Both the position numbers and the translations under genes were made by a program. Below the pieces are notes generated by a model, which did no database searches, had not been told where the DNA came from, and was given only the letters and a program-made list of their open reading frames with translations. Source: a virus (lineage: Duplodnaviria > Heunggongvirae > Uroviricota > Caudoviricetes). From it: DNA of 64,000 nucleotides. The stretch lies in the IMG/VR virus record IMGVR_UViG_2802428818_000001, positions 52,564 through 116,563 of that record. One strand, 5' to 3'. Below, piece by piece: positions 1-64,000 of this stretch; within the stretch, counting starts at the first letter, position 1; every line of letters starts with the position of its first letter.

Positions 1-52
1 TGACACGCCTTGTGCAGCGGGCAAAGACCCGCGGCCTGATCGAGCAGGAGAA

Positions 53-68
53 TTAGCGAAATCGCTAA
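53..68. promoter_or_regulatory. family A palindrome TTAGCGAAATCGCTAA
   Basis: perfect 16-bp palindrome about 65 nt upstream of kinase gene. Confidence 0.6.
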
Positions 69-100
69 TTCCCTACTTCCATAAATCGCTCCTGTGCAGT

Positions 101-120
101 AAGTAAATATTGATTGACTG
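101..120 (+). promoter_or_regulatory. family B motif AAGTAAATATTGATTGACTG
   Basis: 14 nt upstream of kinase ATG, sense orientation. Confidence 0.55.
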
Positions 121-133
121 CACAGGAGCAAAC

Positions 134-700
134 ATGAGCAATCCCACCCCCTACCCCAAACTGATCGCCCTTTGTGGCAACCCGACCTCGGGCAAATCGA
201 CCGCGGCCAACATCATCAACGACCTCTACGGCCACAAGCTCGCCGACGATGGCCTCGCCCTCCGCAAAATCGCTATGGATTACCTGGGACTGACCGCTGA
301 GCAGGTCTTCACCCAGGAAGGCAAGCTCGAATACGTCATGATCAACGGCCGGCGTTGGCAGGTTCGTGAGATCCTCGGCGAGATCGGCAATGCCTTCGAA
401 GAGAAGTTCGGTGGCGACATCATCCCGATTATGGCGCACAACGCCCAGCCCGAGGGGCAGTTCTCAGTCTTCGGGTCAGTGCGCCGCGAGCAGGGTCGCT
501 ACTGGAAGGAACAGGGCGCCCTCGTCCTCGAGATCATCAATCCCCTCGCCGGCCCGTCGCAATACGAGTTCGATACCTACAACCCGGCCTATGCCGATCA
601 TCAGATCCAGAACGATGGCCTGGCACGCGGCCTCTCGCCGGAAGAGGCTCGTCTCGATCTGATGGACAAGATCATTGCGATCGTGGGACCGGTGTTTTGA
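134..700 (+). CDS. P-loop nucleotide kinase, phage dNMP-kinase-like
   Basis: Walker A GNPTSGKST near N-terminus; AGGAG 8 nt upstream of ATG at 134; track ORF 110..700 trimmed. Confidence 0.5.
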   Translation: MSNPTPYPKLIALCGNPTSGKSTAANIINDLYGHKLADDGLALRKIAMDYLGLTAEQVFTQEGKLEYVMINGRRWQVREILGEIGNAFEEKFGGDIIPIMAHNAQPEGQFSVFGSVRREQGRYWKEQGALVLEIINPLAGPSQYEFDTYNPAYADHQIQNDGLARGLSPEEARLDLMDKIIAIVGPVF

Positions 701-738
701 TCCAGGTCTGGTATCAAAGCAAGAAGGTGGGCTCGCTG

Positions 739-1056
739 ATGATCAGCGTGCCTGCCTACCACAAAACGATCACTTTCACTGAGTTGTCGGACCCGGACGA
801 CCTGCATTCGCCCTTTAGCGAAAAGACGTTTTCGCTAATGACGCGCAACAATCTGGTCGACGAACGTGACCTGGCAGTGAGCGGCTGGGCGATCGAAACC
901 TATGTGACGCACCAGTTCGGCGTCGATCCGACGAAGTGCGAGATTCATCGGGACAATGCTGCTATGGGCTGGCGCGTCTCCTGGCGCATGATCGTCGCCG
1001 AGAACATCGACCAGTATGAATATCTGTTCGACAAGCGCGAGTTTATCGCCAACTGA
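739..1056 (+). CDS. hypothetical protein
   Basis: track ORF 697..1056 begins with TTG; ATG at 739 preceded by GAAGGTGGG. Confidence 0.45.
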   Translation: MISVPAYHKTITFTELSDPDDLHSPFSEKTFSLMTRNNLVDERDLAVSGWAIETYVTHQFGVDPTKCEIHRDNAAMGWRVSWRMIVAENIDQYEYLFDKREFIAN

Positions 1057-1065
1057 CTCTTGCAT

Positions 1066-1092
1066 GGCCGGTCACGCCGGCCTAAATAAATT
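1066..1092 (+). terminator. putative rho-independent terminator
   Basis: GGCCGG-TCACG-CCGGCC hairpin followed by TAAATAAATT. Confidence 0.5.
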
Positions 1093-1236
1093 CCCGGCGT
1101 GGCCCTAGAACTCTCTTCCGGCCCTGATCTCCCAAGATACCAGGACGGACGTGTCTAGTTCGTTGTTGACGCAAATGGGCCTCGCCACCCTCCTCTTCCA
1201 AATCCCGTAAAAGTTCGTTAACCATTAGGCGCTAGA

Positions 1237-1270
1237 GATTTAGCGATTTAACGACATAGGGATTTCGCGA
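1237..1270. promoter_or_regulatory. family A repeats (TTTAGCGATTTAACGA...GATTTCGCGAA) abutting parA start
   Basis: tandem/half-site copies immediately 5' of parA ATG. Confidence 0.55.
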
Positions 1271-1915
1271 ATGCCAACAATTATCTCATGTCTCTCCCAG
1301 AAGGGCGGCGTCGGCAAATCAACGCTGGCCCGGCTCCTAGCGCGCACCTACGCATCGGCCGACTGGTCGGTGAAGATCTGCGACTTCAACGTCAATCAGC
1401 TCACCTCGACCGATTGGGTAGCGATTCGCATGCAGGCCGGCGTAGAGCCACAGATCGATGCGCAGCCGATGACATCGACCAAGAAGCTGAAGGGCGAGCC
1501 CTACGACCTCTTGGTGATCGACGGCAAGCCGGACAGCGACCAGACTTCGCTCGAGGCTGCCCGGATCTCCGATCTCGTCGTCATACCGACCGGGCTGTCG
1601 GTCGATGACCTGAAGCCGCAGGCAGGCTTCGGCAATGAGCTGGTTGCGAAGGGCGTGCCGCGCGAGCGCATCATCTTCGTCCTCAACAAGACCACGGAGA
1701 GCGACGCGGCGACCCGCGAGGCCATCATGTTCATTCAGGCGCAGGGCTTCCAGGTGGCCGACACCGACATTTCGACCAAGAACGGCTACATGCTTGCCCA
1801 GAACGTCGGGCTTTCGATCGCCGAGACGCGCTATCCGTCGCTGAATGACCGGGCCGACACGCTGGCAGCCGAGCTCGTCGCCAAACTCAATTCCATCACC
1901 GAGGTAGCCGCATGA
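1271..1915 (+). CDS. parA: ParA/Soj-family partition ATPase
   Basis: deviant Walker A KGGVGKST, 214 aa, family A palindrome immediately upstream. Confidence 0.85.
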   Translation: MPTIISCLSQKGGVGKSTLARLLARTYASADWSVKICDFNVNQLTSTDWVAIRMQAGVEPQIDAQPMTSTKKLKGEPYDLLVIDGKPDSDQTSLEAARISDLVVIPTGLSVDDLKPQAGFGNELVAKGVPRERIIFVLNKTTESDAATREAIMFIQAQGFQVADTDISTKNGYMLAQNVGLSIAETRYPSLNDRADTLAAELVAKLNSITEVAA

Positions 1916-2190
1916 GAAAAGCCGTAGTCACCACCGCAGCCCAGCCAACCAAGGCCGAGGTTCCAAAGAAACCAGGCAAGGGTGGTATGCAGTATCTCGC
2001 GGCCCTCGACACCGAGAAGAAGGTCGAAGCCGACAACATGAAGGGCGAGGTGAAGCTGCGCGACCTGAACTTCAAGGTCGATCCGGACTTTCACACGAAA
2101 TTCAAGATGACGGCGACGGCTTCCGGCAAGAGCATGAAGGAGCTGCTCGAGGAGTGCTTCGCAGCCTGGATACACGCCAGACGCGGATAA
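1912..2190 (+). CDS. ribbon-helix-helix DNA-binding protein (ParG/CopG-like partner of ParA)
   Basis: ATGA overlap with parA stop; Lys/Pro-rich N-tail then LNFKVDPDFHTKFKMTA...SMKELLEECF RHH-like C-terminus. Confidence 0.55.
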   Translation: MRKAVVTTAAQPTKAEVPKKPGKGGMQYLAALDTEKKVEADNMKGEVKLRDLNFKVDPDFHTKFKMTATASGKSMKELLEECFAAWIHARRG

Positions 2191-2194
2191 CGAA

Positions 2195-2226
2195 AAGGGC
2201 GGTCGAAACCGCCCTTTCTTCATTTC
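2195..2226 (+). terminator. rho-independent terminator after par cassette (possibly bidirectional)
   Basis: AAGGGCGG-TCGAAA-CCGCCCTT then TCTTCATTT. Confidence 0.7.
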
Positions 2227-2230
2227 GTGA

Positions 2231-2246
2231 TTTAGCGAAATCGCTA
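2231..2246. promoter_or_regulatory. family A palindrome TTTAGCGAAATCGCTA
   Basis: between RHH gene terminator and convergent membrane-protein gene. Confidence 0.55.
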
Positions 2247-2465
2247 CCAACTAAGATCGAACTTCCAGCCGTGCGTCTCGCGCGGATCGATATAGCCGCC
2301 CAGCAGCGACAGGATGATCACCAGGGCGAGCACGACGACGAAGGGCACGCCGACGGCAAACAGGCTGAAGCCGATCATCAGCGCCAGGACGACCAGCAGG
2401 ATGATAACGGCGACGCGGATCACGTCGGCGAGGAATTTACGCAGGACAAACTTGAACTTTTCCAC
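2244..2465 (-). CDS. small membrane protein (2 predicted TM helices)
   Basis: hydrophobic stretches; GTG start with AAGGAG 7 nt upstream (track ORF 2244..2495 trimmed). Confidence 0.45.
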   Translation of the reverse strand: MEKFKFVLRKFLADVIRVAVIILLVVLALMIGFSLFAVGVPFVVVLALVIILSLLGGYIDPRETHGWKFDLSW

Positions 2466-2475
2466 GGGTAGCTCC

Positions 2476-2943
2476 TTAGAGGTTGTGGGCATCAATGAGA
2501 TTGAGAGCGCTCAGAGGAGCGCCGCAAAAGACGTCGAGGGCAATGGCTGCCTCGACAGCTTGAACCGCGTCAGCGCCCATCTGGATGGCGCCTAGCGCGT
2601 ATTTGCGGCCGGAGCCGATGGTGAATGTGTCACCGGTCAGCGGGCCGGCTGCGAAGTAGGCATCCGAGAACATGAAAACCTCGCCATCAGGCTTCACCAG
2701 GATAGCGGTGAGGCAAGGCTCGCCCGGCACCAGGTCGTCATCGCGAGACGCGCCGCGCTCGACCCACTTGCGGAACTCCTCGGCCAGGCCGACGACGTTC
2801 GTGGTGATGCCGAGCAGAGAGCCCGCGAACGGACCCTCCTTGATGCGATGGATCTTCTGCTTATTGCCGATCGGGTGCGTCGAGCCCGAATAGGCGCGGC
2901 TGTCGGCAGCCATGACGCCCTGATGGTAGACGACAACGCTCAC
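2476..2943 (-). CDS. HslV/proteasome-beta-like Ntn hydrolase
   Basis: MSVVVYHQGVMAADSRAYSGS...FAGSLLGITTN...IGSGRKYALGA resembles HslV TTIVSVRRNG...GFAGGTAD...IGSGG. Confidence 0.45.
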   Translation of the reverse strand: MSVVVYHQGVMAADSRAYSGSTHPIGNKQKIHRIKEGPFAGSLLGITTNVVGLAEEFRKWVERGASRDDDLVPGEPCLTAILVKPDGEVFMFSDAYFAAGPLTGDTFTIGSGRKYALGAIQMGADAVQAVEAAIALDVFCGAPLSALNLIDAHNL

Positions 2944-3281
2944 TGGCTGTCCTCGGGCAGGGCGATGCGCTGCGGCTGGAAGATGCCGCGGTTGATCAGC
3001 ATGAAGGCCACCTGCAGGTAGGTCATGCCGGTCGCGATGAAGCGCTGGTCGTATTTCTGCGGCCCGGCTGCCTTCAGCTCGTCGACCAGGCGCAGCACAC
3101 GCTCCTCGAGCTCCTTGGAGCGGTTGACCATGGCGACGTTCTCCTCGCTCTGGCTCTGGTAGCCCTTGACCGGCAGACCGGAATGCTTGCTTTCGAGCTT
3201 GGCCGCGGTGAACGTGCCGGCGAGCGGGATGCCTTCCAGCGGAAAGCCGAAAGGCGGGGAGGGGGCTTTGTCATCAGACAT
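2940..3281 (-). CDS. hypothetical protein
   Basis: AAGGAAAT SD before ATG; family A half-sites just upstream; coupled (ATGA) to downstream gene. Confidence 0.55.
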   Translation of the reverse strand: MSDDKAPSPPFGFPLEGIPLAGTFTAAKLESKHSGLPVKGYQSQSEENVAMVNRSKELEERVLRLVDELKAAGPQKYDQRFIATGMTYLQVAFMLINRGIFQPQRIALPEDSQ

Positions 3282-3292
3282 AGGGATTTCCT

Positions 3293-3319
3293 TATTTAGC
3301 GAAAGGGCGATTTAGCGAT
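3293..3319. promoter_or_regulatory. family A half-site direct repeats ATTTAGCGA x2
   Basis: upstream of 3281 gene SD. Confidence 0.5.
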
Positions 3320-4044
3320 CAATCGTCAATGCGATTGCCGACCGGGCCGTAGCGGAAGAGGCGGCTCTTGGTAGGGGTAAAGGGCAGTTCCCCGAGGAAG
3401 GGGTTCGAAACATTGGCGCCGAGCGCTTCAGCGACCGCATTGCGCACGAAGGTCGAAATATCCGTCGGCGCTTCGCCGTTGACGCTAATGTTGATCGTCG
3501 GCAGCACAGCCTCGCCGGCACGCTCACCGACAACGCTGTCAGGTTTAGCCTCGCCACCCGTCGCGAGATCACCCTGGCGCGTTGCCTCACAGAAGTCGCA
3601 GGCGCAGGCAGCCTGTTCGCTCTTGTTCGTCCAGTCTTCGGCCTTGTAGAGCGGGTTGATCAGCTCGACGTCCTCATCGTCGGCTTCCACCTCTTGCTGC
3701 TCTTCGCGTCCGACCTGACGACCCGCCTCGAAGGCTGCGTCGATCGATGCAGAGACCTTTTCGAGGTGCTCAGGGTAGGGGATGACGTTCGGCTCGACAT
3801 GCGTGACAGCAACGAGCTCGCCTTCACCCGTGGCAAACTCGTCCTGACGAAGCGTCAAAGCGGTCAGACGATAGGTGAGGCTGGTGCCCGCATCGTCCAC
3901 GATGGTGTGATTCTGTCCGATCCCAACGAGCTCATACGGATTGAGGTAGAAGTATGCGTGCAGCGGCGCAGAGACGAAATGCTTGGGCACGCCAGAGCCG
4001 CCCGCATAGAGGACTGCGCCGCTGGCTGGGAAATTGATCTTCAT
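3319..4044 (-). CDS. hypothetical protein
   Basis: 241-aa ORF with typical high-GC codon usage; family B motif upstream at about 4096-4118. Confidence 0.55.
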   Translation of the reverse strand: MKINFPASGAVLYAGGSGVPKHFVSAPLHAYFYLNPYELVGIGQNHTIVDDAGTSLTYRLTALTLRQDEFATGEGELVAVTHVEPNVIPYPEHLEKVSASIDAAFEAGRQVGREEQQEVEADDEDVELINPLYKAEDWTNKSEQAACACDFCEATRQGDLATGGEAKPDSVVGERAGEAVLPTINISVNGEAPTDISTFVRNAVAEALGANVSNPFLGELPFTPTKSRLFRYGPVGNRIDD

Positions 4045-4095
4045 GGAGATTGGATCCTCGAATGTTGGAATCTCAGGACATTATCCGGCTCGTAG

Positions 4096-4118
4096 CAGTC
4101 AGTCAATATTGATTGATC
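4096..4118. promoter_or_regulatory. family B CAGTCAGTCAATATTGATTGATC
   Basis: intergenic, upstream of 4044 gene (minus). Confidence 0.5.
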
Positions 4119-4454
4119 AAAATTGGGGATGGGTAGTCGGGAATTTGGGGATCTGGGCTCCGGGGCAGGGAAGCCGTGAGTTATAAGGTTTTGGCCGGAA
4201 GATTATAACCGACTACCCAGGTCAACATGTCCGTCCCGGTGAGGCACGAGGAGAGGTAGTCCAGGCCGGGATTTGCTCAGGCAGCAGGCGGCATCATGCC
4301 CAGCACACGCGAAAATCTCTAAGACTTCGATCGCTTCACAATTCAACACATGCACACTGACACGACGTTGCGCGAGGGATCGATCGAGCGTCTTTCGTGA
4401 GCAATGCAGCGCGCAAGCGTCTATGCGCTTGCATGAGCGTCTATGTGTCAATGC

Positions 4455-4476
4455 GAGTAAATCAGTATTGACTTAT
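4455..4476 (+). promoter_or_regulatory. family B variant GAGTAAATCAGTATTGACTTAT
   Basis: upstream of low-GC plus-strand unit. Confidence 0.4.
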
Positions 4477-4492
4477 ACATACATCAAAAATA

Positions 4493-4516
4493 ATTCGCGA
4501 TTTAGCGATTTAGCTA
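4493..4516. promoter_or_regulatory. family A ATTCGCGATTTAGCGATTTAGCTA
   Basis: about 80 nt upstream of 4596 gene. Confidence 0.5.
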
Positions 4517-4595
4517 TTGCATGACGTCGCGAACTAGTGTCTAAAGATCATGTCAACAACGACACTAGACAACAACACAGAAAGAGAGTTCTACA

Positions 4596-5162
4596 ATGAC
4601 TAAAGCAATCAACGCATACGCACTGTCTCTCTCTGCTCGCTACGATGCAGAGCTCAAGAATGAAAAGTCTGCAAACTCGTTAAACTTCATTTCGAAGTGC
4701 GCGCTTGTAGTATCGCAAGAGAAAGTCGCTGCAATGCTCGCAGCATGCGAAGTCAAGACTGACTTCGCACAAGACAGTGTGCAAGCAAATAGCGCGTTCT
4801 GCATGAAAGCACTTGAGAATTGCGCGCATATTCTTGAGTTCGCAGTTGACGCTCGCAACGTCGACAAATTGAAGTCGAACGTCGAAGAAACGCTTCGCAC
4901 TTTGATCAACTTCAAGAAGAACAATGAAGTCTTCAAAGCAAGCGACATTGAAATCGCGCTTGATAAAAACATCAAAGTCGCGAAAGAGCGCGCGCACTTG
5001 TATTATCGTCGTCGCGACGTGTTTTCTTCTGCAAAGCGTCATGCATCGATGAACATGCGCGCGCTTGTTGCTTTGAACATTCTCAAAGCAACGTCGAAAG
5101 ACTGCTACACAGTCAACGATAACGAGATTGTGCAGAAAATCGAAGCGCGTCTTAGCGCGTAA
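4596..5162 (+). CDS. hypothetical protein (low-GC island)
   Basis: 188-aa helical Ala/Lys/Glu-rich ORF in about 47% GC segment; opposite-strand ORFs there look spurious (Cys/Arg-rich). Confidence 0.5.
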   Translation: MTKAINAYALSLSARYDAELKNEKSANSLNFISKCALVVSQEKVAAMLAACEVKTDFAQDSVQANSAFCMKALENCAHILEFAVDARNVDKLKSNVEETLRTLINFKKNNEVFKASDIEIALDKNIKVAKERAHLYYRRRDVFSSAKRHASMNMRALVALNILKATSKDCYTVNDNEIVQKIEARLSA

Positions 5163-5239
5163 GATAGTCAATCAATCTTGATTTAGCTAGCGCGTGAGAG
5201 CGCGCTAGCAGTCGCAACAATCAACACAATCGAGACGTT

Positions 5240-5398
5240 CATGTTTATTCTGTATCTTCGCATAGTTGCAGCTCTGTCTAACACATATAGAGCGAACGCT
5301 GAATTGCAGCGCGCATTGCGCAAGCGTCAGAGTGCGCGCAAGTCTGCGAAGCGCGTCAGAGAGCAACGTCGTGCGATTGTGTCACGTTACAATTGAGA
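5240..5398 (+). CDS. small basic ORF (about 52 aa)
   Basis: read by eye (MFILYLRIVAALSNTYRANAELQRALRKRQSARK...); below ORF-track size cutoff; coordinates approximate. Confidence 0.2.
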
Positions 5399-5407
5399 GC
5401 TAGACAC

Positions 5408-5602
5408 ATGAGCAAGAGCTATAGCAAAGCACGCGTATCACTGACACAGCGCGAAATGCGCGAACGTGCGCAACGACGCGAGTTTAAGACGCGCAACGCG
5501 ACGACTGACAGTGTCGAATTGCTTGATAGACGTTTCGACTATCAGCAGATCGACATATACGAAATGCTGAATATGCGCGAAGAAACGCGCTATAGCGAAT
5601 AG
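5408..5602 (+). CDS. small basic protein
   Basis: track ORF 5393..5602 trimmed to ATG; followed by strong terminator hairpin. Confidence 0.3.
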   Translation: MSKSYSKARVSLTQREMRERAQRREFKTRNATTDSVELLDRRFDYQQIDIYEMLNMREETRYSE

Positions 5603-5623
5603 TCGAAATCGCTAAAATGCTAA
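5597..5623. promoter_or_regulatory. family A variant GTCGAAATCGCTAAAATGCTAA
   Basis: just after 5602 stop. Confidence 0.4.
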
Positions 5624-5626
5624 GTT

Positions 5627-5656
5627 AGAGCGCACTAATACAGTGCGCTCTTATTG
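5627..5656 (+). terminator. rho-independent terminator ending low-GC unit
   Basis: AGAGCGCACT-AATAC-AGTGCGCTCT perfect 10-bp stem then TTATTG. Confidence 0.65.
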
Positions 5657-5883
5657 CGTCGCACGTAATGTAGCGTGCGCTAAAGTAGCATCGACTTGCA
5701 AAGCGATCGCTAAGAGGCGAAATCTCTAGGCGCAGCGAGGGACCAGCCGGAGGATGGCAAGCCATGGAGCGGGATACCTCGGTGCCTGGAAATATAAGCC
5801 TTGGTTCTCCATGGCGAGGCCCAGAGACCGAAACACCGGCGAGTAGGCGGCTCGCCGGTGTGATCGTTGGGACGGAGGCTTCC

Positions 5884-6067
5884 TTTCTAGCCGGAGATCT
5901 TGATCATGACACAGACTGCGATGACGGCGCAGACGAATACGATGATCGCGATGAAGGAGGCGGTGTCCTTTGCGAGCTGCAACGTCTGCGAGGCGAAGTG
6001 CGACTGCCGCGGCGTCATTTCCTTGATGTGATAGACGGTGGTCGGCGCCGGGATGATGGTCTGCATT
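5884..6067 (-). CDS. small tail-anchored membrane protein (about 59 aa)
   Basis: by-eye ORF MQTIIPAPTT...FIAIIVFVCAVIAVCVMIKISG; GGAG 9 nt upstream; GTCAACAACGAAC box in leader; coordinates approximate. Confidence 0.35.
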
Positions 6068-6100
6068 GTCTGAACTCCGTTCGTTGTTGACGCTTCTGAG

Positions 6101-6124
6101 TTTAGCGAAATAGCGATTTAGCGC
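6101..6124. promoter_or_regulatory. family A TTTAGCGAAATAGCGATTTAGCGC
   Basis: upstream of small membrane-protein gene (minus). Confidence 0.55.
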
Positions 6125-6157
6125 AATCTGGCATGACTGCGCTAAACACTGGCGATG

Positions 6158-6463
6158 TTAGGCGTCGAACTCGACGGTGAACTCGGTCAGCTCGTCGAAG
6201 GCGTCGGCGGGAGAGGCAGAAGCATCGAGAGCGTAGTAGGCGCGCTTGAAGGAGCGCATGAACGCGGCGAGCACGGCAGGTGCATAGTCGCACTGCTGAG
6301 TGATCAGCTTGGTCTCGTCGCGGATAGCATAGCGGTTATACGAGAACTCGGCGTTGATGGAATAGATCTCGTGCTTGCGGTCGCTCTTGTGCTCGACGGT
6401 CGCGGTGAGGGTGTCGGAGTTGACGTCGTAGGTCGCGGTGATGATGGTGAAGGTGTTCTGCAA
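6158..6463 (-). CDS. hypothetical protein
   Basis: 101 aa; TTG start after GAAAGACACGCAC leader also seen before the 12457 gene; family A site upstream. Confidence 0.5.
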   Translation of the reverse strand: MQNTFTIITATYDVNSDTLTATVEHKSDRKHEIYSINAEFSYNRYAIRDETKLITQQCDYAPAVLAAFMRSFKRAYYALDASASPADAFDELTEFTVEFDA

Positions 6464-6492
6464 GTGCGTGTCTTTCGTTTGCGTTGCTTACA

Positions 6493-6517
6493 TTTAGCAA
6501 TTTAGCGATTTCGCTAA
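6493..6517. promoter_or_regulatory. family A TTTAGCAATTTAGCGATTTCGCTAA
   Basis: upstream of 6463 gene (minus). Confidence 0.55.
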
Positions 6518-6644
6518 GGCACGCAAGACGGCGACGCACGGCGACGCTAGGGCCTGGGGCAGGCAGGACCACCTGGCCTCACCATGGCCTGCCGGGGGTT
6601 GGACCAGGGTCGCCACGGGCGGCTCCCGCGCCATGGCATGCACC

Positions 6645-6682
6645 TACCCAGAGAAAAAGCGCCACGGGTGTGACGCTCTCTC
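6645..6682 (-). terminator. putative terminator after the 6688 gene
   Basis: minus strand AGCGTCAC-ACCC-GTGGCGCT then TTTTT. Confidence 0.45.
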
Positions 6683-6687
6683 CTTGG

Positions 6688-6960
6688 TTAGCGATCGAAC
6701 TCGCCGGCGCGTGCTGCGTAGGCTGCTTCACGATCGCCAACGAATGCGAAGTCGTGGGCGAGCTCGGCGCGACGTTCTGCCCGGCGCTCAGCCTCGGCGT
6801 CATATCCCTTGTCGAGATAGTCAGCCTTGACCATCTGCGTCTGCAGTCGCCACTCACGCGGCGACAGATTTAAGGCTTGCTCGCCTTCTGGCACCTTGGT
6901 GATCGCGCCGCCCTTTGCGAGAAAAGCGGCGATGAGTGCGTCTGCGTTCTGCTTTGCCAT
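6688..6960 (-). CDS. hypothetical protein
   Basis: track ORF trimmed to MAKQNADALIAAF...; GGAAGG SD; GTCAACAACGAAC box in leader. Confidence 0.55.
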   Translation of the reverse strand: MAKQNADALIAAFLAKGGAITKVPEGEQALNLSPREWRLQTQMVKADYLDKGYDAEAERRAERRAELAHDFAFVGDREAAYAARAGEFDR

Positions 6961-7220
6961 GAGAGTGAACCTTCCGTTCGTTGTTGACACTCAGACAGTC
7001 GCACGACGCAGCTAGGCGCTCACTCTGGCGCGACCTGGCGCACGACGGCGAGGTAAGGGTGAAGGCGCTGGCCGGAGCGGCACGCCATGGCAGTCCACGG
7101 CAGGCTATGGCGAAAAAGACCGTGGTTCCTGAAAGGATCATCCACGGTCGGTCCCTTGGACCCCACCGGTTCCCCAACTTTTATGTGCGGGTGCCTTGGT
7201 TCCCCATGGATCGGCCGTCA

Positions 7221-7259
7221 GCAAGCAAAAGAGGGTGGTGCATCCACTCACCACCCTCT
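7221..7259 (-). terminator. rho-independent terminator after 7289 gene
   Basis: AGAGGGTGGTG-N9-CACCACCCTCT 11-bp stem then TTTTGCTTGC on minus strand. Confidence 0.65.
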
Positions 7260-7288
7260 CCCCTCTGGCGCATATCTGTCCGGCGAGA

Positions 7289-8005
7289 TCAGACTGCCTT
7301 CAGAAGCTCCTTGAACGCGCCGGCCTGCTCTGTCGTGGCAAACACGTAGCTGGCAGCGCGCTTTGTGCCGACGTTCTTGATCAGGCCAAGTGCCTGCATC
7401 GCAGAGAGCGTCGACGATGCCTGGGTGCCGGCCGTGCCTTTGTCGACGTTGTGCCGGCGAAGCAGCTTCACGTTCGGATCCTGGCTGCGGATTTTATCAG
7501 AAGCGGCGCACATTGCCATTTCGCCGGTGAACGGCGCCTTGTGCTCCTCGAAGGTGAGCATCGACTTGCCGATCGCGACGTTGTGGGCGTTGGAGAGCTT
7601 CTGCTGCCCGGCGAGGAAGCGAACCAGGTCGACGAGCTTGTCGATGGCGTAGATGTTGAAGCGATCGCCGTCTTCTTCCTTCGTCTGGCGCGAGTTGATG
7701 AAGTCCGGGGTGATCTTCAGCGCCATCAGCACCTTGGCCATCGACGGCAGCGCCAGCTTCGCCCGGTAGCTGTTCAGCTTCTTCACCTTCGGCATGTCTG
7801 CGGTGTTGTTGGGCTTGCGGGTGATTTCGAACTGCACGCGGCTGTCGAAGGCAGCACCGATCGTCAGTGCAAACGCCTTGGCTGCGTCATCGTCGATCGC
7901 CTTCAGCGCATCAGCCAGTATGTAGGCGGCCTGGTTCTCGTTGGACTGCTGGCCGGCCGGTGCCTGGACGTTGTTGGTGGCCGGCGTGTTCTTGGACTTA
8001 CCCAT
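7289..8005 (-). CDS. hypothetical protein
   Basis: trimmed to MGKSKNTPATNN... with AAGGAGACAATCAC ATG; terminator hairpin downstream. Confidence 0.6.
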   Translation of the reverse strand: MGKSKNTPATNNVQAPAGQQSNENQAAYILADALKAIDDDAAKAFALTIGAAFDSRVQFEITRKPNNTADMPKVKKLNSYRAKLALPSMAKVLMALKITPDFINSRQTKEEDGDRFNIYAIDKLVDLVRFLAGQQKLSNAHNVAIGKSMLTFEEHKAPFTGEMAMCAASDKIRSQDPNVKLLRRHNVDKGTAGTQASSTLSAMQALGLIKNVGTKRAASYVFATTEQAGAFKELLKAV

Positions 8006-8129
8006 GTGATTGTCTCCTTCGTGTTGACGCTTGTCGAAAGTCGTTCGCTTTCGATGAACAGAAGATATGACAATCAATCGAGGCATAGAATCTGGCATGG
8101 GCAGGCGACGCACGGCACGAATCTTCACA

Positions 8130-9210
8130 CCGGAGTGCCATGGTCCTAGATAGAGGACACAATCCTGTCACGTTCCGTGCCGTCTCCCTTCAATATATAA
8201 AATACTTACTAACAGATAATAATTACATAGAAGGGACACGGCTCCGGATTGAAGCTCAGCTCCGGCGTGAGGATTTGTCCTCCTGCGGCTCCCAGCCATG
8301 GCAGACCGCGGCTGTCCAAGGATCTTCCGCTATTCCATGGCGCGCCTCACCTCACCATGGCGATCCATGGCTCCGGCGCTCGTGGTTCCTGGGATTTCGG
8401 AAAAGCCAAAAAGAAAGCCAGGCACGAAGACCCGGCTTTTGAAAATTAGACCGTCTCCACCGGTCACGCTGTATGCGATCAACAATCGATTGGATGATCA
8501 ATTGCTATGCTAGTGATTAGCACATTGTTCATAATAGAAGTTGCATCGCGGCGATCAAATGGCACGACCTGGCGCTATACACGGTGATTGGCGGATGGGT
8601 GGCTTCAGGCGGGGATTGAAGAGGAGGAGAAGGCGTGGCGCCGGCCACCGTCTGTCTCTTTGGTTTTCCATCTACACTGTCTATCTCCACACACGCGCTC
8701 TCTATCACGCACCTACACGCATAGCCTCTCTCTAGCTCTATACGAGGCCATGGTCTGTCTTATGGTGTTCTCTAGGTGATGGTGCTCTCTATGGGCCGGT
8801 GTGTGCTTCTATGCGTGTTGGTGTTCGATTGTCTTTTAAGCGTTGCGTGGCCGAGCGTTTAGCTTGTGCATTGGCTTAGCGTCTTGTGTTCGCATATCTG
8901 CTCTAGAGCGCGCTTTGTGAAGTTCTTCGCTGTCGATGATCGTTCTGTCTGACGGATTCGTTCTGTGAGCTTCTATGAGCGTTTCCAGAGTTGCGTTCTG
9001 CTGGCCTGGGTTATGTTGACAGAAAGGAAAATTCGAAATTGGGGAGATTTTTGTCAACGTAGCGTTAAGTTACGTCAACATGGAATCCTTAAATAGATGG
9101 TGGTTAGACAAAATGGGGCTTTTGGCTGTCAACATGCGTCAACATGGATGAGCCTATTTCCGGGTGCCTGATTTACACTGGACCGGTGCCTGTCAACATC
9201 GGGACCATGG
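8130..9210. repeat. 1.1-kb repeat-rich non-coding region (candidate origin/pac)
   Basis: AT-rich 45-bp core flanked by imperfect IR, CTCTAT repeats, six GTCAACAT(G) iterons at 9030-9200, CCATGG clusters. Confidence 0.5.
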
Positions 9211-9211
9211 C

Positions 9212-9601
9212 TCAGAGGATATACTTGAGCTCATCCAAGGCTCGCTTGGTAGCCTCTTCTATGGTGACGGGCTCTCGCTGCTTGAAGTCCTTATTCACTT
9301 CATGGGTCAGCCCATCGCCGACGACGTAGCTAAATATGACGAGGAAGTCCATGAGGTGAAACGGGTATCGGCGTGCTCTGATGAAGAAGAGCCGGGCGCT
9401 GCTCTTGGGCGTGGGAATCTGGTAGCGCACCTCGTATCTGCCCTTGAGGAGCTGCACGGTGGCAACGTTTGCCTCTATCTGGCGCAGTTCCTCTATGCCG
9501 GCTTTCACTTCCGGGGTGGTCTGCAGATAACGCTCTTCAAAGCGTTTCGGCCATGTGTCGAGATTGATGAGCTCCTCGAGGTAGGCGTTCCAGTCGGTCA
9601 T
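9212..9601 (-). CDS. hypothetical protein (downstream member of two-gene cassette)
   Basis: 129 aa, 4-nt gap after upstream 76-aa gene; no recognisable motif. Confidence 0.5.
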   Translation of the reverse strand: MTDWNAYLEELINLDTWPKRFEERYLQTTPEVKAGIEELRQIEANVATVQLLKGRYEVRYQIPTPKSSARLFFIRARRYPFHLMDFLVIFSYVVGDGLTHEVNKDFKQREPVTIEEATKRALDELKYIL

Positions 9602-9604
9602 CGC

Positions 9605-9835
9605 CTAGTGCCGTGCCATGGAGCATTGCTCTATAGAGAGCGTGACCAGGCGGTTCTCTTCCTCTGCGGCCAGGCGTGCGAAGGCGAGCTCCTGGAAGGC
9701 CTGGGCTGCCTCGGTCCTGTTCCAGCCGTATTGTTCGGCGAGCAGTAAGACCTGGTCGAAGGTGCTCTCGAGGGCTTGCTGGCAGTCAAGGTCGCGGTCG
9801 GCATAGGGTGCGAGCTGCTTGGGGCTGGTGAGCAT
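9605..9835 (-). CDS. hypothetical small acidic protein
   Basis: GGAAGAGGAACGGACC ATG strong SD. Confidence 0.55.
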   Translation of the reverse strand: MLTSPKQLAPYADRDLDCQQALESTFDQVLLLAEQYGWNRTEAAQAFQELAFARLAAEEENRLVTLSIEQCSMARH

Positions 9836-10106
9836 GGTCCGTTCCTCTTCCGTTCATGAGAACATAAGAAGTATCGCAGGAGTGGAATCTTGTCGAGAGG
9901 GGTGGCTCACCATGGCGTGCGTTGCCTATAGAAAGCCGGAGCAGGGTGGCTCCGTTTGTCACCTGGGGTGAGGTGAGCTTTCTATGTCGGATCACCAGGC
10001 GAAAGATATCCTGGCTCCGGCTGCCGATGTTGTTTTTCGCTCTCATGACCTTCGGCTGCACGAGAGGAGAGGCTGAACAGTCAAAGCGCCTCTCCGCGGG
10101 TATTCA

Positions 10107-10460
10107 CTATTCGCTTCTGTCCGATGGGCCAATCACTATTCGCGTGACGGGTCCGTCTCTCTTCTCGCCAGTGAGAGCGTCGTAGCCGGGTTTGGTGAGC
10201 TTAAAGTTGGGCGCGTCCTCAATGAAGCCTTCGCGCTTTTCCAGGAAGGTCGGGCGCTGCAAGATCGGCTTGGGCGGAAACTGGTGCATTAGATCCTTTG
10301 ACCACTCAACCAGGTCTCGCGAGCACTCGGTCATGATGGCACCGGAGCCGGCTTGGACCTTGGCCCGGATATAGAACTCGACGAATGCCTTGATCTTGTC
10401 GGGCTCGCCGGTGATCCTGGCGCCGTCGATATGGATAAAGGTTTCTGGTGCCTTGGTCAT
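10107..10460 (-). CDS. hypothetical protein
   Basis: trimmed to MTKAPETFIHIDG...; ATGA overlap with upstream gene stop. Confidence 0.5.
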   Translation of the reverse strand: MTKAPETFIHIDGARITGEPDKIKAFVEFYIRAKVQAGSGAIMTECSRDLVEWSKDLMHQFPPKPILQRPTFLEKREGFIEDAPNFKLTKPGYDALTGEKRDGPVTRIVIGPSDRSE

Positions 10461-10654
10461 CTGAATGTCACCACCCAATCGTCGCGTTGAAAATCGTCCA
10501 AGGTGAACATGCGGTCTTCACGCTCTCCTCGGGTGTCGGTGAATGCTATCTCGCCATTGGCGCCGATCCAATAGTCACCTGACAAGCCGTGAAAGAACAG
10601 CTTACCAGGAAGCTTGGAGCGGTCGAGGGTTCTAAGGAGCTTGCCGAGCCTCAT
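10457..10654 (-). CDS. hypothetical small protein
   Basis: 65 aa, translationally coupled to the 10107..10460 gene. Confidence 0.45.
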   Translation of the reverse strand: MRLGKLLRTLDRSKLPGKLFFHGLSGDYWIGANGEIAFTDTRGEREDRMFTLDDFQRDDWVVTFR

Positions 10655-10717
10655 GTGCTTCTCTCTGCGTTTCGATGTTTATGTGTAGCTCAGCGCGTCG
10701 AGGATAGAAATCTGGCG

Positions 10718-11014
10718 CTACTTGGTGAGATCGATGAGCGGCGCCGTGCCGGTGATGGCACCTGTCTCACTCATGTCCGCGGGCACGCACAGGGCGAACG
10801 CCACGTCGGCCTTCAAATCCTCGCCGTCTTCCTTAATGCCGGCCTGGCACTCAGCCATGGTGACGATCTGTGGCGAAAAGAAAACGCGTTTGTCCGCGCT
10901 TGCGTCTTTCAGAATGGTAATGGCTCGCGCCGGTGTGTCGTCGGTGATGGTTGCGGCGTGCGCTGCCGGCGCCATGGCGAGGAAGAGAAGGGCGGGTGCG
11001 ATGCGGTAATTCAT
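10718..11014 (-). CDS. secreted protein with N-terminal signal peptide
   Basis: MNYRIAPALLFLAMAPAAHA then ATITDD; trimmed from track ORF 10718..11071. Confidence 0.55.
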   Translation of the reverse strand: MNYRIAPALLFLAMAPAAHAATITDDTPARAITILKDASADKRVFFSPQIVTMAECQAGIKEDGEDLKADVAFALCVPADMSETGAITGTAPLIDLTK

Positions 11015-11136
11015 GATGACCTCGGTTGGTGTGTCTGAGGTCGAAATAGAGGCCTTGGCTTGGGCGTTCAAGGTGAAATGAGCGGCCAGCCATGGGATCG
11101 GCCGGCCAGAAAGGCGCTGTGACGCGCCTGACTGTC

Positions 11137-11394
11137 TTATGCTGCCATGTTGACCGTGTAGTCGTCGATCAGCGTGCGCGCCTCAGCGAGATCCTTCACA
11201 TCGACTGGATCGCCTTCGATCCACGCTACGAACGTGCCTTGGTAGAACTCCTGGTCATCGTTCTGCTCGTAGGTGCAGATTTCGATGCCGCGGTATTTGA
11301 TGTGATCGTAGCCACCGGGGATGCCGAGCTCGTGGATGACGCGCATGTCGTCCGGAACGTCGACTTTGTGCTCGTTGATGGTGTGCATGGTCAT
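11137..11394 (-). CDS. hypothetical protein
   Basis: trimmed to MTMHTINEHKV...; AAGGAG 6 nt upstream. Confidence 0.55.
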   Translation of the reverse strand: MTMHTINEHKVDVPDDMRVIHELGIPGGYDHIKYRGIEICTYEQNDDQEFYQGTFVAWIEGDPVDVKDLAEARTLIDDYTVNMAA

Positions 11395-11404
11395 GGCGAT
11401 CTCC

Positions 11405-11818
11405 TTAGTGCTTGACGGCTGCGATAAGCGCGCGGATGAGGTTTGCAGGCTCAATCCAGAAGAGTTCTGGCAATTTGCCGTCCATCTTTTCCTCGTGCGC
11501 CCATACATCGAGCTGGTCGTCGCCTTCCGGACCCTTCTCGCAGGTCATGGTCAGAAGGAAGCTGCCGTCGTCGTTGCGCATGAAGCTGACAGGAACGTGG
11601 TTGATCCACAGGTCGGCCCAGAGGAGCTCTTCGTTCTGGAATTCGTAGTCGCTGATCTCGAGCGGCATCGCCGCGATCTTGCGCTCGCTGCCTTCTTGCA
11701 GCGCCTCGGATATGACCGCGCCGATTTCGCCAGGAACAGTCATCTGGATTTTGAAATAGCAGGCGCCCATCCAGTCGCCGGCGTTCGGAAGAATTGTAAG
11801 CTGCGGTTGGCTGATCAT
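11405..11818 (-). CDS. hypothetical protein
   Basis: trimmed to MISQPQLT...; GTCAACAACGAGAGAG leader. Confidence 0.55.
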   Translation of the reverse strand: MISQPQLTILPNAGDWMGACYFKIQMTVPGEIGAVISEALQEGSERKIAAMPLEISDYEFQNEELLWADLWINHVPVSFMRNDDGSFLLTMTCEKGPEGDDQLDVWAHEEKMDGKLPELFWIEPANLIRALIAAVKH

Positions 11819-12175
11819 GTGCGCTTGTCTCTCTCGTTGTTGACAAGAAGACAGTAACAAGCGCGATCGCGGATTGCGGCAGGCAGAGCACGGCAGTTGA
11901 AAGCCATGGACGATCTGCTATATTGAGCAGGAGTGAGAGCCAGACAGCGGTAACTGCCTGACCCTCCCTTCGCTTAGGCTAAGATATGGACCCGGACGCG
12001 CACTGACCAGCCGATCCGGGTCTTTCTTATCTCAAGCGTGATTGCGATAGGTATCCCCATCTACATCACTCCTGTTCGAGGGCGAGGCACTCGCCTAGCT
12101 CGTGTGGCCCATCCTCACGAGCGCGCCGGCTGGTCTCGGCGCTTGCTGCTTTCGCCCTCGAATCGCTCGACTATA

Positions 12176-12457
12176 TCAATCCTCGGCGTTGTCGTCGCCA
12201 TCGCAGAAGCCTTCGTCCTGCTCGGCGATGCCTTCGGGATCGAGAATGTCCATGATCAGACCGAGGCCCTGGCGAACCTCGTCGGTTGCCGGTCGAACCT
12301 CATCCTCATCGGAGAGAATGCCATCGTCAGTCGTCGGCAAATGATACATGGCGTAGTCGAGGAATGACCGGAGGTAGCCAGCATCCTCTTCGCCGAGGAG
12401 CTCGCGAACCGCCTTGTAGTGGTCGATCGCCTTCTGAGTGTCTGCGGAGATTGCCAT
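12176..12457 (-). CDS. hypothetical strongly acidic protein
   Basis: trimmed to MAISADTQKAIDHYK...; C-terminus DPEGIAEQDEGFCDGDDNAED. Confidence 0.5.
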   Translation of the reverse strand: MAISADTQKAIDHYKAVRELLGEEDAGYLRSFLDYAMYHLPTTDDGILSDEDEVRPATDEVRQGLGLIMDILDPEGIAEQDEGFCDGDDNAED

Positions 12458-12974
12458 GTGCGTGTCTTTCAAGGTTGGCGATTGTTCATTGATCTCGCAC
12501 CGAGTAGGCGTTGCTCCTCGCGACCTGCCTTGGATGCAGTCCTACGAAGGGTGCGGATCGTGAGCAATCAAGCGATGGCTCTGTGACAATGCTCTCCGGT
12601 CGGCACGAGGCGGGCCATTGAAGCAAGGCTTACAGGTGGATTGATTTCACCCCGGATCTCTCAGCGAGTGGGCGACTATCGGACTCAGCATGGCGAGGCT
12701 TCCGGCTCCATCGCCTGCCTCTGTATCACCTATGCCTACCGCATGAGGGTAACGGATCCAAACCGAGCTATTTGCGGTCGAGGTAGCTACCCTCATCGTT
12801 CACATGGCGTTCTCACTGTTTGCGCTCTTTCTCGTTTCGTCTTCGATGATTTGTTATCGCATGTCTGCTTGCGGATTGCGGGAGGATCTCTTCGGCAGAT
12901 TCTTTTAGCAGATTCTAATAAGGCCCTTGGATTCGTCACTTGTTACACCTAAGTTGACGGGCCGGAGGTGCGTA

Positions 12975-13319
12975 ATGCCCGAAGATAGACAGATCAGGCG
13001 GGTCCGTGCAGCGGTCCTTGGATTGGGTAAATACCGCTCACACAGTAGCCTGCGCGACATTGCGGAGACACTGCTTAACCGCTGGCCCGAGGAGTTCGTC
13101 GGTGGCGAGGCCTCGGTGAATGCGCGGCTTATCTGCATTCAGTGCTTCGAAGGACGCCCCGCCGAGGATGCGCGGGATGCCTTTATCCTGGCGCTGGATG
13201 AGGCCGGCATTTCTGTTATGCTCGAGGATCGGATGCCTCGCTATCCGGTGCCGTCGATGCCGGAAGCCACCTCTGAATCAAAGGCTCCCAAACGGCGCAG
13301 CCGTTCTCCCTCCGCATGA
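12975..13319 (+). CDS. hypothetical protein
   Basis: GGAGGTGCGTA ATG; trimmed from track ORF 12927..13319; rare plus-strand gene. Confidence 0.5.
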   Translation: MPEDRQIRRVRAAVLGLGKYRSHSSLRDIAETLLNRWPEEFVGGEASVNARLICIQCFEGRPAEDARDAFILALDEAGISVMLEDRMPRYPVPSMPEATSESKAPKRRSRSPSA

Positions 13320-13497
13320 CACGAGCGCCGTCGCGCAGCGTCACCACGCGATCAGGCGGGTTGCTTCTGACGAGATAGTCGAAAGCGGCGTTTGCGGCGC
13401 CGGCGTCATTCATACCGCCTACCTTCTCGGGCAGCCTGTCGAATGGCGCCTGGATATCGATCGCGTGGATGAAGTGATCGCCTTGGAAATTCGTCAT
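13216..13497 (-). CDS. hypothetical protein
   Basis: trimmed to MTNFQGDHFIHAIDIQ... with AGAAGGAG SD; 3' end overlaps convergent gene by about 100 nt. Confidence 0.35.
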   Translation of the reverse strand: MTNFQGDHFIHAIDIQAPFDRLPEKVGGMNDAGAANAAFDYLVRSNPPDRVVTLRDGARVMRRENGCAVWEPLIQRWLPASTAPDSEASDPRA

Positions 13498-13666
13498 CGC
13501 ATGTTCTCCTTCTGTTCTCATCGAGCAGATAGGGTGAATCATGGCGGATGTCGAGGAGTGAACGGACGACCGCGACGCCGGATGGGAGAGGTGGGAGCGC
13601 CGCGGTCTGTGTCGCCAGGTTGTTAAACGACCCGAGCGAGATAGCGCTCCCAACCAAGCCGTCAAT

Positions 13667-14041
13667 TTATTTCAGATAGATCGTCGCCGGATTGGGCTGG
13701 TGATCCTTGTTGGCGCCGTTGCCGGCATCAACTGCAGCGCCGATCAGGCCGCCCGCGATGATGTTGCCAGCCATGGCGTTGCGACCGGCGTTGGACGTGA
13801 CGGTCTCGACCTTGATCGAGCCGGTCTTGCCGCCCAGCGTTGCAGTTGCGGTGAATGCCTTTTTACGCGGCACCTTGAGCTGGCAAGGTGTGGCCGGGCA
13901 TTCGAGGCCGATATCGGTCGTAACCTTGGCGCCTGACGGGACCGACTGGATAGTGACCAGTTCGGTCGTGCCACGGCTGACCGAGGCACAGCTAGAGAGC
14001 AGCGCGAGGACCGCGGCTGCGATTGCAATCTTGGTTTTCAT
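13667..14041 (-). CDS. lipoprotein
   Basis: MKTKIAIAAAVLALLSSC lipobox-type signal; trimmed from 13667..14098. Confidence 0.6.
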   Translation of the reverse strand: MKTKIAIAAAVLALLSSCASVSRGTTELVTIQSVPSGAKVTTDIGLECPATPCQLKVPRKKAFTATATLGGKTGSIKVETVTSNAGRNAMAGNIIAGGLIGAAVDAGNGANKDHQPNPATIYLK

Positions 14042-14220
14042 ATTAACCCCTAGTTGACTTGCGCTGAGAGTAATAGCGAGCGCGCGAGGGGATCGCAACG
14101 GTCAAACTTCGCGTCAGGGATGGCGAAATCTAATGGATAACAAATCGCTGAAAGCATTGGTTAACAAATGGTAAACGGAAGTGGTAGGCTCAGTCGCTTC
14201 CGTTTGTCAGTCCGTCTCCT

Positions 14221-14454
14221 TTAAACCAGCGTTTCGCGGTAACTAACGCGGCCCTCGTGATACTCCTTGCCGGTCTCCCAGCGACCGAGGCGCTCATTCC
14301 AGGTGGCGCGCTTTGCGAGATCCTCGAGCGCGAGCTCTCGCGTGGGCCAGGGCTGCTGATAGTCGGTCTGGTTTTGCCACTTGCCATACTGGTCGACATA
14401 GCCGGTCTCGGCCACCCACTCGACACGGTAGGTCTTGAAGGTGAAGTCTGTCAT
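14221..14454 (-). CDS. hypothetical small protein
   Basis: 77 aa, last gene of coupled small-gene operon 15996 to 14221. Confidence 0.5.
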   Translation of the reverse strand: MTDFTFKTYRVEWVAETGYVDQYGKWQNQTDYQQPWPTRELALEDLAKRATWNERLGRWETGKEYHEGRVSYRETLV

Positions 14455-14684
14455 GCGTCACCTTTGCATGGTTCAATGGCTGCGCTGATCGCCTTGGGAC
14501 CATCGCCGGTGCAGAACGTGCAGACGAAGAAATAGCAGAGCTTGCACCTCGGGCTGTAATGCGGAATCTCCTCGGGATCGTCGACTTCGCCGGCATAAAG
14601 GTCGATCACACCATCCTCGTCGAGGATAGGATCGTGGCCTTTCTCTACCATTGCGTCGAACCAGGTCTGCTCCTTGGTCTTCAT
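14451..14684 (-). CDS. Cys-rich small protein
   Basis: trimmed to MKTKEQTWFDAM...; C-terminal CKLCYFFVCTFC cluster; ATGA coupling both sides. Confidence 0.5.
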   Translation of the reverse strand: MKTKEQTWFDAMVEKGHDPILDEDGVIDLYAGEVDDPEEIPHYSPRCKLCYFFVCTFCTGDGPKAISAAIEPCKGDA

Positions 14685-15082
14685 GCCTGTGCGATCTCCT
14701 CGGGAGTAGCAGGGCGCACGCCTTGGTGCCAGAAGCTCATGTCGTCGTCGGTCATCCACCCGTCGCCGCGGTGAAACTGCCCGGTGATGCCATGCACAAC
14801 GAACCAGCCTTCACCAGGCGGGTCGATGAGACCTTGGATCGTGTATTCGAGAAACCCGCCATAGCTGTGCTCGTAGCTCGCGGCGCCAGTCACGCCTTCC
14901 TTGCCGGCGATCACGGTTGTGGTCTCAATGCCAAAGTTCTTCCAGTCGGTCGTGGAGCCGGCCGGGTCGTGCATGATCACCTCGATCAGCACGTCTTCAG
15001 GGGAATCGAGATCGATAACCTCTTCCTCGGTGTCGTCGGCTTGAGCCGGCGAGAAGGTGAGCTCCATCAGTCGACACTCCAT
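14681..15082 (-). CDS. hypothetical acidic protein
   Basis: 133 aa; start 15082 or 15067, both have GGAG-type SD. Confidence 0.5.
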   Translation of the reverse strand: MECRLMELTFSPAQADDTEEEVIDLDSPEDVLIEVIMHDPAGSTTDWKNFGIETTTVIAGKEGVTGAASYEHSYGGFLEYTIQGLIDPPGEGWFVVHGITGQFHRGDGWMTDDDMSFWHQGVRPATPEEIAQA

Positions 15083-15474
15083 GTCTTCACCAGCTCCTCG
15101 AGCGTGGCGTATTCAGCGATCCCGCCATCGTCCGTCCGAACGATCAGCATACTGTCCATCCTGATGCGGCCGCACCGCATCCGGCCCTCGGCGTTCGTCA
15201 CCCACGGCTGAGTTTTCACCGGCAGCGAGGTTTGCGGCCAGAGCCAGGGCGAGGAGATCCGCTCGAGATCCTCTTTCATGCGCGCCTGATTGTAGGCCTG
15301 CTGCTTATCGCGCTTGGCCTGGCCCTTGGCGATGAGCAACTCTTGAAGCTTTGCCTTGGGATCGGCCGCCTGCAACGCTTCCTGGGTGAGGCTATGCACG
15401 TCGGCGCCAGACAGCGTCATGTATTGCCGCAGCTCAGCCGGCAGCTCGAGGTTCTTCCAGAGGTCACTCGTCAT
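15067..15474 (-). CDS. hypothetical protein
   Basis: trimmed to MTSDLWKNLELPAEL... Confidence 0.5.
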   Translation of the reverse strand: MTSDLWKNLELPAELRQYMTLSGADVHSLTQEALQAADPKAKLQELLIAKGQAKRDKQQAYNQARMKEDLERISSPWLWPQTSLPVKTQPWVTNAEGRMRCGRIRMDSMLIVRTDDGGIAEYATLEELVKTWSVD

Positions 15475-15709
15475 CGGTGCTCTCCTCGATCGGTGTGAGC
15501 TGGTCGAAGGTCCACTCGACACCGTCCTCGTCTATGTAGAGGAGCTTTCCTTCGAGGAGCTGGGTTTCCTGGCTATCCCAGTCAATCTTGGAATCGCCGG
15601 CGTAGTCGGGCGTTCCATCGTCGTGAATGCCTTTGATATGGGCCGTCACAAGAACATAATCTGATGTGCCGACGATCGACGAGCCGTTGGGTGATTGATA
15701 CTGTTTCAT
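15464..15709 (-). CDS. hypothetical acidic protein
   Basis: 81 aa, coupled to neighbours. Confidence 0.5.
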   Translation of the reverse strand: MKQYQSPNGSSIVGTSDYVLVTAHIKGIHDDGTPDYAGDSKIDWDSQETQLLEGKLLYIDEDGVEWTFDQLTPIEESTDDE

Positions 15710-15996
15710 GCGGTCTTTCCTTCGTTCATCCAGGCATCGAGCCTGTCATCGACTGAATGGTCGGCGATCTGCTCTTCCGGATCGCCGTTGAACTCGTTGA
15801 CGATGAAGGCGCAGCCCCAGCGGTTGCCTTCGGCATCGCGTATGATCAGCCGCATTTCGTCGCACGCCTCGAGCGCTTCCTTGGCTTTACGCTGGCTCGT
15901 GCCCTCGTAGTCCGGGCTCTTCGGATTGTCGTAGAAGCAAACCATCGTCAGATCGTTGTCGGCGCAGTGCTTGAGGAGTTGTGCGAGCGTCTTCAT
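15706..15996 (-). CDS. hypothetical protein
   Basis: first gene of operon; GTCAACGAAAGGAAAGACG ATG leader. Confidence 0.55.
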   Translation of the reverse strand: MKTLAQLLKHCADNDLTMVCFYDNPKSPDYEGTSQRKAKEALEACDEMRLIIRDAEGNRWGCAFIVNEFNGDPEEQIADHSVDDRLDAWMNEGKTA

Positions 15997-16092
15997 CGTC
16001 TTTCCTTTCGTTGACTATGACTAATCATAGCTCGCGAAATTGCGGCAAAGTATCTGGCAGCAACTGGTTGTTTTCACTGCCAAAATAGATAG

Positions 16093-16407
16093 TTAGAATC
16101 GCCCGAAATTAGGGTGATTGGCATATGGATTTGGCTTCGGTTTGACAGCCAAGGCTGCCCTTGCTCTCTCGAAACTATCCGTGACCACGGCGAGGTTTCC
16201 CTCAAGCACAGCCTCCCAGAACACCGGCCCGTCACTGTCGTCTTGCCAATGCTTGAAGGAGATCGCCGGTGGGTTTGGTGATCGAACGCGCTTCTTCCAG
16301 AGCGAGCAACTGATGCCGGCTGGTGTTTCGAAGGCGCCAATCTGCTCCCACTCCGCATGAGGGTAGGCTTCATCGAACTCGGCGTAGCCAATCCCGTTCT
16401 TAGACAT
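16093..16407 (-). CDS. hypothetical protein with C-terminal NPYANHPNFGRF tail
   Basis: 104 aa; stop/start overlap (ATGTCTAAG) with upstream gene. Confidence 0.55.
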   Translation of the reverse strand: MSKNGIGYAEFDEAYPHAEWEQIGAFETPAGISCSLWKKRVRSPNPPAISFKHWQDDSDGPVFWEAVLEGNLAVVTDSFERARAALAVKPKPNPYANHPNFGRF

Positions 16408-16790
16408 CAGAAGCGCCCATAGTTCGGATTATTGGCATACGGGTTGACGGGTTTAGCTGGTTCCTCGGGAATCTGGCCGTCGCCGTCGAAGTCGTCCGGT
16501 AGGTCGACGTCCTCGCCATTGAAGTTCCAGGTGCCTTCCTCATCGTCGGGCATGAGCCATGGTGCGAAGAGATCATCATCGGCGGCGTTCAATGTCCTTG
16601 CCGCGGCGACCATGCGCATATACTTCTTGCGCATAGCCACGGTCTCACCTTGGTCGTTCAACTCCCAATCGCCGTCGAAGTAGTGCGCCAGTGCTGCGAG
16701 GCCGGTGTCCTTCCGGAGGAGCAAGAGCGCCCAATCACCTTCATGGGAGTCCAGCTCGTAGATGGATTTATCGAAATCAGGCGCGCTCAA
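16407..16790 (-). CDS. hypothetical acidic protein with C-terminal NPYANNPNYGRF tail
   Basis: 127 aa. Confidence 0.55.
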   Translation of the reverse strand: MSAPDFDKSIYELDSHEGDWALLLLRKDTGLAALAHYFDGDWELNDQGETVAMRKKYMRMVAAARTLNAADDDLFAPWLMPDDEEGTWNFNGEDVDLPDDFDGDGQIPEEPAKPVNPYANNPNYGRF

Positions 16791-17176
16791 AGGTTCATCT
16801 CCAATTGCCCGGTGACGCGGCGCCAGCAGTCGATGACCAGGCCGAAGTCGGATGAATAGTGGAGCTTGCGCTCAAGGTGGCCGGCGAGGCGGAAGTTGAC
16901 CTGCTCAAGGTAGATCCAATCGAACTCCCGCCCGCCGAGCGTGGGCCGTTCATCGAGGAACGCCAAAACCTCAGTGAAGAAGCCTTGGTTCCTGAATTTG
17001 GGGAAGACGTGGACGCTATGGAATTTCAGCACTCGATCGCGCACCTTGTCCTCGATGCGGCGTTCGCCGAAGCGCCAGGAAACGGCCCAGCGCTCATTGG
17101 TGAAGTCGCCATGGGAGCCGCCCGAGGACAGCGCCTGGCTGAGGTCGTCGAGCATCACAAGGCTTGTCTGCTTCAT
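16787..17176 (-). CDS. GNAT-like acetyltransferase (putative)
   Basis: FRNQGFFTEVL resembles GNAT motif A (Q/R-x-x-G-x-G/A). Confidence 0.4.
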   Translation of the reverse strand: MKQTSLVMLDDLSQALSSGGSHGDFTNERWAVSWRFGERRIEDKVRDRVLKFHSVHVFPKFRNQGFFTEVLAFLDERPTLGGREFDWIYLEQVNFRLAGHLERKLHYSSDFGLVIDCWRRVTGQLEMNL

Positions 17177-17526
17177 TTGGTCTCACCTTCTCCGATGCAG
17201 AGGCCGTGATCGATACACGGCCAGCCGCCCGCGCCAATAAAGATGCCTTGAATGCCGACCATTCCGCCCTTCGAATGGATGAACTCAGCATGATAGACGC
17301 GCTCTCCGCGTGGTCGATCGCCATCGCTCGTGGTGACCCTACAACTCCACCCTTCAAGGTCGAAGCCGCTCTCTGTCAGCCGGCCGGTAGCATATCGACT
17401 GATGCGATAGGCAAGACCAGGTGAAATCTCCTCATCGGTCGACAGAAGGGTGTCGGGAAGCTTTTGCCCCACCATGCTGAAACGCGGCTTGTCGCGCCGC
17501 AGAACTTCGGTTTTGATCACACCCAT
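17173..17526 (-). CDS. hypothetical protein
   Basis: 117 aa; ATGA coupling. Confidence 0.45.
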   Translation of the reverse strand: MGVIKTEVLRRDKPRFSMVGQKLPDTLLSTDEEISPGLAYRISRYATGRLTESGFDLEGWSCRVTTSDGDRPRGERVYHAEFIHSKGGMVGIQGIFIGAGGWPCIDHGLCIGEGETK

Positions 17527-18017
17527 TGCTCCTTATAGAGCTCGTTCATGCGCTCGTGGGTGAGGTTCTCCGTCACCTCGAGGCACAGCGGCACCTTGAA
17601 GTCGCGACTGCCGGCCTGATTGATCGACCGGCCGCACGGAACGCAATAATAGGAATAGGTGCCGCGGTTGTAGTAGATCGCCCTGCGACTGTTGCAGGCA
17701 CCTCGGTTGCACTCGCCATTGAAGACGCGGCCCTTGTATTCGTGGCCGTGGCTCTCGTAGCGGCCTGGATGCGAGGGTTGGATCTCGCCGATGGTTTCGC
17801 GCCGCTCAAGCTCGCCGCGGCTCAATTCGAGCGGGAAGACGACAATACCGTCACCGACCGCGAGTGCCTGCGCTTTCTGCTCCGGCGTCAGACCAGCGTA
17901 GAAGCCAACGGTCGGCCTGCGAATGAACGCCGCATGTGGCATGATGGTCAGCTCGCCGCGTTTGTAGCCGCTGTCACGGCGCTTGATCTTGCGTGAAAGA
18001 TTGCCAAGAGCTCCCAT
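17517..18017 (-). CDS. Cys/His-rich putative zinc-binding protein
   Basis: HGHEYKGRVFNGECNRGACNSRR...YYCVPCG cysteine cluster. Confidence 0.45.
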   Translation of the reverse strand: MGALGNLSRKIKRRDSGYKRGELTIMPHAAFIRRPTVGFYAGLTPEQKAQALAVGDGIVVFPLELSRGELERRETIGEIQPSHPGRYESHGHEYKGRVFNGECNRGACNSRRAIYYNRGTYSYYCVPCGRSINQAGSRDFKVPLCLEVTENLTHERMNELYKEQWV

Positions 18018-18433
18018 CAGGCAGCCCTCGCCATCGGCATATACGGCAGCATCGGATCGACGGCGCGCTTGAAGATCACGTCTTCCATGCAGAACACCTG
18101 GTGCCCGTAGGTCGGGAACTGCAAATAGCGGTAGCGGTGAACGCCGATCTCCTCGAGCTGGTAGCCACGGTCGATCAACTCGATCATATCGCTGTGGCTG
18201 AACCAGTTGGCGAGGCCGGGCAGAGTGTCGGTCGCACTGATCCAGGCCCGGCCGTCAGCCTTGAAGACCGGGTTCGGTGCCATAGGCAGCCCGGCAGCGA
18301 CGGCGTTCGACAAGGTGTGAATGAGGCCGGTCTCGCGACCCTCGGCGTCATACCAGAGCCCTTGCGAGCCCTCGGCGTAACCGACGCGGTAGAGCAGCGC
18401 CGGGAAGTTCAGATAACGGGTGCTGACGGTCAT
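18017..18433 (-). CDS. hypothetical protein
   Basis: trimmed to MTVSTRYLNFPALL...; N-terminal extension in track overlaps next gene. Confidence 0.5.
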   Translation of the reverse strand: MTVSTRYLNFPALLYRVGYAEGSQGLWYDAEGRETGLIHTLSNAVAAGLPMAPNPVFKADGRAWISATDTLPGLANWFSHSDMIELIDRGYQLEEIGVHRYRYLQFPTYGHQVFCMEDVIFKRAVDPMLPYMPMARAA

Positions 18434-18642
18434 CAGAAGTTCTCCGGCGTCGTGTTGTAGGTCGTCAATTCGGCGTTCCACCAGGCCTTCAACCAGGTGA
18501 GCGCCTCGCGGCTCGAGGACTCGCAAGCGATCCGCATTGCCTGCTCAGTCGTGTATCCGGCATAGGTCGGCTGACCCTGCTCATTGGTGCCGTTTAGGTC
18601 GATGATGACCGGCTCGATTTTCTTAGCTGCTGATCTGCGCAT
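18433..18642 (-). CDS. hypothetical small protein
   Basis: trimmed to MRRSAAKKIEPVII...; family B motif directly upstream. Confidence 0.45.
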   Translation of the reverse strand: MRRSAAKKIEPVIIDLNGTNEQGQPTYAGYTTEQAMRIACESSSREALTWLKAWWNAELTTYNTTPENF

Positions 18643-18652
18643 GTCTGCACCT

Positions 18653-18672
18653 CTCAATCAATGTTGACTTAT
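18653..18672 (-). promoter_or_regulatory. family B (plus-strand text CTCAATCAATGTTGACTTAT)
   Basis: abuts start of 18642 gene. Confidence 0.5.
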
Positions 18673-18709
18673 CAAATGTCGCACATTGCGACAAGGATAT
18701 CGGCTGGAT

Positions 18710-18967
18710 TTATGCGGCGGAAAACGTTCCCATACGGCGCGAACTGGCTTCACCGCGTGCGGCACGCCGGATCTGGGAGATCACATTGAGCTCGGCGCGC
18801 CGATCGCTGCCGTCGCCATCACCGCGGGTCTTCTTCGGGTGGATGCCGCACATGATGTCGTTGACGAAAATGCGGATATGTTTCTTGCCTTCTTCCAGGC
18901 GCCAGTCGTTGCCGAGCTCCTCGAGAGCAGCGCGGGTCTTCTTCGGTAGGCTATTGAATAGATTCAC
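18710..18967 (-). CDS. small basic protein, HicA-like (tentative)
   Basis: GTG start after GAGGAAAAC; GNDWRLEEGKKHIRI...GIHPKK pattern loosely like HicA. Confidence 0.4.
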   Translation of the reverse strand: MNLFNSLPKKTRAALEELGNDWRLEEGKKHIRIFVNDIMCGIHPKKTRGDGDGSDRRAELNVISQIRRAARGEASSRRMGTFSAA

Positions 18968-19042
18968 GTTTTCCTCTTCTCGTTGCTTACAGTTCAGTTA
19001 TCGCACGCGATCATTCGGAATGATCTCGGGTGCGTTCGGTAG

Positions 19043-19366
19043 TCAGAACCGCCCGTAGTTGGGGTGGTTCACGTATGGGCTGATCGGCGCCTCGGGCACG
19101 GGCGGCTGGTAGGTGCTTTTGTCGAACATGGCCCAGGTCTGCTCGAAGGAAGCCATGATCTCTTGATCCGTGGTGAACGGGATCACGCCTTCCGTGGTGC
19201 TGCCGGTGAGGCGATCAGTGATGCGCCATTTGAAGGACCGGCCGAGCAATACACCCGTCGCCGCAAAGCCTTCTTCGGTTTGAAGACACTGCCACTCTTC
19301 CTCCTCGACCAGGAACCCGATGTAGCGCTCGCCTTCCCGCTGATCGATGACCGCTTCCTGGAACAT
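19043..19366 (-). CDS. hypothetical protein with C-terminal SPYVNHPNYGRF tail
   Basis: 107 aa. Confidence 0.55.
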   Translation of the reverse strand: MFQEAVIDQREGERYIGFLVEEEEWQCLQTEEGFAATGVLLGRSFKWRITDRLTGSTTEGVIPFTTDQEIMASFEQTWAMFDKSTYQPPVPEAPISPYVNHPNYGRF

Positions 19367-19806
19367 CAGTAATCCTCGGCGTAGAAGATCGACAGGACGC
19401 GCCGCGTCACCTTGGGATCGGCCGGATTCTCCGACAGATTCTCCGTCGTCAGATGGTAGTAGTCGATCTTCCAGAAATACTTCTGCCCATCGATCTCGAA
19501 GGAGCCGAAGTCGTGCTCGCCGTGCGGATCGTCATTCGGATCGAAGGCCACGTAATCGCGGACCTGGACAGCAGCTCTGCGGATCTCGTCGGATTCGGCC
19601 TGGGCAAGCGCGCCCACTATGACGATCTGACCACCCTTGCCACTGCGGCGCAGCTTGTCATTCAACGCCCGGACGTCGGACGTCCATTCGTCCTGCTGGG
19701 CGACAACCCAGTCGTGATAGGAGAGCTTCAGCCCTTCCTTCTGAACCAGGTATTGCCAGTCCGCGTGCTTGAAGCGGTCATGCTCATTGGATGATGTCCA
19801 GCTCAT
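19366..19806 (-). CDS. hypothetical protein
   Basis: trimmed to MSWTSSNEHDRFKH...; ATGA coupling with the 19803..20033 gene. Confidence 0.55.
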   Translation of the reverse strand: MSWTSSNEHDRFKHADWQYLVQKEGLKLSYHDWVVAQQDEWTSDVRALNDKLRRSGKGGQIVIVGALAQAESDEIRRAAVQVRDYVAFDPNDDPHGEHDFGSFEIDGQKYFWKIDYYHLTTENLSENPADPKVTRRVLSIFYAEDY

Positions 19807-20033
19807 GCTGCGGCCTCGACTTGCTGGCGAACAAACTGGTCGATCGCCTGGGCGGCCGGAACGAAGGTCGCGGCGTATTCGGCGCAGTTGCAGTCGAGGC
19901 GCCGGCGTGGCTTCACGATGCTGAACGGCACGACGCTGATCTCGGTGATGTGGCCGCACTCGTCGCACTTGAGGAAGTGCTTGACGGGCTGCGCCTGAAC
20001 CGGTGGCTTCTTCTGCTTATGCTTCTTGGGCAA
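19803..20033 (-). CDS. small zinc-ribbon protein
   Basis: CDECGH...CNC pattern, 76 aa. Confidence 0.5.
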   Translation of the reverse strand: MPKKHKQKKPPVQAQPVKHFLKCDECGHITEISVVPFSIVKPRRRLDCNCAEYAATFVPAAQAIDQFVRQQVEAAA

Positions 20034-20574
20034 GGGAGAGCTCCTGCTTCTGGTTTTGAATCTGGTCCATCGTCAGCGACCACAGAACCTTGTCGCCGCG
20101 CAGCGCCAGGACGCGCATCACGTCCAGTTTCTCCTCGAGGAAGACGGGCGCGAAGCTCGGGCCGAGCTGGGCGATGTTCTTGATGTTGTCCTTGATGTCG
20201 GCGAGCTTCACGTCCTGGACGCGACCTGGCGCCAGCGCCAAGCGGTCGACATTCATCTTGTGGCGCGCCTTGCGATTGCCGGCGTCACGCTCGACGTTGG
20301 TGAGATAACCGACACCCTGCGCGATCTCTTCTCCGAAAAGGGTCCGGATGACCTCGAGCGTGACGCCGGTGTCCTCGACGGTATCGTGCAGCCAGGCCAT
20401 GCAGACCTGCTGCCAGGTGTGATCCGGGAGTGCCTGAATGATGCCGGCGACAGCGCGCGGATGAACAATGTAGGGCACGCCGGTGAACTTGCGCTTTTGG
20501 TCGACGGCATAGTGCGCTGCGGTCGCGAACGCCTCGGCACGAGCAATCATTTCCTCGCCATAAGTTGAATACAT
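20017..20574 (-). CDS. HD-domain (p)ppGpp hydrolase, small alarmone hydrolase type
   Basis: VHPRAV...AWLHDTVEDT matches the RelA/SpoT HD hydrolase signature; AGGAGAG SD; trimmed from 20017..20595. Confidence 0.7.
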   Translation of the reverse strand: MYSTYGEEMIARAEAFATAAHYAVDQKRKFTGVPYIVHPRAVAGIIQALPDHTWQQVCMAWLHDTVEDTGVTLEVIRTLFGEEIAQGVGYLTNVERDAGNRKARHKMNVDRLALAPGRVQDVKLADIKDNIKNIAQLGPSFAPVFLEEKLDVMRVLALRGDKVLWSLTMDQIQNQKQELSLAQEA

Positions 20575-20588
20575 TGCGTCTCTCCTGA

Positions 20589-20610
20589 CAATCAATCAAT
20601 GTTTACTTAT
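20589..20610 (-). promoter_or_regulatory. family B (CAATCAATCAATGTTTACTTAT)
   Basis: sense form AAGTAAACATTGATTGATTG directly 5' of AGGAGAG SD of HD hydrolase gene. Confidence 0.55.
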
Positions 20611-20648
20611 CGCATGACGCGAGACGGATTGCGGGTGGAAGCTTGTGG

Positions 20649-21170
20649 CTAGAAGCGGCCGAAGAGAGGATTGGCTGCGCGCATCATATCCTGAACCTTC
20701 TTGACGGCGATCTCGTGCAGGTGTTGGGCGCGCTGCTTGGCAAACATGAGACCTTGGATCTCCTCGCGGATGCAGAACTCGCCGCGGATCTCATACTTGA
20801 TGATACGACCGGCCTTGGGGTTCGGATTGCGCGGATCGCGCCTGTCCGTCTCCTTGCGCCAGATCTCGATGCGGCTGCCCGGCCATTTCGGATCATCGAT
20901 CACCTCTTCCAGATCGGGACGCACTTTTGGCGACAGAACCGACTTCAGCTCGTCGGCGACCACATAGTCGTATTCGTCGACCCATATCTGGGTGATCTCC
21001 TTGCCCCGCGCCTGACTCGTCACGGTATTGGTATAGGCAGACTTGCCGCGGCGCTGACTTGAGCTGAGGACGCCCTTGCGACTACGATAAGCGTTAATCA
21101 TCGGCTGGATCGAGGCAAGCATCTGCTTCTGGTAGTCGGTGAGCTCGGGCAGGGCGGTCGGTATCGGCAT
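20649..21170 (-). CDS. hypothetical protein with C-terminal ANPLFGRF tail
   Basis: trimmed to MPIPTALPELT...; CAACAACGGAGACAGAC ATG. Confidence 0.55.
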   Translation of the reverse strand: MPIPTALPELTDYQKQMLASIQPMINAYRSRKGVLSSSQRRGKSAYTNTVTSQARGKEITQIWVDEYDYVVADELKSVLSPKVRPDLEEVIDDPKWPGSRIEIWRKETDRRDPRNPNPKAGRIIKYEIRGEFCIREEIQGLMFAKQRAQHLHEIAVKKVQDMMRAANPLFGRF

Positions 21171-21217
21171 GTCTGTCTCCGTTGTTGATTTGCTGATAGC
21201 GCGGCGCTCGGCGATGG

Positions 21218-21240
21218 TCAATCAATTTTTACTGACTGAC
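21218..21240 (-). promoter_or_regulatory. family B (TCAATCAATTTTTACTGACTGAC)
   Basis: upstream of 21170 gene. Confidence 0.5.
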
Positions 21241-21253
21241 AACGCCAAATAAA

Positions 21254-21502
21254 TTAGGCAGCCTTTGCCGCCTGCTGTGCCTCGACCCAAACATTGAAGC
21301 TGGCGTCACTCTCGGTATCGGTGCTTTTCAGCGCAGCACCGATGGAGCGCATTAGCGCGCTCCGCTGGTCCTCGGGGTAGTCAGCGAGCGCCTTGACCGG
21401 ACATTCCTCGGCGTCGGGGTTGAGCGCGAAGAACTGCCTCGTCATCGTGGTGAGAAACGCGTTGCAAGCGAACTCGAGGCGTTTACGATTGATTTTTTGC
21501 AC
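21254..21502 (-). CDS. hypothetical protein
   Basis: 82 aa. Confidence 0.45.
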   Translation of the reverse strand: MQKINRKRLEFACNAFLTTMTRQFFALNPDAEECPVKALADYPEDQRSALMRSIGAALKSTDTESDASFNVWVEAQQAAKAA

Positions 21503-21896
21503 GGAAGCCGGCCTTTGTCATGATGAAGTTGATGCTCGCCCGGCTCCATTTGGCTGACCGGACAGGCGTGATGCCACTATTGTCCAGCACAGTCTTGATC
21601 TCCGCAAGCGAAGCCGACGGGTCTTCATCCAAAACCTTTTGGATAATAGGCACGACTCGCTCGTAGCGCTCCTCGGCTGCGGCCTTGGCTGCGACCGCTG
21701 CGGCAGCCGTTGCGACCTTGGTGCGCTCGGCTGCCGTCATGCGCCGGTTAACCAGGCGCTTACCTGGAACGATCTCCTCGATCATGTCCGGCGTTTCCTT
21801 TAGGCACTTCCGGATAAGCGCCAGAATCCGATCACCATCACGCTCATGGTGCGGGATCGCATTGATATGATCTGCGAGTGCGTATTTTCTATCCAT
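21483..21896 (-). CDS. putative HTH DNA-binding protein
   Basis: C-terminal IKTVLDNSGITPVRSAKWSRASINFIM helix-turn-helix-like segment. Confidence 0.4.
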   Translation of the reverse strand: MDRKYALADHINAIPHHERDGDRILALIRKCLKETPDMIEEIVPGKRLVNRRMTAAERTKVATAAAAVAAKAAAEERYERVVPIIQKVLDEDPSASLAEIKTVLDNSGITPVRSAKWSRASINFIMTKAGFRAKNQS

Positions 21897-22212
21897 TGGC
21901 GTTCGCGGCCTGAATTTCAGCCACCCCTTGATTGACAGCATAGCCGAGGATGGTCTGCTGAAGCTCCGGGGAGTGCGCCACGATCGAAAGCACCATGAGC
22001 AACTGCCCGTTCAGAAGCGCCTGTCTATCCTCGTTGGACACTGAGCTATGCGCCTGATGCAATGCAGCCATGCACATACCTTGTTGAAAAAGTTCCACCT
22101 GACCATCCTTGCGAATGACCAACCCACAGTCGCCATCAGACAGGGCAAATGCCCGGCGCGTGGGCTCCGGATCGATCGCGGCAACCATAACTCCAAGCGC
22201 GTTCGTGATCAT
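21889..22212 (-). CDS. hypothetical protein
   Basis: 107 aa. Confidence 0.45.
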   Translation of the reverse strand: MITNALGVMVAAIDPEPTRRAFALSDGDCGLVIRKDGQVELFQQGMCMAALHQAHSSVSNEDRQALLNGQLLMVLSIVAHSPELQQTILGYAVNQGVAEIQAANANG

Positions 22213-22475
22213 TGGCGTCCTTTCTATTGCAATTTTTTAGGCATGTGTAACCTAAATGTTGTTTAGTCTCTTTGTTAAAATAGTCTGTTAGACATCGGGT
22301 TGCGCAAGTTTTTTTACGGCTCATCTTGCGGGAGATATAAGCGTCAGCTATTTGAGGCGAGCGACTGGGGGACCCTCTCGCACCATCCACACACATGAAT
22401 CCGGGTTGCCACAAGCCCCCGCATCGGTTAGGAATGTAATCCTAATCGCAACTGATAGTGAAAGAAGGAATATCG

Positions 22476-22706
22476 ATGAACCGGCGAGTCTTCGACAATA
22501 CTCTTACCCTTTTGAAGGCTTCTCTCCTCGAAACCGCGACAAAGCTCCTCGAGGAGCAAGGAATGACGTTCGACATCGCCGGCTACCAAGCCCAGGCATC
22601 GTTCGATCTGGATGATGTTGCACGAGAAATGCTGTTTTTCGGCGCAAAACTCTACCCTGCGCCTACGCCTACTTTGGTCCTCGGATCACTCGAAATCGCT
22701 GCCTAA
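22476..22706 (+). CDS. hypothetical protein (low-GC island)
   Basis: AAGGAAT SD; trimmed from 22458..22706. Confidence 0.45.
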   Translation: MNRRVFDNTLTLLKASLLETATKLLEEQGMTFDIAGYQAQASFDLDDVAREMLFFGAKLYPAPTPTLVLGSLEIAA

Positions 22707-22730
22707 CGCGCACCGCAATGAACGGGGCGC

Positions 22731-23015
22731 CTAATGCGCGCCCCTGCTTTTCCAGTCATGGTTGAGCTTTTCCATCCCCTTCCGCGCAAGTTCGCCCACG
22801 AAGTTAGGATGCTTTTCCCAAAACGTCAGCTTTCGCTCACAGACGACCAGCTCTTTCTCCGCCTGCCATCGCTCTATCTGCGTGCCGTGCTTCGCAAAGA
22901 AGCATAGTATTAGTTTATTCTCATAATGCTTTAGATACTGTTTCGTGCCGTCCATCCGGTTAATCGAAATATTACTAAAACCGCCGCGGACGCTCTCATC
23001 GTATATCAGTGCCAT
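22731..23015 (-). CDS. hypothetical protein (low-GC island)
   Basis: AT-rich codon usage unlike neighbours; trimmed to MALIYDESVRGG... Confidence 0.45.
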   Translation of the reverse strand: MALIYDESVRGGFSNISINRMDGTKQYLKHYENKLILCFFAKHGTQIERWQAEKELVVCERKLTFWEKHPNFVGELARKGMEKLNHDWKSRGAH

Positions 23016-23149
23016 TTTTGCTCTCTCCGTAGTATAACGAGAGAACTTTCGCACAGTTAGACAAGGCATAACATTGGATCATTCTGGCACGGGCGCCATG
23101 GGATCGGTAAATAAAAACTTAATTATCAGAGCCCACTTTAAACGAGAGA

Positions 23150-23174
23150 AGGCGGCGTATGGGACGCGCCGCCT
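23150..23174 (-). terminator. putative terminator hairpin after rtcB
   Basis: AGGCGGCG-N9-CGCCGCCT; weak T tract. Confidence 0.35.
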
Positions 23175-23293
23175 AACCTGTCTAAGACCGTGGAAACTAC
23201 TCGCTCAGGTTAGTCGCGCCTGACTTAAATCAATCGGAGCGCGACCAGATGCAAATAGCTAGCACGCTATTCACTTTTTTGTGATCAGCGCAC

Positions 23294-24754
23294 CTATGCA
23301 GCCGCTTCAGTGGTCCTGGGCTTTTTCTTCGAGCGCTGCCACTTCATTTCGCCGGCCATGATCGAGCCGAGCGGAAGGATGCGATCGACGACATTGGCAA
23401 GACCGTGCTTCTGGATCTGCGCCTGCACCTGGTCAGCGTTCTTGTAGGCCGACGGAAACTCGGACGGATCTGCAAAGCCGGAATAGAAGCGAACGTCGAG
23501 CCCGGCCGTCTCCTTGATCATCTGCTGCGCCGTGTCGCGTGGGCTAAGCCCACGGTCGTCAGAGCCATATGCAGCAGCCAACCGCCTCAGGTGAGCCGTG
23601 CGTGACAGATTGCGGCCAGCACCGTGCGGCGCAAAGCCAAGGGCGTCTTCGTTGTTGACGTGCTCCGTCACCAGGATCGGCTGCGCCATGTTGAGCGGAA
23701 TCAGCGTCACGCCGCGATCGTCGGGTGCAAAGCCTTTGAAGGACGGCGTTGCGCCTTTGGCGTGGTAGAAGAGCCCGTCCTCGCGCTTGAAGACGAAATT
23801 GTGCTCATTCCACACCTGATCGACGATGGCATTGCCGAGATAGCCGGCGATCAGATGGTGCAGGGCGAAGTGATTGAGCTTTGTCCACAGGCGAACGGTC
23901 TGAAGCGCATCCCAATATGCCAGGCCGTCTTCGCTGTTGGCGTCGATCCAGGCGTTGTGCAGCGGGACTCGCGGCGCGACGATGCGCGTGTGCTTCTCTG
24001 CGACACGCTTGCCACGCTTGTAGAGCTGCGCGCCAAGGCCACGCGAGCCGAAGTGCGTCACGAGCGCCAGCTCGCCGGTGCTTTCCTTTTCGCCGACAAA
24101 CAGGAAGTGGTTGCCGTCGCCGGCCGTGATGAAGTGCTCAATGGCGATATCCTCGAGGCCCTTCAGGAACGGATTGGCAGGGAAGCGCTGCAGAACAGTC
24201 TTCAGCAGCGGCGTGAAGTTCGACGGCACTTCCTTGTCGTGCGGCCGGCCGCCTGGCCCGAAGTGCGCTGCTTTCATCGCAGCGTTCAGCACCTTGGCGA
24301 CGTCATCCTTACGCTTGAAGATCGACATCGCCACAGAGCAGCAGATATCCGCGGAATGGAAGCCCGGATGGATCGCAGCCTTGGTCGCCACGACGCCACC
24401 GACAGGAATGGTGCCCATCTGGGTGCCGGAGGGGCAGGCGTCGGGCATGACAGCGCCACGCTCGATCGTCGGCACGCGCAGCAGCGCATCCATGTGCGCG
24501 ATGACTGATGCGACATTGAGGATCTCGTCTTCGGTCTCCGGCTCGATGAAGCGGCCGAACGGAATGGAGTTCGTGCGCAGCGGCACTGCATCAACGACGC
24601 TCGGCATGACGCGCAGCGTGAAGAGGTGATCGATGATCTGGCGATCGGTCTTGCCTTCAGAGCGCATCTGATTGGCGAGCGGGATAGCGTCCTTGAACCA
24701 GGCGCCAGGCTCGAGGCCCCAGGCCGTCAGGGTTTTGCCAGAGATATTGCTCAC
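23294..24754 (-). CDS. rtcB: RtcB-family RNA 3'-phosphate/5'-OH ligase
   Basis: 486 aa after trimming to GTG with GAGAAAGGAAAC SD; RtcB metal-site residues in the CPSGTQMGT-type context. Confidence 0.85.
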   Translation of the reverse strand: MSNISGKTLTAWGLEPGAWFKDAIPLANQMRSEGKTDRQIIDHLFTLRVMPSVVDAVPLRTNSIPFGRFIEPETEDEILNVASVIAHMDALLRVPTIERGAVMPDACPSGTQMGTIPVGGVVATKAAIHPGFHSADICCSVAMSIFKRKDDVAKVLNAAMKAAHFGPGGRPHDKEVPSNFTPLLKTVLQRFPANPFLKGLEDIAIEHFITAGDGNHFLFVGEKESTGELALVTHFGSRGLGAQLYKRGKRVAEKHTRIVAPRVPLHNAWIDANSEDGLAYWDALQTVRLWTKLNHFALHHLIAGYLGNAIVDQVWNEHNFVFKREDGLFYHAKGATPSFKGFAPDDRGVTLIPLNMAQPILVTEHVNNEDALGFAPHGAGRNLSRTAHLRRLAAAYGSDDRGLSPRDTAQQMIKETAGLDVRFYSGFADPSEFPSAYKNADQVQAQIQKHGLANVVDRILPLGSIMAGEMKWQRSKKKPRTTEAAA

Positions 24755-24881
24755 TTCTTGTTTCCTTTCTCTTGCGCCATAGCGCGCTGAATATTGGCGA
24801 GCACCAGCTTGCGGTGATCGTAAAAGTCGTCGGTGTGGGTGCGAACGCGGCCGAGCTTCGGGTCGTATTGGCCGACTGCCA

Positions 24882-25349
24882 TCAGTCAGCCTCATCCCAG
24901 GTCTCGGCGAAGCGGCAGTTCGCCGGCATGTCAGCGAACATCGGCTTGATCTGCTCACGCTTGTAGCCGGCGAGGCCGCAGCCGATCGGCGTCACGTAGA
25001 AGGTCCAGCGCGAGTGCTTACGGGCAAAGGCGATGAAGTCCATAACCGACTTCTCGATCTCGACCAGGCCGCGTGTGCGCAGCCATTCATCCTTGGTCGG
25101 GATGCCGTAGGACGTGCCTTGCAGCCCGACACCCTGGCCGCGAATTGCTCCGCGCTGACGGAGGGCGTAACGAGCGGCGCCGGCGCCATGAATGCCGGCC
25201 AGGTTTGAGCCAAAGACAAAGACGTCATTCGTGCGCGCGCCGGTCGTGGCGTTGACGCGCTCAAAGGTGACATCATCGATCCAGAAATTGTCGGGATCGC
25301 TCGGGTCGGGCGTGCCTGACCAGTGGTTCGCGTCGTCCGTGTCAGTCAT
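24882..25349 (-). CDS. Rossmann-like (SLOG/DprA-like?) protein
   Basis: VFVFGSNLAGIHGAGAARYA...GQGVGLQG glycine-rich Rossmann signature; trimmed to MTDTDDANH... Confidence 0.4.
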   Translation of the reverse strand: MTDTDDANHWSGTPDPSDPDNFWIDDVTFERVNATTGARTNDVFVFGSNLAGIHGAGAARYALRQRGAIRGQGVGLQGTSYGIPTKDEWLRTRGLVEIEKSVMDFIAFARKHSRWTFYVTPIGCGLAGYKREQIKPMFADMPANCRFAETWDEAD

Positions 25350-25656
25350 CGGATCTTCCTTCCTCTTCTGCTTTGTCGGCGCAGTCCGGGCAGCGCCCGT
25401 TGTAACCGTCGCCACCATCCTCATAGTGCTCGCCGCAGTCACGGCAGGCGTCTTCGTCAGGCTCAGCCAGCTCGGTCTCCTCTTCGAAGATCTCCGGCTT
25501 GTCGAACTCGCGAACCTCGCCGGTCTTCGACCAGATACCGCTCGCGTAACGGTCGGCTTGCGCGAACTCATTCGCCTGCTCAACCGTGTCGGCCTCGATG
25601 ATCGCCTCGTAGACGACGTAGGCGTCGTGACCTTTGAGAATCTTGAATTTCGGCAT
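25342..25656 (-). CDS. acidic zinc-ribbon protein
   Basis: trimmed to MPKFKILKGH...; CRDCGEH...CPDC; GGAGTAAGCGAA ATG. Confidence 0.5.
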   Translation of the reverse strand: MPKFKILKGHDAYVVYEAIIEADTVEQANEFAQADRYASGIWSKTGEVREFDKPEIFEEETELAEPDEDACRDCGEHYEDGGDGYNGRCPDCADKAEEEGRSDD

Positions 25657-25720
25657 TTCGCTTACTCCTGCCGTGCGAAAGCAGCGCGCCAGGAACGCGC
25701 CGCTTGATCGCGATGGGTGA

Positions 25721-25984
25721 TTACATTCCGCCGACGCCGAATCCGCCGATACCGCCCGACTGAACACCGACGGTCGGATCGGAGAAGCCGCGGAAACCAA
25801 CGACCGGAATGTCACAGCGGCGATCGAACTTACCGACCGGCGCGGTGCGCACGCAGTCCGTGGCCGACTTATACGGATGGCCGGCGATCTGGTATTCGCC
25901 GCTCCTCACAACTTTGTAGTCCGCGGCATTCGCGCACGACGAGACAGCGACAGCCAGTGCTGCCAAGAGAACAATCTTCTTCAC
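25721..25984 (-). CDS. lipoprotein
   Basis: GTG start; VKKIVLLAALAVAVSSC signal with lipobox. Confidence 0.5.
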   Translation of the reverse strand: MKKIVLLAALAVAVSSCANAADYKVVRSGEYQIAGHPYKSATDCVRTAPVGKFDRRCDIPVVGFRGFSDPTVGVQSGGIGGFGVGGM

Positions 25985-26032
25985 GGATTTCCTTCCTTTC
26001 CTATGCGAGCGCCTTATGGGATGCGCCGCGGA

Positions 26033-26053
26033 GTAAGTCAATAATGATTGACC
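26033..26053 (-). promoter_or_regulatory. family B (GTAAGTCAATAATGATTGACC)
   Basis: upstream of lipoprotein gene 25984. Confidence 0.5.
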
Positions 26054-26096
26054 GACGGAGACAAATTATCCTCGTCGGTCGGCGGGCGCTTGGGAG

Positions 26097-26867
26097 TTAT
26101 GCGCCTGCGGCGAAGATATCGCGCAGGCGCTGGGCGACGGTCGAGTTTTCATTCAGCACCAGCGTGTTCTTGGTGCGGGTCGCGATCTTGGCTGCTTCGA
26201 ACAGCGTCATGATCTGACCGGACTGCGACTGCGCCGTGCCCTGCTTGTAGCTCGCCTTGAACATCGTCGTGACGTCCGTGCCAGTGATGGTCTTCTTCTC
26301 ATCGAGAAGCTTGAACGCCTGGGTGACGTAGACCGACGGCTGCTTGCCGGCGTGCAGGGCGGCGAAGAGGTTTTCGAACTTCTCGGCGATCTTCTTCTGC
26401 GACGGCACGGTCGCCATGACAGCCACCTTGTTGTCGTTCAGATCGTCCTCGCTCATCGTCGAGGCGTCGCCTTCGAGGACGAAGACCTTCGCGTCGAGCG
26501 ATGCCATGTCGCGCGGCGTGCGCGGTGCAGACGGCGTCTTGGCTGCCTTCGCCGGCTTGCTCTTCGCTTCAGCGACGGCATTGGCCGGCTTTTCGGCGAC
26601 CGACAGTTCGCTTTCCTGCGAAGCGTAACCTTCTTCGCGATCGAGGCTCATTTCCAGGTCGTCGATGTTGACGTTTTCGAGGTCTTCTTCCGTCACTTCG
26701 GCGCTGTCTTCGACAATCGCCGAGGCTTCGACCACTTCTTCAACGGCGTCGGTGACTTCTTCGCCGTCCAGGCCGTCGAGCTCGAGGTCATCGAGCAGGT
26801 CGTCGAGAGCGGCAGCGGTCGAGCCAGCGAGAGCTACTGCGGAAGTGGAAGTGTTGAGGTTGGTCAT
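26097..26867 (-). CDS. hypothetical protein with highly acidic N-terminal half
   Basis: AAGGAGATAGAC ATG; trimmed from 26097..26933. Confidence 0.55.
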   Translation of the reverse strand: MTNLNTSTSAVALAGSTAAALDDLLDDLELDGLDGEEVTDAVEEVVEASAIVEDSAEVTEEDLENVNIDDLEMSLDREEGYASQESELSVAEKPANAVAEAKSKPAKAAKTPSAPRTPRDMASLDAKVFVLEGDASTMSEDDLNDNKVAVMATVPSQKKIAEKFENLFAALHAGKQPSVYVTQAFKLLDEKKTITGTDVTTMFKASYKQGTAQSQSGQIMTLFEAAKIATRTKNTLVLNENSTVAQRLRDIFAAGA

Positions 26868-26956
26868 GTCTATCTCCTTTGCGAGTTCGTTCAAGTCGTT
26901 GTTTTCGCTTGCATTGTCTTTATAGCGCGTCATTGCTTGGAACTCGGTAGGATTAT

Positions 26957-27517
26957 TCAGGCTGCTTGCTGAATTGCGACGGGAAGTGCAGCAGGCTCGA
27001 CCGCACCGAAGCGGCGAGCGTTGAAGAGTGCTTCCATCATTCGTGAAACGTCATAATCCGCGGCGTGCGCCAGCGTCTCGTCATATTCGACGTCCGTCGC
27101 CAGGCAGAGCTCCTTCAGCGACGGCTTCTTACCGTCGGGCGTTGCCCATGTGTATTGCATGGTGTCGATGATCTCGCGTTTCGGCATGACCAGGCCCACG
27201 CGCTTGAACTCGTAGGTGACGAAATCGATGTCGAAGCTGGCGTTGTGCGCAACGATCACGTCAGCCTTGGTGAGGAACGCGTGGACCCTGGGAGCGACCG
27301 TCTCCCATGTCGGCATGCCGACGAGATCCGCGGACGAGATCTTGTGGATCTCCTGCGCTTCCTTGGAGATCGAGCGCTGCGGGTCGATGCGCTGATTGAG
27401 CGCCTTCAGCAGCGAGGTGCCGCGGTAGAGGCCGATATAGACCTCGACGAAGCGGTGATCGCCGTATTCCAGGCCGGTCGTTTCAGTATCGAAGCCTGCT
27501 TCAATGGGTTCGCTCAT
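26957..27517 (-). CDS. DnaQ-like 3'-5' exonuclease (DEDDh)
   Basis: Exo I FDTETTGL, Exo II VAHNASFD, Exo III HAADYD motifs. Confidence 0.85.
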   Translation of the reverse strand: MSEPIEAGFDTETTGLEYGDHRFVEVYIGLYRGTSLLKALNQRIDPQRSISKEAQEIHKISSADLVGMPTWETVAPRVHAFLTKADVIVAHNASFDIDFVTYEFKRVGLVMPKREIIDTMQYTWATPDGKKPSLKELCLATDVEYDETLAHAADYDVSRMMEALFNARRFGAVEPAALPVAIQQAA

Positions 27518-27810
27518 GCTGTTTCTTCCTTCAAGCGTTTGAAATCGTCCGGGCCGATGCCCTTGTGTGCGAATATGATATCGACAATCGACCAGGCGTC
27601 CGGGTGGCGACGCTTGGCGCGATCGTAGCCGTCCCAGAACTTCTCGTTCAGTTCGTGCGCGCAGCTTTCAGCCATAGCGCGCCCAGGAAAGCGAATTGCA
27701 ACGTCGGGCTTCACTTGTCGCGTCACATGCAGGATCGTGCGTCCACGACGCTCACAGAGTCGCCAGGAGCCATCCTGTTCTTGTCTTGCACCCCAGGCCA
27801 TCAGTAACAA
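27514..27810 (-). CDS. hypothetical protein
   Basis: ATGA overlap with exonuclease gene. Confidence 0.45.
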   Translation of the reverse strand: MLLMAWGARQEQDGSWRLCERRGRTILHVTRQVKPDVAIRFPGRAMAESCAHELNEKFWDGYDRAKRRHPDAWSIVDIIFAHKGIGPDDFKRLKEETA

Positions 27811-28076
27811 ATCCCGATATCGTCGTCGTAGGTGAGGTCGCGCTTTTGCTCGAGGAGCTCCACGATGACCACGGGGCCGTGTTGCTCGCCTCGGGAGTCG
27901 ACGATCCAGAGGTCGTCGCCCTTTTTCGAGAGCGTGCCGTCCCAGGCGCCATTGAGCACGACAAACGGCAATTCGCCGTCGCTACCCAAGCCATCGAACT
28001 CGCACTGGATAGTCTTTTCGGTTGGGTTGGAGCCCAGCCAGGCCGTGCGATACGGCAACTCTTCAAAGGTGCTCAT
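27801..28076 (-). CDS. hypothetical protein
   Basis: trimmed to MSTFEELPYRTAWL... Confidence 0.45.
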   Translation of the reverse strand: MSTFEELPYRTAWLGSNPTEKTIQCEFDGLGSDGELPFVVLNGAWDGTLSKKGDDLWIVDSRGEQHGPVVIVELLEQKRDLTYDDDIGICY

Positions 28077-28182
28077 GGGCGCACCTGCGTGCAGACGAGG
28101 ACGATGATCGAATAGAGGGTGAAGGCTGCGCCGATCGAGCCCCACATGATCCAGCGGACCTGCTTGCAGACGCGGCTATCTC

Positions 28183-28758
28183 TCATACGTGAATCCATGT
28201 GACCTCCTTCAGGATGTTGACGATGGTGGATCGGGCGACGCCGTGCTTCTTCGCGAGCGCCGAGGGACTCTCCGGCGATGCGCGGATCTCTGCGACCTCT
28301 GGCGCCGTCAGCTTGGCGTTAGAGTTCTGCGAGCCACGGCCGGTCTTCAGGCCGTTGGCATGGGCGTGCTTCTCATTGTCGCGGCCGGTAGACCATTCGA
28401 GTTGAAACTCGCCGTATTTGGCGATCAACTCCGGTGTCGGCTGCCGCAGGTAATTGTGGCTCTTGTCGCCGTCGATATGGTTCACCTGCGGGAGATTGAG
28501 CGGGTTCGGCAGGAAGGCAAGGGCGATGACGCGGTTCACAAGCACCGATTTGGTGATGCCCTTAAAGGTTAAATTGAAATAGACCCGCTGCGTCGCCTTG
28601 TGCGTGCGCTGCTTGATCTGATGGACCTCGCGGCTCATCGATTTCAGGTCGGCGCTGATCCATTTGCGGCGCCAGACCGTGCCATCTTCGCGGGCAATTA
28701 TGTATTTGCAGGCAAGGGCCTCAAGGATCCATGCATCTTTCGGAAACTTGTCGGTCAT
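28183..28758 (-). CDS. HNH homing endonuclease
   Basis: VNHIDGDKSHN...LEWSTGRDNEKH HNH motif plus C-terminal HTH; trimmed to MTDKFPKDAW... Confidence 0.8.
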   Translation of the reverse strand: MTDKFPKDAWILEALACKYIIAREDGTVWRRKWISADLKSMSREVHQIKQRTHKATQRVYFNLTFKGITKSVLVNRVIALAFLPNPLNLPQVNHIDGDKSHNYLRQPTPELIAKYGEFQLEWSTGRDNEKHAHANGLKTGRGSQNSNAKLTAPEVAEIRASPESPSALAKKHGVARSTIVNILKEVTWIHV

Positions 28759-29000
28759 TTCTTCTTCTTTGCGAGCTGGACGCGCAATGCAGCGTGGATG
28801 GTTTCGAGCGTGCGGCTGTCGCTCTCGAAGATGAGGCCGGCGCTGACGTCCCAAAGCAGGCTGACCAGGAGGTAGAGCTCCCGGTCAGTGATGATGCCGT
28901 TGGTGTGTGCCTTGACGCGGCGCTCGAGCTGCTCGTTGACCTTGCGGCTGAGCTCCTCGACGTGTGTCGGCCATTCAGCGGCTTCCGGAGAGACGCTCAC
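28755..29000 (-). CDS. hypothetical protein
   Basis: GTG overlapping TGA of upstream gene (GTGA). Confidence 0.4.
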   Translation of the reverse strand: MSVSPEAAEWPTHVEELSRKVNEQLERRVKAHTNGIITDRELYLLVSLLWDVSAGLIFESDSRTLETIHAALRVQLAKKKK

Positions 29001-29341
29001 TTGGCGAGATCCTGCTTGCGCCACGAGAACCACTTCGTCTCAAGTGGGGTTTCGATTGTGAAGCTTTCCTGAGAAAGCTCCTCGCGCAGTTTGCTCGCGA
29101 GCGCAAAAGCCAGACTGTCGATCTCCCACCTCTCCTTCGGGAAGCGTGGGTAGTTGATAAGACCGACGCGCACGCCGACCTCGTTGCCACCCGTGTAGAT
29201 GTAGTCGGCGTCAATGACCGTGACGCACAGCCCGGCCGCGTCGCAGAACTCTTGGCAAATGCGCCGCGCAGCGATCGGATCGCCGGCGATGTGAATTGTC
29301 ACCGGATGCGAAGTCGCCTTTGCGAAGTGGGGCTTCTGCAT
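28997..29341 (-). CDS. hypothetical protein
   Basis: family B motif abuts TAGGAGAAAGAC ATG. Confidence 0.5.
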   Translation of the reverse strand: MQKPHFAKATSHPVTIHIAGDPIAARRICQEFCDAAGLCVTVIDADYIYTGGNEVGVRVGLINYPRFPKERWEIDSLAFALASKLREELSQESFTIETPLETKWFSWRKQDLAK

Positions 29342-29352
29342 GTCTTTCTCCT

Positions 29353-29372
29353 AAATCAATATTGACTGACTA
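29353..29372 (-). promoter_or_regulatory. family B (AAATCAATATTGACTGACTA)
   Basis: sense AGTCAGTCAATATTTAGGAGAAAGAC ATG, motif abuts SD. Confidence 0.55.
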
Positions 29373-29375
29373 TAA

Positions 29376-30020
29376 TCAAGCTGCGATTGGAAGTGAAGCG
29401 TATTTCGCCCGGCGCCTGACGGCGTCTTCATAGGCCTGCAGAAAGAACTCCTTGGCGCGGAAGGGCTCCATCATTTCGATTTCGTAAGGCGCGACCTTGC
29501 TGTCGTCGTGCAGCTTGGACTGCCATTCGTCGTTCGGGTCTTTCGGAACAATCTGCATGGACTCGGCCGCGCAGACAGCTTCATCGGCCATCTTCACTTC
29601 CTTGGGCATCGGGAAGGAGAGGTTGAAGCGTTTTGCGATCACCTCTTCGGCCCGATCCTCGAGCGGCTTGTAGACCGGGTGAACGCGCGGATCATGCTTG
29701 ATCGGCCGGATCATGTCCGAGAGCAGATATTCCGGCGCGTCGTGCAGCAGCGCTTCCAGCTCGTATTGCGGGCAGTGCAGCACCTCGACCATGTAGCGAG
29801 CGCAATAGACGGAGTGCTCGGCCACGGAAAAGAAGATGCGGCTGCGGAACTGCTTGTGCTGCGTGGCGCCATTCCAGCGACCGTTGCAGGCCAGGTGATG
29901 CGCCACGACCTCGATGTCGATCTCTTCAGGGCGCGGGTCGAACGGCCAGATCTTCCGGCCATTCGCAGAGTGCATGTAGGGACCGCGGTGGACGGTCGAA
30001 TTGGTAACGATCGGCGTCAT
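29376..30020 (-). CDS. HD-domain phosphohydrolase (YfbR-like 5'-deoxynucleotidase type)
   Basis: VAHHLACNGRWNG and LLHDAPEYLLSDM HD motifs; GAGGATCACAC ATG. Confidence 0.6.
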   Translation of the reverse strand: MTPIVTNSTVHRGPYMHSANGRKIWPFDPRPEEIDIEVVAHHLACNGRWNGATQHKQFRSRIFFSVAEHSVYCARYMVEVLHCPQYELEALLHDAPEYLLSDMIRPIKHDPRVHPVYKPLEDRAEEVIAKRFNLSFPMPKEVKMADEAVCAAESMQIVPKDPNDEWQSKLHDDSKVAPYEIEMMEPFRAKEFFLQAYEDAVRRRAKYASLPIAA

Positions 30021-30028
30021 GTGTGATC

Positions 30029-30137
30029 CTCAGAAAACGTTCTGGATGAGCAGCAGCGTTGCGGCCGCGGCGAGGAAGAGAATACCGACGACGCCCGAAC
30101 GACGACGACGGCTGGAAATGCGATAATGGGTTTGCAT
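30029..30137 (-). CDS. small membrane peptide (about 35 aa)
   Basis: by-eye ORF MQTHYRISSRRRRSGVVGILFLAAAATLLLIQNVF with AGAGGA SD; coordinates approximate. Confidence 0.3.
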
Positions 30138-30196
30138 GTGTTCCTCTTATGCATTGAGGGCCGACACCATTGCCAGCCCTCGGGGTTCGCCTGGGA

Positions 30197-31705
30197 TCAG
30201 CCGTTGGGCTTCAGGCCGTGCTTGTCGAAGAGCTTCTTCAAGGTCTTGCGGCAGATGTGCAGCTCAGCCTCGATCGCGCGGTTAGACTTGCCTTCGCTGT
30301 GCAGCTTCAGTGCAGCCGCATGTTTTTCAGGGATTGCGCCTGGCGCTTTGACGACAGTGCCGACAGGAAGCTGCTTAGGCGCGTCCTTCTTCAGCTTCTT
30401 AGCCTTGACGAGCTGCGGCACCTTCACCTTGACCGAGACGCTATCGGGAGCCGCCGAGGCAGTGATCGCAGCGCTCATGTCGCCAGTCTTCGCAGCTTCA
30501 TCCACGCGCTTGCGAAGATCCTTGATCGAAACCTCAACCACAGCTTCAGCAGGTGCGACCGGCCGATCATCGAGCGCTTTTGCTACACCCGAGGTGCCGA
30601 CTGCAGCACGCGGCAGCTTTCTCGCACCTTCGACCGGCGTAACAGTGACGCTTCCGCCCTTCGCTGCACCGATGTTGACGACCTCGAGAATGGGCGTGTG
30701 ATTGCCCTTGATGACGTCAGCCAGGAGCTTCGACGCTTTTTCGTTGCCAGTCATCGGCCGGTTCTGCCGAAGCGTCGGGTGGACGTCTGCGGGGAGAACA
30801 GCGACGATGTGATAGCCTTTCGCACGCATCTTGTTCGGCTCACCTGGCGGGACCGCAATGACGTCTTCCGGCGCGACCTTAACCAGGGTGATGATGTTGC
30901 CACGGAAGCCGCTCAGATAGCCGCGACGTGCAATGTGCAAGCCGGTCGAGCATTCATTGCGCCGGTTCGGATCGACCAGCTTCTCGTCCATCTGCACGAA
31001 AGAGCCGAGCTTCTGCGTCACCTTGCCTGAGTGGCAATCGACAAAGCCGTTTTGCGCGCTGTTCAGAACCTTATATGCAACGATCGAGCCGTCATCAGCG
31101 ATCGGCAGGTCGCCGTTGCGCATGAAGTTGAGCAGCTCCTTGACCGTATGCGATCGGTGATCGATCACGGTCGCGATGCGCTCCATGAACTTCTGGAAGC
31201 CAGCAGCATCTTCGCCGTTGTTGATCGCATCCATGTAAGGCGTGAGGGCCTCGACGCCCGGAATGACCTTGTTGTTGACGACGGCATGCAGTTCTTCCGG
31301 CTCGTAAGCGATCGCCGGTCCCTTCTCTTGCGGCACGAAACGCTGCGTCGGCGATTGTGTCTGGACCGACGCAGCGGGAGCAGCCGACGGCTTCACAACG
31401 CCAAGCACGACAGTCGTCATCTTCGGCTCTTCAACCGTGCCACCGAACATCGCCTTGAGTTGCGAGAACCGGCCACGAACGAACTTGACGACGCCGTTGG
31501 TCTTTTCCTCGATCGTCTTCTCAATGGAGAAGGTAGCGGTGTCGATTTCGAGGTGTTCGCCGCGATTCAAGGCTTCGATCGTCTGATCGAGGATCTCCTT
31601 TGTGCGCTGCGTGTCTTTCGGCAAATTCATTTCCGAGCCGTCTTCGAGATAAAGCGTGACACCGGAATTAGATGCGATCGCTCCGAGAATGCGGACCTTG
31701 CTCAT
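30197..31705 (-). CDS. protein with C-terminal sigma-region-4/LuxR-type HTH (rIIB-like position)
   Basis: C-terminus KSNRAIEAELHICRKTLKKLFDKHGL; ATGA-coupled downstream of GHKL ATPase gene. Confidence 0.5.
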   Translation of the reverse strand: MSKVRILGAIASNSGVTLYLEDGSEMNLPKDTQRTKEILDQTIEALNRGEHLEIDTATFSIEKTIEEKTNGVVKFVRGRFSQLKAMFGGTVEEPKMTTVVLGVVKPSAAPAASVQTQSPTQRFVPQEKGPAIAYEPEELHAVVNNKVIPGVEALTPYMDAINNGEDAAGFQKFMERIATVIDHRSHTVKELLNFMRNGDLPIADDGSIVAYKVLNSAQNGFVDCHSGKVTQKLGSFVQMDEKLVDPNRRNECSTGLHIARRGYLSGFRGNIITLVKVAPEDVIAVPPGEPNKMRAKGYHIVAVLPADVHPTLRQNRPMTGNEKASKLLADVIKGNHTPILEVVNIGAAKGGSVTVTPVEGARKLPRAAVGTSGVAKALDDRPVAPAEAVVEVSIKDLRKRVDEAAKTGDMSAAITASAAPDSVSVKVKVPQLVKAKKLKKDAPKQLPVGTVVKAPGAIPEKHAAALKLHSEGKSNRAIEAELHICRKTLKKLFDKHGLKPNG

Positions 31706-34062
31706 GCTGCCTCCTTATGGGCGGTTGCGACCGTGTTGGCCGGGTTGTGTTTGTCAGTCAACTTTGACTGACTATTGCGGCGCTGAAGAAACTTGATCGT
31801 CTCGATCAGGTCGTCTGCCAGCTTTGAGTTTGGATCATATCTGTCGCCATTACCGATGATGTTCGCGCCGCGCAGAACGAAGAGGTATTCGAACCGCTTT
31901 TCCAGCGTCTCCGGACGCACCGACCTGAAGGTCTCGGCGCAGGCCTTGCGAAGACCGGCCGTTGCTTCACTGACGATTTTCCGCGTCTCTTCCGAGAGAG
32001 ACGTGATGTCTGTCACGAAGTCCCAGAGCATCGCGGCCTCTTTGTGCGCCTCACCAGGCGTTGCCTTGTCAGGGAAGAGGAGCTTGGCAATGCGCATATC
32101 CTTCTTCGACAGCTTCATGACCGCATCGCAGGCCGTGCCGCTGTAGAAGTCGTCGGACGACACCATGCGACCGTGCCGGATCGTCTCGCCGTAAACCACC
32201 TCGCGGAGCTTCGTAAGTTCGACCAGGCGCTCGGCTGCGACTTCCGCAAGATTACGAACGCCGAGCTTCTTGAGCTTCTCTTCCTGCCCCTTCGTCGTGA
32301 TCAGGACGGTGTTCGGGTATTTTTCGCCGATCTGCTTTTTCAGATGCCCGCTGAATGGCAGGCGAGGGCGCTCGTCACGCTGCCAGGTCATCAGGTAGAA
32401 GGCGGGCTCTGAGCATTTCGGCTCGACGTAGCTGTATTCGCTCTGATCCGCGACCGTGAGGTATTTATCCTCGGTCTTGACGCGCTTCGGCATTGCCTTG
32501 CGGTTCTGCTTCGCTTCCTCGTAGTCGAACACTTCCAGCTCGATCTTGAAGTGGGCGCACAGATCGCGCAGCGCCTTGAGGTTCTTCTCGGTCCACTGCC
32601 GCAGCACGACGCCGGCGATGTAGTTTTGAAGCCTATAGCTGAACCGATGGCTAATACCGCTCATAGTCGGTCGCAGGTCACGCAGATTACGCGCCACGCA
32701 CAACACCGGATGAACATTGCCCTCCTGCGAGAACTCACCGATTTTGCGCGTCTTAGGTCCGGACGTCTGATGGCGATGCCCGTGAGCGTCGAAGAGCATC
32801 AGATCCTTGAGTAGATCCATCTTCGACGCGATACGCATCATTGGCATTGCCGTGCGCCGGAAGTTGTGCTCGCTGGCCATCTCGTGGCGCTTCACTGCAC
32901 GCCGGAAGAAGCGCCGGTTATCACGGAAGATCTTCGCGGCGGCGCTATATTTCAGGCGCTTCGTCTCGATTGAGAGGTGATTGCGGGTATCCGTTCGGAT
33001 AGCATGGTAGGCGATCATGTCCGGTGTCGAGAGAACGCCAGGTGTAATTCTCTCCTCGCCGAGATAATCGTCCACACCTTGCACGCCCTTCTTTTTCACC
33101 CACTCGTTGATGTAACGCTTGGCTGCGACGGGAAGTGCCAGCTCAATCTGTTTGATCGCCTTGCTGAGCAGCCGCTTGACCGTTTGAGTTGTCAGTTCCG
33201 AGTAGGACAAGGCCTCACGGGAGGGTGTCACACCGACCGAGTTGGGCGGCGCGACGAGCAGGAGGGCTGTATTATCGCCGATCAGACGCACCGCCTTGTT
33301 CGCCAGATCCGAGATCTCACTGTCCGTTGTCGAGACCGGATAGATGACTGTGCCATAGAGCAAATAAACCCTGCCTTCGGGCAGGTGCACGTAAGGAATG
33401 GCGCAATATTCGGTCTCCCGCGCCACGGTATAGTCATAGCGTTCGATCGGCATGCCATTCAGATTAGCGAGCATGCCGCCCTGCCTCGCAACGAGCCGGA
33501 TATGGCCTTCGAACTCGTAGCGATCCTTCTTGTTGTGCAGTGGGATCGTCACGGTGATGCCGGTCTCGGTCGTCGGAACGCGAACCATCGGACGCATGTC
33601 GGGCTTACCGTCGGTCGCGGCACCACCGCGCGAGATCGCGTAGACCGTCTTAAAGCCGGCATGGCGATTGATGACGTTGAAGTGGTCGGTGACTGCGAAG
33701 GGCGACTTGGACCCGAGACCAAACCCACCGGTCTGGTTTTCGTCCTTCACCTTCGTGGACTTGCCGTAGATGCAATAGATCGGGCGCATCAACGCATCCG
33801 GGATGCCTGGGCCAAAGTCTCGGATCTCGATCTCGGTGTCGGTTACGGTAATCTCGACTGGCACATCAGTCTTGCCGACCATGATGTGCGCATCCCAGGC
33901 GTTGCAGATGGTCTCGCGCATCGCGGCGCGCTTCTTGTCGCGGTAGATGTTGTCGGAGAGGATGCTGTAGAACTCCGCATCGTCGGCCAGGCCGAACGCT
34001 TCGGGCTTACCACCACCGATGATGGCGTGAGTGTCTAGCTGCGCAATCTGCGAAACTTCCAT
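31702..34062 (-). CDS. GHKL-superfamily ATPase (rIIA-like)
   Basis: Bergerat motifs E-x3-NAWD, DFGPG, GGFGLGSKS in N-terminal 130 aa; 786 aa. Confidence 0.6.
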   Translation of the reverse strand: MEVSQIAQLDTHAIIGGGKPEAFGLADDAEFYSILSDNIYRDKKRAAMRETICNAWDAHIMVGKTDVPVEITVTDTEIEIRDFGPGIPDALMRPIYCIYGKSTKVKDENQTGGFGLGSKSPFAVTDHFNVINRHAGFKTVYAISRGGAATDGKPDMRPMVRVPTTETGITVTIPLHNKKDRYEFEGHIRLVARQGGMLANLNGMPIERYDYTVARETEYCAIPYVHLPEGRVYLLYGTVIYPVSTTDSEISDLANKAVRLIGDNTALLLVAPPNSVGVTPSREALSYSELTTQTVKRLLSKAIKQIELALPVAAKRYINEWVKKKGVQGVDDYLGEERITPGVLSTPDMIAYHAIRTDTRNHLSIETKRLKYSAAAKIFRDNRRFFRRAVKRHEMASEHNFRRTAMPMMRIASKMDLLKDLMLFDAHGHRHQTSGPKTRKIGEFSQEGNVHPVLCVARNLRDLRPTMSGISHRFSYRLQNYIAGVVLRQWTEKNLKALRDLCAHFKIELEVFDYEEAKQNRKAMPKRVKTEDKYLTVADQSEYSYVEPKCSEPAFYLMTWQRDERPRLPFSGHLKKQIGEKYPNTVLITTKGQEEKLKKLGVRNLAEVAAERLVELTKLREVVYGETIRHGRMVSSDDFYSGTACDAVMKLSKKDMRIAKLLFPDKATPGEAHKEAAMLWDFVTDITSLSEETRKIVSEATAGLRKACAETFRSVRPETLEKRFEYLFVLRGANIIGNGDRYDPNSKLADDLIETIKFLQRRNSQSKLTDKHNPANTVATAHKEAA
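31754..31773. promoter_or_regulatory. family B near-perfect 20-bp palindrome GTCAGTCAACTTTGACTGAC
   Basis: inside 5' region of GHKL gene / upstream of 31705 gene. Confidence 0.45.
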
Positions 34063-34095
34063 TTCTGTCTTCCTTTCGTGTCGATCGTTCTTCGA

Positions 34096-34115
34096 TCAAT
34101 CAATATTTACTGAAT
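34096..34115 (-). promoter_or_regulatory. family B (ATCAATCAATATTTACTGAA)
   Basis: about 35 nt upstream of GHKL ATPase ATG. Confidence 0.55.
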
Positions 34116-34156
34116 AGCACGCGCGCAGATGGGATGCGCGCGGCTATATCAGGCAG

Positions 34157-34777
34157 TCAGTGCATTCCCTCGCTGACGCGAAGGTCGTCAATTTCGTTCA
34201 TGCGCTCCACGATGTTCTGAGCGATGAAATCCACACGCTCCTGCACCGGCATAAACGGCACCATCGCGTAGTTGATATGACTGTGGATCTGCGACACTGC
34301 GCCGTGAATGAGGGCGTGAATGTGCAGTTGGAAGGCGGGATTAGCCGTCGGCGTCGCCTTGGTCGGATCGACTGCATAGACCTTGAGCGGGTCCATGATG
34401 AAAACCATGTCGTAATAGGTCTTCGTCTCTTCCAGGCACTTCTCGGCGAAGGCATGGGCGGCTCTGAGCGTCAGCTCGTCTGCCTGTTCATGCGAGGTCA
34501 TGCCGAACTGCGCCAGCGTATAGGCGAAATAGTCGAGCGGCGTGCGATCGGTGACAAGCGGCCGAGGTGCTGCCTTCAGCTTCTCGATATGATCCTCAAG
34601 CACGAGGATCTGCATTGCCATACGGTCTTTCAGGCTCATCCGGCCGACAGGGTTGTAGCCGAACTTCTTTGCGACATCGAACGAGGAATCGAGAAACTCG
34701 ATTCCAAGCTGTTCTGCGAGCGCCTTGGCGACGGTCGTCTTCCCGGAGCGGTGAGTGCCACAAACGCCATACAGCAT
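34157..34777 (-). CDS. P-loop NTPase, putative nucleoside/nucleotide kinase
   Basis: Walker A GTHRSGKTT at residue 7; ATGA-coupled to dut. Confidence 0.5.
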   Translation of the reverse strand: MLYGVCGTHRSGKTTVAKALAEQLGIEFLDSSFDVAKKFGYNPVGRMSLKDRMAMQILVLEDHIEKLKAAPRPLVTDRTPLDYFAYTLAQFGMTSHEQADELTLRAAHAFAEKCLEETKTYYDMVFIMDPLKVYAVDPTKATPTANPAFQLHIHALIHGAVSQIHSHINYAMVPFMPVQERVDFIAQNIVERMNEIDDLRVSEGMH

Positions 34778-35262
34778 TATTTACCCTCGAGACGATCGCG
34801 GATCGCGGACGCTCCGGTTGAGCCGAAACCACCTTCACCGCGATCTGTGCCGCGCAGCTCGGTCTTCTCGACAAAAGCTGCCGGCACGTAGGCTGCAATC
34901 ACCATCTGCGCGATGCGGTCGCCCTGCTTGATCACGAAGTCCTCGTCGGACGTGTTGAGCAGGATCACGCCAATATCGCCGCGATAGTCCGCGTCAATCG
35001 TGCCGGGCGAGTTGAGAACGGTAATGCCGTTCTTGAACGCCAGACCTGAGCGCGGGCGGATCTGGGCTTCAAGGCCAGCCGGCAATTCAATTGCAATGCC
35101 AGTCTTGACCAGCTTTCGGTCGCCGGCGAGCAGGATCATTTCCTCGAACTTCTCGCCGATCGTCGCCTTGACGTTCGCATACAGATCGGCGCCGGCTGCC
35201 TGCCTGGTGCCATAGGTCGGCACCTGGGCGTCGGGGTGGAGTTTCTTAAAACCAATTCTCAT
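34777..35262 (-). CDS. dut: dUTP diphosphatase
   Basis: [19 protein letters not shown] motifs typical of trimeric dUTPase. Confidence 0.9.
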
Positions 35263-35474
35263 GCTGCTTCTCCAAAGAGTGCTGAAACGAGAGCGTCTGC
35301 CACAGACTGCTCGATGGTCTCGAGGACGTCTGCTTCAGCTTGCTCACGGGTTTCGTAGGGGCCGTATTCAGTCGCCACATCACCGAGGCTGAAATACCAA
35401 CCATCGCCGCCTCGCTCGCGACCTGCGTCGCCTGTGTGCTCGGTGATCGTGTAGTTGATGGTTTCGTTTTCCAT
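35259..35474 (-). CDS. hypothetical acidic protein
   Basis: trimmed to [10 protein letters not shown]...; AAGGAG SD; hairpin/family B motif just upstream. Confidence 0.5.
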
Positions 35475-35497
35475 GAGTGGCTCCTTAAAACAAAAAG

Positions 35498-35527
35498 AGT
35501 AGTCAATCAATGTTTATTGACTACTCT
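35498..35527 (-). promoter_or_regulatory. family B embedded in 11-bp-stem hairpin GAGTAGTCAAT-N8-ATTGACTACTC
   Basis: hairpin followed on minus strand by TTTTTGTTTT then AAGGAG ATG. Confidence 0.6.
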
Positions 35528-35556
35528 TAGCGAAGAAAATCGTGGGATGCTACTGA

Positions 35557-36411
35557 TTACTTGATGTTGAGAAAGGGAGTCGCACTGCCGGGGATGAAGC
35601 TGGTCGGCAGTTTACCATCCCAGCGCTCGGCCTTCGTGAGCTCGACGAGGTTAGGCGATTGTGCCAGAGCGTCAGATTTCGCCTTGATCGCATCAGCCTG
35701 GGCTTCACCGTTGAGGCGCACGGCCTCGGCATTGGCCTTCGCAGTGGCAAGCTGGCTGTCAGCCGCTGCTTGAGCCTGGGTGACGGCAACCTGGGCAAGA
35801 ACCTTCTCGCGTTCCAGCTTTTGCTTTTCAGTCTGAACCAACATTTCAGCTTGGGCACGCTGCTCGGCCGCAGCCTCGACGGCGTCAGAGAAGTTGATGT
35901 TCTCGATGTTCACGCCTTCGACCTTGACCAGACCGACGCCGAGATCAGCGATTGCCTTTGCGACTTCCGTGTTCAAACGCCCTCGCTCTCGGATCGCCGT
36001 GTCAGCGGTGAAGGTGCCGAAGACATTCTTGATCTGCTCGCGGATCTGACGCTTGAGTGCGCGGGTCTCGAGTCCTTCGAGCGTCTGATAGTCGCGATAG
36101 AGCGCTTCAACCTCCTTGTCGGCCGGCACAGCCGCATAGTTGACGGAGAAGGTTACATTGGCAGTCTGACGATCAGCCGTGTAGACCGGCTCTTCCGGAA
36201 ACTCGAGCGCCTGGGTGCGAACGCTGATGACATGAGCGTCATCGAGGAAGGGCTTCTTCCAGTGGAAGCCGGGGCCGGCGACGCTGGCGATCTTGCCCTG
36301 ACTGACAACGACGGCGCGCTCGCCTTCGTCGACCGTGTAGAATGAGCCGCCCAAAACGGACAGCACGAGGATGGCGACAATACCGCCGATGATAAGACCA
36401 ATCTTACCCAT
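35557..36411 (-). CDS. SPFH/band-7 (prohibitin/HflK-like) membrane protein
   Basis: N-terminal TM helix then SPFH core; Ala/Gln-rich coiled-coil tail. Confidence 0.8.
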   Translation of the reverse strand: MGKIGLIIGGIVAILVLSVLGGSFYTVDEGERAVVVSQGKIASVAGPGFHWKKPFLDDAHVISVRTQALEFPEEPVYTADRQTANVTFSVNYAAVPADKEVEALYRDYQTLEGLETRALKRQIREQIKNVFGTFTADTAIRERGRLNTEVAKAIADLGVGLVKVEGVNIENINFSDAVEAAAEQRAQAEMLVQTEKQKLEREKVLAQVAVTQAQAAADSQLATAKANAEAVRLNGEAQADAIKAKSDALAQSPNLVELTKAERWDGKLPTSFIPGSATPFLNIK

Positions 36412-36418
36412 TTATTCT

Positions 36419-36526
36419 TTATCTCCTTGTGGTTTATCCGCACGATTGCGGATGAGTTCGAGCGCCTTTGTGACGCCCATTGCGATGATGCCTGCAACGA
36501 CGCAGGCGCCGATTACTTTCAGCATG
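36419..36526 (-). CDS. small membrane peptide (about 35 aa) upstream of SPFH gene
   Basis: by-eye ORF MLKVIGACVVAGIIAMGVTKALELIRNRADKPQGDKE; AGGAA SD; its stop abuts SPFH SD; coordinates approximate. Confidence 0.3.
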
Positions 36527-36537
36527 GATTAAGGTTC

Positions 36538-36801
36538 CTACTTCTTGGTCGAGCGGCTCGAACTGCTCGGTTTCGGCTTAGCGGGCTTGGTTACAGGCTT
36601 GGCTGCCGGCTTGGATTTCTTCTTTTTGTCAAAGAAGTCCTCGAACTCCGGAAACAGGTTGTCGCAGAAAGCGTCGGACATGCCGGCGTCCTCGCACTCA
36701 TCCTCATCCGCGAAGGTGCGGGTGGGTTGGGGTTGCTGCGGGCGTTGGTCACAACCGCCGAGCAGCACAGCGACAAGCCCGATAGCGATGAGCTTTTCCA
36801 T
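36538..36801 (-). CDS. lipoprotein
   Basis: MEKLIAIGLVAVLLGGC lipobox; Lys/Pro-rich tail. Confidence 0.55.
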   Translation of the reverse strand: MEKLIAIGLVAVLLGGCDQRPQQPQPTRTFADEDECEDAGMSDAFCDNLFPEFEDFFDKKKKSKPAAKPVTKPAKPKPSSSSRSTKK

Positions 36802-36897
36802 CCTAATGTCCTTTCTTAGAGGAGGGAGAAGAGAAAGCAGACGGTGACAATGGCGACGCCAAGCCAGAACATCTGATTGTGGAATCGCCTGTCGGCG

Positions 36898-37833
36898 TCA
36901 CGCTGCCTCGCGGACATATTCGCCGGGGAGGGTCTTGCGATATTGGATCCAGCCGGGGCCGAGATTGCCGGCGAGCGAGGGGTTATCCCACTGCCAGAAA
37001 GACTTGCGCGAGGCGGGTCCGCGCGAAGCGTCAACGCAGGTGGCGCCGGTGTCAGGCGTTGCCTGGTGTTCGGCCGGCGAAGCGTGCAGCGGCGACGAGC
37101 CCACGAGCATGTCGTAGCGCTCAAGCTCCTTCTCGATCGAGGCATCGCCGTCGAACGGTGCATAGGAGATTCGGGCGCAGCGGGCGACCGAGAGCTTTTG
37201 GCAGATATCAAGCGGAAGCGTGTCGCGCTCTTCGCGCGTGACATAGGGCAAATGCCACTCACCGGGGTTCAGACCGCGAACCGGCGTGTTCTTGATCGCG
37301 TCGCGGATCATACGAGCGAGATCCTGGAAGTGCGGCTCAGCCGCCTCGTGATCGCGCAGATGCAGGAAGTTCGCCCAGTCCGTCGAGGTGATCAGCGTGT
37401 CGATCCAGGAGAATGGCTCGATCAGACGATTGGCGACCTGCTTGTGATAGCCAGCCTCGGCGAATGCCTCTGCCATGTCTGCTGCCTGGTGAGCGGCGAT
37501 GCGCCAAGCTTCCTCTCGGTGGAGAGAGTAGCCGCCGTCTGGCCCCGGCATGAAGACTTTACCAGTCCACTCTTCGGATGCCTGCATCCCCTTCTGGTTC
37601 TTGCCCCAATGCCAGGGAACAAAAGGCGTCTCGCGGATCTCCTTCAGCATCGTCGCGACCGGCACGGCGCGCGAGGAGCGAGCATTCCGGCTGAAGACGC
37701 GATGCGTCATGATCTCGCCGTGAATGATGCGCGGGTAGCGCGCATGGATGGTGAAGATGGACGGCGCCTGACTCAGCCAGGGCATCGGCGTGGACGCAGC
37801 CACGACCTTAACGAACATTTGGTCCTTGCTCAA
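36898..37833 (-). CDS. thyX: flavin-dependent thymidylate synthase
   Basis: RHRVFSRNARSSR ThyX signature (RHR-x7-S). Confidence 0.9.
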   Translation of the reverse strand: MSKDQMFVKVVAASTPMPWLSQAPSIFTIHARYPRIIHGEIMTHRVFSRNARSSRAVPVATMLKEIRETPFVPWHWGKNQKGMQASEEWTGKVFMPGPDGGYSLHREEAWRIAAHQAADMAEAFAEAGYHKQVANRLIEPFSWIDTLITSTDWANFLHLRDHEAAEPHFQDLARMIRDAIKNTPVRGLNPGEWHLPYVTREERDTLPLDICQKLSVARCARISYAPFDGDASIEKELERYDMLVGSSPLHASPAEHQATPDTGATCVDASRGPASRKSFWQWDNPSLAGNLGPGWIQYRKTLPGEYVREAA

Positions 37834-38054
37834 AGCGAGGCTCCTGCGGGTTTGGTGTTAAGAATTGCTTCGGCGACCTCGAGCAGGCCTTCCGGTGCTT
37901 CGTTCTTTTTGTCCTTGGTGACTGCGACACGATCCCAGACGAGATCGCCGAGGGTCTTCATGTCGCGATAGGAGAGCTTCTGGATCAAGCCGGCGATGTG
38001 CTTCAGCTTGTTCTCTTCCTTCGGCTCAGTCGTCGTGGTGATTCTGCGGTCCAC
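37830..38054 (-). CDS. hypothetical protein
   Basis: GTG start with AAAGGAG 8 nt upstream; overlaps end of the 38026..38238 ORF. Confidence 0.4.
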   Translation of the reverse strand: MDRRITTTTEPKEENKLKHIAGLIQKLSYRDMKTLGDLVWDRVAVTKDKKNEAPEGLLEVAEAILNTKPAGASL

Positions 38055-38238
38055 GGTTGAGACTCCTTTCGAGGTCTGCGGCATCGTCCGAGCGCTCTGC
38101 GGCTTCGGCGCGCCTGCCATTGATGAAAAGGGTGGTTGCTTCTTCGCGAAGAGCGCTGAGCTTGCGGCGCTGCTCCATTTCCCAGGCCCAGGAGCCGACG
38201 TAAGGCGTGATTGGTTTGCCGTTCGTCGAGAGGCCCAT
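38026..38238 (-). CDS. hypothetical small protein
   Basis: 70 aa; TAATG overlap with upstream stop. Confidence 0.3.
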   Translation of the reverse strand: MGLSTNGKPITPYVGSWAWEMEQRRKLSALREEATTLFINGRRAEAAERSDDAADLERSLNRGPQNHHDD

Positions 38239-38507
38239 TAAGCGAACCTCGGGCCGTCAGTGACTTCCTCGAGGAACACATTGGCGCGGTATTCGACGCC
38301 GTTGTGCGTGAAAGTGGTCGCGATCGTCTGCTTGCCTTCCAGGAAACCGCGAATAACAGCCTTGCCGGAGTTGACGACATCGAGGGCGCGATCGGTAACG
38401 TTCTTCACACGATCGAGCAGATGACACTCCTCGTCGGTGATCTCCGGACGGGCAGGTGCCGGCTCGGGTGTGGGTCGCAGCTTGAATGCAAGAATGGTGG
38501 CAGACAT
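38238..38507 (-). CDS. hypothetical protein
   Basis: trimmed to MSATILAFKL...; GGAG 6 nt upstream; family B motif abuts SD. Confidence 0.55.
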   Translation of the reverse strand: MSATILAFKLRPTPEPAPARPEITDEECHLLDRVKNVTDRALDVVNSGKAVIRGFLEGKQTIATTFTHNGVEYRANVFLEEVTDGPRFA

Positions 38508-38513
38508 GCGCTT

Positions 38514-38536
38514 CTCCTCAATCAAAGTTGACTTAC
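38514..38536 (-). promoter_or_regulatory. family B (CCTCAATCAAAGTTGACTTACTG)
   Basis: abuts GGAG SD of 38507 gene. Confidence 0.5.
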
Positions 38537-38745
38537 TGCGGTAAGGGATTCGAGCCCTTGGGGGCCAGCTACTTGACGGCAGCGCGCCATTTCGCCAGTC
38601 CTCTATCGCTGCTTCACCGTTAGACCACTCCGGCAACCGCAATTCTTAAATGGACAAGTTTGGTATCCCGCCGAGGAGTCGAACCCCTAAAACCTAAGCT
38701 CTGCGCAAAGCGTCGGTTCCTGCTCTCACAAGGCCACCCTCACTA
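38530..38745 (-). ncRNA. tRNA-like element(s): two T-arm + acceptor-3' motifs, one ending ACCA
   Basis: minus-strand GGGGTTCGACTCCTCGGCGGGATACCA and AAGGGCTCGAATCCCTTACCGCAG; second has pairing 5' TTGCGGT; full cloverleaf not closed by eye. Confidence 0.4.
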
Positions 38746-38947
38746 CCGGCAGTCTACAGCGCGCGTATCCTGCTTTCGTCTTCGAGCGACGGGACACCAA
38801 ACCTGTCCTTTATGTGATGGGTGACGCTACTAGAGGACACTCGGAACCAGTCCTCCTTCGTCGCTTTCCGAGCGCGACAGGCTCTCGCCGTCCTCACCCA
38901 TCACATAAAGGCCGGGCTTATTTTCTGACGATCCCGGCTCGTCTTGG

Positions 38948-38965
38948 CTCAATCAATTTGGACTG
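38948..38965 (-). promoter_or_regulatory. family B variant (CTCAATCAATTTGGACTG)
   Basis: intergenic upstream of tRNA-like element. Confidence 0.4.
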
Positions 38966-39028
38966 TATCCGACGGTCACTTAGAACTTGGTCATCAACAC
39001 CTCTTTGTTCGTTTCGCTGCGCTTGTGT

Positions 39029-39068
39029 TCAATCAACATTTACTTACTAGCAAGCGCAGCGATGGGAC
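39029..39068 (-). promoter_or_regulatory. extended family B box (TCAATCAACATTTACTTACTAGCAAGCGCAGCGATGGGA)
   Basis: nearly identical 40-nt box to the one at 61129-61168; no CDS follows, only the tRNA-like element. Confidence 0.55.
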
Positions 39069-39082
39069 TCAAGCGCTATTTT

Positions 39083-39331
39083 TCAGAAATCGTCGTCTTC
39101 CTGCGAAGTGCTCTGCAGGTGCTTCTCGAGATCCTCGAGTCCACCAAGCAACTCGCCGTCGATGAAGACGCGCGGGAAGGAGCGATGACCGGCGTTCTTG
39201 AAGGCTTCGACCTTCTCCGGCGTCTCGTGATCCTCGGTCGTATATGCGAGACCCTTGCGCTCCAAGAGCGCCTTGGTCTTCACGCAGTAACCGCAGGGCG
39301 GCGTGGATCTGATCAGAACATGAATACCCAT
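39083..39331 (-). CDS. glutaredoxin (NrdH-like)
   Basis: CGYC active site, 82 aa; immediately downstream of RNR alpha. Confidence 0.8.
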   Translation of the reverse strand: MGIHVLIRSTPPCGYCVKTKALLERKGLAYTTEDHETPEKVEAFKNAGHRSFPRVFIDGELLGGLEDLEKHLQSTSQEDDDF

Positions 39332-41019
39332 TAGGCTTCGCACGCCACGCAAGACGCATTCGCACGAGCGAGCTCCTGTGCCTTGTTGAGCCCCTTGCGG
39401 TAGTAGAGCGACTTGAGCCCCGACTTCCACGCCAGAATGATCAGATCGATATCATCCTTCATGGTCGCTTCGGGCGGCATGATGATGTTGTGGCTGACGC
39501 CCTGATCGATGAACTTCTGGCGATCGCCGGTCTGCCGGATGAGCTCGGCCTGGTCGATCTCGGCGAACGTCTTGAAGACGGCGCGCTGATGAGGCGACAG
39601 GAACTCAAGATGCTGCACCGAACCGCCTGCCTGAAGAATGGAGATCCAGACGTCATGCGTGTTGCGGCCGAGCGAGGTCAGCAGCTCTTCCAGATGGACG
39701 TTCTTCTGCGTAAACGTGCCCTTGGCATTGTCGTTTTCGAAGATATTTGCCGTCCACGGCTCAATCGACTGCGAGACCTGACCACAGATGATCGAGGAAC
39801 TGGTCGTCGGAGCGATCGCGTTGACCGTGAGGTTGCGATAGCCCGTGCCGATAAGACCTTCCGGCTCGCCAAGAACCTTCGCCAGGTGCTTCGAAGCGGC
39901 ATGGGACTCGTCGGCCACATACTTGTGGACTTCGATGTTCAGCGCACGCGCCTCGTCGCTCTCAATCGCGATCATCTTCGATTGCAGCAGCGAATGCCAG
40001 CCAAGGGTGCCGAGGCCAAGCGCACGCCAGCGAACAGCAAAGCGATGCGCATCAGCGAGCAGCCGGACGCCCTTGGTCTTCTCGATGTATTCGGACATGA
40101 CCGCATCGAGGAGATAGATCATTTCGCGGACGAAGTTCGTGCCCTTCCACTCATCGTAATAGAGCAGGTTGACCGAGGACAGATCGCACACGAAGCTCTC
40201 GTCCGGACCAGACGGCAGGAAGATCTCCGTGCAAAGGTTCGACGCGTAGATCAGCAGGCCAAGGCGCTTCAGGATCTCCGGCCGGCCCATGTTCGCGTTG
40301 TCGCGGAACATGATGTAGGGGAAGCCAGTCTCGCGGCGCTTATTGCGGATCTTCGCCATCAGCTTGCGCTTCGGGCCACCCTTGGGCTCGGCAAGCATTG
40401 CATTCATCCATTCGTCGCCGATGACGACGCCGAACGAAAGATGCTGGATCGGGTGATGCACGCCGCCCGAGATCGAGCGCATGTCGAGCCAGCGCTCGGC
40501 ATCTTCATGCTCGATATCATTCCAGACGGCACAGTTACCGCGGCGCACGTTGCGCTGCGAGACGACCGTTACCTGTTCCTGGGGCAGGCGCGCGAAGTGA
40601 ACCGGGCCTTCCGAGTAGCCACCGCCCGTAATGCTCGCGCCAAACGGCCGCAGCTTGCCCATATAGAGCGAGGTGCCGGCGCCTTCCTTCGTCATCATGC
40701 CGATCTCGGCATTCTTGTAGAGGATCGAGTCCATGTCGTCGGCCATGAACGAGCCGTTGCACGAGATCGGCAGACCACGTCCGGCGCCGAAATTCGACCA
40801 GATCGGGGAGGCGGGACTCATCCAGCCGCGTTTTGCACCAAGGCGAACGGCAGGCAGTTCGAAACCAAGGATCTCTTCGGCACGGTCAACGATACCGTTG
40901 ACGCGAGCGATCGCCTCGTCTTTGAGGTTTTCAGGGGCAATGCCCTCACGCAAATATCCGCGCGAGAGCGTGAGCAGCGATACCTCATTGAGGTAGGCGT
41001 AGTCTTCACGCATTTTCAT
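39331..41019 (-). CDS. nrdA: ribonucleotide reductase class I alpha subunit (compact, no ATP-cone)
   Basis: ISCNGSF active-site Cys region, C-terminal CVAC pair, 562 aa. Confidence 0.9.
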   Translation of the reverse strand: MKMREDYAYLNEVSLLTLSRGYLREGIAPENLKDEAIARVNGIVDRAEEILGFELPAVRLGAKRGWMSPASPIWSNFGAGRGLPISCNGSFMADDMDSILYKNAEIGMMTKEGAGTSLYMGKLRPFGASITGGGYSEGPVHFARLPQEQVTVVSQRNVRRGNCAVWNDIEHEDAERWLDMRSISGGVHHPIQHLSFGVVIGDEWMNAMLAEPKGGPKRKLMAKIRNKRRETGFPYIMFRDNANMGRPEILKRLGLLIYASNLCTEIFLPSGPDESFVCDLSSVNLLYYDEWKGTNFVREMIYLLDAVMSEYIEKTKGVRLLADAHRFAVRWRALGLGTLGWHSLLQSKMIAIESDEARALNIEVHKYVADESHAASKHLAKVLGEPEGLIGTGYRNLTVNAIAPTTSSSIICGQVSQSIEPWTANIFENDNAKGTFTQKNVHLEELLTSLGRNTHDVWISILQAGGSVQHLEFLSPHQRAVFKTFAEIDQAELIRQTGDRQKFIDQGVSHNIIMPPEATMKDDIDLIILAWKSGLKSLYYRKGLNKAQELARANASCVACEA

Positions 41020-41031
41020 GGTCCTTCTTGA

Positions 41032-42021
41032 TTAAAACTCGTCTTCGTCAGGCTGGTCGGCCTGCTGGTAGCTCGTCGGCTCGGTGTCGAAGAAGTCGAC
41101 CTTGGCCGGCGCGAGCTGTCCGGAAATCATCCAGAATGTGTCTTCGGGGAGCGTCACCGGCACCGCGAACTGAGCCTTGAAGCCGATATCGACCAGGCTG
41201 GAATTGAGCCGTTCGGCCACGTAATGCTTGAGGATCTCGGCGTTGAGCGGATATTCCTTGCCCTGCTCGAAACCGGAGCGGCTGTAATCGCCGACCATCC
41301 AGTCGATCAGTGCTTCTTCAGCCTTCAGGGCTTCGCGCGCCTCGGAAACAACACGGCGCTCGAGCTCGTCGTCGAACAACTCCGGATATTCCTGGCGCAG
41401 GGTATTGATGATCTTGGTGCCGGCCTGGGCGTGCAGAAGCTCTTCATTGCGGGTGTATTTGACCTGCTGAGCCGCATCCGAGAGCAGCTTATGGAAGCGG
41501 TTCAGATGCAGAATGATGAAGAACTGGCTGAAAAGGCTGACATTTTCGACAAACAGCGTGAAGAGGATCAGGCTGTAGATGTATTGCTTCTTGTCGTCGC
41601 CATAGACCTTGTCGTTGTGCTTGGTCAGATAGCCGACACGACCGGCAAGCGCCGGAACGCTCATGTTCTCCTTGAAGACATGGGAGAGGCCCAGCTTCTT
41701 CAGGAGCTTCTCATAGGCGTTGTTGTGGATCACCTCGATATAACCCATCGTGATGCCAAGGTCGGTGATCGAGGGATGCGGCAGATGATCGCCCAGGCGC
41801 GCCCAGAACTTCTTCACCGCAACCTCGATCTGCGCAATGGCAGCCAGGCAGCGAGAGACGACCTGGCGCTCGGCGTCGGTCATGTGAAGCTCGTAGTCGG
41901 TCGCATCGCGGTCGAATGTGAATTTCTTGGCTGTCCAGAAGCCCTCTTGCATGGCCTCGATGAAGCTCTGTGCCCAAGGGTAATGGTCGGGGAGGCGTTC
42001 GACCTGCGGTTCGAAAAGCAT
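41032..42021 (-). CDS. nrdB: ribonucleotide reductase class I beta subunit
   Basis: 329 aa R2 di-iron protein; EVIHNNAYEKLL region; adjacent to nrdA. Confidence 0.9.
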   Translation of the reverse strand: MLFEPQVERLPDHYPWAQSFIEAMQEGFWTAKKFTFDRDATDYELHMTDAERQVVSRCLAAIAQIEVAVKKFWARLGDHLPHPSITDLGITMGYIEVIHNNAYEKLLKKLGLSHVFKENMSVPALAGRVGYLTKHNDKVYGDDKKQYIYSLILFTLFVENVSLFSQFFIILHLNRFHKLLSDAAQQVKYTRNEELLHAQAGTKIINTLRQEYPELFDDELERRVVSEAREALKAEEALIDWMVGDYSRSGFEQGKEYPLNAEILKHYVAERLNSSLVDIGFKAQFAVPVTLPEDTFWMISGQLAPAKVDFFDTEPTSYQQADQPDEDEF

Positions 42022-42062
42022 GGTGTGTCTCGTGATGTTGAATTTGAAAGGGTGCCTATGCT

Positions 42063-42082
42063 AAATCAATATTTACTGACTG
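42063..42082 (-). promoter_or_regulatory. family B (AAATCAATATTTACTGACTG)
   Basis: between RuvC-like gene and nrdB stop. Confidence 0.5.
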
Positions 42083-42105
42083 CATAGGCTTGAATTTTTG
42101 GCGAT

Positions 42106-42681
42106 TTATGCTGCTGCCTTTTGGCTCGCAGCAATGATCGCGATCGCCTGCTTGAAGCTCGGCAGCTTGATGCCGGCATGGCAGACACCAACGCCATCGG
42201 CGAGGTGCTCATTCTTCTGAACCGGCACAAGCACTCCACCGCGCTTCGTCGTCAGCCACGGCGCGGTCGGATAGAGCTTGAAAGCCCAGTCGATCATTTC
42301 TTCCTTGGATGCCGTGCGCGTGCCGACCGCGGCGATCTTCGTCTGCGCCGGAGCGACTTCTTCCGGCACCACGTCGAGCGATGCATAGATACCGATGACG
42401 ATCCCGAAACCGAGCACCGCGTCATAGGATTTTCCGCCGAACGGCACTTCTGCGAAGGTGACGACGCAATCCTTAGTGAACTCGTTGGCTTCAGCCGCGA
42501 GCTTCTTGGCGCGCTCGAAGGTGTCAGACGATGCGCGCATCTTCTTGGTCTGCTCTTTCTCGGTCTCGATCAGCTTTAGATCGAGGACGGACAGGGCGGC
42601 CGTGTTGATATCGTATTCCATTTTCGCAATGCCGAAGTTGCGAAGCGAGCCGTCGAGGCCCGCAATCTTAATCTTGGTCAA
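42106..42681 (-). CDS. RuvC-like Holliday junction resolvase
   Basis: N-terminal IAGLDGSLRNFGIA RNase-H-fold start and C-terminal LADGVGVCHAG. Confidence 0.6.
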   Translation of the reverse strand: MTKIKIAGLDGSLRNFGIAKMEYDINTAALSVLDLKLIETEKEQTKKMRASSDTFERAKKLAAEANEFTKDCVVTFAEVPFGGKSYDAVLGFGIVIGIYASLDVVPEEVAPAQTKIAAVGTRTASKEEMIDWAFKLYPTAPWLTTKRGGVLVPVQKNEHLADGVGVCHAGIKLPSFKQAIAIIAASQKAAA

Positions 42682-42683
42682 TG

Positions 42684-43184
42684 TCAGAACCTTCCGAACA
42701 TGGGGTTGCCTTCATAGGCCTTTGTGGCCTCTTTCTTCTCCTCGAGCGCCAACTGTGCGGCCGCCTCGTCTTCCTTCAGGAGACGGTGCTTCACAGTCGC
42801 GACGATCTCGCGGAAATCCTCGCACTCTTCGATTTCGAGTGCCTCTGCCAGGGACGCGCCGACCAGGGGGAAGACGTTGTCCATCGAGCCTTCGTCCACG
42901 TCGGCCCAATCGTATTCACTCGTCTCGACCGGCGTCACCTTGAAGATGAGCTGGCCCTTGGCGCCGATGTAGAAGTCGGCGATGAAGTGCTCGGAGCTCG
43001 GCAAGAGCGGCTTCTGCCGGTAGCCAGGTCGGGCGTCGTTCTGCTTCATCACAGGGCGGGTATGCACTCCCTCGACAGCAAAAGGCTCATCGAGCACCTT
43101 CAGTGTTTCAAGCAGGCGTTTGCCGGCTCGCTCCGTCAGCGCAAGCTCCTCTTGGCTGATCGGGGTTTTTGTTGCTTTTGGCAT
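42684..43184 (-). CDS. hypothetical protein with C-terminal EGNPMFGRF tail
   Basis: 166 aa. Confidence 0.55.
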   Translation of the reverse strand: MPKATKTPISQEELALTERAGKRLLETLKVLDEPFAVEGVHTRPVMKQNDARPGYRQKPLLPSSEHFIADFYIGAKGQLIFKVTPVETSEYDWADVDEGSMDNVFPLVGASLAEALEIEECEDFREIVATVKHRLLKEDEAAAQLALEEKKEATKAYEGNPMFGRF

Positions 43185-43196
43185 TCAATCCTCGTT

Positions 43197-43216
43197 CAGT
43201 CAGTTTTTACTGACTG
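43197..43216. promoter_or_regulatory. family B hairpin CAGTCAGT-TTTT-ACTGACTG
   Basis: perfect 8-bp arms, 4-nt centre. Confidence 0.5.
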
Positions 43217-43252
43217 CTTAATAGTCAGTTTGGCCTTGGTGTTTCGAAAAAG

Positions 43253-43810
43253 TTACGCGGAGATCGCAGCGCGCAGCTTCACCAGTTCCTCGACGGCAGC
43301 ATCCATGAGCGCGTAGGCTTCCGGCTGAGAACCAGTGATGCCCGCGCCGAGCGCCTTCATCCACTTGTCGAGATCGCCCTCGAAGCGGAGTCGTTCCTGC
43401 TCTTTGGCCTTTCTCAATTCGCCGTTCTTTTCGGCGAGTTCGCGCGCCTTCTTCATCCAGAAGCGCCAGAGAACATTGCCCTCGACGGCTGCCTCGACGC
43501 GCTGATAGGTGCTGCGCGGGCAGGGCGTGAATTTCTTCAAGCGCAGCCGCTCCGCGGTGTTCAGATCGACAGGGTGCTTCCCGAGACCGGCTGCAAAAGC
43601 GAACCGCAGCAACTCTTCCAGGTCGTCGGACTGCACCGCGGCACAATCACTGTCAAATTCGACCAGCTTGCGGATTTCGCAAGCGTAGAACCAGACGCGC
43701 ATGCCGCCCTCGTAGCCGTCAGGCATCTTCGGTGCGGTCTTCTCCCATTCGTCGATCTCATTGGGATGCACCGACCAGAGACGATAAGCGAGTTCATCGA
43801 TATCCTTCAT
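43253..43810 (-). CDS. hypothetical protein
   Basis: trimmed to MKDIDELAYRLW... Confidence 0.5.
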   Translation of the reverse strand: MKDIDELAYRLWSVHPNEIDEWEKTAPKMPDGYEGGMRVWFYACEIRKLVEFDSDCAAVQSDDLEELLRFAFAAGLGKHPVDLNTAERLRLKKFTPCPRSTYQRVEAAVEGNVLWRFWMKKARELAEKNGELRKAKEQERLRFEGDLDKWMKALGAGITGSQPEAYALMDAAVEELVKLRAAISA

Positions 43811-44208
43811 GCCGATTTCCTCTCCGTCGAGGCTACAAGGGCGGGCAGCGGCATCCAACGATAACGCTCCTGGTAGTCAGGACGGATGCAGACGCCTTCT
43901 CTCCGGCAGTGCCAGTAGTTCGGTGGCCCTTCCCACTTATAGACGCGGGCGTATTCGATCTCATGCCGACTGTTGATTTCAACAGCAACAAACCTCGCGC
44001 CGTCCTGCGGTGCAGTATCCATTGTCTGCCACCCCAGATGTGAAAAGGGTGGCGGGGCTAGCGCGGCGAAAGGACTTCCCTCCATCGGGTCGGCCTCATC
44101 GAGCTTCCGAACGGAGACCCACTGGCCGTCAGGGTGTTTACGGAAGAGCCAGCCCTTCCACTTGCCATCGAGGCAAACACCCACGAACTCGGTAAGTTTT
44201 GCAATCAT
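43807..44208 (-). CDS. hypothetical protein
   Basis: trimmed to MIAKLTEFVGV...; ATGA with sbcC stop. Confidence 0.5.
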   Translation of the reverse strand: MIAKLTEFVGVCLDGKWKGWLFRKHPDGQWVSVRKLDEADPMEGSPFAALAPPPFSHLGWQTMDTAPQDGARFVAVEINSRHEIEYARVYKWEGPPNYWHCRREGVCIRPDYQERYRWMPLPALVASTERKSA

Positions 44209-46151
44209 GCTGCTACCTCTCTGACGGTCGTTGCGCCGTCCTTCTTTTCGATTTCGATGACCTGGGGAATCCAATCACGAAGCGAATTGTGGCTGATCAC
44301 AAAGACCGAGCCGCGCTCCTTCGCCTTCTCGTCGAGCACCTGCATCAGACGCTCGAGGCCGGCTTCGTCCAGCGCGTCGTCAATCTCGTCGCCGAGGAAG
44401 AGTTCGATCGGCTTAGTCGCTCGAGTCGCCACGAGATCCTGCAGTGCAAGCGCACATGCGATCCGGACCTTGCGCTTCTCACCACCTGACTGCAGCCCGA
44501 AGCGCTTGCCGCCTTTCTCATTCTCGACCTCGATCGAGAACTTCTCCTTGAGCTCGCCTTTGGCGTTGGCGACAAGCGTCGTCCAGGTCGCAGTGATGTT
44601 GCCGTCGGACAGAATGCCGAGATAGTGCGCGGTTCTGGTATTCAGGAATGGCGTGACCTCATCCATGATGTGCGCGCGGACACCGGCCGGCGAGAACACC
44701 TTCACGACCGCTTCGGCGTGCGCAACGTCAGTGTCAGCCTTGATTTTCTCGTCGTTCAGCTCGGTCAGGAGGTCGTTGTGCTGACTGATCTGATCCTTGA
44801 AGCGCTGAATGGTGCGATCGTGCGGGTTGACCTCGACCTTAATGCCCTTCGCGCGCTCTGCGTGCTGCCTAGCCCGGATCGCATCGTTCTCCTTCAACTG
44901 CGCAAGACGATTGACCTCGTTCAATTTCGCTTGCAATTGCGATCTGAGCGCGTTGGCCTCACTTAGATCAGTCATTGACGCTTTGAACGCGTCCCGCTCG
45001 CCCTCGACGCGCTGTAGCTCGTTCTGAGCATCATCCAGCTCGTTCGACACTCGCTTGTAGTTCGCAACGATCGGCGCCAGCGCTTGCTTCTCTGCGTCTT
45101 TGGCAGGCGCAATCTCTTCCGCCGAGAGTTCCCGGCCGCAGGAGGTGCAGGGGCAGCCGACCTTATGATCGAGATTTGCAATCACGGTCTTGCGCTTGCG
45201 GATCTCACCGGCGTCAACCTGCTTGCGGCTATCGAGCGCTGCGATCTTCGTCCGGATGCTGGAAATCGATCGTTCGAGATCCGCGAGCTCCTGCTGCTCA
45301 TGCCCGACGGCTTGAATTTTATCGTCAACGTCCTTGATCTGCTGCTCGAGGTCAGCCTTCGCCGGCTCAGCCTGGATTAGCGCCTCGGTCGCACGGACTT
45401 TGGTGACGTAATCACGGGCGAAACCCGTTTCGTCGCTGACACGCTTCAGTCGATCCGTCTCCCAGACCTTGTGCTGCTCTTCGGCACTCGCGAGATTGTC
45501 CTCTTCGCGGTCCCTGGCGAGGATCGTGCTATCGAAGGCTGTGACAACCCCGGCAGCCGCGTTCTTCGCGTCGGTGAGGCGCTGACGGGCAACAGTGTAG
45601 GCTTCTTCCAGCACCGTGACGCCGGATGCCTCCTCGATGAGGATCTTGAGCTGCTTGTCGGTCATGCCGGGCAGGTCGGGCATTCGCTCCTGGCCCGCAT
45701 AGATCGAGCCAATGAAGACATCGAGCGAGCAGCCGAGGATCTTATCGACGACTTCCTGCGTCAGCTTGTCCGTGCCCTTCGTCAGATCGCCCCAGGCAGC
45801 GCCGAGCGTCGGTGACAGGTGGCTGACCATCAAGGCGTTCTTATGCTGTTTGTGCTTGCGATGGCGCGCGATCAGATAGGTGTGGCCGTTGTCGTTGATT
45901 TCGACAACGACGCGCGTGCCCTTGCCGGCAATATCGTTGATGATGGCGTCGCCGGATTCGTCGCGTGCGGTGACGCCGAAGAGCGCCCAACAGAGCGCGT
46001 CGAAGATCGAGGACTTGCCGGCGCCGTTCGACATGGCTGACGTATCGTCGAGGTTCTGGCCCTGGATCAGCACCAGGCCGCGATCGGAGAGCTTGAAGCT
46101 CGCCTGGGTGATCGCCATGAAGTTTTCGATGGTGAGAGCGGTGATTTTCAA
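44205..46151 (-). CDS. SbcC/Rad50-like recombination ATPase (T4 gp46-like)
   Basis: N-terminal Walker A GAGKSSIFDA, long coiled coil, C-terminal signature/Walker B. Confidence 0.9.
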   Translation of the reverse strand: MKITALTIENFMAITQASFKLSDRGLVLIQGQNLDDTSAMSNGAGKSSIFDALCWALFGVTARDESGDAIINDIAGKGTRVVVEINDNGHTYLIARHRKHKQHKNALMVSHLSPTLGAAWGDLTKGTDKLTQEVVDKILGCSLDVFIGSIYAGQERMPDLPGMTDKQLKILIEEASGVTVLEEAYTVARQRLTDAKNAAAGVVTAFDSTILARDREEDNLASAEEQHKVWETDRLKRVSDETGFARDYVTKVRATEALIQAEPAKADLEQQIKDVDDKIQAVGHEQQELADLERSISSIRTKIAALDSRKQVDAGEIRKRKTVIANLDHKVGCPCTSCGRELSAEEIAPAKDAEKQALAPIVANYKRVSNELDDAQNELQRVEGERDAFKASMTDLSEANALRSQLQAKLNEVNRLAQLKENDAIRARQHAERAKGIKVEVNPHDRTIQRFKDQISQHNDLLTELNDEKIKADTDVAHAEAVVKVFSPAGVRAHIMDEVTPFLNTRTAHYLGILSDGNITATWTTLVANAKGELKEKFSIEVENEKGGKRFGLQSGGEKRKVRIACALALQDLVATRATKPIELFLGDEIDDALDEAGLERLMQVLDEKAKERGSVFVISHNSLRDWIPQVIEIEKKDGATTVREVAA

Positions 46152-46375
46152 GGCTTATTCCTTTGCTTTTTCTTTTGAGCTTCGACGAACCGAGCCATGC
46201 CTTCTTCGTTGATAGCCTTGATGCGAATGCGACCGACCAATCTGATGCCGGTATCCGTGCACATCGCCTCGGCCAGACTCGTAGAGCCATAGCGAGTCCG
46301 CATAGTCTGGCCGACGGTGAACCTGTCGCCCTCGGCGTAATTGTTGACGTAAGCGCCAACGAGCCACTGCCACAT
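46148..46375 (-). CDS. hypothetical small protein
   Basis: ATGA overlap with sbcC. Confidence 0.5.
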   Translation of the reverse strand: MWQWLVGAYVNNYAEGDRFTVGQTMRTRYGSTSLAEAMCTDTGIRLVGRIRIKAINEEGMARFVEAQKKKQRNKP

Positions 46376-46376
46376 T

Positions 46377-46736
46377 TCACTTGCCTTTCAGATTGATACC
46401 CGCGGCCATATTGCCGGTCGCGGCTGCCTGGTTGATCTGCTCTTGCTTGGTCGGTTTCGCTGGCTGCGCGGGACGAGCCGCTGCGCGCTGCGTGGACGTA
46501 TCTTCACGGCGACGCTCGCGCTTGTAGGTGCGCGGTTGCTCATTCGAGACTGCGGTCTGCGCGACCATGACGAAGTTCAAGCCGGTCATCTTGGACCGAT
46601 ACATTTGCGCCGTCGGAAGCGGCAGATCGTGCATGGAAACACGCACGCGCTCTTCGCGATCGCCAGTCTTGTTGCCTTTATCGTCAAAGGTAGAGATCAG
46701 CGTGAGCTGATCATAGGTGATGCTGTAGAGCTGCAT
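46377..46736 (-). CDS. hypothetical protein
   Basis: 119 aa. Confidence 0.5.
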   Translation of the reverse strand: MQLYSITYDQLTLISTFDDKGNKTGDREERVRVSMHDLPLPTAQMYRSKMTGLNFVMVAQTAVSNEQPRTYKRERRREDTSTQRAAARPAQPAKPTKQEQINQAAATGNMAAGINLKGK

Positions 46737-46795
46737 TGCGTCTTTCCTTAGTAATTTCAGTATCTTGACACTAGCGCGTCACGACATGGGATGCT

Positions 46796-47887
46796 TTAGG
46801 CATCTTCAGTGACCGCTCTGGCAGCAGTGAGCACGATGGCGCACTCGACCTTCAGGCGAGCCCGATCAACGAGCGTCGAAATGTCGGTGGCGCCATCGAT
46901 GAAGTTGGCGACGGACTCGTCAACGGTGACGGTGCCCTTCGAGACAGCGCCGGTGCGCGCGGACGCAGCCTGCTTCTTCGGCGCCATGATAACGACACCT
47001 TGGGCGCCGGAGTCGGCGAGGAACTGGCGCAGCTCGGCGATCTCGGCAGAGGTCATTTCGGGGCCGGAGTAGCGCACGTAGTTGCCGTCGGCCGCGAGAG
47101 CCATATCTTCAGCGTCCATACCGCTCAGATCGACAAAGCGCGGCGCATGCGTTGCTTGGAATGCGACCTTGCCCTTGTCATCGACGGACAGGAAGCCTGC
47201 CTTGGTGCCGACGTCGCCCCAGGTCTGGTGCGTGGTCGCGCCGATCGACCAGACATTGCCTGGAAGCTCTTTGTGATTGTGATAGTCGCCGGCAAAGACG
47301 TTCTGAAAACCGAAGTCAGAGAGCATGTCTGCCGTCAGGCCGTGGGGAGGGGTGTTGATCAAGACGCCATCGATACCGGCGTGAATGAAGACGTCCATAT
47401 GATCTGCGTGCGGGCTCTTGGCGAGCTCGGTGAGATCCTTCATCAGGAGCTCGGTCGTCATGCGATAGGGCACGAAACCGAGCACATGATCGTTATGAAT
47501 GGTGATGTCGCGCCGGTTGAAGACGTGAAACTCGCCGTGCTCGCTTTTCGTCTCCGAGAGCGTGAGCATGCCATTACCCAGGACCGTCGTGTCCTTGCCG
47601 GCCAGGTCATGATTACCAGGGATCGCAAGGATATCGAGCCCCATGTCGAGGATGCGCCTGACCGTCGCCTGAAGCGGATTGAGCACTTCCGGGTCGATCG
47701 AGCCGCGGACGTGCATGATATCGCCGGCACAGACGATGAATTTCGCGCCGATTTTCTTGGCGTAGGTCGCGGCGCGCATCAGCTCGTCGAGGATGATCTG
47801 CAAGCGGCCATTCACGCCGTTGACCGTGAAGGTCGAGAACGTCGACCACTTGTGTGCGTGAATATCGGAAACGATGACGTAGCTCAT
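46796..47887 (-). CDS. SbcD/Mre11-like nuclease (T4 gp47-like)
   Basis: MSYVIVSDIHAH metallophosphoesterase motif I, GNHD motif; trimmed from 46796..47974. Confidence 0.9.
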   Translation of the reverse strand: MSYVIVSDIHAHKWSTFSTFTVNGVNGRLQIILDELMRAATYAKKIGAKFIVCAGDIMHVRGSIDPEVLNPLQATVRRILDMGLDILAIPGNHDLAGKDTTVLGNGMLTLSETKSEHGEFHVFNRRDITIHNDHVLGFVPYRMTTELLMKDLTELAKSPHADHMDVFIHAGIDGVLINTPPHGLTADMLSDFGFQNVFAGDYHNHKELPGNVWSIGATTHQTWGDVGTKAGFLSVDDKGKVAFQATHAPRFVDLSGMDAEDMALAADGNYVRYSGPEMTSAEIAELRQFLADSGAQGVVIMAPKKQAASARTGAVSKGTVTVDESVANFIDGATDISTLVDRARLKVECAIVLTAARAVTEDA

Positions 47888-48477
47888 GCTGCTTTTTTGA
47901 TCCTCGATTTGAATACTTTGGTGATGGGAACGAGATCGCTTGGATGACGGAGAGGATCGTTGTCGTGGATCCAAACCAGATTGCTCGCCTTCAAACTAAA
48001 GCGGTCATGGTCGTAAAAATGAAGGATGTCGCCGTCACCAGGCGCACCGAAAAGCACGGCGACAATCTTTGCAGCCTGAAAGCTCTGGTTCTTTTTCTCG
48101 GGCGTCGTCAGTGAGATATAGGCGATACCACGATTGTTGGTCAGCTTGCGTTCGCCGCGCTTAGAGCGGAACCGACCAAAGCTCGAAACCTCAATCCCGC
48201 CTGTATTTGGAATACCTTTCCAGGTCTCCGTTTCGGCGGTTGATGCTACCAACTGCGGACGGCCGAGTCGCTCAAGCCGCTCGCGCATTTCCTGATTTTC
48301 AGCAATGATCTGATCGATCACCTCTTGAACGATGTGGAGATCACGGATCGAAAACTCGCAAACATCACCGCCGACGTTGAGAAAGCGGGCTTGATCGAGC
48401 GCCTTCTTCTGTCCACCGCCGTAGATCCCGAAGAAGTCTTTGTCATCAATCGTGCCGCCGTGTTTCAGCGCTTTCAT
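47884..48477 (-). CDS. putative homing endonuclease (NUMOD4-type motif)
   Basis: WKGIPNTGGIEVSSFGRFRS matches NUMOD4/HNH_3 W-x-I-x-GY-VSN-G-V-S pattern. Confidence 0.45.
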   Translation of the reverse strand: MKALKHGGTIDDKDFFGIYGGGQKKALDQARFLNVGGDVCEFSIRDLHIVQEVIDQIIAENQEMRERLERLGRPQLVASTAETETWKGIPNTGGIEVSSFGRFRSKRGERKLTNNRGIAYISLTTPEKKNQSFQAAKIVAVLFGAPGDGDILHFYDHDRFSLKASNLVWIHDNDPLRHPSDLVPITKVFKSRIKKAA

Positions 48478-48488
48478 AATGTCTCCTG

Positions 48489-48509
48489 TAAGTCAGTTTT
48501 GATTGACTT
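48489..48509 (-). promoter_or_regulatory. family B (AAGTCAGTTTTGATTGACTTT)
   Basis: upstream of homing-endonuclease gene 48477. Confidence 0.5.
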
Positions 48510-48544
48510 TCTATCTTCTGAATAGCGCGTCACACACAGGGACG

Positions 48545-48563
48545 CAATCAATATTTACTGACT
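48545..48563 (-). promoter_or_regulatory. family B (CAATCAATATTTACTGACT) with GCGTCCC extension
   Basis: second copie 35 nt from the first. Confidence 0.5.
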
Positions 48564-48572
48564 AAACAAGGG

Positions 48573-48600
48573 AAATGAAAAGCCGCCCGAAGGCGGCTCC
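48573..48600 (-). terminator. rho-independent terminator after 48605 gene
   Basis: minus strand GCCGCC-TTCG-GGCGGC then TTTTCATTT. Confidence 0.7.
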
Positions 48601-48604
48601 GGTG

Positions 48605-49018
48605 TTAGAATTGCGCGACCAGGGCTTTCGCAATGACCTTGTAGTGATCCGGTGCTGCAGGCGCAGTGTCTTCAAAATAGACCCGTTCCTTCGCGCCTTC
48701 GACACCAACCACGTAAATCCACTTAAAACCAGCCTTGTTGCGCGCCTCGATAGCACCGACGATTTTGATCGAGCCGGTCAGCCATTGAGTGCGCTGAAGT
48801 TCGAGCTTCAGATCGTTATGGCCATCAAGGTAGGCATCATTGATCTCATTCACGAGGAAGGAGCCGAACTTTGAACCAACGACGCGCTCCACAAGCTTAT
48901 AGCAATCGTCATAGCTGTCCGCAGCCACGAAAAAGTCGACGTCATCACCCAGCGGGTATTTGCCCATGTCCGAGGTTACTTTGATGTCGGCCGGGACATG
49001 GAATGAAAAGGTCTGCAT
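48605..49018 (-). CDS. hypothetical protein
   Basis: 137 aa; terminator immediately downstream. Confidence 0.55.
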   Translation of the reverse strand: MQTFSFHVPADIKVTSDMGKYPLGDDVDFFVAADSYDDCYKLVERVVGSKFGSFLVNEINDAYLDGHNDLKLELQRTQWLTGSIKIVGAIEARNKAGFKWIYVVGVEGAKERVYFEDTAPAAPDHYKVIAKALVAQF

Positions 49019-49095
49019 TATCTTCCTCTCTCAATATGTTAGGTGCGCAGGGCACGTCCACAAATGGGTCATGTGCGGCAGGAACACAAGCTCCG

Positions 49096-49494
49096 CTACT
49101 TGATTTTCACCGCACCGGGAATGTGGGTGAAATACTTGATGGGAAGGTAGCGCTGCGCGGCTCCACCGCGGCGCTCGAAATTCAGGAACTTGGTTTTGTT
49201 CCGATCCATGAAGTTCTCAATCCGGGTGACGTAAATGTCGTTGTTCTGTTTGACCCTTACGCCGACCCAGACGATCTTCATCAGGCGCAGCTCGGTGATG
49301 GTTTCCTCATCGAGCGCCCAGGATGCGGTCTCTTTACGCAGCGCATCCGAATTGCACTTCTCGCCGAACCGGAAGATCTGATCCAGCTTCCGGGCGGCGA
49401 GATACACGTTCCTATTGGCAAAGTGATAGATGTGGCCGTAGATTCGACGACCTCTGCGGACGACCGTTGTCGGCACCTTGGGCTTGCGCGCCAT
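49096..49494 (-). CDS. GIY-YIG-like endonuclease (tentative)
   Basis: RIYGHIYHFANRNVYLAARKL loosely matches GIY-x10-YIG; trimmed to MARKPKVPTT... Confidence 0.35.
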   Translation of the reverse strand: MARKPKVPTTVVRRGRRIYGHIYHFANRNVYLAARKLDQIFRFGEKCNSDALRKETASWALDEETITELRLMKIVWVGVRVKQNNDIYVTRIENFMDRNKTKFLNFERRGGAAQRYLPIKYFTHIPGAVKIK

Positions 49495-49924
49495 TTTCAA
49501 AGCCTCTCCATTCGTAAAGACCCTGCGCGCCCTTGATCGGGATCGGATGCTCAAGAGCTTCCGGCTTGGTCATGCGCCAGGCGTAACCGCCTTCCTTGAA
49601 CCAGCCATAAGCCTTTTCCTCGCGCGTGATATCGGAGAGAAACTCCTCGTCGATCAGCTCGTAGCTGTCGAGGATGGCCGTGCCGAGCAGATAGCCACGC
49701 GGCAGCTCTTCGAAGTCAGGCATGTCGAGCATCTGATAGAAGAACTGGAACTCTTCCTCGTTGAACGCTGCCATCTGTTTCGGCAGGACGCTTTTCGTCG
49801 AGGCGATACCAATTCTCTGACCGACGACTGCCTTGGGCGGCGCCCAGGTCCGTGTCTCAAAGATTTTGAACCCGCGGACAATAAGCGGTGCCCACGGGTT
49901 CCAGACTGAAATCACTTTCATCAA
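49412..49924 (-). CDS. ASCH-domain protein
   Basis: MKVISVWNPWAPLIVRGFKIFETRTW typical ASCH N-terminus; 3' end overlaps next gene. Confidence 0.55.
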   Translation of the reverse strand: MMKVISVWNPWAPLIVRGFKIFETRTWAPPKAVVGQRIGIASTKSVLPKQMAAFNEEEFQFFYQMLDMPDFEELPRGYLLGTAILDSYELIDEEFLSDITREEKAYGWFKEGGYAWRMTKPEALEHPIPIKGAQGLYEWRGFENGAQAQGADNGRPQRSSNLRPHLSLCQ

Positions 49925-49990
49925 TGCTCTCCGATAATCTTCAAATCAGAATAGACGTCATATCATCGGAGTTGCATTGAGCGGAAGAAA

Positions 49991-50011
49991 TTTTCGCTAA
50001 ATCGCGAAATT
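49991..50011. promoter_or_regulatory. family A TTTTCGCTAAATCGCGAAATT
   Basis: about 80 nt upstream of ASCH gene, just after recombinase stop. Confidence 0.5.
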
Positions 50012-51110
50012 ACGCCGCGATCGTTGCATCCTCGTCGACCTCGGTGTCAACCTCAGCAACGACGGGCGGCTCATAGTTCGCCGGCAGGAGATCCATGAGC
50101 TTCTTAAAGCCCTTGTCGCCTTCACCTTCGATCTGACGTGCGAGCGTCTCCTTAGCGATCTGCTTGCCGTCAAAGTTGACGAAGCCCGGCTTGCCCTTGG
50201 TCAGAAGCCCGTTCGTCTCGAGGAACTCAACCATTGAGCGTTGACGGTCGAACTTGCCGGTGCCGTCTTCCTGGAACATAAAGCGCCAGGTCGCCGTCTG
50301 GAACGGACGCGCGATCTTGTTCTTCATGTATTTGCCGGTCACTTCCATGCCGATGATGTCGGTGCCCTTCTTGATTTGGGCAGCCGAGAGCCAGAGGCGC
50401 TGCGAGAAGTAGAACGCCGGAGCATTACCACCGGTCGTCTTGCGCGGATCACCAAACTTGACATTCAAATCCTGACGGATCTGGTTGAGGAAGATAGCGC
50501 AAATGCCAAGCTCCTCGACATGCTGCGCGAAGGCCGGGAACGCATTCGACGTTGCACGCGCCAGCGCCGTGTTGTCGTTCATATTGCGGTCTTCCAGCGA
50601 CTTCACGCCGATAGCCTTGCCGTTCTTCATTTCGTAGTAGGCCGACTGCGGCACCATCGAGGCCAGGCTATCGAAAACCCAGCAGATCGGCGCGTCCTTC
50701 TTGATCAGCTTGTTCTTGCGGACATGAGTGGCCGCGACGACGCAGAGCTGCAAGCCTTCCTCGAAGGTCTTCGGCGTCTTAAAGACGAAGCGGCCAGGCG
50801 TGGTGTCGAGGCCGAGGCGCGGCGCCAGACGCAGCGAGAACGAGCGCTCGAAGTCCTCGAAACCCGCAATGCCGCCCATTTGCTGTGCACCGGCCATTGC
50901 GGCCGTTGCCAGCGCAGTCTTGCCGGACGACGGTGGGCCGGCGATTTCGATCATGCGGCCGACCGGGAACGCACCGAGTTCCCAGTTCGAATTGGAAGCG
51001 TGGTCGAGGGGCGGAAAGCCCGACGGAAGGAACTGGGAAACAGTCACTTCCTCGTCGTTTGCACCGATCGCGCCGGCGAGCGATGCTGCGATATCTGCTG
51101 CTGATGCCAT
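50010..51110 (-). CDS. RecA/UvsX-like recombinase
   Basis: Walker A GPPSSGKT; AAGGAGAAAGAC ATG; trimmed from 50010..51188. Confidence 0.85.
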   Translation of the reverse strand: MASAADIAASLAGAIGANDEEVTVSQFLPSGFPPLDHASNSNWELGAFPVGRMIEIAGPPSSGKTALATAAMAGAQQMGGIAGFEDFERSFSLRLAPRLGLDTTPGRFVFKTPKTFEEGLQLCVVAATHVRKNKLIKKDAPICWVFDSLASMVPQSAYYEMKNGKAIGVKSLEDRNMNDNTALARATSNAFPAFAQHVEELGICAIFLNQIRQDLNVKFGDPRKTTGGNAPAFYFSQRLWLSAAQIKKGTDIIGMEVTGKYMKNKIARPFQTATWRFMFQEDGTGKFDRQRSMVEFLETNGLLTKGKPGFVNFDGKQIAKETLARQIEGEGDKGFKKLMDLLPANYEPPVVAEVDTEVDEDATIAA

Positions 51111-51120
51111 GTCTTTCTCC

Positions 51121-51705
51121 TTACTTGTCATCAATGAAGTCAACGTCGTCCAGAAGGTCGCTGCCTGTGTCAGCAGGCGGCAAACCATCCTCGTCTAAAT
51201 CAGTATTGATTGACTGAACTGGACGTGGAGCAACGGCTGCTGCGGCCTTGGTCAGGCGCCCGCCGATGGCCTTCGCCAAAGTCTTGCCATCCATTTTCGA
51301 GGTATCGATGGGACCAGCCGGAAGAACCGGGGCTCGGGCTTCGATTTGCTCGGAACCTGGAAAGGTGATGCGCTCTTCCGGCGCCAGTCCCTTCCGCGGC
51401 GACTGATTATACCAAGTGACCTGGTATTTCGCCGGCATTTCAATGCTGTCGAGCGAGAAGTCGCCGTTTGTGGCCTTGGCGACGTCGCGGACCACGTCGA
51501 TTTTTTCCCAGATCTTCTTGATCGTCTCGGACAGGAAATACTGCGCCTTGGCGTAGTCGTCCTTCGAGATATCGTCGCCGTGCTTTTCAGCAACGCGCAG
51601 CAGGTCGCCGTAGCTCTTGCCGATCTTCTGGATGGCAGCCTCGAGCGCCTTCTTGGCTTCAGGCTTGGGATCAGCCGCCTTGGGCGTAGTGATCAGGTCA
51701 GACAA
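51121..51705 (-). CDS. hypothetical protein with acidic C-terminal tail (DDVDFIDDK)
   Basis: 194 aa; family-B-like sequence lies inside its 3' end. Confidence 0.5.
   Translation of the reverse strand: MSDLITTPKAADPKPEAKKALEAAIQKIGKSYGDLLRVAEKHGDDISKDDYAKAQYFLSETIKKIWEKIDVVRDVAKATNGDFSLDSIEMPAKYQVTWYNQSPRKGLAPEERITFPGSEQIEARAPVLPAGPIDTSKMDGKTLAKAIGGRLTKAAAAVAPRPVQSINTDLDEDGLPPADTGSDLLDDVDFIDDK
51196..51220 (-). promoter_or_regulatory. family B-like (CTAAATCAGTATTGATTGACTGAAC) inside coding sequence
   Basis: lies in 3' end of 51121..51705 gene, about 85 nt upstream of recombinase start. Confidence 0.35.
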
Positions 51706-51898
51706 AACGGCGTCCTTTCATCTTGTCGTAGGCCGAGGTCAGAAACACTGCCGGCCAGAAAATGAACCAGAAGAAGACGGCGAACGCGATACGACGCCCG
51801 TCACCTCCCGTAACGATGGGCTTAATGATGTAGAACGTGAAAACTACCATCACGAGGTAGATCCACGCTGCACTCAGGGTGATGATTGATGCCGTCAC
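51698..51898 (-). CDS. small membrane protein (2 TM)
   Basis: 66 aa hydrophobic. Confidence 0.45.
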   Translation of the reverse strand: MTASIITLSAAWIYLVMVVFTFYIIKPIVTGGDGRRIAFAVFFWFIFWPAVFLTSAYDKMKGRRFV

Positions 51899-52851
51899 GC
51901 GGCGAGCTCCTCTTGCAGGTGGTGGAAGGCAGGGAAGACCGAGATCCAGGGCTCCAGATCCTTTGTGATCGAGCGGAACATCAGCCGGTTGCAGAACGTC
52001 TTGAAGCGCTCGATGTCCGGCGTGCCTGTGTCGACGCGCAGATTGACCGGCTCCGGCCGGAGCTTCGTGCGCAGATCCATGAGCTTCAGGTTGCGCTGAT
52101 AGATCATCTGCTTTTCCTCGGACTCTCCGAAGTCACGGAACTTCTTCGGCACGGTCTTTGGATCGAGCGTCTTGTCGATCAGCATGTTGGAGAAGTTCGA
52201 CACCGAGACGTATTCCTTCAGGAACGCGATCGCGCCTTTGTCGCCGATACCACCGACGCCGGATATACCGTCACCTTCGTCACCCCAAAGGCACTTCATT
52301 TCGACGAACGCCTCGAAGCTTTCGAGGTCGTAACCGAGCGCCGGCAGCATGTCGGCAGCCTTCATGATCTTGCGGTCCTGGATCGGATCGAGCCAGATGA
52401 TGTTGGGGTTGACGAGCTGCACCCAGTCTTTGTCGCCGGAGACGAGCACGACCTTGCCGCCCTTGGCAGCGTAGCGATCGCCCATGATTGCGGCGAGATC
52501 GTCAGCTTCCATGTTCGAAGCGCGGACCTGCGGAACGCCCAAGAGCTGCATCGCCTTCTTGATCGCCGGGATCTGACCTTCTGCGATCTTCTTCATTTCG
52601 GCTGCTTTGACGGCCGACGGCGTGTCTTGCTTCTTGCGATTGGATTTGTAGTCGGGAAAGTCCATGTAGCGCCAGCTTGCACCATCCCAGAGCACCGCGG
52701 GCTTTGCGGTCGGGTAGGTGGCGATCAGCTTCCGGACGATCTTCACGAAATGGTAGATGGCTTGAACCTGCGTCTCACCGACCTTCAGCGGCTTCGCGTT
52801 GTTGGCTGCATGAGCAATATTCATGCCGTCGATCAGGAGATAACGCTGCAT
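51895..52851 (-). CDS. 5'-3' exonuclease / flap endonuclease (T4 RNase H-like)
   Basis: MQRYLLIDGMNIAH PIN-like N-terminus with acidic clusters. Confidence 0.85.
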   Translation of the reverse strand: MQRYLLIDGMNIAHAANNAKPLKVGETQVQAIYHFVKIVRKLIATYPTAKPAVLWDGASWRYMDFPDYKSNRKKQDTPSAVKAAEMKKIAEGQIPAIKKAMQLLGVPQVRASNMEADDLAAIMGDRYAAKGGKVVLVSGDKDWVQLVNPNIIWLDPIQDRKIMKAADMLPALGYDLESFEAFVEMKCLWGDEGDGISGVGGIGDKGAIAFLKEYVSVSNFSNMLIDKTLDPKTVPKKFRDFGESEEKQMIYQRNLKLMDLRTKLRPEPVNLRVDTGTPDIERFKTFCNRLMFRSITKDLEPWISVFPAFHHLQEELAA

Positions 52852-53002
52852 ATCAAAAACCTTTGTATTTCAGGGGAGGGGCGTCAGGAGATCGCAAGTG
52901 CCAAGCGAGCAAAGGAGGGCGCAACCTCCTGACGAACAGGCCCGGCAGCGCGACTTGCCGGGCCAGAGATCACTGCGCACAAGCGCGCGGCGCAGTGACG
53001 AC

Positions 53003-53959
53003 TTAGATGGTGTCCAGGTCAGCGAGGACGTCATCGAGGTCGTTGTCGTCAAGTTCGACGACAGGCTCTTCGACAACAGCCGGCTTGGACGAAGCCTTCT
53101 GAGTGGTGGTCGCAGCGGCCTTCGTGACCGGTGCGGCTTCTTCAGTGTCGACGTCGAACGGTGCTTCGTCGAGGTCGGCTGCGTCAGCAAGTGCGTCCGC
53201 ATCGACGTCCGGATCAACGGTTGCTGCACGCGAGGTCAGAGCGGCAGTCGGGGTCTTGTTGCCGAGCTTCGGCAACGAAACCTGGGCGACCTGGGCGATG
53301 AAGTTCAGCGCCTTCTGCTCATCACCGCGGAAGAACTCCTTGTTGATGTGGCCGATGAGGTCGTGGCATTCCTTGAGCTGCTGCGGCGTGACCGGAGCAT
53401 GTGCCTTGCCGGCAGCGACGTTGACGGCGTATTCGGTGTTGAGACCCTTGCCGGTGCGGGTGATGGAGATATCCATACCTTCGCTCGGCGACAGAATGTC
53501 TTCGCCTTCTTCGGCATACTGCTGAACGATGCCGAGGATGGAGCCGAACGTGCCGGGCGTGAGTTCGAGGATCTGCACCTTGTCCGGATCAGTCGAGCCC
53601 TTCGAGCGATCGAGAACGTTCAGAAGAACGGTCTTACGAGCCTTCCAGCTCTTGTAGAGCTCCTTGGACTCTTCATCGATCGCCGCGCTCATGGCCTGGT
53701 CGATCGCGGTGTCGATCGCGCACGGCTGATCGAAGCAGATGCTCGGGCATCCAACAACGGCAATCGGCTTGCCCTTGCCTTCAACTTCCGGCTTGATCCA
53801 GTGAACGCCGAGGTCGGCCCAGAACTGAGCGTTCTGATCGGGCACGAGGATGCGGTAGCGGTTAACGCCTTCCTTCGGCTTGATGCGTTCGCCAGTGGAA
53901 CGCTGATACTTGTTTGCGCCTTGCGAGACGAGCTTCTGCAGTGCGGGAGAAAGTGCCAT
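53003..53959 (-). CDS. gp32-like single-stranded DNA-binding protein
   Basis: His/Cys zinc-site-like HW...VGCPSICFDQPC and long acidic C-terminal tail. Confidence 0.55.
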   Translation of the reverse strand: MALSPALQKLVSQGANKYQRSTGERIKPKEGVNRYRILVPDQNAQFWADLGVHWIKPEVEGKGKPIAVVGCPSICFDQPCAIDTAIDQAMSAAIDEESKELYKSWKARKTVLLNVLDRSKGSTDPDKVQILELTPGTFGSILGIVQQYAEEGEDILSPSEGMDISITRTGKGLNTEYAVNVAAGKAHAPVTPQQLKECHDLIGHINKEFFRGDEQKALNFIAQVAQVSLPKLGNKTPTAALTSRAATVDPDVDADALADAADLDEAPFDVDTEEAAPVTKAAATTTQKASSKPAVVEEPVVELDDNDLDDVLADLDTI

Positions 53960-54010
53960 TTCGAGTTTTCCTTTTCGAGGCTGGTGCTTGTGAGCTTTGT
54001 CGGTTCGTAG

Positions 54011-54035
54011 TTAGCGATTTAGCGAAATCGCTAAT
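54011..54035. promoter_or_regulatory. family A TTAGCGATTTAGCGAAATCGCTAAT
   Basis: about 50 nt upstream of gp32-like gene. Confidence 0.55.
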
Positions 54036-54086
54036 CTATAAATAGACAGTTTTCAATCGGGTTTCGCGAAAAAATTCGAGGATTTT

Positions 54087-54338
54087 TCAGGCGAACGTTT
54101 CGAGGATCTTCGAGCGCTTGGCAGCGGCGCGGGACGCAGCGTCCTTCGCAGCGGCAGCGGCCTTTTCGGCACGCTCTGCAGCTTCGGCGCGGCGCTGGGC
54201 GGCCGACTGCTGCTTGCGCTCATGCTTTGCCAGTTTCGTCGTGATCTTGGTGATCGGCTTCAGGATCGAGTCAACGGACTCTTCGCGGCCGAACAGCTTG
54301 CGGACGAAAGCGAGGAAGTCATCGAGATTGTATTTCAT
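54087..54338 (-). CDS. hypothetical protein
   Basis: 83 aa; palindromic family B site upstream. Confidence 0.45.
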   Translation of the reverse strand: MKYNLDDFLAFVRKLFGREESVDSILKPITKITTKLAKHERKQQSAAQRRAEAAERAEKAAAAAKDAASRAAAKRSKILETFA

Positions 54339-54358
54339 GAGAGGGCTCCGTGGGTTCT

Positions 54359-54380
54359 AGTCAGTCAATTTTGACTGACT
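54359..54380. promoter_or_regulatory. family B perfect 22-bp palindrome AGTCAGTCAATTTTGACTGACT
   Basis: between 54417 stop and 54338 start. Confidence 0.6.
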
Positions 54381-54416
54381 GTTGAATAGACGAAAAATCG
54401 ACGGATTTCGAAAAAT

Positions 54417-54959
54417 TTAAGCGGCGTTCTTTTTCACCCGCTCGAGATATCCGGCCTTAAGGTTATCGAGGTCTTCCTCGCGGCTGCTGCGCAGCTTGGT
54501 GACGAGCTCGCCTTTCATTTCCTCGCGCTCGGTTGCACCGTGCTGGACGAGCATGTCCTTGCGATGCCGGAAGCCTTCAACCGCAATCTTAGCAACCGCC
54601 TCGATCTGCTTGGCTTCATTGAGCGCCTTCTTGACGGCCGTCACACGCTCATGGCGCGTGACCATCTTGTCGAGCAGCGCTTCCGTGACCTTCTCGCCCT
54701 TGGCAACCATCGAGTCACGCAGGACGCGATAGACGGCCGCCTCGGTGTTTTCGAGCAGCAGCTTGATATTGTCCACCTGGCGCGCGGCCTTGGCCGAGAG
54801 CTCACCGTAATGGACGAACAACTGCGCCTGGCGCGATTGGGCACCGGAGATATCGACAAGCGAATAGCCGATGTCTTCCTTCAGCTTGGCGCTGTCGATG
54901 TAGTTGCGCACCTTGATCGTGGTGCGCGCCTTCTTCTCTTCTTCAGTCTCTTCACTCAT
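54417..54959 (-). CDS. hypothetical protein
   Basis: 180 aa, helical, Glu/Lys-rich. Confidence 0.5.
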   Translation of the reverse strand: MSEETEEEKKARTTIKVRNYIDSAKLKEDIGYSLVDISGAQSRQAQLFVHYGELSAKAARQVDNIKLLLENTEAAVYRVLRDSMVAKGEKVTEALLDKMVTRHERVTAVKKALNEAKQIEAVAKIAVEGFRHRKDMLVQHGATEREEMKGELVTKLRSSREEDLDNLKAGYLERVKKNAA

Positions 54960-55018
54960 GATCGTTCCTTTCGATCTGCATCAATAGAATAGCGCTTGCG
55001 AGCGCGGCTTACGGGTGG

Positions 55019-58000
55019 TCAGTCGAGGAGATCGACGACTGACGCGAAGACTTCCTCCATGAGATCCTGCTTCTCGGGCGCGTAGTAGATTTCGCCAGGA
55101 TTGAAGCCGATCACGAGGTTCGCATCGAGATCCTTGTGATAGACAACCTTGCCGGCGACGTCCGAGGTCTTGCCCTTGAAGTCAGGCATGAAGTGGCGCA
55201 CGGCAGCAGTGCCGAGCAGCACGATGATCGGTGGCTTCAGGATATCGATTTCGCGCTCGAGGTAGGGCCAATACATGCGGATCTCTTCCGGCGAGACCTG
55301 CTTGCCCGACTTCGGCCGCTTCAGCAGAGCCGTCCAATAGATCATCTTGCGATCGAGCTGGTGCGACATCAACGCATCGATGACAGGCGCCGACGCCTTG
55401 CCGATCGACATCATGCCTTCCTGCTCTTCCGGGTTGTTGGGCGCGTCCGTGATGATCATGAACTGCGCTTGCTTGCCGAAGTGCGGATGCACCATGATAC
55501 CGTCCTCAGACAGATCCGCCTTGTAGTCGTCGATGACCTCGGCGATGGCGTCCTTCGTCGCCTTGTCGTTCTCCATCGAGCGCGCGACCGGCACGGTTGC
55601 TGTGACCAGGCCAGGCAGGAGCTCGAGCTGATCCTTGATGCGCGCCGGATCGTTCGGCCCAAGCTGTCCAGGCTCGATGCGTGAGAATGCGCCGACGAGA
55701 TCGAGGTTTTCCTGGTGCTTCTTATTGCACTTGGTCTTGTTGACGCGCTCGAGGAAGTCAGCCTTGTCCTTGAAGAGGCCCAGCGGCTTCTTCGTGGTGG
55801 GATCGACCGCCTTGCGCGCCTCGAGGATCGCGTTCGTCGTGTTGGAAGAAATGCCCTTGATGCGCTGGAACGGCATGACCAGCCGGACGTCGGTGACAAT
55901 CTCGAACCTTTCGGTCGAAATGTTGATATCGGGCATGTTCACGTCGATGCCGAAGCGCGCAGCGTCACGCAAGATCGCCGGCAGCTTGTCTTCGTCCATC
56001 AGTGTCAGCGCAGCCGCGAAGAACTCGACGGGATAATGCGTCTTCAGCCACATCGACTGCCACGAGATCAGCGAATACTCGACCGAGTGGCTCTTGTTGA
56101 AGCCGTAGCCGGCGAAGCCTTCGATCTTGTCGAATAGAGCGCCGGCCCATTCGTCCGTGCAGGCGATCGTCTTCACGCAGCCGTCAACGAAATTCGACCG
56201 CTCCTTCTTCATTTCCTCGGGCAATTTCTTGCCCATGATCTTGCGGAGCTTGTCAGCTTGGGCGCCGGTGTAGCCTGCGATCACCTGAGAGATCTTCATG
56301 ACCTGCTCCTGGTAGACGATGACGCCGTATGTTTCGCGCAGCACGTCTTCCATCAGCGGATGGTCATAGTCGACCGTCTCGTTGCCCTGCTTGCGCAGAT
56401 AGTAGCTGTCCATCATGCCTGACTCCATCGGGCCAGGTCTGTAGAGCGCGGTCGCGGCCGTGATATCGTCAAAGGTGATGCAGCCGTCAGCGCCGAGCTC
56501 GCGCAGCAGCTTGCGCATGCCGGGGCTTTCGAACTGGAAGACGCCAGTGGTGAGACCGGCTGCGAAGTTCTTCAGCACTGCCGGATCGTCGAGCGGCACC
56601 TTCATCAGGTTGATCTTCTTTTGATGGCGCTCGAAAATGTAGCGCAGCACCAACGCGATCAGATCGAGAGTGGAGAGGCCGAGAATATCCATTTTGACCA
56701 GGCCTTGATCCTCGACGATGCGCTTATCCCAGCAGACGACTGCCGAGTCGCCCTTGCGCTTTTCGATGACCGCTCGCTCCTCGAGATCCACGCCACCGAC
56801 GACGATGCCGGCTGCGTGCTGGCTCATATTGCGGATCGTCCCTTCGATGCGCTCCATGATGTCCCAGTGCGCCGGATACTTGGCTGCGAACTCATCGATT
56901 TCAGCGACTTCCATGCGGCATTCAGGCAGCGGCACATTGGCGCCGTGCTTCTTGGGCACCAGCTTGGAGATCGAATATTCCTTCTCCGGGATCTGGAAAG
57001 TTCGGCCGACGTCGCGGATCGAGGACGCAGCAGCAAGCGTGCCGAAGTTCGACACGCCGGCGACGCGCTTCTCGCCGTATTTCTTGATAAGGTATTCGAC
57101 GACCTCGTGGCGACGCGTCGACATGAAGTCCAAGTCGGCGTCTGGCAGGTCGAGACGCTCCGGGTTGATGAAGCGCTCGAAGAGCAGACCGAAGCGGATC
57201 GGATCGCAGTCAGTGATGCCCATCAGATAAGCGACGAGCGAGCCGCCGACAGAACCGCGGCCAGGACCGACGAGAATGCCGCTCTGCTTGGAGAACTGCA
57301 CCACGTCCTGCACAAGCAGGAAGTAGCCTGCGAAGGAGAGCTTCTTCAAAACCTCGAGCTCGTATGCCAGGCGCGGCTTGTAGACGTCGATCAACTCTTG
57401 CTGGGTCGGCTTGTGCCCGAAGCTTTCCTGGCTGAAACGGACCTTCCAGCCGGCCTTGCACTCTGCGACGAGACTGGCGAACTCGTCTTCTGCCATCACC
57501 GGCAGCGAGACCGGCGCCTTCGACCAGGTGTATTCGACCGCATCGACCAGCCAGTCGGTGTTTGCGAGGCCTTGCTTGAAATGCGCGCCTGCACCGACGA
57601 CGCCGCGGAGCGCGACGTGCTTTGCAGCCTTGACCACTTCAGCGCCGAGATCGGCTGCCTTCAGAACGTGGAAGTCGCGGTTGAAGGTCGATTTGTGCCA
57701 ACCGTCCGTCACCTTGTTGTTATTGGCGATCGCGGTCATGACTTCGTGCGCGTCAGCCTGGTCGGCTTCGTAATAGGCAGGGCGCACGACGAGCGGGCGA
57801 GCCTTGAAGCGTGCGATCAGATCCAGCGAGCGCTTATTGACCGTGCCGAAGTAGGGCGTGTCGATCGGGATCAGCGGCGCGAAGACGTAATCGGGATGCA
57901 GGCAGTCAACCAGGCGCTCGAGGATCTGCTCTGCGTCAGCGCGCATGATGACGCCGTGGGTGTCGCCCAGGTGAAACGCAAGATGACCGGCGCCGAGCTT

Positions 58001-58432
58001 TTCGAGCTCTTCCCAGAGATCGTCATAGCCAAGCTTCGCGGTGTAATAGAAGCGCCCAGGCACCTTGTTACCGGCCGCGTCTTCGGTGTCGCCGGAATTG
58101 GCCTTGGTCAGCAGACGATAGATCGCCTTCATGCCTGTTTCCGTCAGCACGTAAGCCGTGAGGAAGTGCTCGGGCGGCATGTGCTTCTTCTTCTGACCCT
58201 TGGCCGGACGCCAGGTCGGATCCTCAGACAGTCTGAGCCGCACACCGATGATCGGCTTAACCTCGGCCTTCTTGGCGCGATTGGTGAAGTCGATCATGCC
58301 GGTGATCGACATGGTGTCGGTGATCGCGATCGCCTTGGCGCCTTGCTCTTTGGCGATATCGACCAGCTTCTCGGCGTTGAGAATGCTTTCGCCGAGTGAG
58401 AAGTCGGTGCGGGCGGCTAGAATGGCGTGCAA
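55019..58432 (-). CDS. dnaE: DNA polymerase III alpha subunit
   Basis: 1137 aa; N-terminal PHP domain, palm/fingers region characteristic of DnaE. Confidence 0.95.
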   Translation of the reverse strand: MHAILAARTDFSLGESILNAEKLVDIAKEQGAKAIAITDTMSITGMIDFTNRAKKAEVKPIIGVRLRLSEDPTWRPAKGQKKKHMPPEHFLTAYVLTETGMKAIYRLLTKANSGDTEDAAGNKVPGRFYYTAKLGYDDLWEELEKLGAGHLAFHLGDTHGVIMRADAEQILERLVDCLHPDYVFAPLIPIDTPYFGTVNKRSLDLIARFKARPLVVRPAYYEADQADAHEVMTAIANNNKVTDGWHKSTFNRDFHVLKAADLGAEVVKAAKHVALRGVVGAGAHFKQGLANTDWLVDAVEYTWSKAPVSLPVMAEDEFASLVAECKAGWKVRFSQESFGHKPTQQELIDVYKPRLAYELEVLKKLSFAGYFLLVQDVVQFSKQSGILVGPGRGSVGGSLVAYLMGITDCDPIRFGLLFERFINPERLDLPDADLDFMSTRRHEVVEYLIKKYGEKRVAGVSNFGTLAAASSIRDVGRTFQIPEKEYSISKLVPKKHGANVPLPECRMEVAEIDEFAAKYPAHWDIMERIEGTIRNMSQHAAGIVVGGVDLEERAVIEKRKGDSAVVCWDKRIVEDQGLVKMDILGLSTLDLIALVLRYIFERHQKKINLMKVPLDDPAVLKNFAAGLTTGVFQFESPGMRKLLRELGADGCITFDDITAATALYRPGPMESGMMDSYYLRKQGNETVDYDHPLMEDVLRETYGVIVYQEQVMKISQVIAGYTGAQADKLRKIMGKKLPEEMKKERSNFVDGCVKTIACTDEWAGALFDKIEGFAGYGFNKSHSVEYSLISWQSMWLKTHYPVEFFAAALTLMDEDKLPAILRDAARFGIDVNMPDINISTERFEIVTDVRLVMPFQRIKGISSNTTNAILEARKAVDPTTKKPLGLFKDKADFLERVNKTKCNKKHQENLDLVGAFSRIEPGQLGPNDPARIKDQLELLPGLVTATVPVARSMENDKATKDAIAEVIDDYKADLSEDGIMVHPHFGKQAQFMIITDAPNNPEEQEGMMSIGKASAPVIDALMSHQLDRKMIYWTALLKRPKSGKQVSPEEIRMYWPYLEREIDILKPPIIVLLGTAAVRHFMPDFKGKTSDVAGKVVYHKDLDANLVIGFNPGEIYYAPEKQDLMEEVFASVVDLLD

Positions 58433-58442
58433 TATCGTGTCC

Positions 58443-58664
58443 TCAATTGAATTGAACGTGGATCGTAGAAATGTCGGTGCGGGCCTCGGTGCTCATGACG
58501 ATCACCCGAGCGGCGAATTGCTCGGACAGGTATTTCTCCAAGGCCTCGATCGCATCGTGCTCGGCATAGACCGTCGGCGTCGGGGAGGGAGCATCGAACC
58601 AACCGCCTCTAATGAGCGGTGTGTTTCTGGACTCGAGCAGCAAGTGAAAGCGCAGGCCGGCCAT
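58443..58664 (-). CDS. hypothetical protein
   Basis: 73 aa. Confidence 0.45.
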   Translation of the reverse strand: MAGLRFHLLLESRNTPLIRGGWFDAPSPTPTVYAEHDAIEALEKYLSEQFAARVIVMSTEARTDISTIHVQFN

Positions 58665-59194
58665 CAGCCTCTCCTCAGAACGATGGCGCCGTCGATGTTG
58701 TTGACCGCGCCGATATGGGTGAGCGCCTGGATCGCCATGCGCGCGTGACTGTCGGCCGTGCCTTCGGTCCAGCCGAGCTTGGTCGTGTAGGCGTAAGCGA
58801 GCGTCTGGCGATCGAGCGGCTGCTTCAGCTTCAGGAGCAGATGACCGGCGATCTTCAAGAAGTTCGACGAGGCTGCGAACGGATTGACGCCTTTGGCGAA
58901 GTTCTCGGTCACACGCAGATTGGAGCTGTCGAGCTTTTCAACGAGCGCCATGACCTTCTTCGGCACGGTCATTTCTGCGGGACCTGCCGTCGGCTTTTCA
59001 ACGAGCGGGTTCTTGGCGTCTTTATTACCCTTGCCCTTCACACCGACGCGCTCACGAAGGATCTCGAGATTGGTCAGGTGCAGCGGCTTGCACGCTTCTG
59101 CGAACTTGCAGACCGCGCACACCGGCGCCGTCTCCTCGTAAGCAAGCGCAGAGCCGAAGCAGCCAGGTGCAAAAGACGGAATGTAAGCTGTCAT
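58664..59194 (-). CDS. hypothetical protein with N-terminal Cys cluster
   Basis: CFGSALAYEETAPVCAVCKFAEAC. Confidence 0.5.
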   Translation of the reverse strand: MTAYIPSFAPGCFGSALAYEETAPVCAVCKFAEACKPLHLTNLEILRERVGVKGKGNKDAKNPLVEKPTAGPAEMTVPKKVMALVEKLDSSNLRVTENFAKGVNPFAASSNFLKIAGHLLLKLKQPLDRQTLAYAYTTKLGWTEGTADSHARMAIQALTHIGAVNNIDGAIVLRRG

Positions 59195-59832
59195 GCGGCG
59201 TTCCTTTGGACCTTCTCGGAGAGCTTGCGCAGCTCGGCGAGGATCTTCGTGCGTTCCGGGCGATCAGCGTCCATCAGACGGAACACAAACGCCGTCGTGA
59301 TCTGGCTGATCAGAATGTTTTGCGCTCCGATCTCTTTGGCCCAATCGGAGCGCGCTTTCAGTTGGCGCATCTGTTCAAGCAACTCGGGCGGCTGCTCGTA
59401 GAGGAGCTTCAGAAACAGCGAGGCGCGGGCGCTCAGCTTCCTCAGCGCCCAGGCGAGGTGCGTCTCTTCAGCCAGCTTGTCTTCGGCGCTGTCATCGCCA
59501 GATGCGATGATGTCGAGGAGCGAACCTTCGGAGCTGTCGTCGCCATTCATTGCGATCGGGGCGTCGAGGCTCTTGGCGCGCTCTTCGGCAATCCGCTTGA
59601 ACATCGTGCGGTTAAGGCCAAGCTTCGAGCGACGGATGCCCTCGAGCAGATAGGCCTTGAAGGGCACGCCGAGCGTCGGATCGAATGTGTCGCGTGCGCG
59701 GCACCAGACGATCCAAAGCTCTTGCTCGACGTCTTCATGGCTCATCGACGTTGCGCCGGAGCCATGAAGCTTTCTTGCGATCGACCAAGCGAGACGCCGG
59801 ATCAGATCGACGCTCTCCTTATGGTCGATCAT
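59191..59832 (-). CDS. sigma-70-family (ECF-sized) sigma factor
   Basis: region 2 pattern DLIRRLAWSIARK...ELWIVWCRARDTFDP and C-terminal region-4-like HTH. Confidence 0.65.
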   Translation of the reverse strand: MIDHKESVDLIRRLAWSIARKLHGSGATSMSHEDVEQELWIVWCRARDTFDPTLGVPFKAYLLEGIRRSKLGLNRTMFKRIAEERAKSLDAPIAMNGDDSSEGSLLDIIASGDDSAEDKLAEETHLAWALRKLSARASLFLKLLYEQPPELLEQMRQLKARSDWAKEIGAQNILISQITTAFVFRLMDADRPERTKILAELRKLSEKVQRNAA

Positions 59833-61091
59833 CAGGCGAAGTGCCTCTGAAGCACTTGTTCGACTGTCACCTGGTCGACGCGGGAGCAGCGGTTGGCGAA
59901 TGCGAGCTTGAAGCCGAGCGTCGGGTTATTGCCGAAGACGATGGTCAGCGATGCAGCGGTGATCAGCTCACGCGGCGAGATCGTCATCGACATTTCGCCC
60001 TTCGCGAAGCTCTCGCGAATGGCGTTCGCGACCTTGACGAACTTGTCAGCATCGGGCTTGCCGAGACCGGCCTTCGACCGCAGGACCAGAGCTTCCTGCT
60101 TCGGGTCCATGTATTTCACTTCCTCAGTGATGTGGAAGCGCGAATAGGACGCAGCATTCTGGATCATCGTGCCTTGGTAGAGGCCAGTCTCGTCGCCGAC
60201 GCCGTTGGTGTTACCGGTCGCGACGAAGCGAAAATCGGGATGCGGATGAATGACGCGCTGATCGATGGGCGCATCCTTGATGACAAGCGGCTTGCCTTCG
60301 AGCACCGGCTGATAGAGCGCGATCACGGACGGCATTGCGAAGTCGTATTCGTCAGCGCAGTAGACCATGCCGTATTTCATCGCCATCGCCAGCGGACCAT
60401 ATTGGAACTCGGTCACAGTCTGCGGCTTCTGCACGATGTGGATTCTGCCGTCGGCGCCGAGCTCCTGGCTGTCAGCCATCACCGTCTTGACTACATACTG
60501 TCCGAGAATGTGCGCCTCTTCGGTGTTGCCGGTGTGCTGGACGCGCAAGAACGCGCGGCCCGTGCGCGCGGCGCACTGCTCGAGGACAGTCGTCTTGCCA
60601 GTGCCGTGAAAGCCCCAGAGATAGACGTTCATGCCGAGTTCGAAGCCCAGGCAGACTTTCTTCACCAGGTCGATGTTGAAGACGTAGTCCGGATCGGTCG
60701 CCTGGATATAGGCAGCGGACTCGAGGTGATGTTCGGTGAGGCAGCGCAGCATGATCGGATTGTTGGTCGAGCTCAAGCCGGCCGACGCGTCGAGGCCGAA
60801 GATCTCCGACAGCGTCCGTTCGGTGAAAGCGAACGGCTGGTTCGGCTGCAAGGCGGTGGACGACTTCTTGCGCTGCTCGGCAGCTTCCCTGGCCTTTAGA
60901 GCGGCGCGCTTGCCGGTTTCGGACAGCATCGGCTGGCCCGGATACTTTTCCTTGTATTGCTCGATCGTCCATTCCGGATAGTTCTCGCGCAAATAGACGC
61001 GGATCGAGTGGCAACGACCACCGTCGATCGCGCAGGTAATCATGTCGTCGGTGGGGTCGGCTTGCACTGCTACGGCTGCTGCTGCTGTCAT
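59832..61091 (-). CDS. CobS-like AAA+ ATPase (AAA_5)
   Basis: Walker A GFHGTGKTT; GGAGACAGGAA ATG; trimmed from 59832..61133. Confidence 0.75.
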   Translation of the reverse strand: MTAAAAVAVQADPTDDMITCAIDGGRCHSIRVYLRENYPEWTIEQYKEKYPGQPMLSETGKRAALKAREAAEQRKKSSTALQPNQPFAFTERTLSEIFGLDASAGLSSTNNPIMLRCLTEHHLESAAYIQATDPDYVFNIDLVKKVCLGFELGMNVYLWGFHGTGKTTVLEQCAARTGRAFLRVQHTGNTEEAHILGQYVVKTVMADSQELGADGRIHIVQKPQTVTEFQYGPLAMAMKYGMVYCADEYDFAMPSVIALYQPVLEGKPLVIKDAPIDQRVIHPHPDFRFVATGNTNGVGDETGLYQGTMIQNAASYSRFHITEEVKYMDPKQEALVLRSKAGLGKPDADKFVKVANAIRESFAKGEMSMTISPRELITAASLTIVFGNNPTLGFKLAFANRCSRVDQVTVEQVLQRHFA

Positions 61092-61128
61092 TTCCTGTCT
61101 CCGTTTAATCTCGCGTTCTAGTGACGCT

Positions 61129-61190
61129 CTCAATCAATATTTACTTACTAACAAGCGCAGCGATGGGACGCAATCAATATTTACTTACCG
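61129..61190 (-). promoter_or_regulatory. two tandem extended family B boxes (TCAATCAATATTTACTTACTAACAAGCGCAGCGATGGGACG / CAATCAATATTTACTTACC)
   Basis: upstream of CobS-like gene; first box nearly identical to 39029-39068. Confidence 0.6.
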
Positions 61191-61205
61191 ATTGCGCTTC
61201 CCTCG

Positions 61206-63674
61206 CTATTTCATGAGGATCTTTTTCAACTCACCCATGACGGCCTTCGGCAGCTCATCGACGGAGTTGAGGATCAGGTAGTTGTCGTAGAAGCGAGCCA
61301 CGGCCGAGGACTCGATGCCGATACCGACGAGATCGAAGCCCATCTTCGTCAGGCGCTCGACCATGTATTTCAGGTGTTCATCGTCACCGTCGGCGCCAGC
61401 GGGGAAGCCGTCGGAGAGCACGATGATCACCTTGCGCTTTTCCTTGCGCTTGGCGAGACGCATCGCAGCATATTCGAGGGACTCGCCGTCGATGTTGCCG
61501 CCCATGAATGGCTGAAACTTACGCTGATAGGCAAAGCGCTTCTTCACCTCGGCATTGATGCGCTCGTGGAACTCTTTGAAGATCGGCATGTAGATCGGAT
61601 ACACACGCGAGAACTTCACGCGGCTCTTGTTGACCTCGTTCTGAAGGTCGGCATTGAACTGGCGAATACGCGCTGCATTCAGCGGACCATCATCGCCATA
61701 CATCTGCGCCGTCGTGAAGCCCATGCACTCGGCAGGAATGTTGCAGCGCTCGAGAACCTGGGCGAGCGCATAAGAGGCAGACATTGCCGTCGCCATCGGC
61801 TTCTTCGACATCGAGCCGGAGCAGTCGGACAGCAGCGCAACGGCTGTGTCTTTGGCGCGGATCTCTTCGCGGCGCGAGAACACGCGGGGATCGCCAGCCG
61901 TCAGACGATGCAGGCCGGAGCTGTTGAGCCTGCCAGAGCGCTGCCCGGCGACGTTGAAGACGCGCGACTGCGCAGCCATCATGCGCTCGATGTCCTTCTG
62001 CATGACGCCAGTCAGTGCGCGGGTCTGCTCGTCGAGCTCCACGATGTGCTTGCTGTCGAAATTCTCCGGCACGTCCAGCGTCTTGATCACATCGTATTCA
62101 CGGGTGAAGACCGAATAGTCGGCCGCCCGGCACGCTTCGATCGCCTCCTTGACGATGATCTTGACCAGCGCCGACGAGAGATCCTTCTCCTCGAGCGCGT
62201 CGTCGTTCATTTCGGAGAAGGGGTTCTGGTTCGGATCGTAGCCGATACCTGCGACCTCGAGATCGTTCTCGCCGTCTTCGCCTTCACCGTCGGTGTCACC
62301 ATCGTCGTCGTGATCGCCGGTGTCTTCGATGGCGACGTTGCTCAGATCCGGTGAGCCGTTGGCTTCTTCGCCTTCCTGGCTCTCATCATCGGGATCAGAG
62401 CTTCCAGCGTCGCCGTTGCTTTCATCATCCCCTGCCTGATCAGGCTCGCCGCTTTCATCGGCGCTGTCTTCCATCTCAGCGGGCTCACCTTCACCCTCTG
62501 CATCAGAATTCTCTGCTTCCTGCCCAGCGTCAGCAGGCTCACCATCACTCGTGTCGCCTTCGTCCTGGTCATCGTCGTTGCCGTCGCCGGCACCATTCTG
62601 ATCATCGGCATCGTCAGCCGCGCCTTCTTGATCGTCCGCTTCGTCGGAGCCTTTTCCGTCAGCGTCACCGGCATCTTCTTCGCCAGCCTGATCGTCGTCG
62701 CTGCCATCTGCGCTTTCTCCGGCAGTGTCATCGTCGTCGCCATTGTTCTCATCGTCGGCTTTTTCTTCGCCTTCGCCGGAACCTTCGTTTTCACCGTCGC
62801 CGGCATCTTCTTCCTTCTCCTCTTCGTCAGACTCGCCTTCACCGCCCGAAGCGTTGTCGTTGTCTTCGGTGTGCTCGCGCTCACCGTCGCCTTCGCCGTC
62901 ACCGGTCTGTTCTTCGTCGGAGTGATCCTTGTCGTCTTCGCCGTCGGACTCTTCCTGATCGTCAGAGCCTTCACCCTGGCTGTCGTCTTCGTCCTGTTCT
63001 TCAGGCTCGGGCTGCGGCGGGGCAGGGGGCGGTGGTGGATAGAGGATGGCCTCGACCTCGAGCGCGATCTCGTAGGTCTCTTCGGTGGACGCGAGCAGCG
63101 GCATCTTCTTCTGCGACGCCTTGCTGAAGCGCTTCATGAACTCCTTGACCAGCTCATGATCCCAGTAGTTGTTGTCGTCCATGAACTCCTGGAACTCGGC
63201 GTGGCCGGCAAGCGCGCGCATCAAGACGACGAGGAGGTAATCGAACTCGTCCTGCTTCGACTGCGCCTTCGCGATCGCAACGGCCGTGACGTTCTGCAGG
63301 AAGTATTTGCCGAGGCGCGAAATGTTCTTCTTCGAGCCGGGAAACTCATTGCCCATCAGGCGCTCAATCATCGTGTCCTCGACGATGTTGTGCAGATTAT
63401 GCAGGCGGCGCGACTTCTCGTGAGCCTTGTAGAGGAAGTCGGTGAAGAGGACGTGGGCGACTTCGTGGTCGATAAAGCCCTGGATCGCGAAAACGAAGTC
63501 CGGCTCTGCGTTGTCGGGCAAGAGCGGAATGTTGACGCGGTAGGGAAGGCCGGTGACGGGGTGCGGCTGAACATAGGCTTGTGTGCCCATTTGCGTAACG
63601 GTCAAGCCTTTGCCTGCAAGCATCGGAATGATCTTCTTGATCGCTTCGCGAAGGATCACAATGTCGTTGTTCAT
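61206..63674 (-). CDS. CobT-like VWA-domain protein with giant acidic low-complexity region
   Basis: MIDAS DCSGSMS near C-terminus; about 250 aa of D/E/G/S repeats. Confidence 0.7.
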   Translation of the reverse strand: MNNDIVILREAIKKIIPMLAGKGLTVTQMGTQAYVQPHPVTGLPYRVNIPLLPDNAEPDFVFAIQGFIDHEVAHVLFTDFLYKAHEKSRRLHNLHNIVEDTMIERLMGNEFPGSKKNISRLGKYFLQNVTAVAIAKAQSKQDEFDYLLVVLMRALAGHAEFQEFMDDNNYWDHELVKEFMKRFSKASQKKMPLLASTEETYEIALEVEAILYPPPPPAPPQPEPEEQDEDDSQGEGSDDQEESDGEDDKDHSDEEQTGDGEGDGEREHTEDNDNASGGEGESDEEEKEEDAGDGENEGSGEGEEKADDENNGDDDDTAGESADGSDDDQAGEEDAGDADGKGSDEADDQEGAADDADDQNGAGDGNDDDQDEGDTSDGEPADAGQEAENSDAEGEGEPAEMEDSADESGEPDQAGDDESNGDAGSSDPDDESQEGEEANGSPDLSNVAIEDTGDHDDDGDTDGEGEDGENDLEVAGIGYDPNQNPFSEMNDDALEEKDLSSALVKIIVKEAIEACRAADYSVFTREYDVIKTLDVPENFDSKHIVELDEQTRALTGVMQKDIERMMAAQSRVFNVAGQRSGRLNSSGLHRLTAGDPRVFSRREEIRAKDTAVALLSDCSGSMSKKPMATAMSASYALAQVLERCNIPAECMGFTTAQMYGDDGPLNAARIRQFNADLQNEVNKSRVKFSRVYPIYMPIFKEFHERINAEVKKRFAYQRKFQPFMGGNIDGESLEYAAMRLAKRKEKRKVIIVLSDGFPAGADGDDEHLKYMVERLTKMGFDLVGIGIESSAVARFYDNYLILNSVDELPKAVMGELKKILMK

Positions 63675-63686
63675 GTCGCACTCCGT

Positions 63687-63707
63687 TCAATCAGTTTTGA
63701 TTGACTA
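63687..63707 (-). promoter_or_regulatory. family B (TCAATCAGTTTTGATTGACTA)
   Basis: 12 nt upstream of CobT-like ATG. Confidence 0.5.
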
Positions 63708-63716
63708 GTTATCGCA

Positions 63717-63947
63717 CTAAAAATCTTGGACTTCAAAAGGGAAGAGCAGGAGCCCGTCGCCCACAGCAGGGATGATGATGTGGATATTGCCGTGCTCGGG
63801 ATGCGTGCCGGCAAAGACGGTGACGCCGTTCGTGTCGGTTCTGACGACATTCGCCAAGCTACCTCCCTCTGCCCAGGCTACATCGAACGGAATTTCCTGG
63901 GTGGAGTTGCGGTGAGACTTGGTGATTGTCGCTGGTGTGTTCTGCAT
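63717..63947 (-). CDS. hypothetical protein
   Basis: trimmed to MQNTPATITK...; 24-bp perfect palindrome upstream. Confidence 0.45.
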   Translation of the reverse strand: MQNTPATITKSHRNSTQEIPFDVAWAEGGSLANVVRTDTNGVTVFAGTHPEHGNIHIIIPAVGDGLLLFPFEVQDF

Positions 63948-63972
63948 GATCCGTCCTTTGTCATGTCTTAAC

Positions 63973-63996
63973 CGATCAGTCAATATTGACTGATCG
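63973..63996. promoter_or_regulatory. family B perfect 24-bp palindrome CGATCAGTCAATATTGACTGATCG
   Basis: upstream of 63947 gene at window edge. Confidence 0.6.
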
Positions 63997-64000
63997 CGAT

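What the first reader, a model, noticed from the sequence alone, without database searches (positions are those of the whole stretch)
38514..39068. tRNA-like element(s) in a 570-bp gap, driven by family B boxes, with T-arm/acceptor/ACCA motifs that do not close into a standard cloverleaf
On the minus strand the gap between the 38507 gene and the glutaredoxin gene contains GGGGTTCGACTCC-TCGGCGGGAT-ACCA (a canonical T-loop GGTTCGANTCC plus an acceptor 3' strand and an encoded CCA). About 60 nt downstream lies AAGGG-CTCGAAT-CCCTT-ACCGCAG, whose acceptor strand pairs with an upstream TTGCGGT and which has a Ser/Leu-like D-arm (CCG-GAGTGGTCTAA-CGG). By eye the implied molecules are too long (about 107 and 135 nt) for ordinary tRNAs. 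Possibilities are a class II or otherwise unusual tRNA, a permuted or fragmentary tmRNA-like RNA, or tRNA 3'-end fragments forming an attP core for tRNA-site integration. Two family B boxes (38948, 39029 with the long extension) lie upstream with no CDS to serve, consistent with a promoter driving this RNA.
Basis: seen in the sequence. Interest (0 to 1): 0.6.

Follow-up and report, generated by a model that had tools for sequence, protein, structure and literature searches.

The report
Anticodon-less tRNA mimics in a phage
A Rhizobium phage carries, in a fast-changing non-coding slot where its relatives keep a normal tRNA-Cys gene, two RNA genes that copy the top half of a tRNA but have no anticodon arm, so they probably imitate tRNAs rather than decode.

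Summary
The motifs are real and lie on the minus strand. tRL1 (38795-38661, in a cassette 38808-38652) has a canonical T arm, a 7-bp acceptor and an encoded ACCA. tRL2 (38643-38535) has an 8-bp acceptor, a class-II-type D arm and a T arm.

Neither has an anticodon arm. ARAGORN and Rfam call no tRNA, tmRNA or Y RNA.

tRL2 has one homologue, in a related phage contig (L030). All 22 stem pairs are kept there and 7 changed on both sides, so its fold is under selection. Five further sequences of the same layout, four of them distinct, turned up in other proteobacterial (pro)phages.

tRL1 is an orphan. Its acceptor helix is extended to 22 bp with three G.U pairs that exist only in the minus-strand RNA.

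The window is a ~116-kb RHEph10-like phage assembled with Rhizobium azibense. In relatives the same slot holds a true tRNA-Cys, other structured modules, or nothing.

The attP and permuted-tmRNA readings are not supported.

Best reading: non-decoding tRNA mimics cut from a read-through transcript. Their function is unproven. A decoy role in tRNA-centred conflict is possible, since the phage also encodes RtcB. This is a new variant of a known kind, of moderate interest.

The parts
39029..39072 (-). Promoter-like region with box 1. It has a -35-like TTGAGT (39072-39067). The box AGTAAGTAAATGTTGATTGA (39048-39029) lies in the loop of an 11-bp inverted repeat, CGCTGCGCTTG (39061-39051) / CAAGCGCAGCG (39025-39015).
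   Evidence: Read from the sequence. The motif is over-represented and its consensus and context are shown. It is conserved in all relatives. Promoter function is inferred.
38980..39003 (-). Shine-Dalgarno GAGGTG (39003-38998) followed by the mini-ORF ATG ACC AAG TTC TAA (38994-38980).
   Evidence: An SD plus ATG plus 1-3 codons plus stop is present at this position in nearly all relatives examined, with variable codons. L127 lacks it and L030 is less clear. Translation is not shown.
38949..38956 (-). Box 2 (TTGATTGA), preceded by AGTCCAAA.
   Evidence: Conserved in relatives.
38911..38943 (-). Conserved leader hairpin GCCGGG (38938-38933) / CCCGGC (38916-38911), with a conserved loop AUCGUCAGAAAAUAAG. 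A second pairing, GACGA (38943-38939) with UCGUC (38931-38927), would make it an H-type pseudoknot.
   Evidence: Across 11 distinct sequences the 6 hairpin pairs are 100% paired and 2 pairs change on both sides. The putative pseudoknot stem is invariant, so it is untested.
38807..38911 (-). Module C, a long branched hairpin. Its 18-bp perfect outer stem is CCTTTATGTGATGGGTGA / TCACCCATCACATAAAGG, with two inner hairpins.
   Evidence: Fold. The base CCUUAUG/CAUAAGG is conserved in most relatives while the interior is unrelated between them. The L030 copy is homologous, with compensatory changes in the outer stem.
38652..38808 (-). The tRL1 cassette.
- The tRNA-like core is 38795-38661.
- Acceptor: GTCCCGT (38795-38789) with GCGGGAT (38671-38665).
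- T arm: 38688-38672, with T loop TTCGACT.
- Discriminator A38664 and CCA 38663-38661.
- Between the acceptor and the T arm lie three irregular hairpins, not D or anticodon arms.
- Leader 38808-38796 pairs with ACCA plus the trailer (38664-38652), extending the helix to about 22 bp with 3 G.U pairs.
   Evidence: Sequence. MFE is -72.4 kcal/mol with z = -4.08, against -54.1 on the other strand. It is absent from L030, where module C abuts tRL2 directly. No homologue was found anywhere and there is no Rfam hit.
38535..38643 (-). tRL2.
- 8-bp acceptor: ATTGCGGT (38643-38636) with ACCGCAGT (38542-38535).
- TG at positions 8-9.
- D arm: CCG-GAGTGGTCTAA-CGG (38633-38617).
- Link: TGAA.
- 6-bp stem S1: GCAGCG (38612-38607) with CGCTGC (38584-38579), closing a 22-nt loop.
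- 19-nt tail.
- T arm: AAGGG-CTCGAAT-CCCTT (38559-38543).
- No encoded CCA.
   Evidence: Comparison with L030 covers 22 pairs: none broken, 7 changed on both sides, 1 on one side. The Rfam tRNA model aligns to the L030 copy with the anticodon arm replaced by a 45-nt insert. The window copy has no Rfam hit. ARAGORN calls it only when forced with a 20-nt 'intron' at 70% thresholds.
38518..38535 (-). Box 3, TAAGTCAACTTTGATTGA, abutting tRL2. It lies 10 nt upstream of the ATG at 38507, with GGAG directly after the box.
   Evidence: Conserved in relatives.

Best explanation
**What the gap is.** The gap is a hypervariable slot for structured-RNA cassettes in an RHEph10-like phage of about 116 kb. 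It is transcribed on the minus strand, starting from phage-specific promoter-like boxes. A conserved leader follows: a mini-ORF, then a hairpin with the loop GUCAGAAAAUAA, then a long branched hairpin.

**The two cassettes.** Both are tRNA-derived mimics that cannot decode.
- tRL2 keeps the acceptor helix, the class-II D arm and the T arm. These form the elbow and top half of a tRNA. In place of the anticodon and variable arms it has a 57-nt domain: a 6-bp stem, a 22-nt loop and a 19-nt tail.
- tRL1 keeps only the acceptor/T-arm minihelix with an encoded ACCA, closing a multi-branched interior.

**Inferred mechanism.**
1. No terminator-like site was found on this strand, so the cassettes lie in a read-through transcript.
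2. They are released by the tRNA-processing machinery. RNase P would cut at G38795 and near 38643/38642. The 3' ends would be trimmed to CCA. RNase III may cut the 18- to 22-bp helices.
3. They then persist as stable tRNA-shaped RNAs. These could engage proteins that read the tRNA top half or the CCA end without reading an anticodon.

**Likeliest role.** They may act as a decoy or sponge in tRNA-centred phage-host conflict. The same phage encodes an RtcB tRNA ligase and an HD_4 (SpoT-type) hydrolase.

**Shown:** the anatomy, the strand, selection on the tRL2 fold, and cassette turnover. **Inferred:** expression, processing and function.
For: **Anatomy and strand.**
- The sequence itself.
- tRL1 folds at z = -4.08. 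The three non-Watson-Crick positions of its 22-bp helix are G.U pairs only in the minus-strand RNA (-72.4 against -54.1 kcal/mol).

**No decoding arm.**
- ARAGORN finds 0 genes.
- Rfam finds no tRNA, tmRNA or YrlA at gathering score or at E<=10.

**Selection on the tRL2 fold.**
- The homologue in L030 keeps all 22 stem pairs despite 7 substitutions in the scaffold stems and a wholly different S1 sequence. There are 7 double changes and 1 single change.
- The Rfam tRNA model aligns to its acceptor, D and T arms only, at 21.4 bits against the gathering score of 29.

**Same layout elsewhere.**
- The pattern scans recovered L051, L081/L082, L053, L080/L084 and L136.
- They are 100-109 nt long, with a link of 3-5 nt, S1 of 5-6 bp, a loop of 17-22 nt and a tail of 17-23 nt. 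Acceptor and T stems covary.
- Where flanks could be read (L051, L053, L080/L084, L081/L082) they sit near terminase genes in (pro)phages. The flanks of L136 were not examined.
- ARAGORN calls none of the six it was run on; L136 was not tested. The Rfam tRNA model scores L053 at 31.9 bits, with the anticodon arm replaced by a 45-nt insert.
-.

**The slot is a tRNA/RNA cassette site.**
- True tRNA-Cys(GCA) in RHEph10 and in L013/L028.
- A class-II-shaped tRNA-Cys in L011.
- T-arm-bearing odd modules in L006, L031 and L131.
- No tRNA-like cassette in N1_15, Y2_11 and L127.
-.

**Transcription and genome context.**
- No terminator-like site on the minus strand of the gap.
- RtcB at 23294-24958 and HD_4 at 20017-20595.
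- RtcB is also present in RHEph10.
Against: - There are no expression data.
- tRL1 has no homologue at all, so its fold rests on thermodynamics and G.U asymmetry alone.
- tRL2 rests on a single true homologue.
- The wider structural class was found with a pattern that imposed the D arm, the T loop and a long spacing (ascertainment bias). Homology to tRL2 is unproven.
- tRL2 has C54 in its T loop (CTCGAAT) and no encoded CCA.
- Its MFE is not better than shuffles (z = -0.77), although this is usual for tRNAs.
- RtcB and HD_4 lie 14-18 kb away. They are conserved in relatives that lack these cassettes, so the link is circumstantial.
- Rapid gain and loss of cassettes fits dispensability.
Confidence: 0.45

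Rival explanations
1. These are decaying tRNA genes or debris of cassette turnover. The slot repeatedly gains tRNA genes. tRL1 and tRL2 would then be non-functional remnants whose anticodon regions were destroyed by insertions or replacement.
For: - Relatives carry an intact tRNA-Cys in the same slot, or no tRNA-like cassette.
- tRL1 is an orphan.
- tRL2 has C54 and no CCA.
- Detectors fail.
- L006 holds a 69-nt tRNA-sized degenerate element.
Against: - All 7 stem substitutions between tRL2 and its L030 homologue preserve pairing, and both copies keep a 6-bp stem at the same place despite unrelated sequence.
- Every tRL1 helix imperfection is a G.U pair on the transcribed strand.
- The same odd layout recurs in unrelated (pro)phages.
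Confidence: 0.25
2. They act mainly as cis-acting processing or stability signals. The tRNA-like folds and the 18- to 22-bp helices would be RNase P, RNase Z or RNase III punctuation marks. These would separate the RNR-glutaredoxin message from the downstream small-ORF/ThyX message, or protect mRNA ends. The excised RNAs would have no role of their own.
For: - The cassettes sit between cistrons with no terminator-like site on this strand.
- Every module is closed by a long terminal helix.
- tRL2 abuts box 3 and the SD of the next gene.
Against: - Relatives with no tRNA-like cassette keep the same flanking genes, so punctuation by these elements is not required.
- It does not explain conservation of the D arm and elbow in tRL2.
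Confidence: 0.15
3. They are true decoding tRNAs that need splicing. A 10- to 15-nt insert in the anticodon loop would be removed by an endonuclease, and the halves joined by the phage RtcB.
For: - The phage encodes RtcB, annotated as a 'tRNA splicing ligase'.
- In the whole structural class the loop closed by S1 is 17-22 nt, which is 7 nt plus 10-15 nt.
- ARAGORN, forced with introns allowed, models tRL2 with a 20-nt intron.
Against: - I could not find a bulge-helix-bulge motif by eye, nor a consistent U33-anticodon-purine37 frame across members.
- No splicing endonuclease was found among about 30 of the window's roughly 66 ORFs of 110 aa or more, the largest ones plus those flanking RtcB and the HD_4 gene.
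- The D stem is followed by 3-5 nt instead of 1.
- tRL1 has no candidate anticodon stem at all.
Confidence: 0.07
4. tRL1 is a miniature, fragmentary or two-piece (permuted) tmRNA-like RNA.
For: The 3' end GGGGTTCGACTCC...ACCA resembles a tmRNA tRNA-like domain. The host clade uses permuted tmRNA (own knowledge).
Against: - ARAGORN tmRNA search, including permuted forms, finds none. Only nonsense calls appear at a 60% threshold.
- Rfam tmRNA, alpha and permuted models give no hit.
- No ATCCCGC 5' strand follows ACCA.
- Position 3-70 is C-G, not G.U.
- The unit is 135 nt, with no tag frame or pseudoknots.
Confidence: 0.03
5. The tRNA 3'-end fragments form an attP core for integration into a host tRNA gene.
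For: tRNA 3' halves are common attP cores (established knowledge).
Against: - The 25-nt 3' motif has 0 exact matches in one genome for each of 185,579 species and in IMG/VR.
- There is no BLAST match in plasmids.
- Both elements carry their own complete 5' acceptor strands.
- No integrase is annotated in the first 100 kb of the 115-kb RHEph10 record, which has RepC.
- Related genomes occur as separate ~116-kb contigs or replicons.
Confidence: 0.02

Closest known systems
Class II tRNAs (Ser/Leu/Tyr type), and the tRNA-Cys genes in the same slot of relatives
   Same: tRL2 has a 7/8-bp acceptor and U8. It has a 3-bp D stem with an 11-nt loop, GAGUGGUCUAA, containing G18G19. It has a 5-bp T stem with a 7-nt T loop and a long region before the T arm. 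L011 carries a class-II-shaped tRNA-Cys(GCA) with a very similar D loop in the same slot.
   Different: - There is no 5-bp/7-nt anticodon arm. A 6-bp stem closes a 22-nt loop instead.
- 4 nt rather than 1 follow the D stem.
- The T loop has C54.
- No CCA is encoded.
- The length is 107-109 nt.
- ARAGORN and Rfam do not detect it.
tRNA-like domain of tmRNA
   Same: tRL1 has an acceptor/T-arm minihelix with a canonical T loop, discriminator A and CCA. It has no D stem and a non-tRNA body.
   Different: - There is no G3.U70, tag reading frame or pseudoknot series.
- It is 135 nt rather than about 260-400 nt.
- No model hit was found.
Bacterial and phage Y RNAs (YrlA; PMC4201824)
   Same: These are non-decoding RNAs with tRNA-like T and D arms plus a long terminal stem. 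They occur in phages and are linked in Salmonella to an rsr-yrlBA-rtcBA operon that contains RtcB. M. smegmatis YrlA is cut by RNase P and receives CCA.
   Different: - YrlA has the order stem, T arm, acceptor stem-loop, D arm, with its ends at the anticodon position. Here the order is that of a tRNA.
- No Ro60/TROVE gene was found among the ORFs scanned.
- There is no Rfam YrlA hit.
Phage T4 stable RNAs, species 1 and 2 (rnaC, rnaD) in the T4 tRNA cluster (own knowledge, not checked here)
   Same: These are phage-encoded stable RNAs of about 120-140 nt with unknown function. They are co-transcribed with tRNAs and matured by tRNA-processing enzymes.
   Different: No sequence relation was tested. 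The host and the phage lineage are different.
Anticodon-less class-II-like tRNA mimics in other (pro)phages, found here (L051, L053, L080/84, L081/82, L136)
   Same: They share the same 100- to 109-nt layout and lie near terminase genes where flanks were read. The acceptor and T stems covary. The stem after the D arm is complementary to the tip of a following hairpin.
   Different: There is no detectable sequence homology to tRL2 in the central domain. They were found with a biased pattern and no annotation or literature was found for them.

Membership tests
tRNA (decoding) | 7-bp acceptor stem followed by a discriminator and a 3' CCA (encoded or added) | tested here: met
   tRL1: GUCCCGU/GCGGGAU plus A plus CCA. 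tRL2: UUGCGGU/ACCGCAG, with an 8th pair that covaries in L030 and no encoded CCA.
tRNA (decoding) | T arm: 5-bp stem and a 7-nt loop T54-Psi55-C56-R57-A58 | tested here: met
   tRL1 has UUCGACU, with an A.G at the stem base. tRL2 has CUCGAAU (C54 is deviant), while its L030 homologue has UUCAAAU.
tRNA (decoding) | D arm with G18G19 | tested here: inconclusive
   Met in tRL2 (CCG-GAGUGGUCUAA-CGG, with the stem covarying in L030). Not met in tRL1, where an irregular 48-nt hairpin follows the acceptor.
tRNA (decoding) | Anticodon arm: 5-bp stem and a 7-nt loop with U33 and purine 37 | tested here: not met
   tRL2 has a 6-bp stem with a 22-nt loop, and its L030 copy has 17 nt. tRL1 has none.
tRNA (decoding) | Detected by ARAGORN or the Rfam RF00005 model at its gathering score | tested here: not met
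   The L030 homologue scores 21.4 bits, below the gathering score of 29.
tmRNA (standard or permuted) | tRNA-like domain with G3.U70, a tag reading frame, pseudoknots, and detection by ARAGORN or Rfam | tested here: not met
   Position 3-70 is C-G. There is no tmRNA call, and only nonsense calls at a 60% threshold. No 5' acceptor strand follows ACCA.
Y RNA / YrlA | Order Ro-binding stem, T arm, acceptor stem-loop, D arm; a neighbouring Ro60 (TROVE) gene; a match to the Rfam model | tested here: not met
   The arm order is that of a tRNA. There is no Rfam hit. No TROVE domain was found in about 30 of the window's roughly 66 ORFs of 110 aa or more. The other half of the phage genome was not seen.
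attP core derived from a host tRNA 3' end | Exact identity of at least ~20 nt to a host tRNA or tmRNA 3' end, plus an integrase | tested here: not met
   The tRL1 25-mer has 0 exact matches in genome contigs and viral contigs. No integrase is annotated in the first 100 kb of the 115-kb RHEph10 record. The tRL2 3' end was not scanned on its own, and inexact matches were not searched in genomes.
Non-decoding tRNA mimic (functional class, not a curated family) | tRNA top half (acceptor/T minihelix, with or without the D-arm elbow) kept under selection while the anticodon function is absent | tested here: met
   tRL2 against L030: 22 of 22 pairs kept, with 7 double changes. For tRL1 there is only thermodynamic and G.U strand evidence.
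Non-decoding tRNA mimic (functional class, not a curated family) | Expressed, processed by RNase P and the CCA enzyme, and bound by tRNA-binding proteins | not testable with these tools
   This needs RNA-seq, Northern blots and in vitro RNase P assays.

The most novel reading that the evidence does not exclude
tRL2 would belong to an undescribed class of phage RNAs of about 100-109 nt. Members so far are its L030 homologue and the L051, L053, L080, L081 and L136 elements. These RNAs keep the acceptor, class-II D arm and T arm of a tRNA. They replace the anticodon and variable arms with a compact domain in which the strand after the D arm pairs with the tip of a following hairpin. Such RNAs, and the CCA-bearing tRL1, would act as decoys or sponges for host factors that attack or read tRNAs without using the anticodon. 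Examples are toxins that modify the CCA end, nucleases that target the acceptor or elbow, SerRS or LeuRS, and RNase P. They would work alongside phage RtcB and an HD_4 hydrolase as a tRNA-protection toolkit.
Probability: 0.2. Interest if true: 0.75.

Novelty: new variant of a known kind. Interest (0 to 1): 0.5.

Why it matters
Phage tRNA genes are usually explained by codon supply or by replacing tRNAs that host defences destroy.

tRNA-shaped RNAs that cannot decode, yet keep their top-half fold under selection, point to a different use of tRNA mimicry by phages. They could act as decoys, sponges or processing handles.

The locus also offers a natural system for studying cassette-like turnover of structured RNAs. 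More than eight unrelated modules are shuffled behind one conserved leader RNA in a small family of ~116-kb Rhizobium/Ensifer phages.

If expression is confirmed, tRL2 and its look-alikes would add a family that ARAGORN and Rfam mostly miss (only L053 reaches the Rfam tRNA gathering score).

Tried and rejected
**Detectors and forced models.**
- ARAGORN default found nothing. Lowered thresholds with introns gave only forced, implausible models.
- Rfam at gathering score on the window found nothing. Rfam at E<=10 on the gap and on each element separately gave only junk hits.

**Searches for homologues.**
- BLAST of the gap and of each element against phages found only flanking CDS and the leader. 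Against plasmids it found nothing.
- The tRL1 25-mer has no exact match in IMG/VR or in genomes.
- A metagenome scan with the leader-hairpin pattern gave 9 hits, all false.
- Viral scans with a module-C pattern and a tRL2 acceptor + D-arm pattern gave only false positives.
- The L051 and L053 elements have no match in plasmids or E. coli genomes, and L081 has none in phages.

**Ideas tested and dropped.**
- Paralogy between tRL1 and tRL2: the alignment is unconvincing.
- Y RNA: rejected on arm order and on the absence of Ro60 and of any model hit.
- Bulge-helix-bulge or intron reading: no consistent motif.
- Antisense target for the tRL loops within the window: none of 13 nt or more on the complementary strand.
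- H-type pseudoknot in the conserved leader: its second stem is invariant, so there is no evidence either way.

**Other.**
- A loose statistical scan for T arm plus acceptor proved poorly discriminating.
- A look-up of the window's 89-aa protein failed when given as a DNA reference that included the stop codon. Its exact match, P0001, was not looked up; only its relatives P0002-P0005 were.
Full report
**1. What the window is**

The 89-aa ORF starting at 38507 and the glutaredoxin ending at 39083 are 100% identical to proteins named from Rhizobium azibense, on a 116,563-bp contig. The nearest described relatives are Rhizobium phages RHEph10, RHph_N1_15, N1_10 and Y2_11, at about 79% nucleotide identity in the flanking CDS.

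Further relatives occur as contigs or replicons of about 115-117 kb in Rhizobium lentis, Ensifer and Pararhizobium assemblies. Others are in IMG/VR, JGI and Logan contigs.

The gap lies on the minus strand between RNR-glutaredoxin and three small ORFs plus thymidylate synthase. The phage also encodes rIIA/rIIB, a pol III alpha, RecA, SbcCD and an RtcB RNA ligase. RHEph10 is annotated with a sigma factor, RepC and RtcB, and no integrase is listed in the first 100 kb of its 115-kb record.

**2. The observation**

tRL1 comprises:
- acceptor GUCCCGU (38795-38789) paired with GCGGGAU (38671-38665);
- T arm AGGGG-UUCGACU-CCUCG (38688-38672);
- A38664 and CCA (38663-38661), for a total of 135 nt.

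tRL2 comprises:
- acceptor AUUGCGGU (38643-38636) paired with ACCGCAGU (38542-38535);
- UG at positions 8-9;
- D arm CCG-GAGUGGUCUAA-CGG;
- T arm AAGGG-CUCGAAU-CCCUU, for a total of 107-109 nt.

- The second T arm is about 100 nt, not about 60, after ACCA.
- The ACCA is base-paired in the primary transcript.
- There is a third box directly before the 38507 gene.
- A conserved mini-ORF lies between boxes 1 and 2.

**3. Not a tRNA, tmRNA, Y RNA or attP**

- ARAGORN finds no tRNA or tmRNA in the whole window. With thresholds cut to 70-80% and introns allowed it only produces forced models.
- Rfam gives nothing at gathering score. At E<=10 for the gap or for each element alone it gives only junk.
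- Neither element has a 5-bp/7-nt anticodon arm.
- For a permuted tmRNA, a 5' acceptor strand (AUCCCGC) should follow ACCA. It does not, and 3-70 is C-G.
- For YrlA the arm order is wrong (PMC4201824), and no TROVE protein was found among about 30 of the window's roughly 66 ORFs of 110 aa or more.
- For attP, the 25-nt 3' motif has no exact match in one genome for each of 185,579 species or in IMG/VR. There is no BLAST match in plasmids. Both elements carry their own 5' acceptor strands.

**4. tRL2 is a selected, tRNA-derived fold**

One related contig (L030, Logan SRR28250545) has a homologue at the same place. Its downstream protein is 84% identical.

The two copies differ at 7 positions in the acceptor, D and T stems. 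All 7 changes keep pairing:
- A-U to G-C at the eighth acceptor pair;
- G-C to A-U at 5-68;
- G-C to G.U at 3-70;
- G-C to A-U in the D stem.

The central domains are unalignable. Even so, both start with UGAN, followed by a perfect 6-bp stem (GCAGCG/CGCUGC against GUGAAG/CUUCAC). That stem closes a loop of 22 or 17 nt, and a tail of 19 or 17 nt follows.

Overall, 22 pairs were compared: 0 broken, 7 changed on both sides. The Rfam tRNA model aligns to the L030 copy through the acceptor, D arm and T arm. The whole anticodon arm is replaced by a 45-nt insert, and the score is 21.4 bits, below the gathering score of 29.

So tRL2 descends from a class-II-type tRNA and its scaffold is under purifying selection, but it fails the defining decoding feature.

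**5. The same layout elsewhere**

A pattern demanding the D arm, a T loop and 50-80 nt between them was run on genomes and on IMG/VR. It mostly recovered ordinary long-variable-arm tRNAs and archaeal intron tRNAs.

It also recovered bacterial and viral elements: L051 in a Microvirga prophage, L053 in a Luteibacter MAG, and L080/84 and L081/82 in IMG/VR. A follow-up scan found L136.
- ARAGORN calls none of the six it was run on. L136 was not tested.
- The Rfam tRNA model scores L053 at 31.9 bits, again with a 45-nt insert in place of the anticodon arm.
- All share the tRL2 plan: 100-109 nt, a link of 3-5 nt, a stem of 5-6 bp, a loop of 17-22 nt and a tail of 17-23 nt. Acceptor and T stems differ in sequence but stay paired.
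- In each, the strand after the D arm is complementary to the apical 6-7 nt of a hairpin formed by the loop and the tail. This means either a compact pseudoknot or two alternative folds.
- Where flanks could be read (L051, L053, L080/84, L081/82) they lie near terminase genes.

Caveat: the pattern imposed the D arm, the T loop and the spacing, so only the central layout is independent evidence. Homology to tRL2 is not shown.

**6. tRL1**

No homologue exists in any collection searched. L030 lacks it: there module C abuts tRL2, so tRL1 is a 157-nt insertion or deletion closed by its own helix.

The helix GGACAGGUUUGGUGUCCCGUCG / CGGCGGGAUACCAAACUUGUCC has 22 pairs. Its three non-Watson-Crick positions are all G.U in the minus-strand RNA and would be A-C mismatches in the complement.
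- MFE is -72.4 kcal/mol (z = -4.08) on the minus strand.
- MFE is -54.1 kcal/mol on the plus strand.

Inside the helix are three irregular hairpins and then the canonical T arm. The T arm is placed exactly as in a tRNA: 7 pairs, a discriminator, then CCA.

Modules with a long closing helix and a T-loop hairpin next to its 3' strand also occur in L131, L031 and L006.

**7. The locus as a whole**

All relatives share a leader with these parts:
- a promoter-like -35 element plus box 1, AGTAAGTAAATgTTGATTGA, in the loop of a covarying inverted repeat;
- in nearly all of them, an SD plus a 2- to 5-codon mini-ORF;
- box 2;
- a hairpin GCCGGG/CCCGGC with the conserved loop AUCGUCAGAAAAUAAG. Its 6 pairs are 100% paired and 2 pairs change on both sides;
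- a long branched hairpin with a conserved base, CCUUAUG/CAUAAGG, and an unrelated interior in most relatives.

Downstream comes a mosaic of cassettes:
- tRNA-Cys(GCA) in RHEph10 and the Ensifer contig;
- a class-II-shaped tRNA-Cys in L011;
- at least five other shared non-coding modules.

TTGATTGA occurs 16 times in the window against 2.3 expected. Most copies lie 10-60 nt before start codons at operon heads.

No terminator-like site lies on the minus strand of the gap.

**8. Interpretation**

Best reading (confidence 0.45): tRL1 and tRL2 are non-decoding tRNA mimics. They are released from a read-through transcript by tRNA-processing enzymes, and perhaps by RNase III at the long helices.

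Their role is unproven. A decoy or sponge function in tRNA-centred conflict is attractive because the phage carries two relevant genes:
- RtcB (23294-24958; Pfam E = 2e-28, PHROG 'tRNA splicing ligase' E = 2e-98);
- an HD_4 SpoT-type hydrolase (20017-20595).

These genes are distant, however, and are also present in relatives that lack the cassettes.

Rivals and their confidences:
- decaying tRNA genes, 0.25;
- pure processing signals, 0.15;
- intron-bearing tRNAs spliced with RtcB, 0.07;
- tmRNA-like, 0.03;
- attP, 0.02.

**9. Verdict**

The elements are a new variant of a known kind (tRNA-like non-coding RNA). One has comparative support and the other is an orphan. Interest is moderate (0.5). 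It would rise if expression and a protein partner are shown, or if the wider class proves to be a real family.

Noticed in passing
window, 16 sites (e.g. 110, 4109, 18654, 20592, 21218, 34096, 35503, 38518, 38949, 39029, 48499, 51206, 61130, 63697): The motif (A)GTAAGTMAAYNTTGATTGA is strongly over-represented: TTGATTGA occurs 16 times against 2.3 expected. It lies mostly 10-60 nt upstream of start codons at operon heads, often in the loop of an inverted repeat whose arms differ between sites. It is probably a phage-specific promoter. RHEph10 encodes a sigma factor (gp045).
   Followed up: partly
window 39003-38980 (minus): A conserved SD (GAGGTG) is followed by a mini-ORF of ATG, 1-3 codons and a stop (here MTKF*). 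It lies between boxes 1 and 2. Nearly all relatives have one, with differing codons (MKRL*, MKSL*, MKL*, MKK*, MK*, MNR*). It is reminiscent of regulatory minigenes such as lambda bar.
   Followed up: partly
window 38943-38911 (minus): A conserved leader hairpin has the invariant loop GUCAGAAAAUAA and two covarying stem pairs. It sits right after box 2. A possible H-type pseudoknot (GACGA/UCGUC) is untestable because that stem is invariant. No Rfam family matches.
   Followed up: yes
window 38911-38807 (minus) and the same position in L001-L004, L006, L010, L011, L013, L015, L029-L031, L124, L125, L127, L128: A long branched hairpin has a base, CCUUAUG...CAUAAGG, that is conserved in most relatives. 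Its 60- to 110-nt interior is unrelated between phages yet always self-complementary. This is a variable cassette between conserved inverted ends.
   Followed up: partly
L001, L003, L010, L013/L028, L015, L029, L031, L124, L125, L128 (gap downstream of glutaredoxin): At least five other non-coding modules are shared in mosaic fashion between relatives. One is GGATGACAGTTAGAGCGTAATCGCTGCTGAAAG... . Another is a ~150-nt module with GAGAAAGCCTTCGACAATCTGCGCTGTTGAGAA. A third is GCATGAGACTGGAGGCTGAACTGCCTCC... . A fourth is ...CACAGGTAGAGTCGAGAGTTCAGCCGGCGTC... .
   Followed up: no
L011 1586-1672: In the same slot of an IMG/VR relative, ARAGORN calls a tRNA-Cys(GCA) with U73. It has a class-II body: a long variable arm and a Ser/Leu-type D loop. 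That is unusual for bacterial tRNA-Cys.
   Followed up: no
window 23294-24958 (minus) and 20017-20595 (minus): The phage encodes an RtcB RNA ligase (PHROG 'tRNA splicing ligase', E = 2e-98) and an HD_4 (RelA/SpoT-type hydrolase) protein. Both point to repair or protection of tRNAs during infection.
   Followed up: partly
L051 1959-2045(-), L053 4912-5016(+), L080 931-1022, L081 1206-1292, L084 1844-1935, L136 ~1040-1150(-): These are tRNA-shaped genes of about 100-108 nt in other proteobacterial (pro)phages, near terminase genes where flanks were read. They have a class-II D arm, covarying acceptor and T stems, and no canonical anticodon arm. The conserved UAC-GCAGG-UAG is complementary to a CCUGC(A/G)A hairpin loop. 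ARAGORN did not call the ones it was run on (L136 was not tested).
   Followed up: partly
whole window; L125 (CP119570.1), L124, L028: Genomes of this phage type appear as separate contigs or replicons of about 115-117 kb in Rhizobium, Ensifer and Pararhizobium assemblies. RHEph10 carries RepC. This suggests a plasmid-like (phage-plasmid) carrier state rather than integration.
   Followed up: no
L036 1796-1900: A Puniceicoccaceae MAG has a tRNA-Ser(CGA)-like gene with an insertion of about 30 nt in the D loop. ARAGORN does not call it.
   Followed up: no
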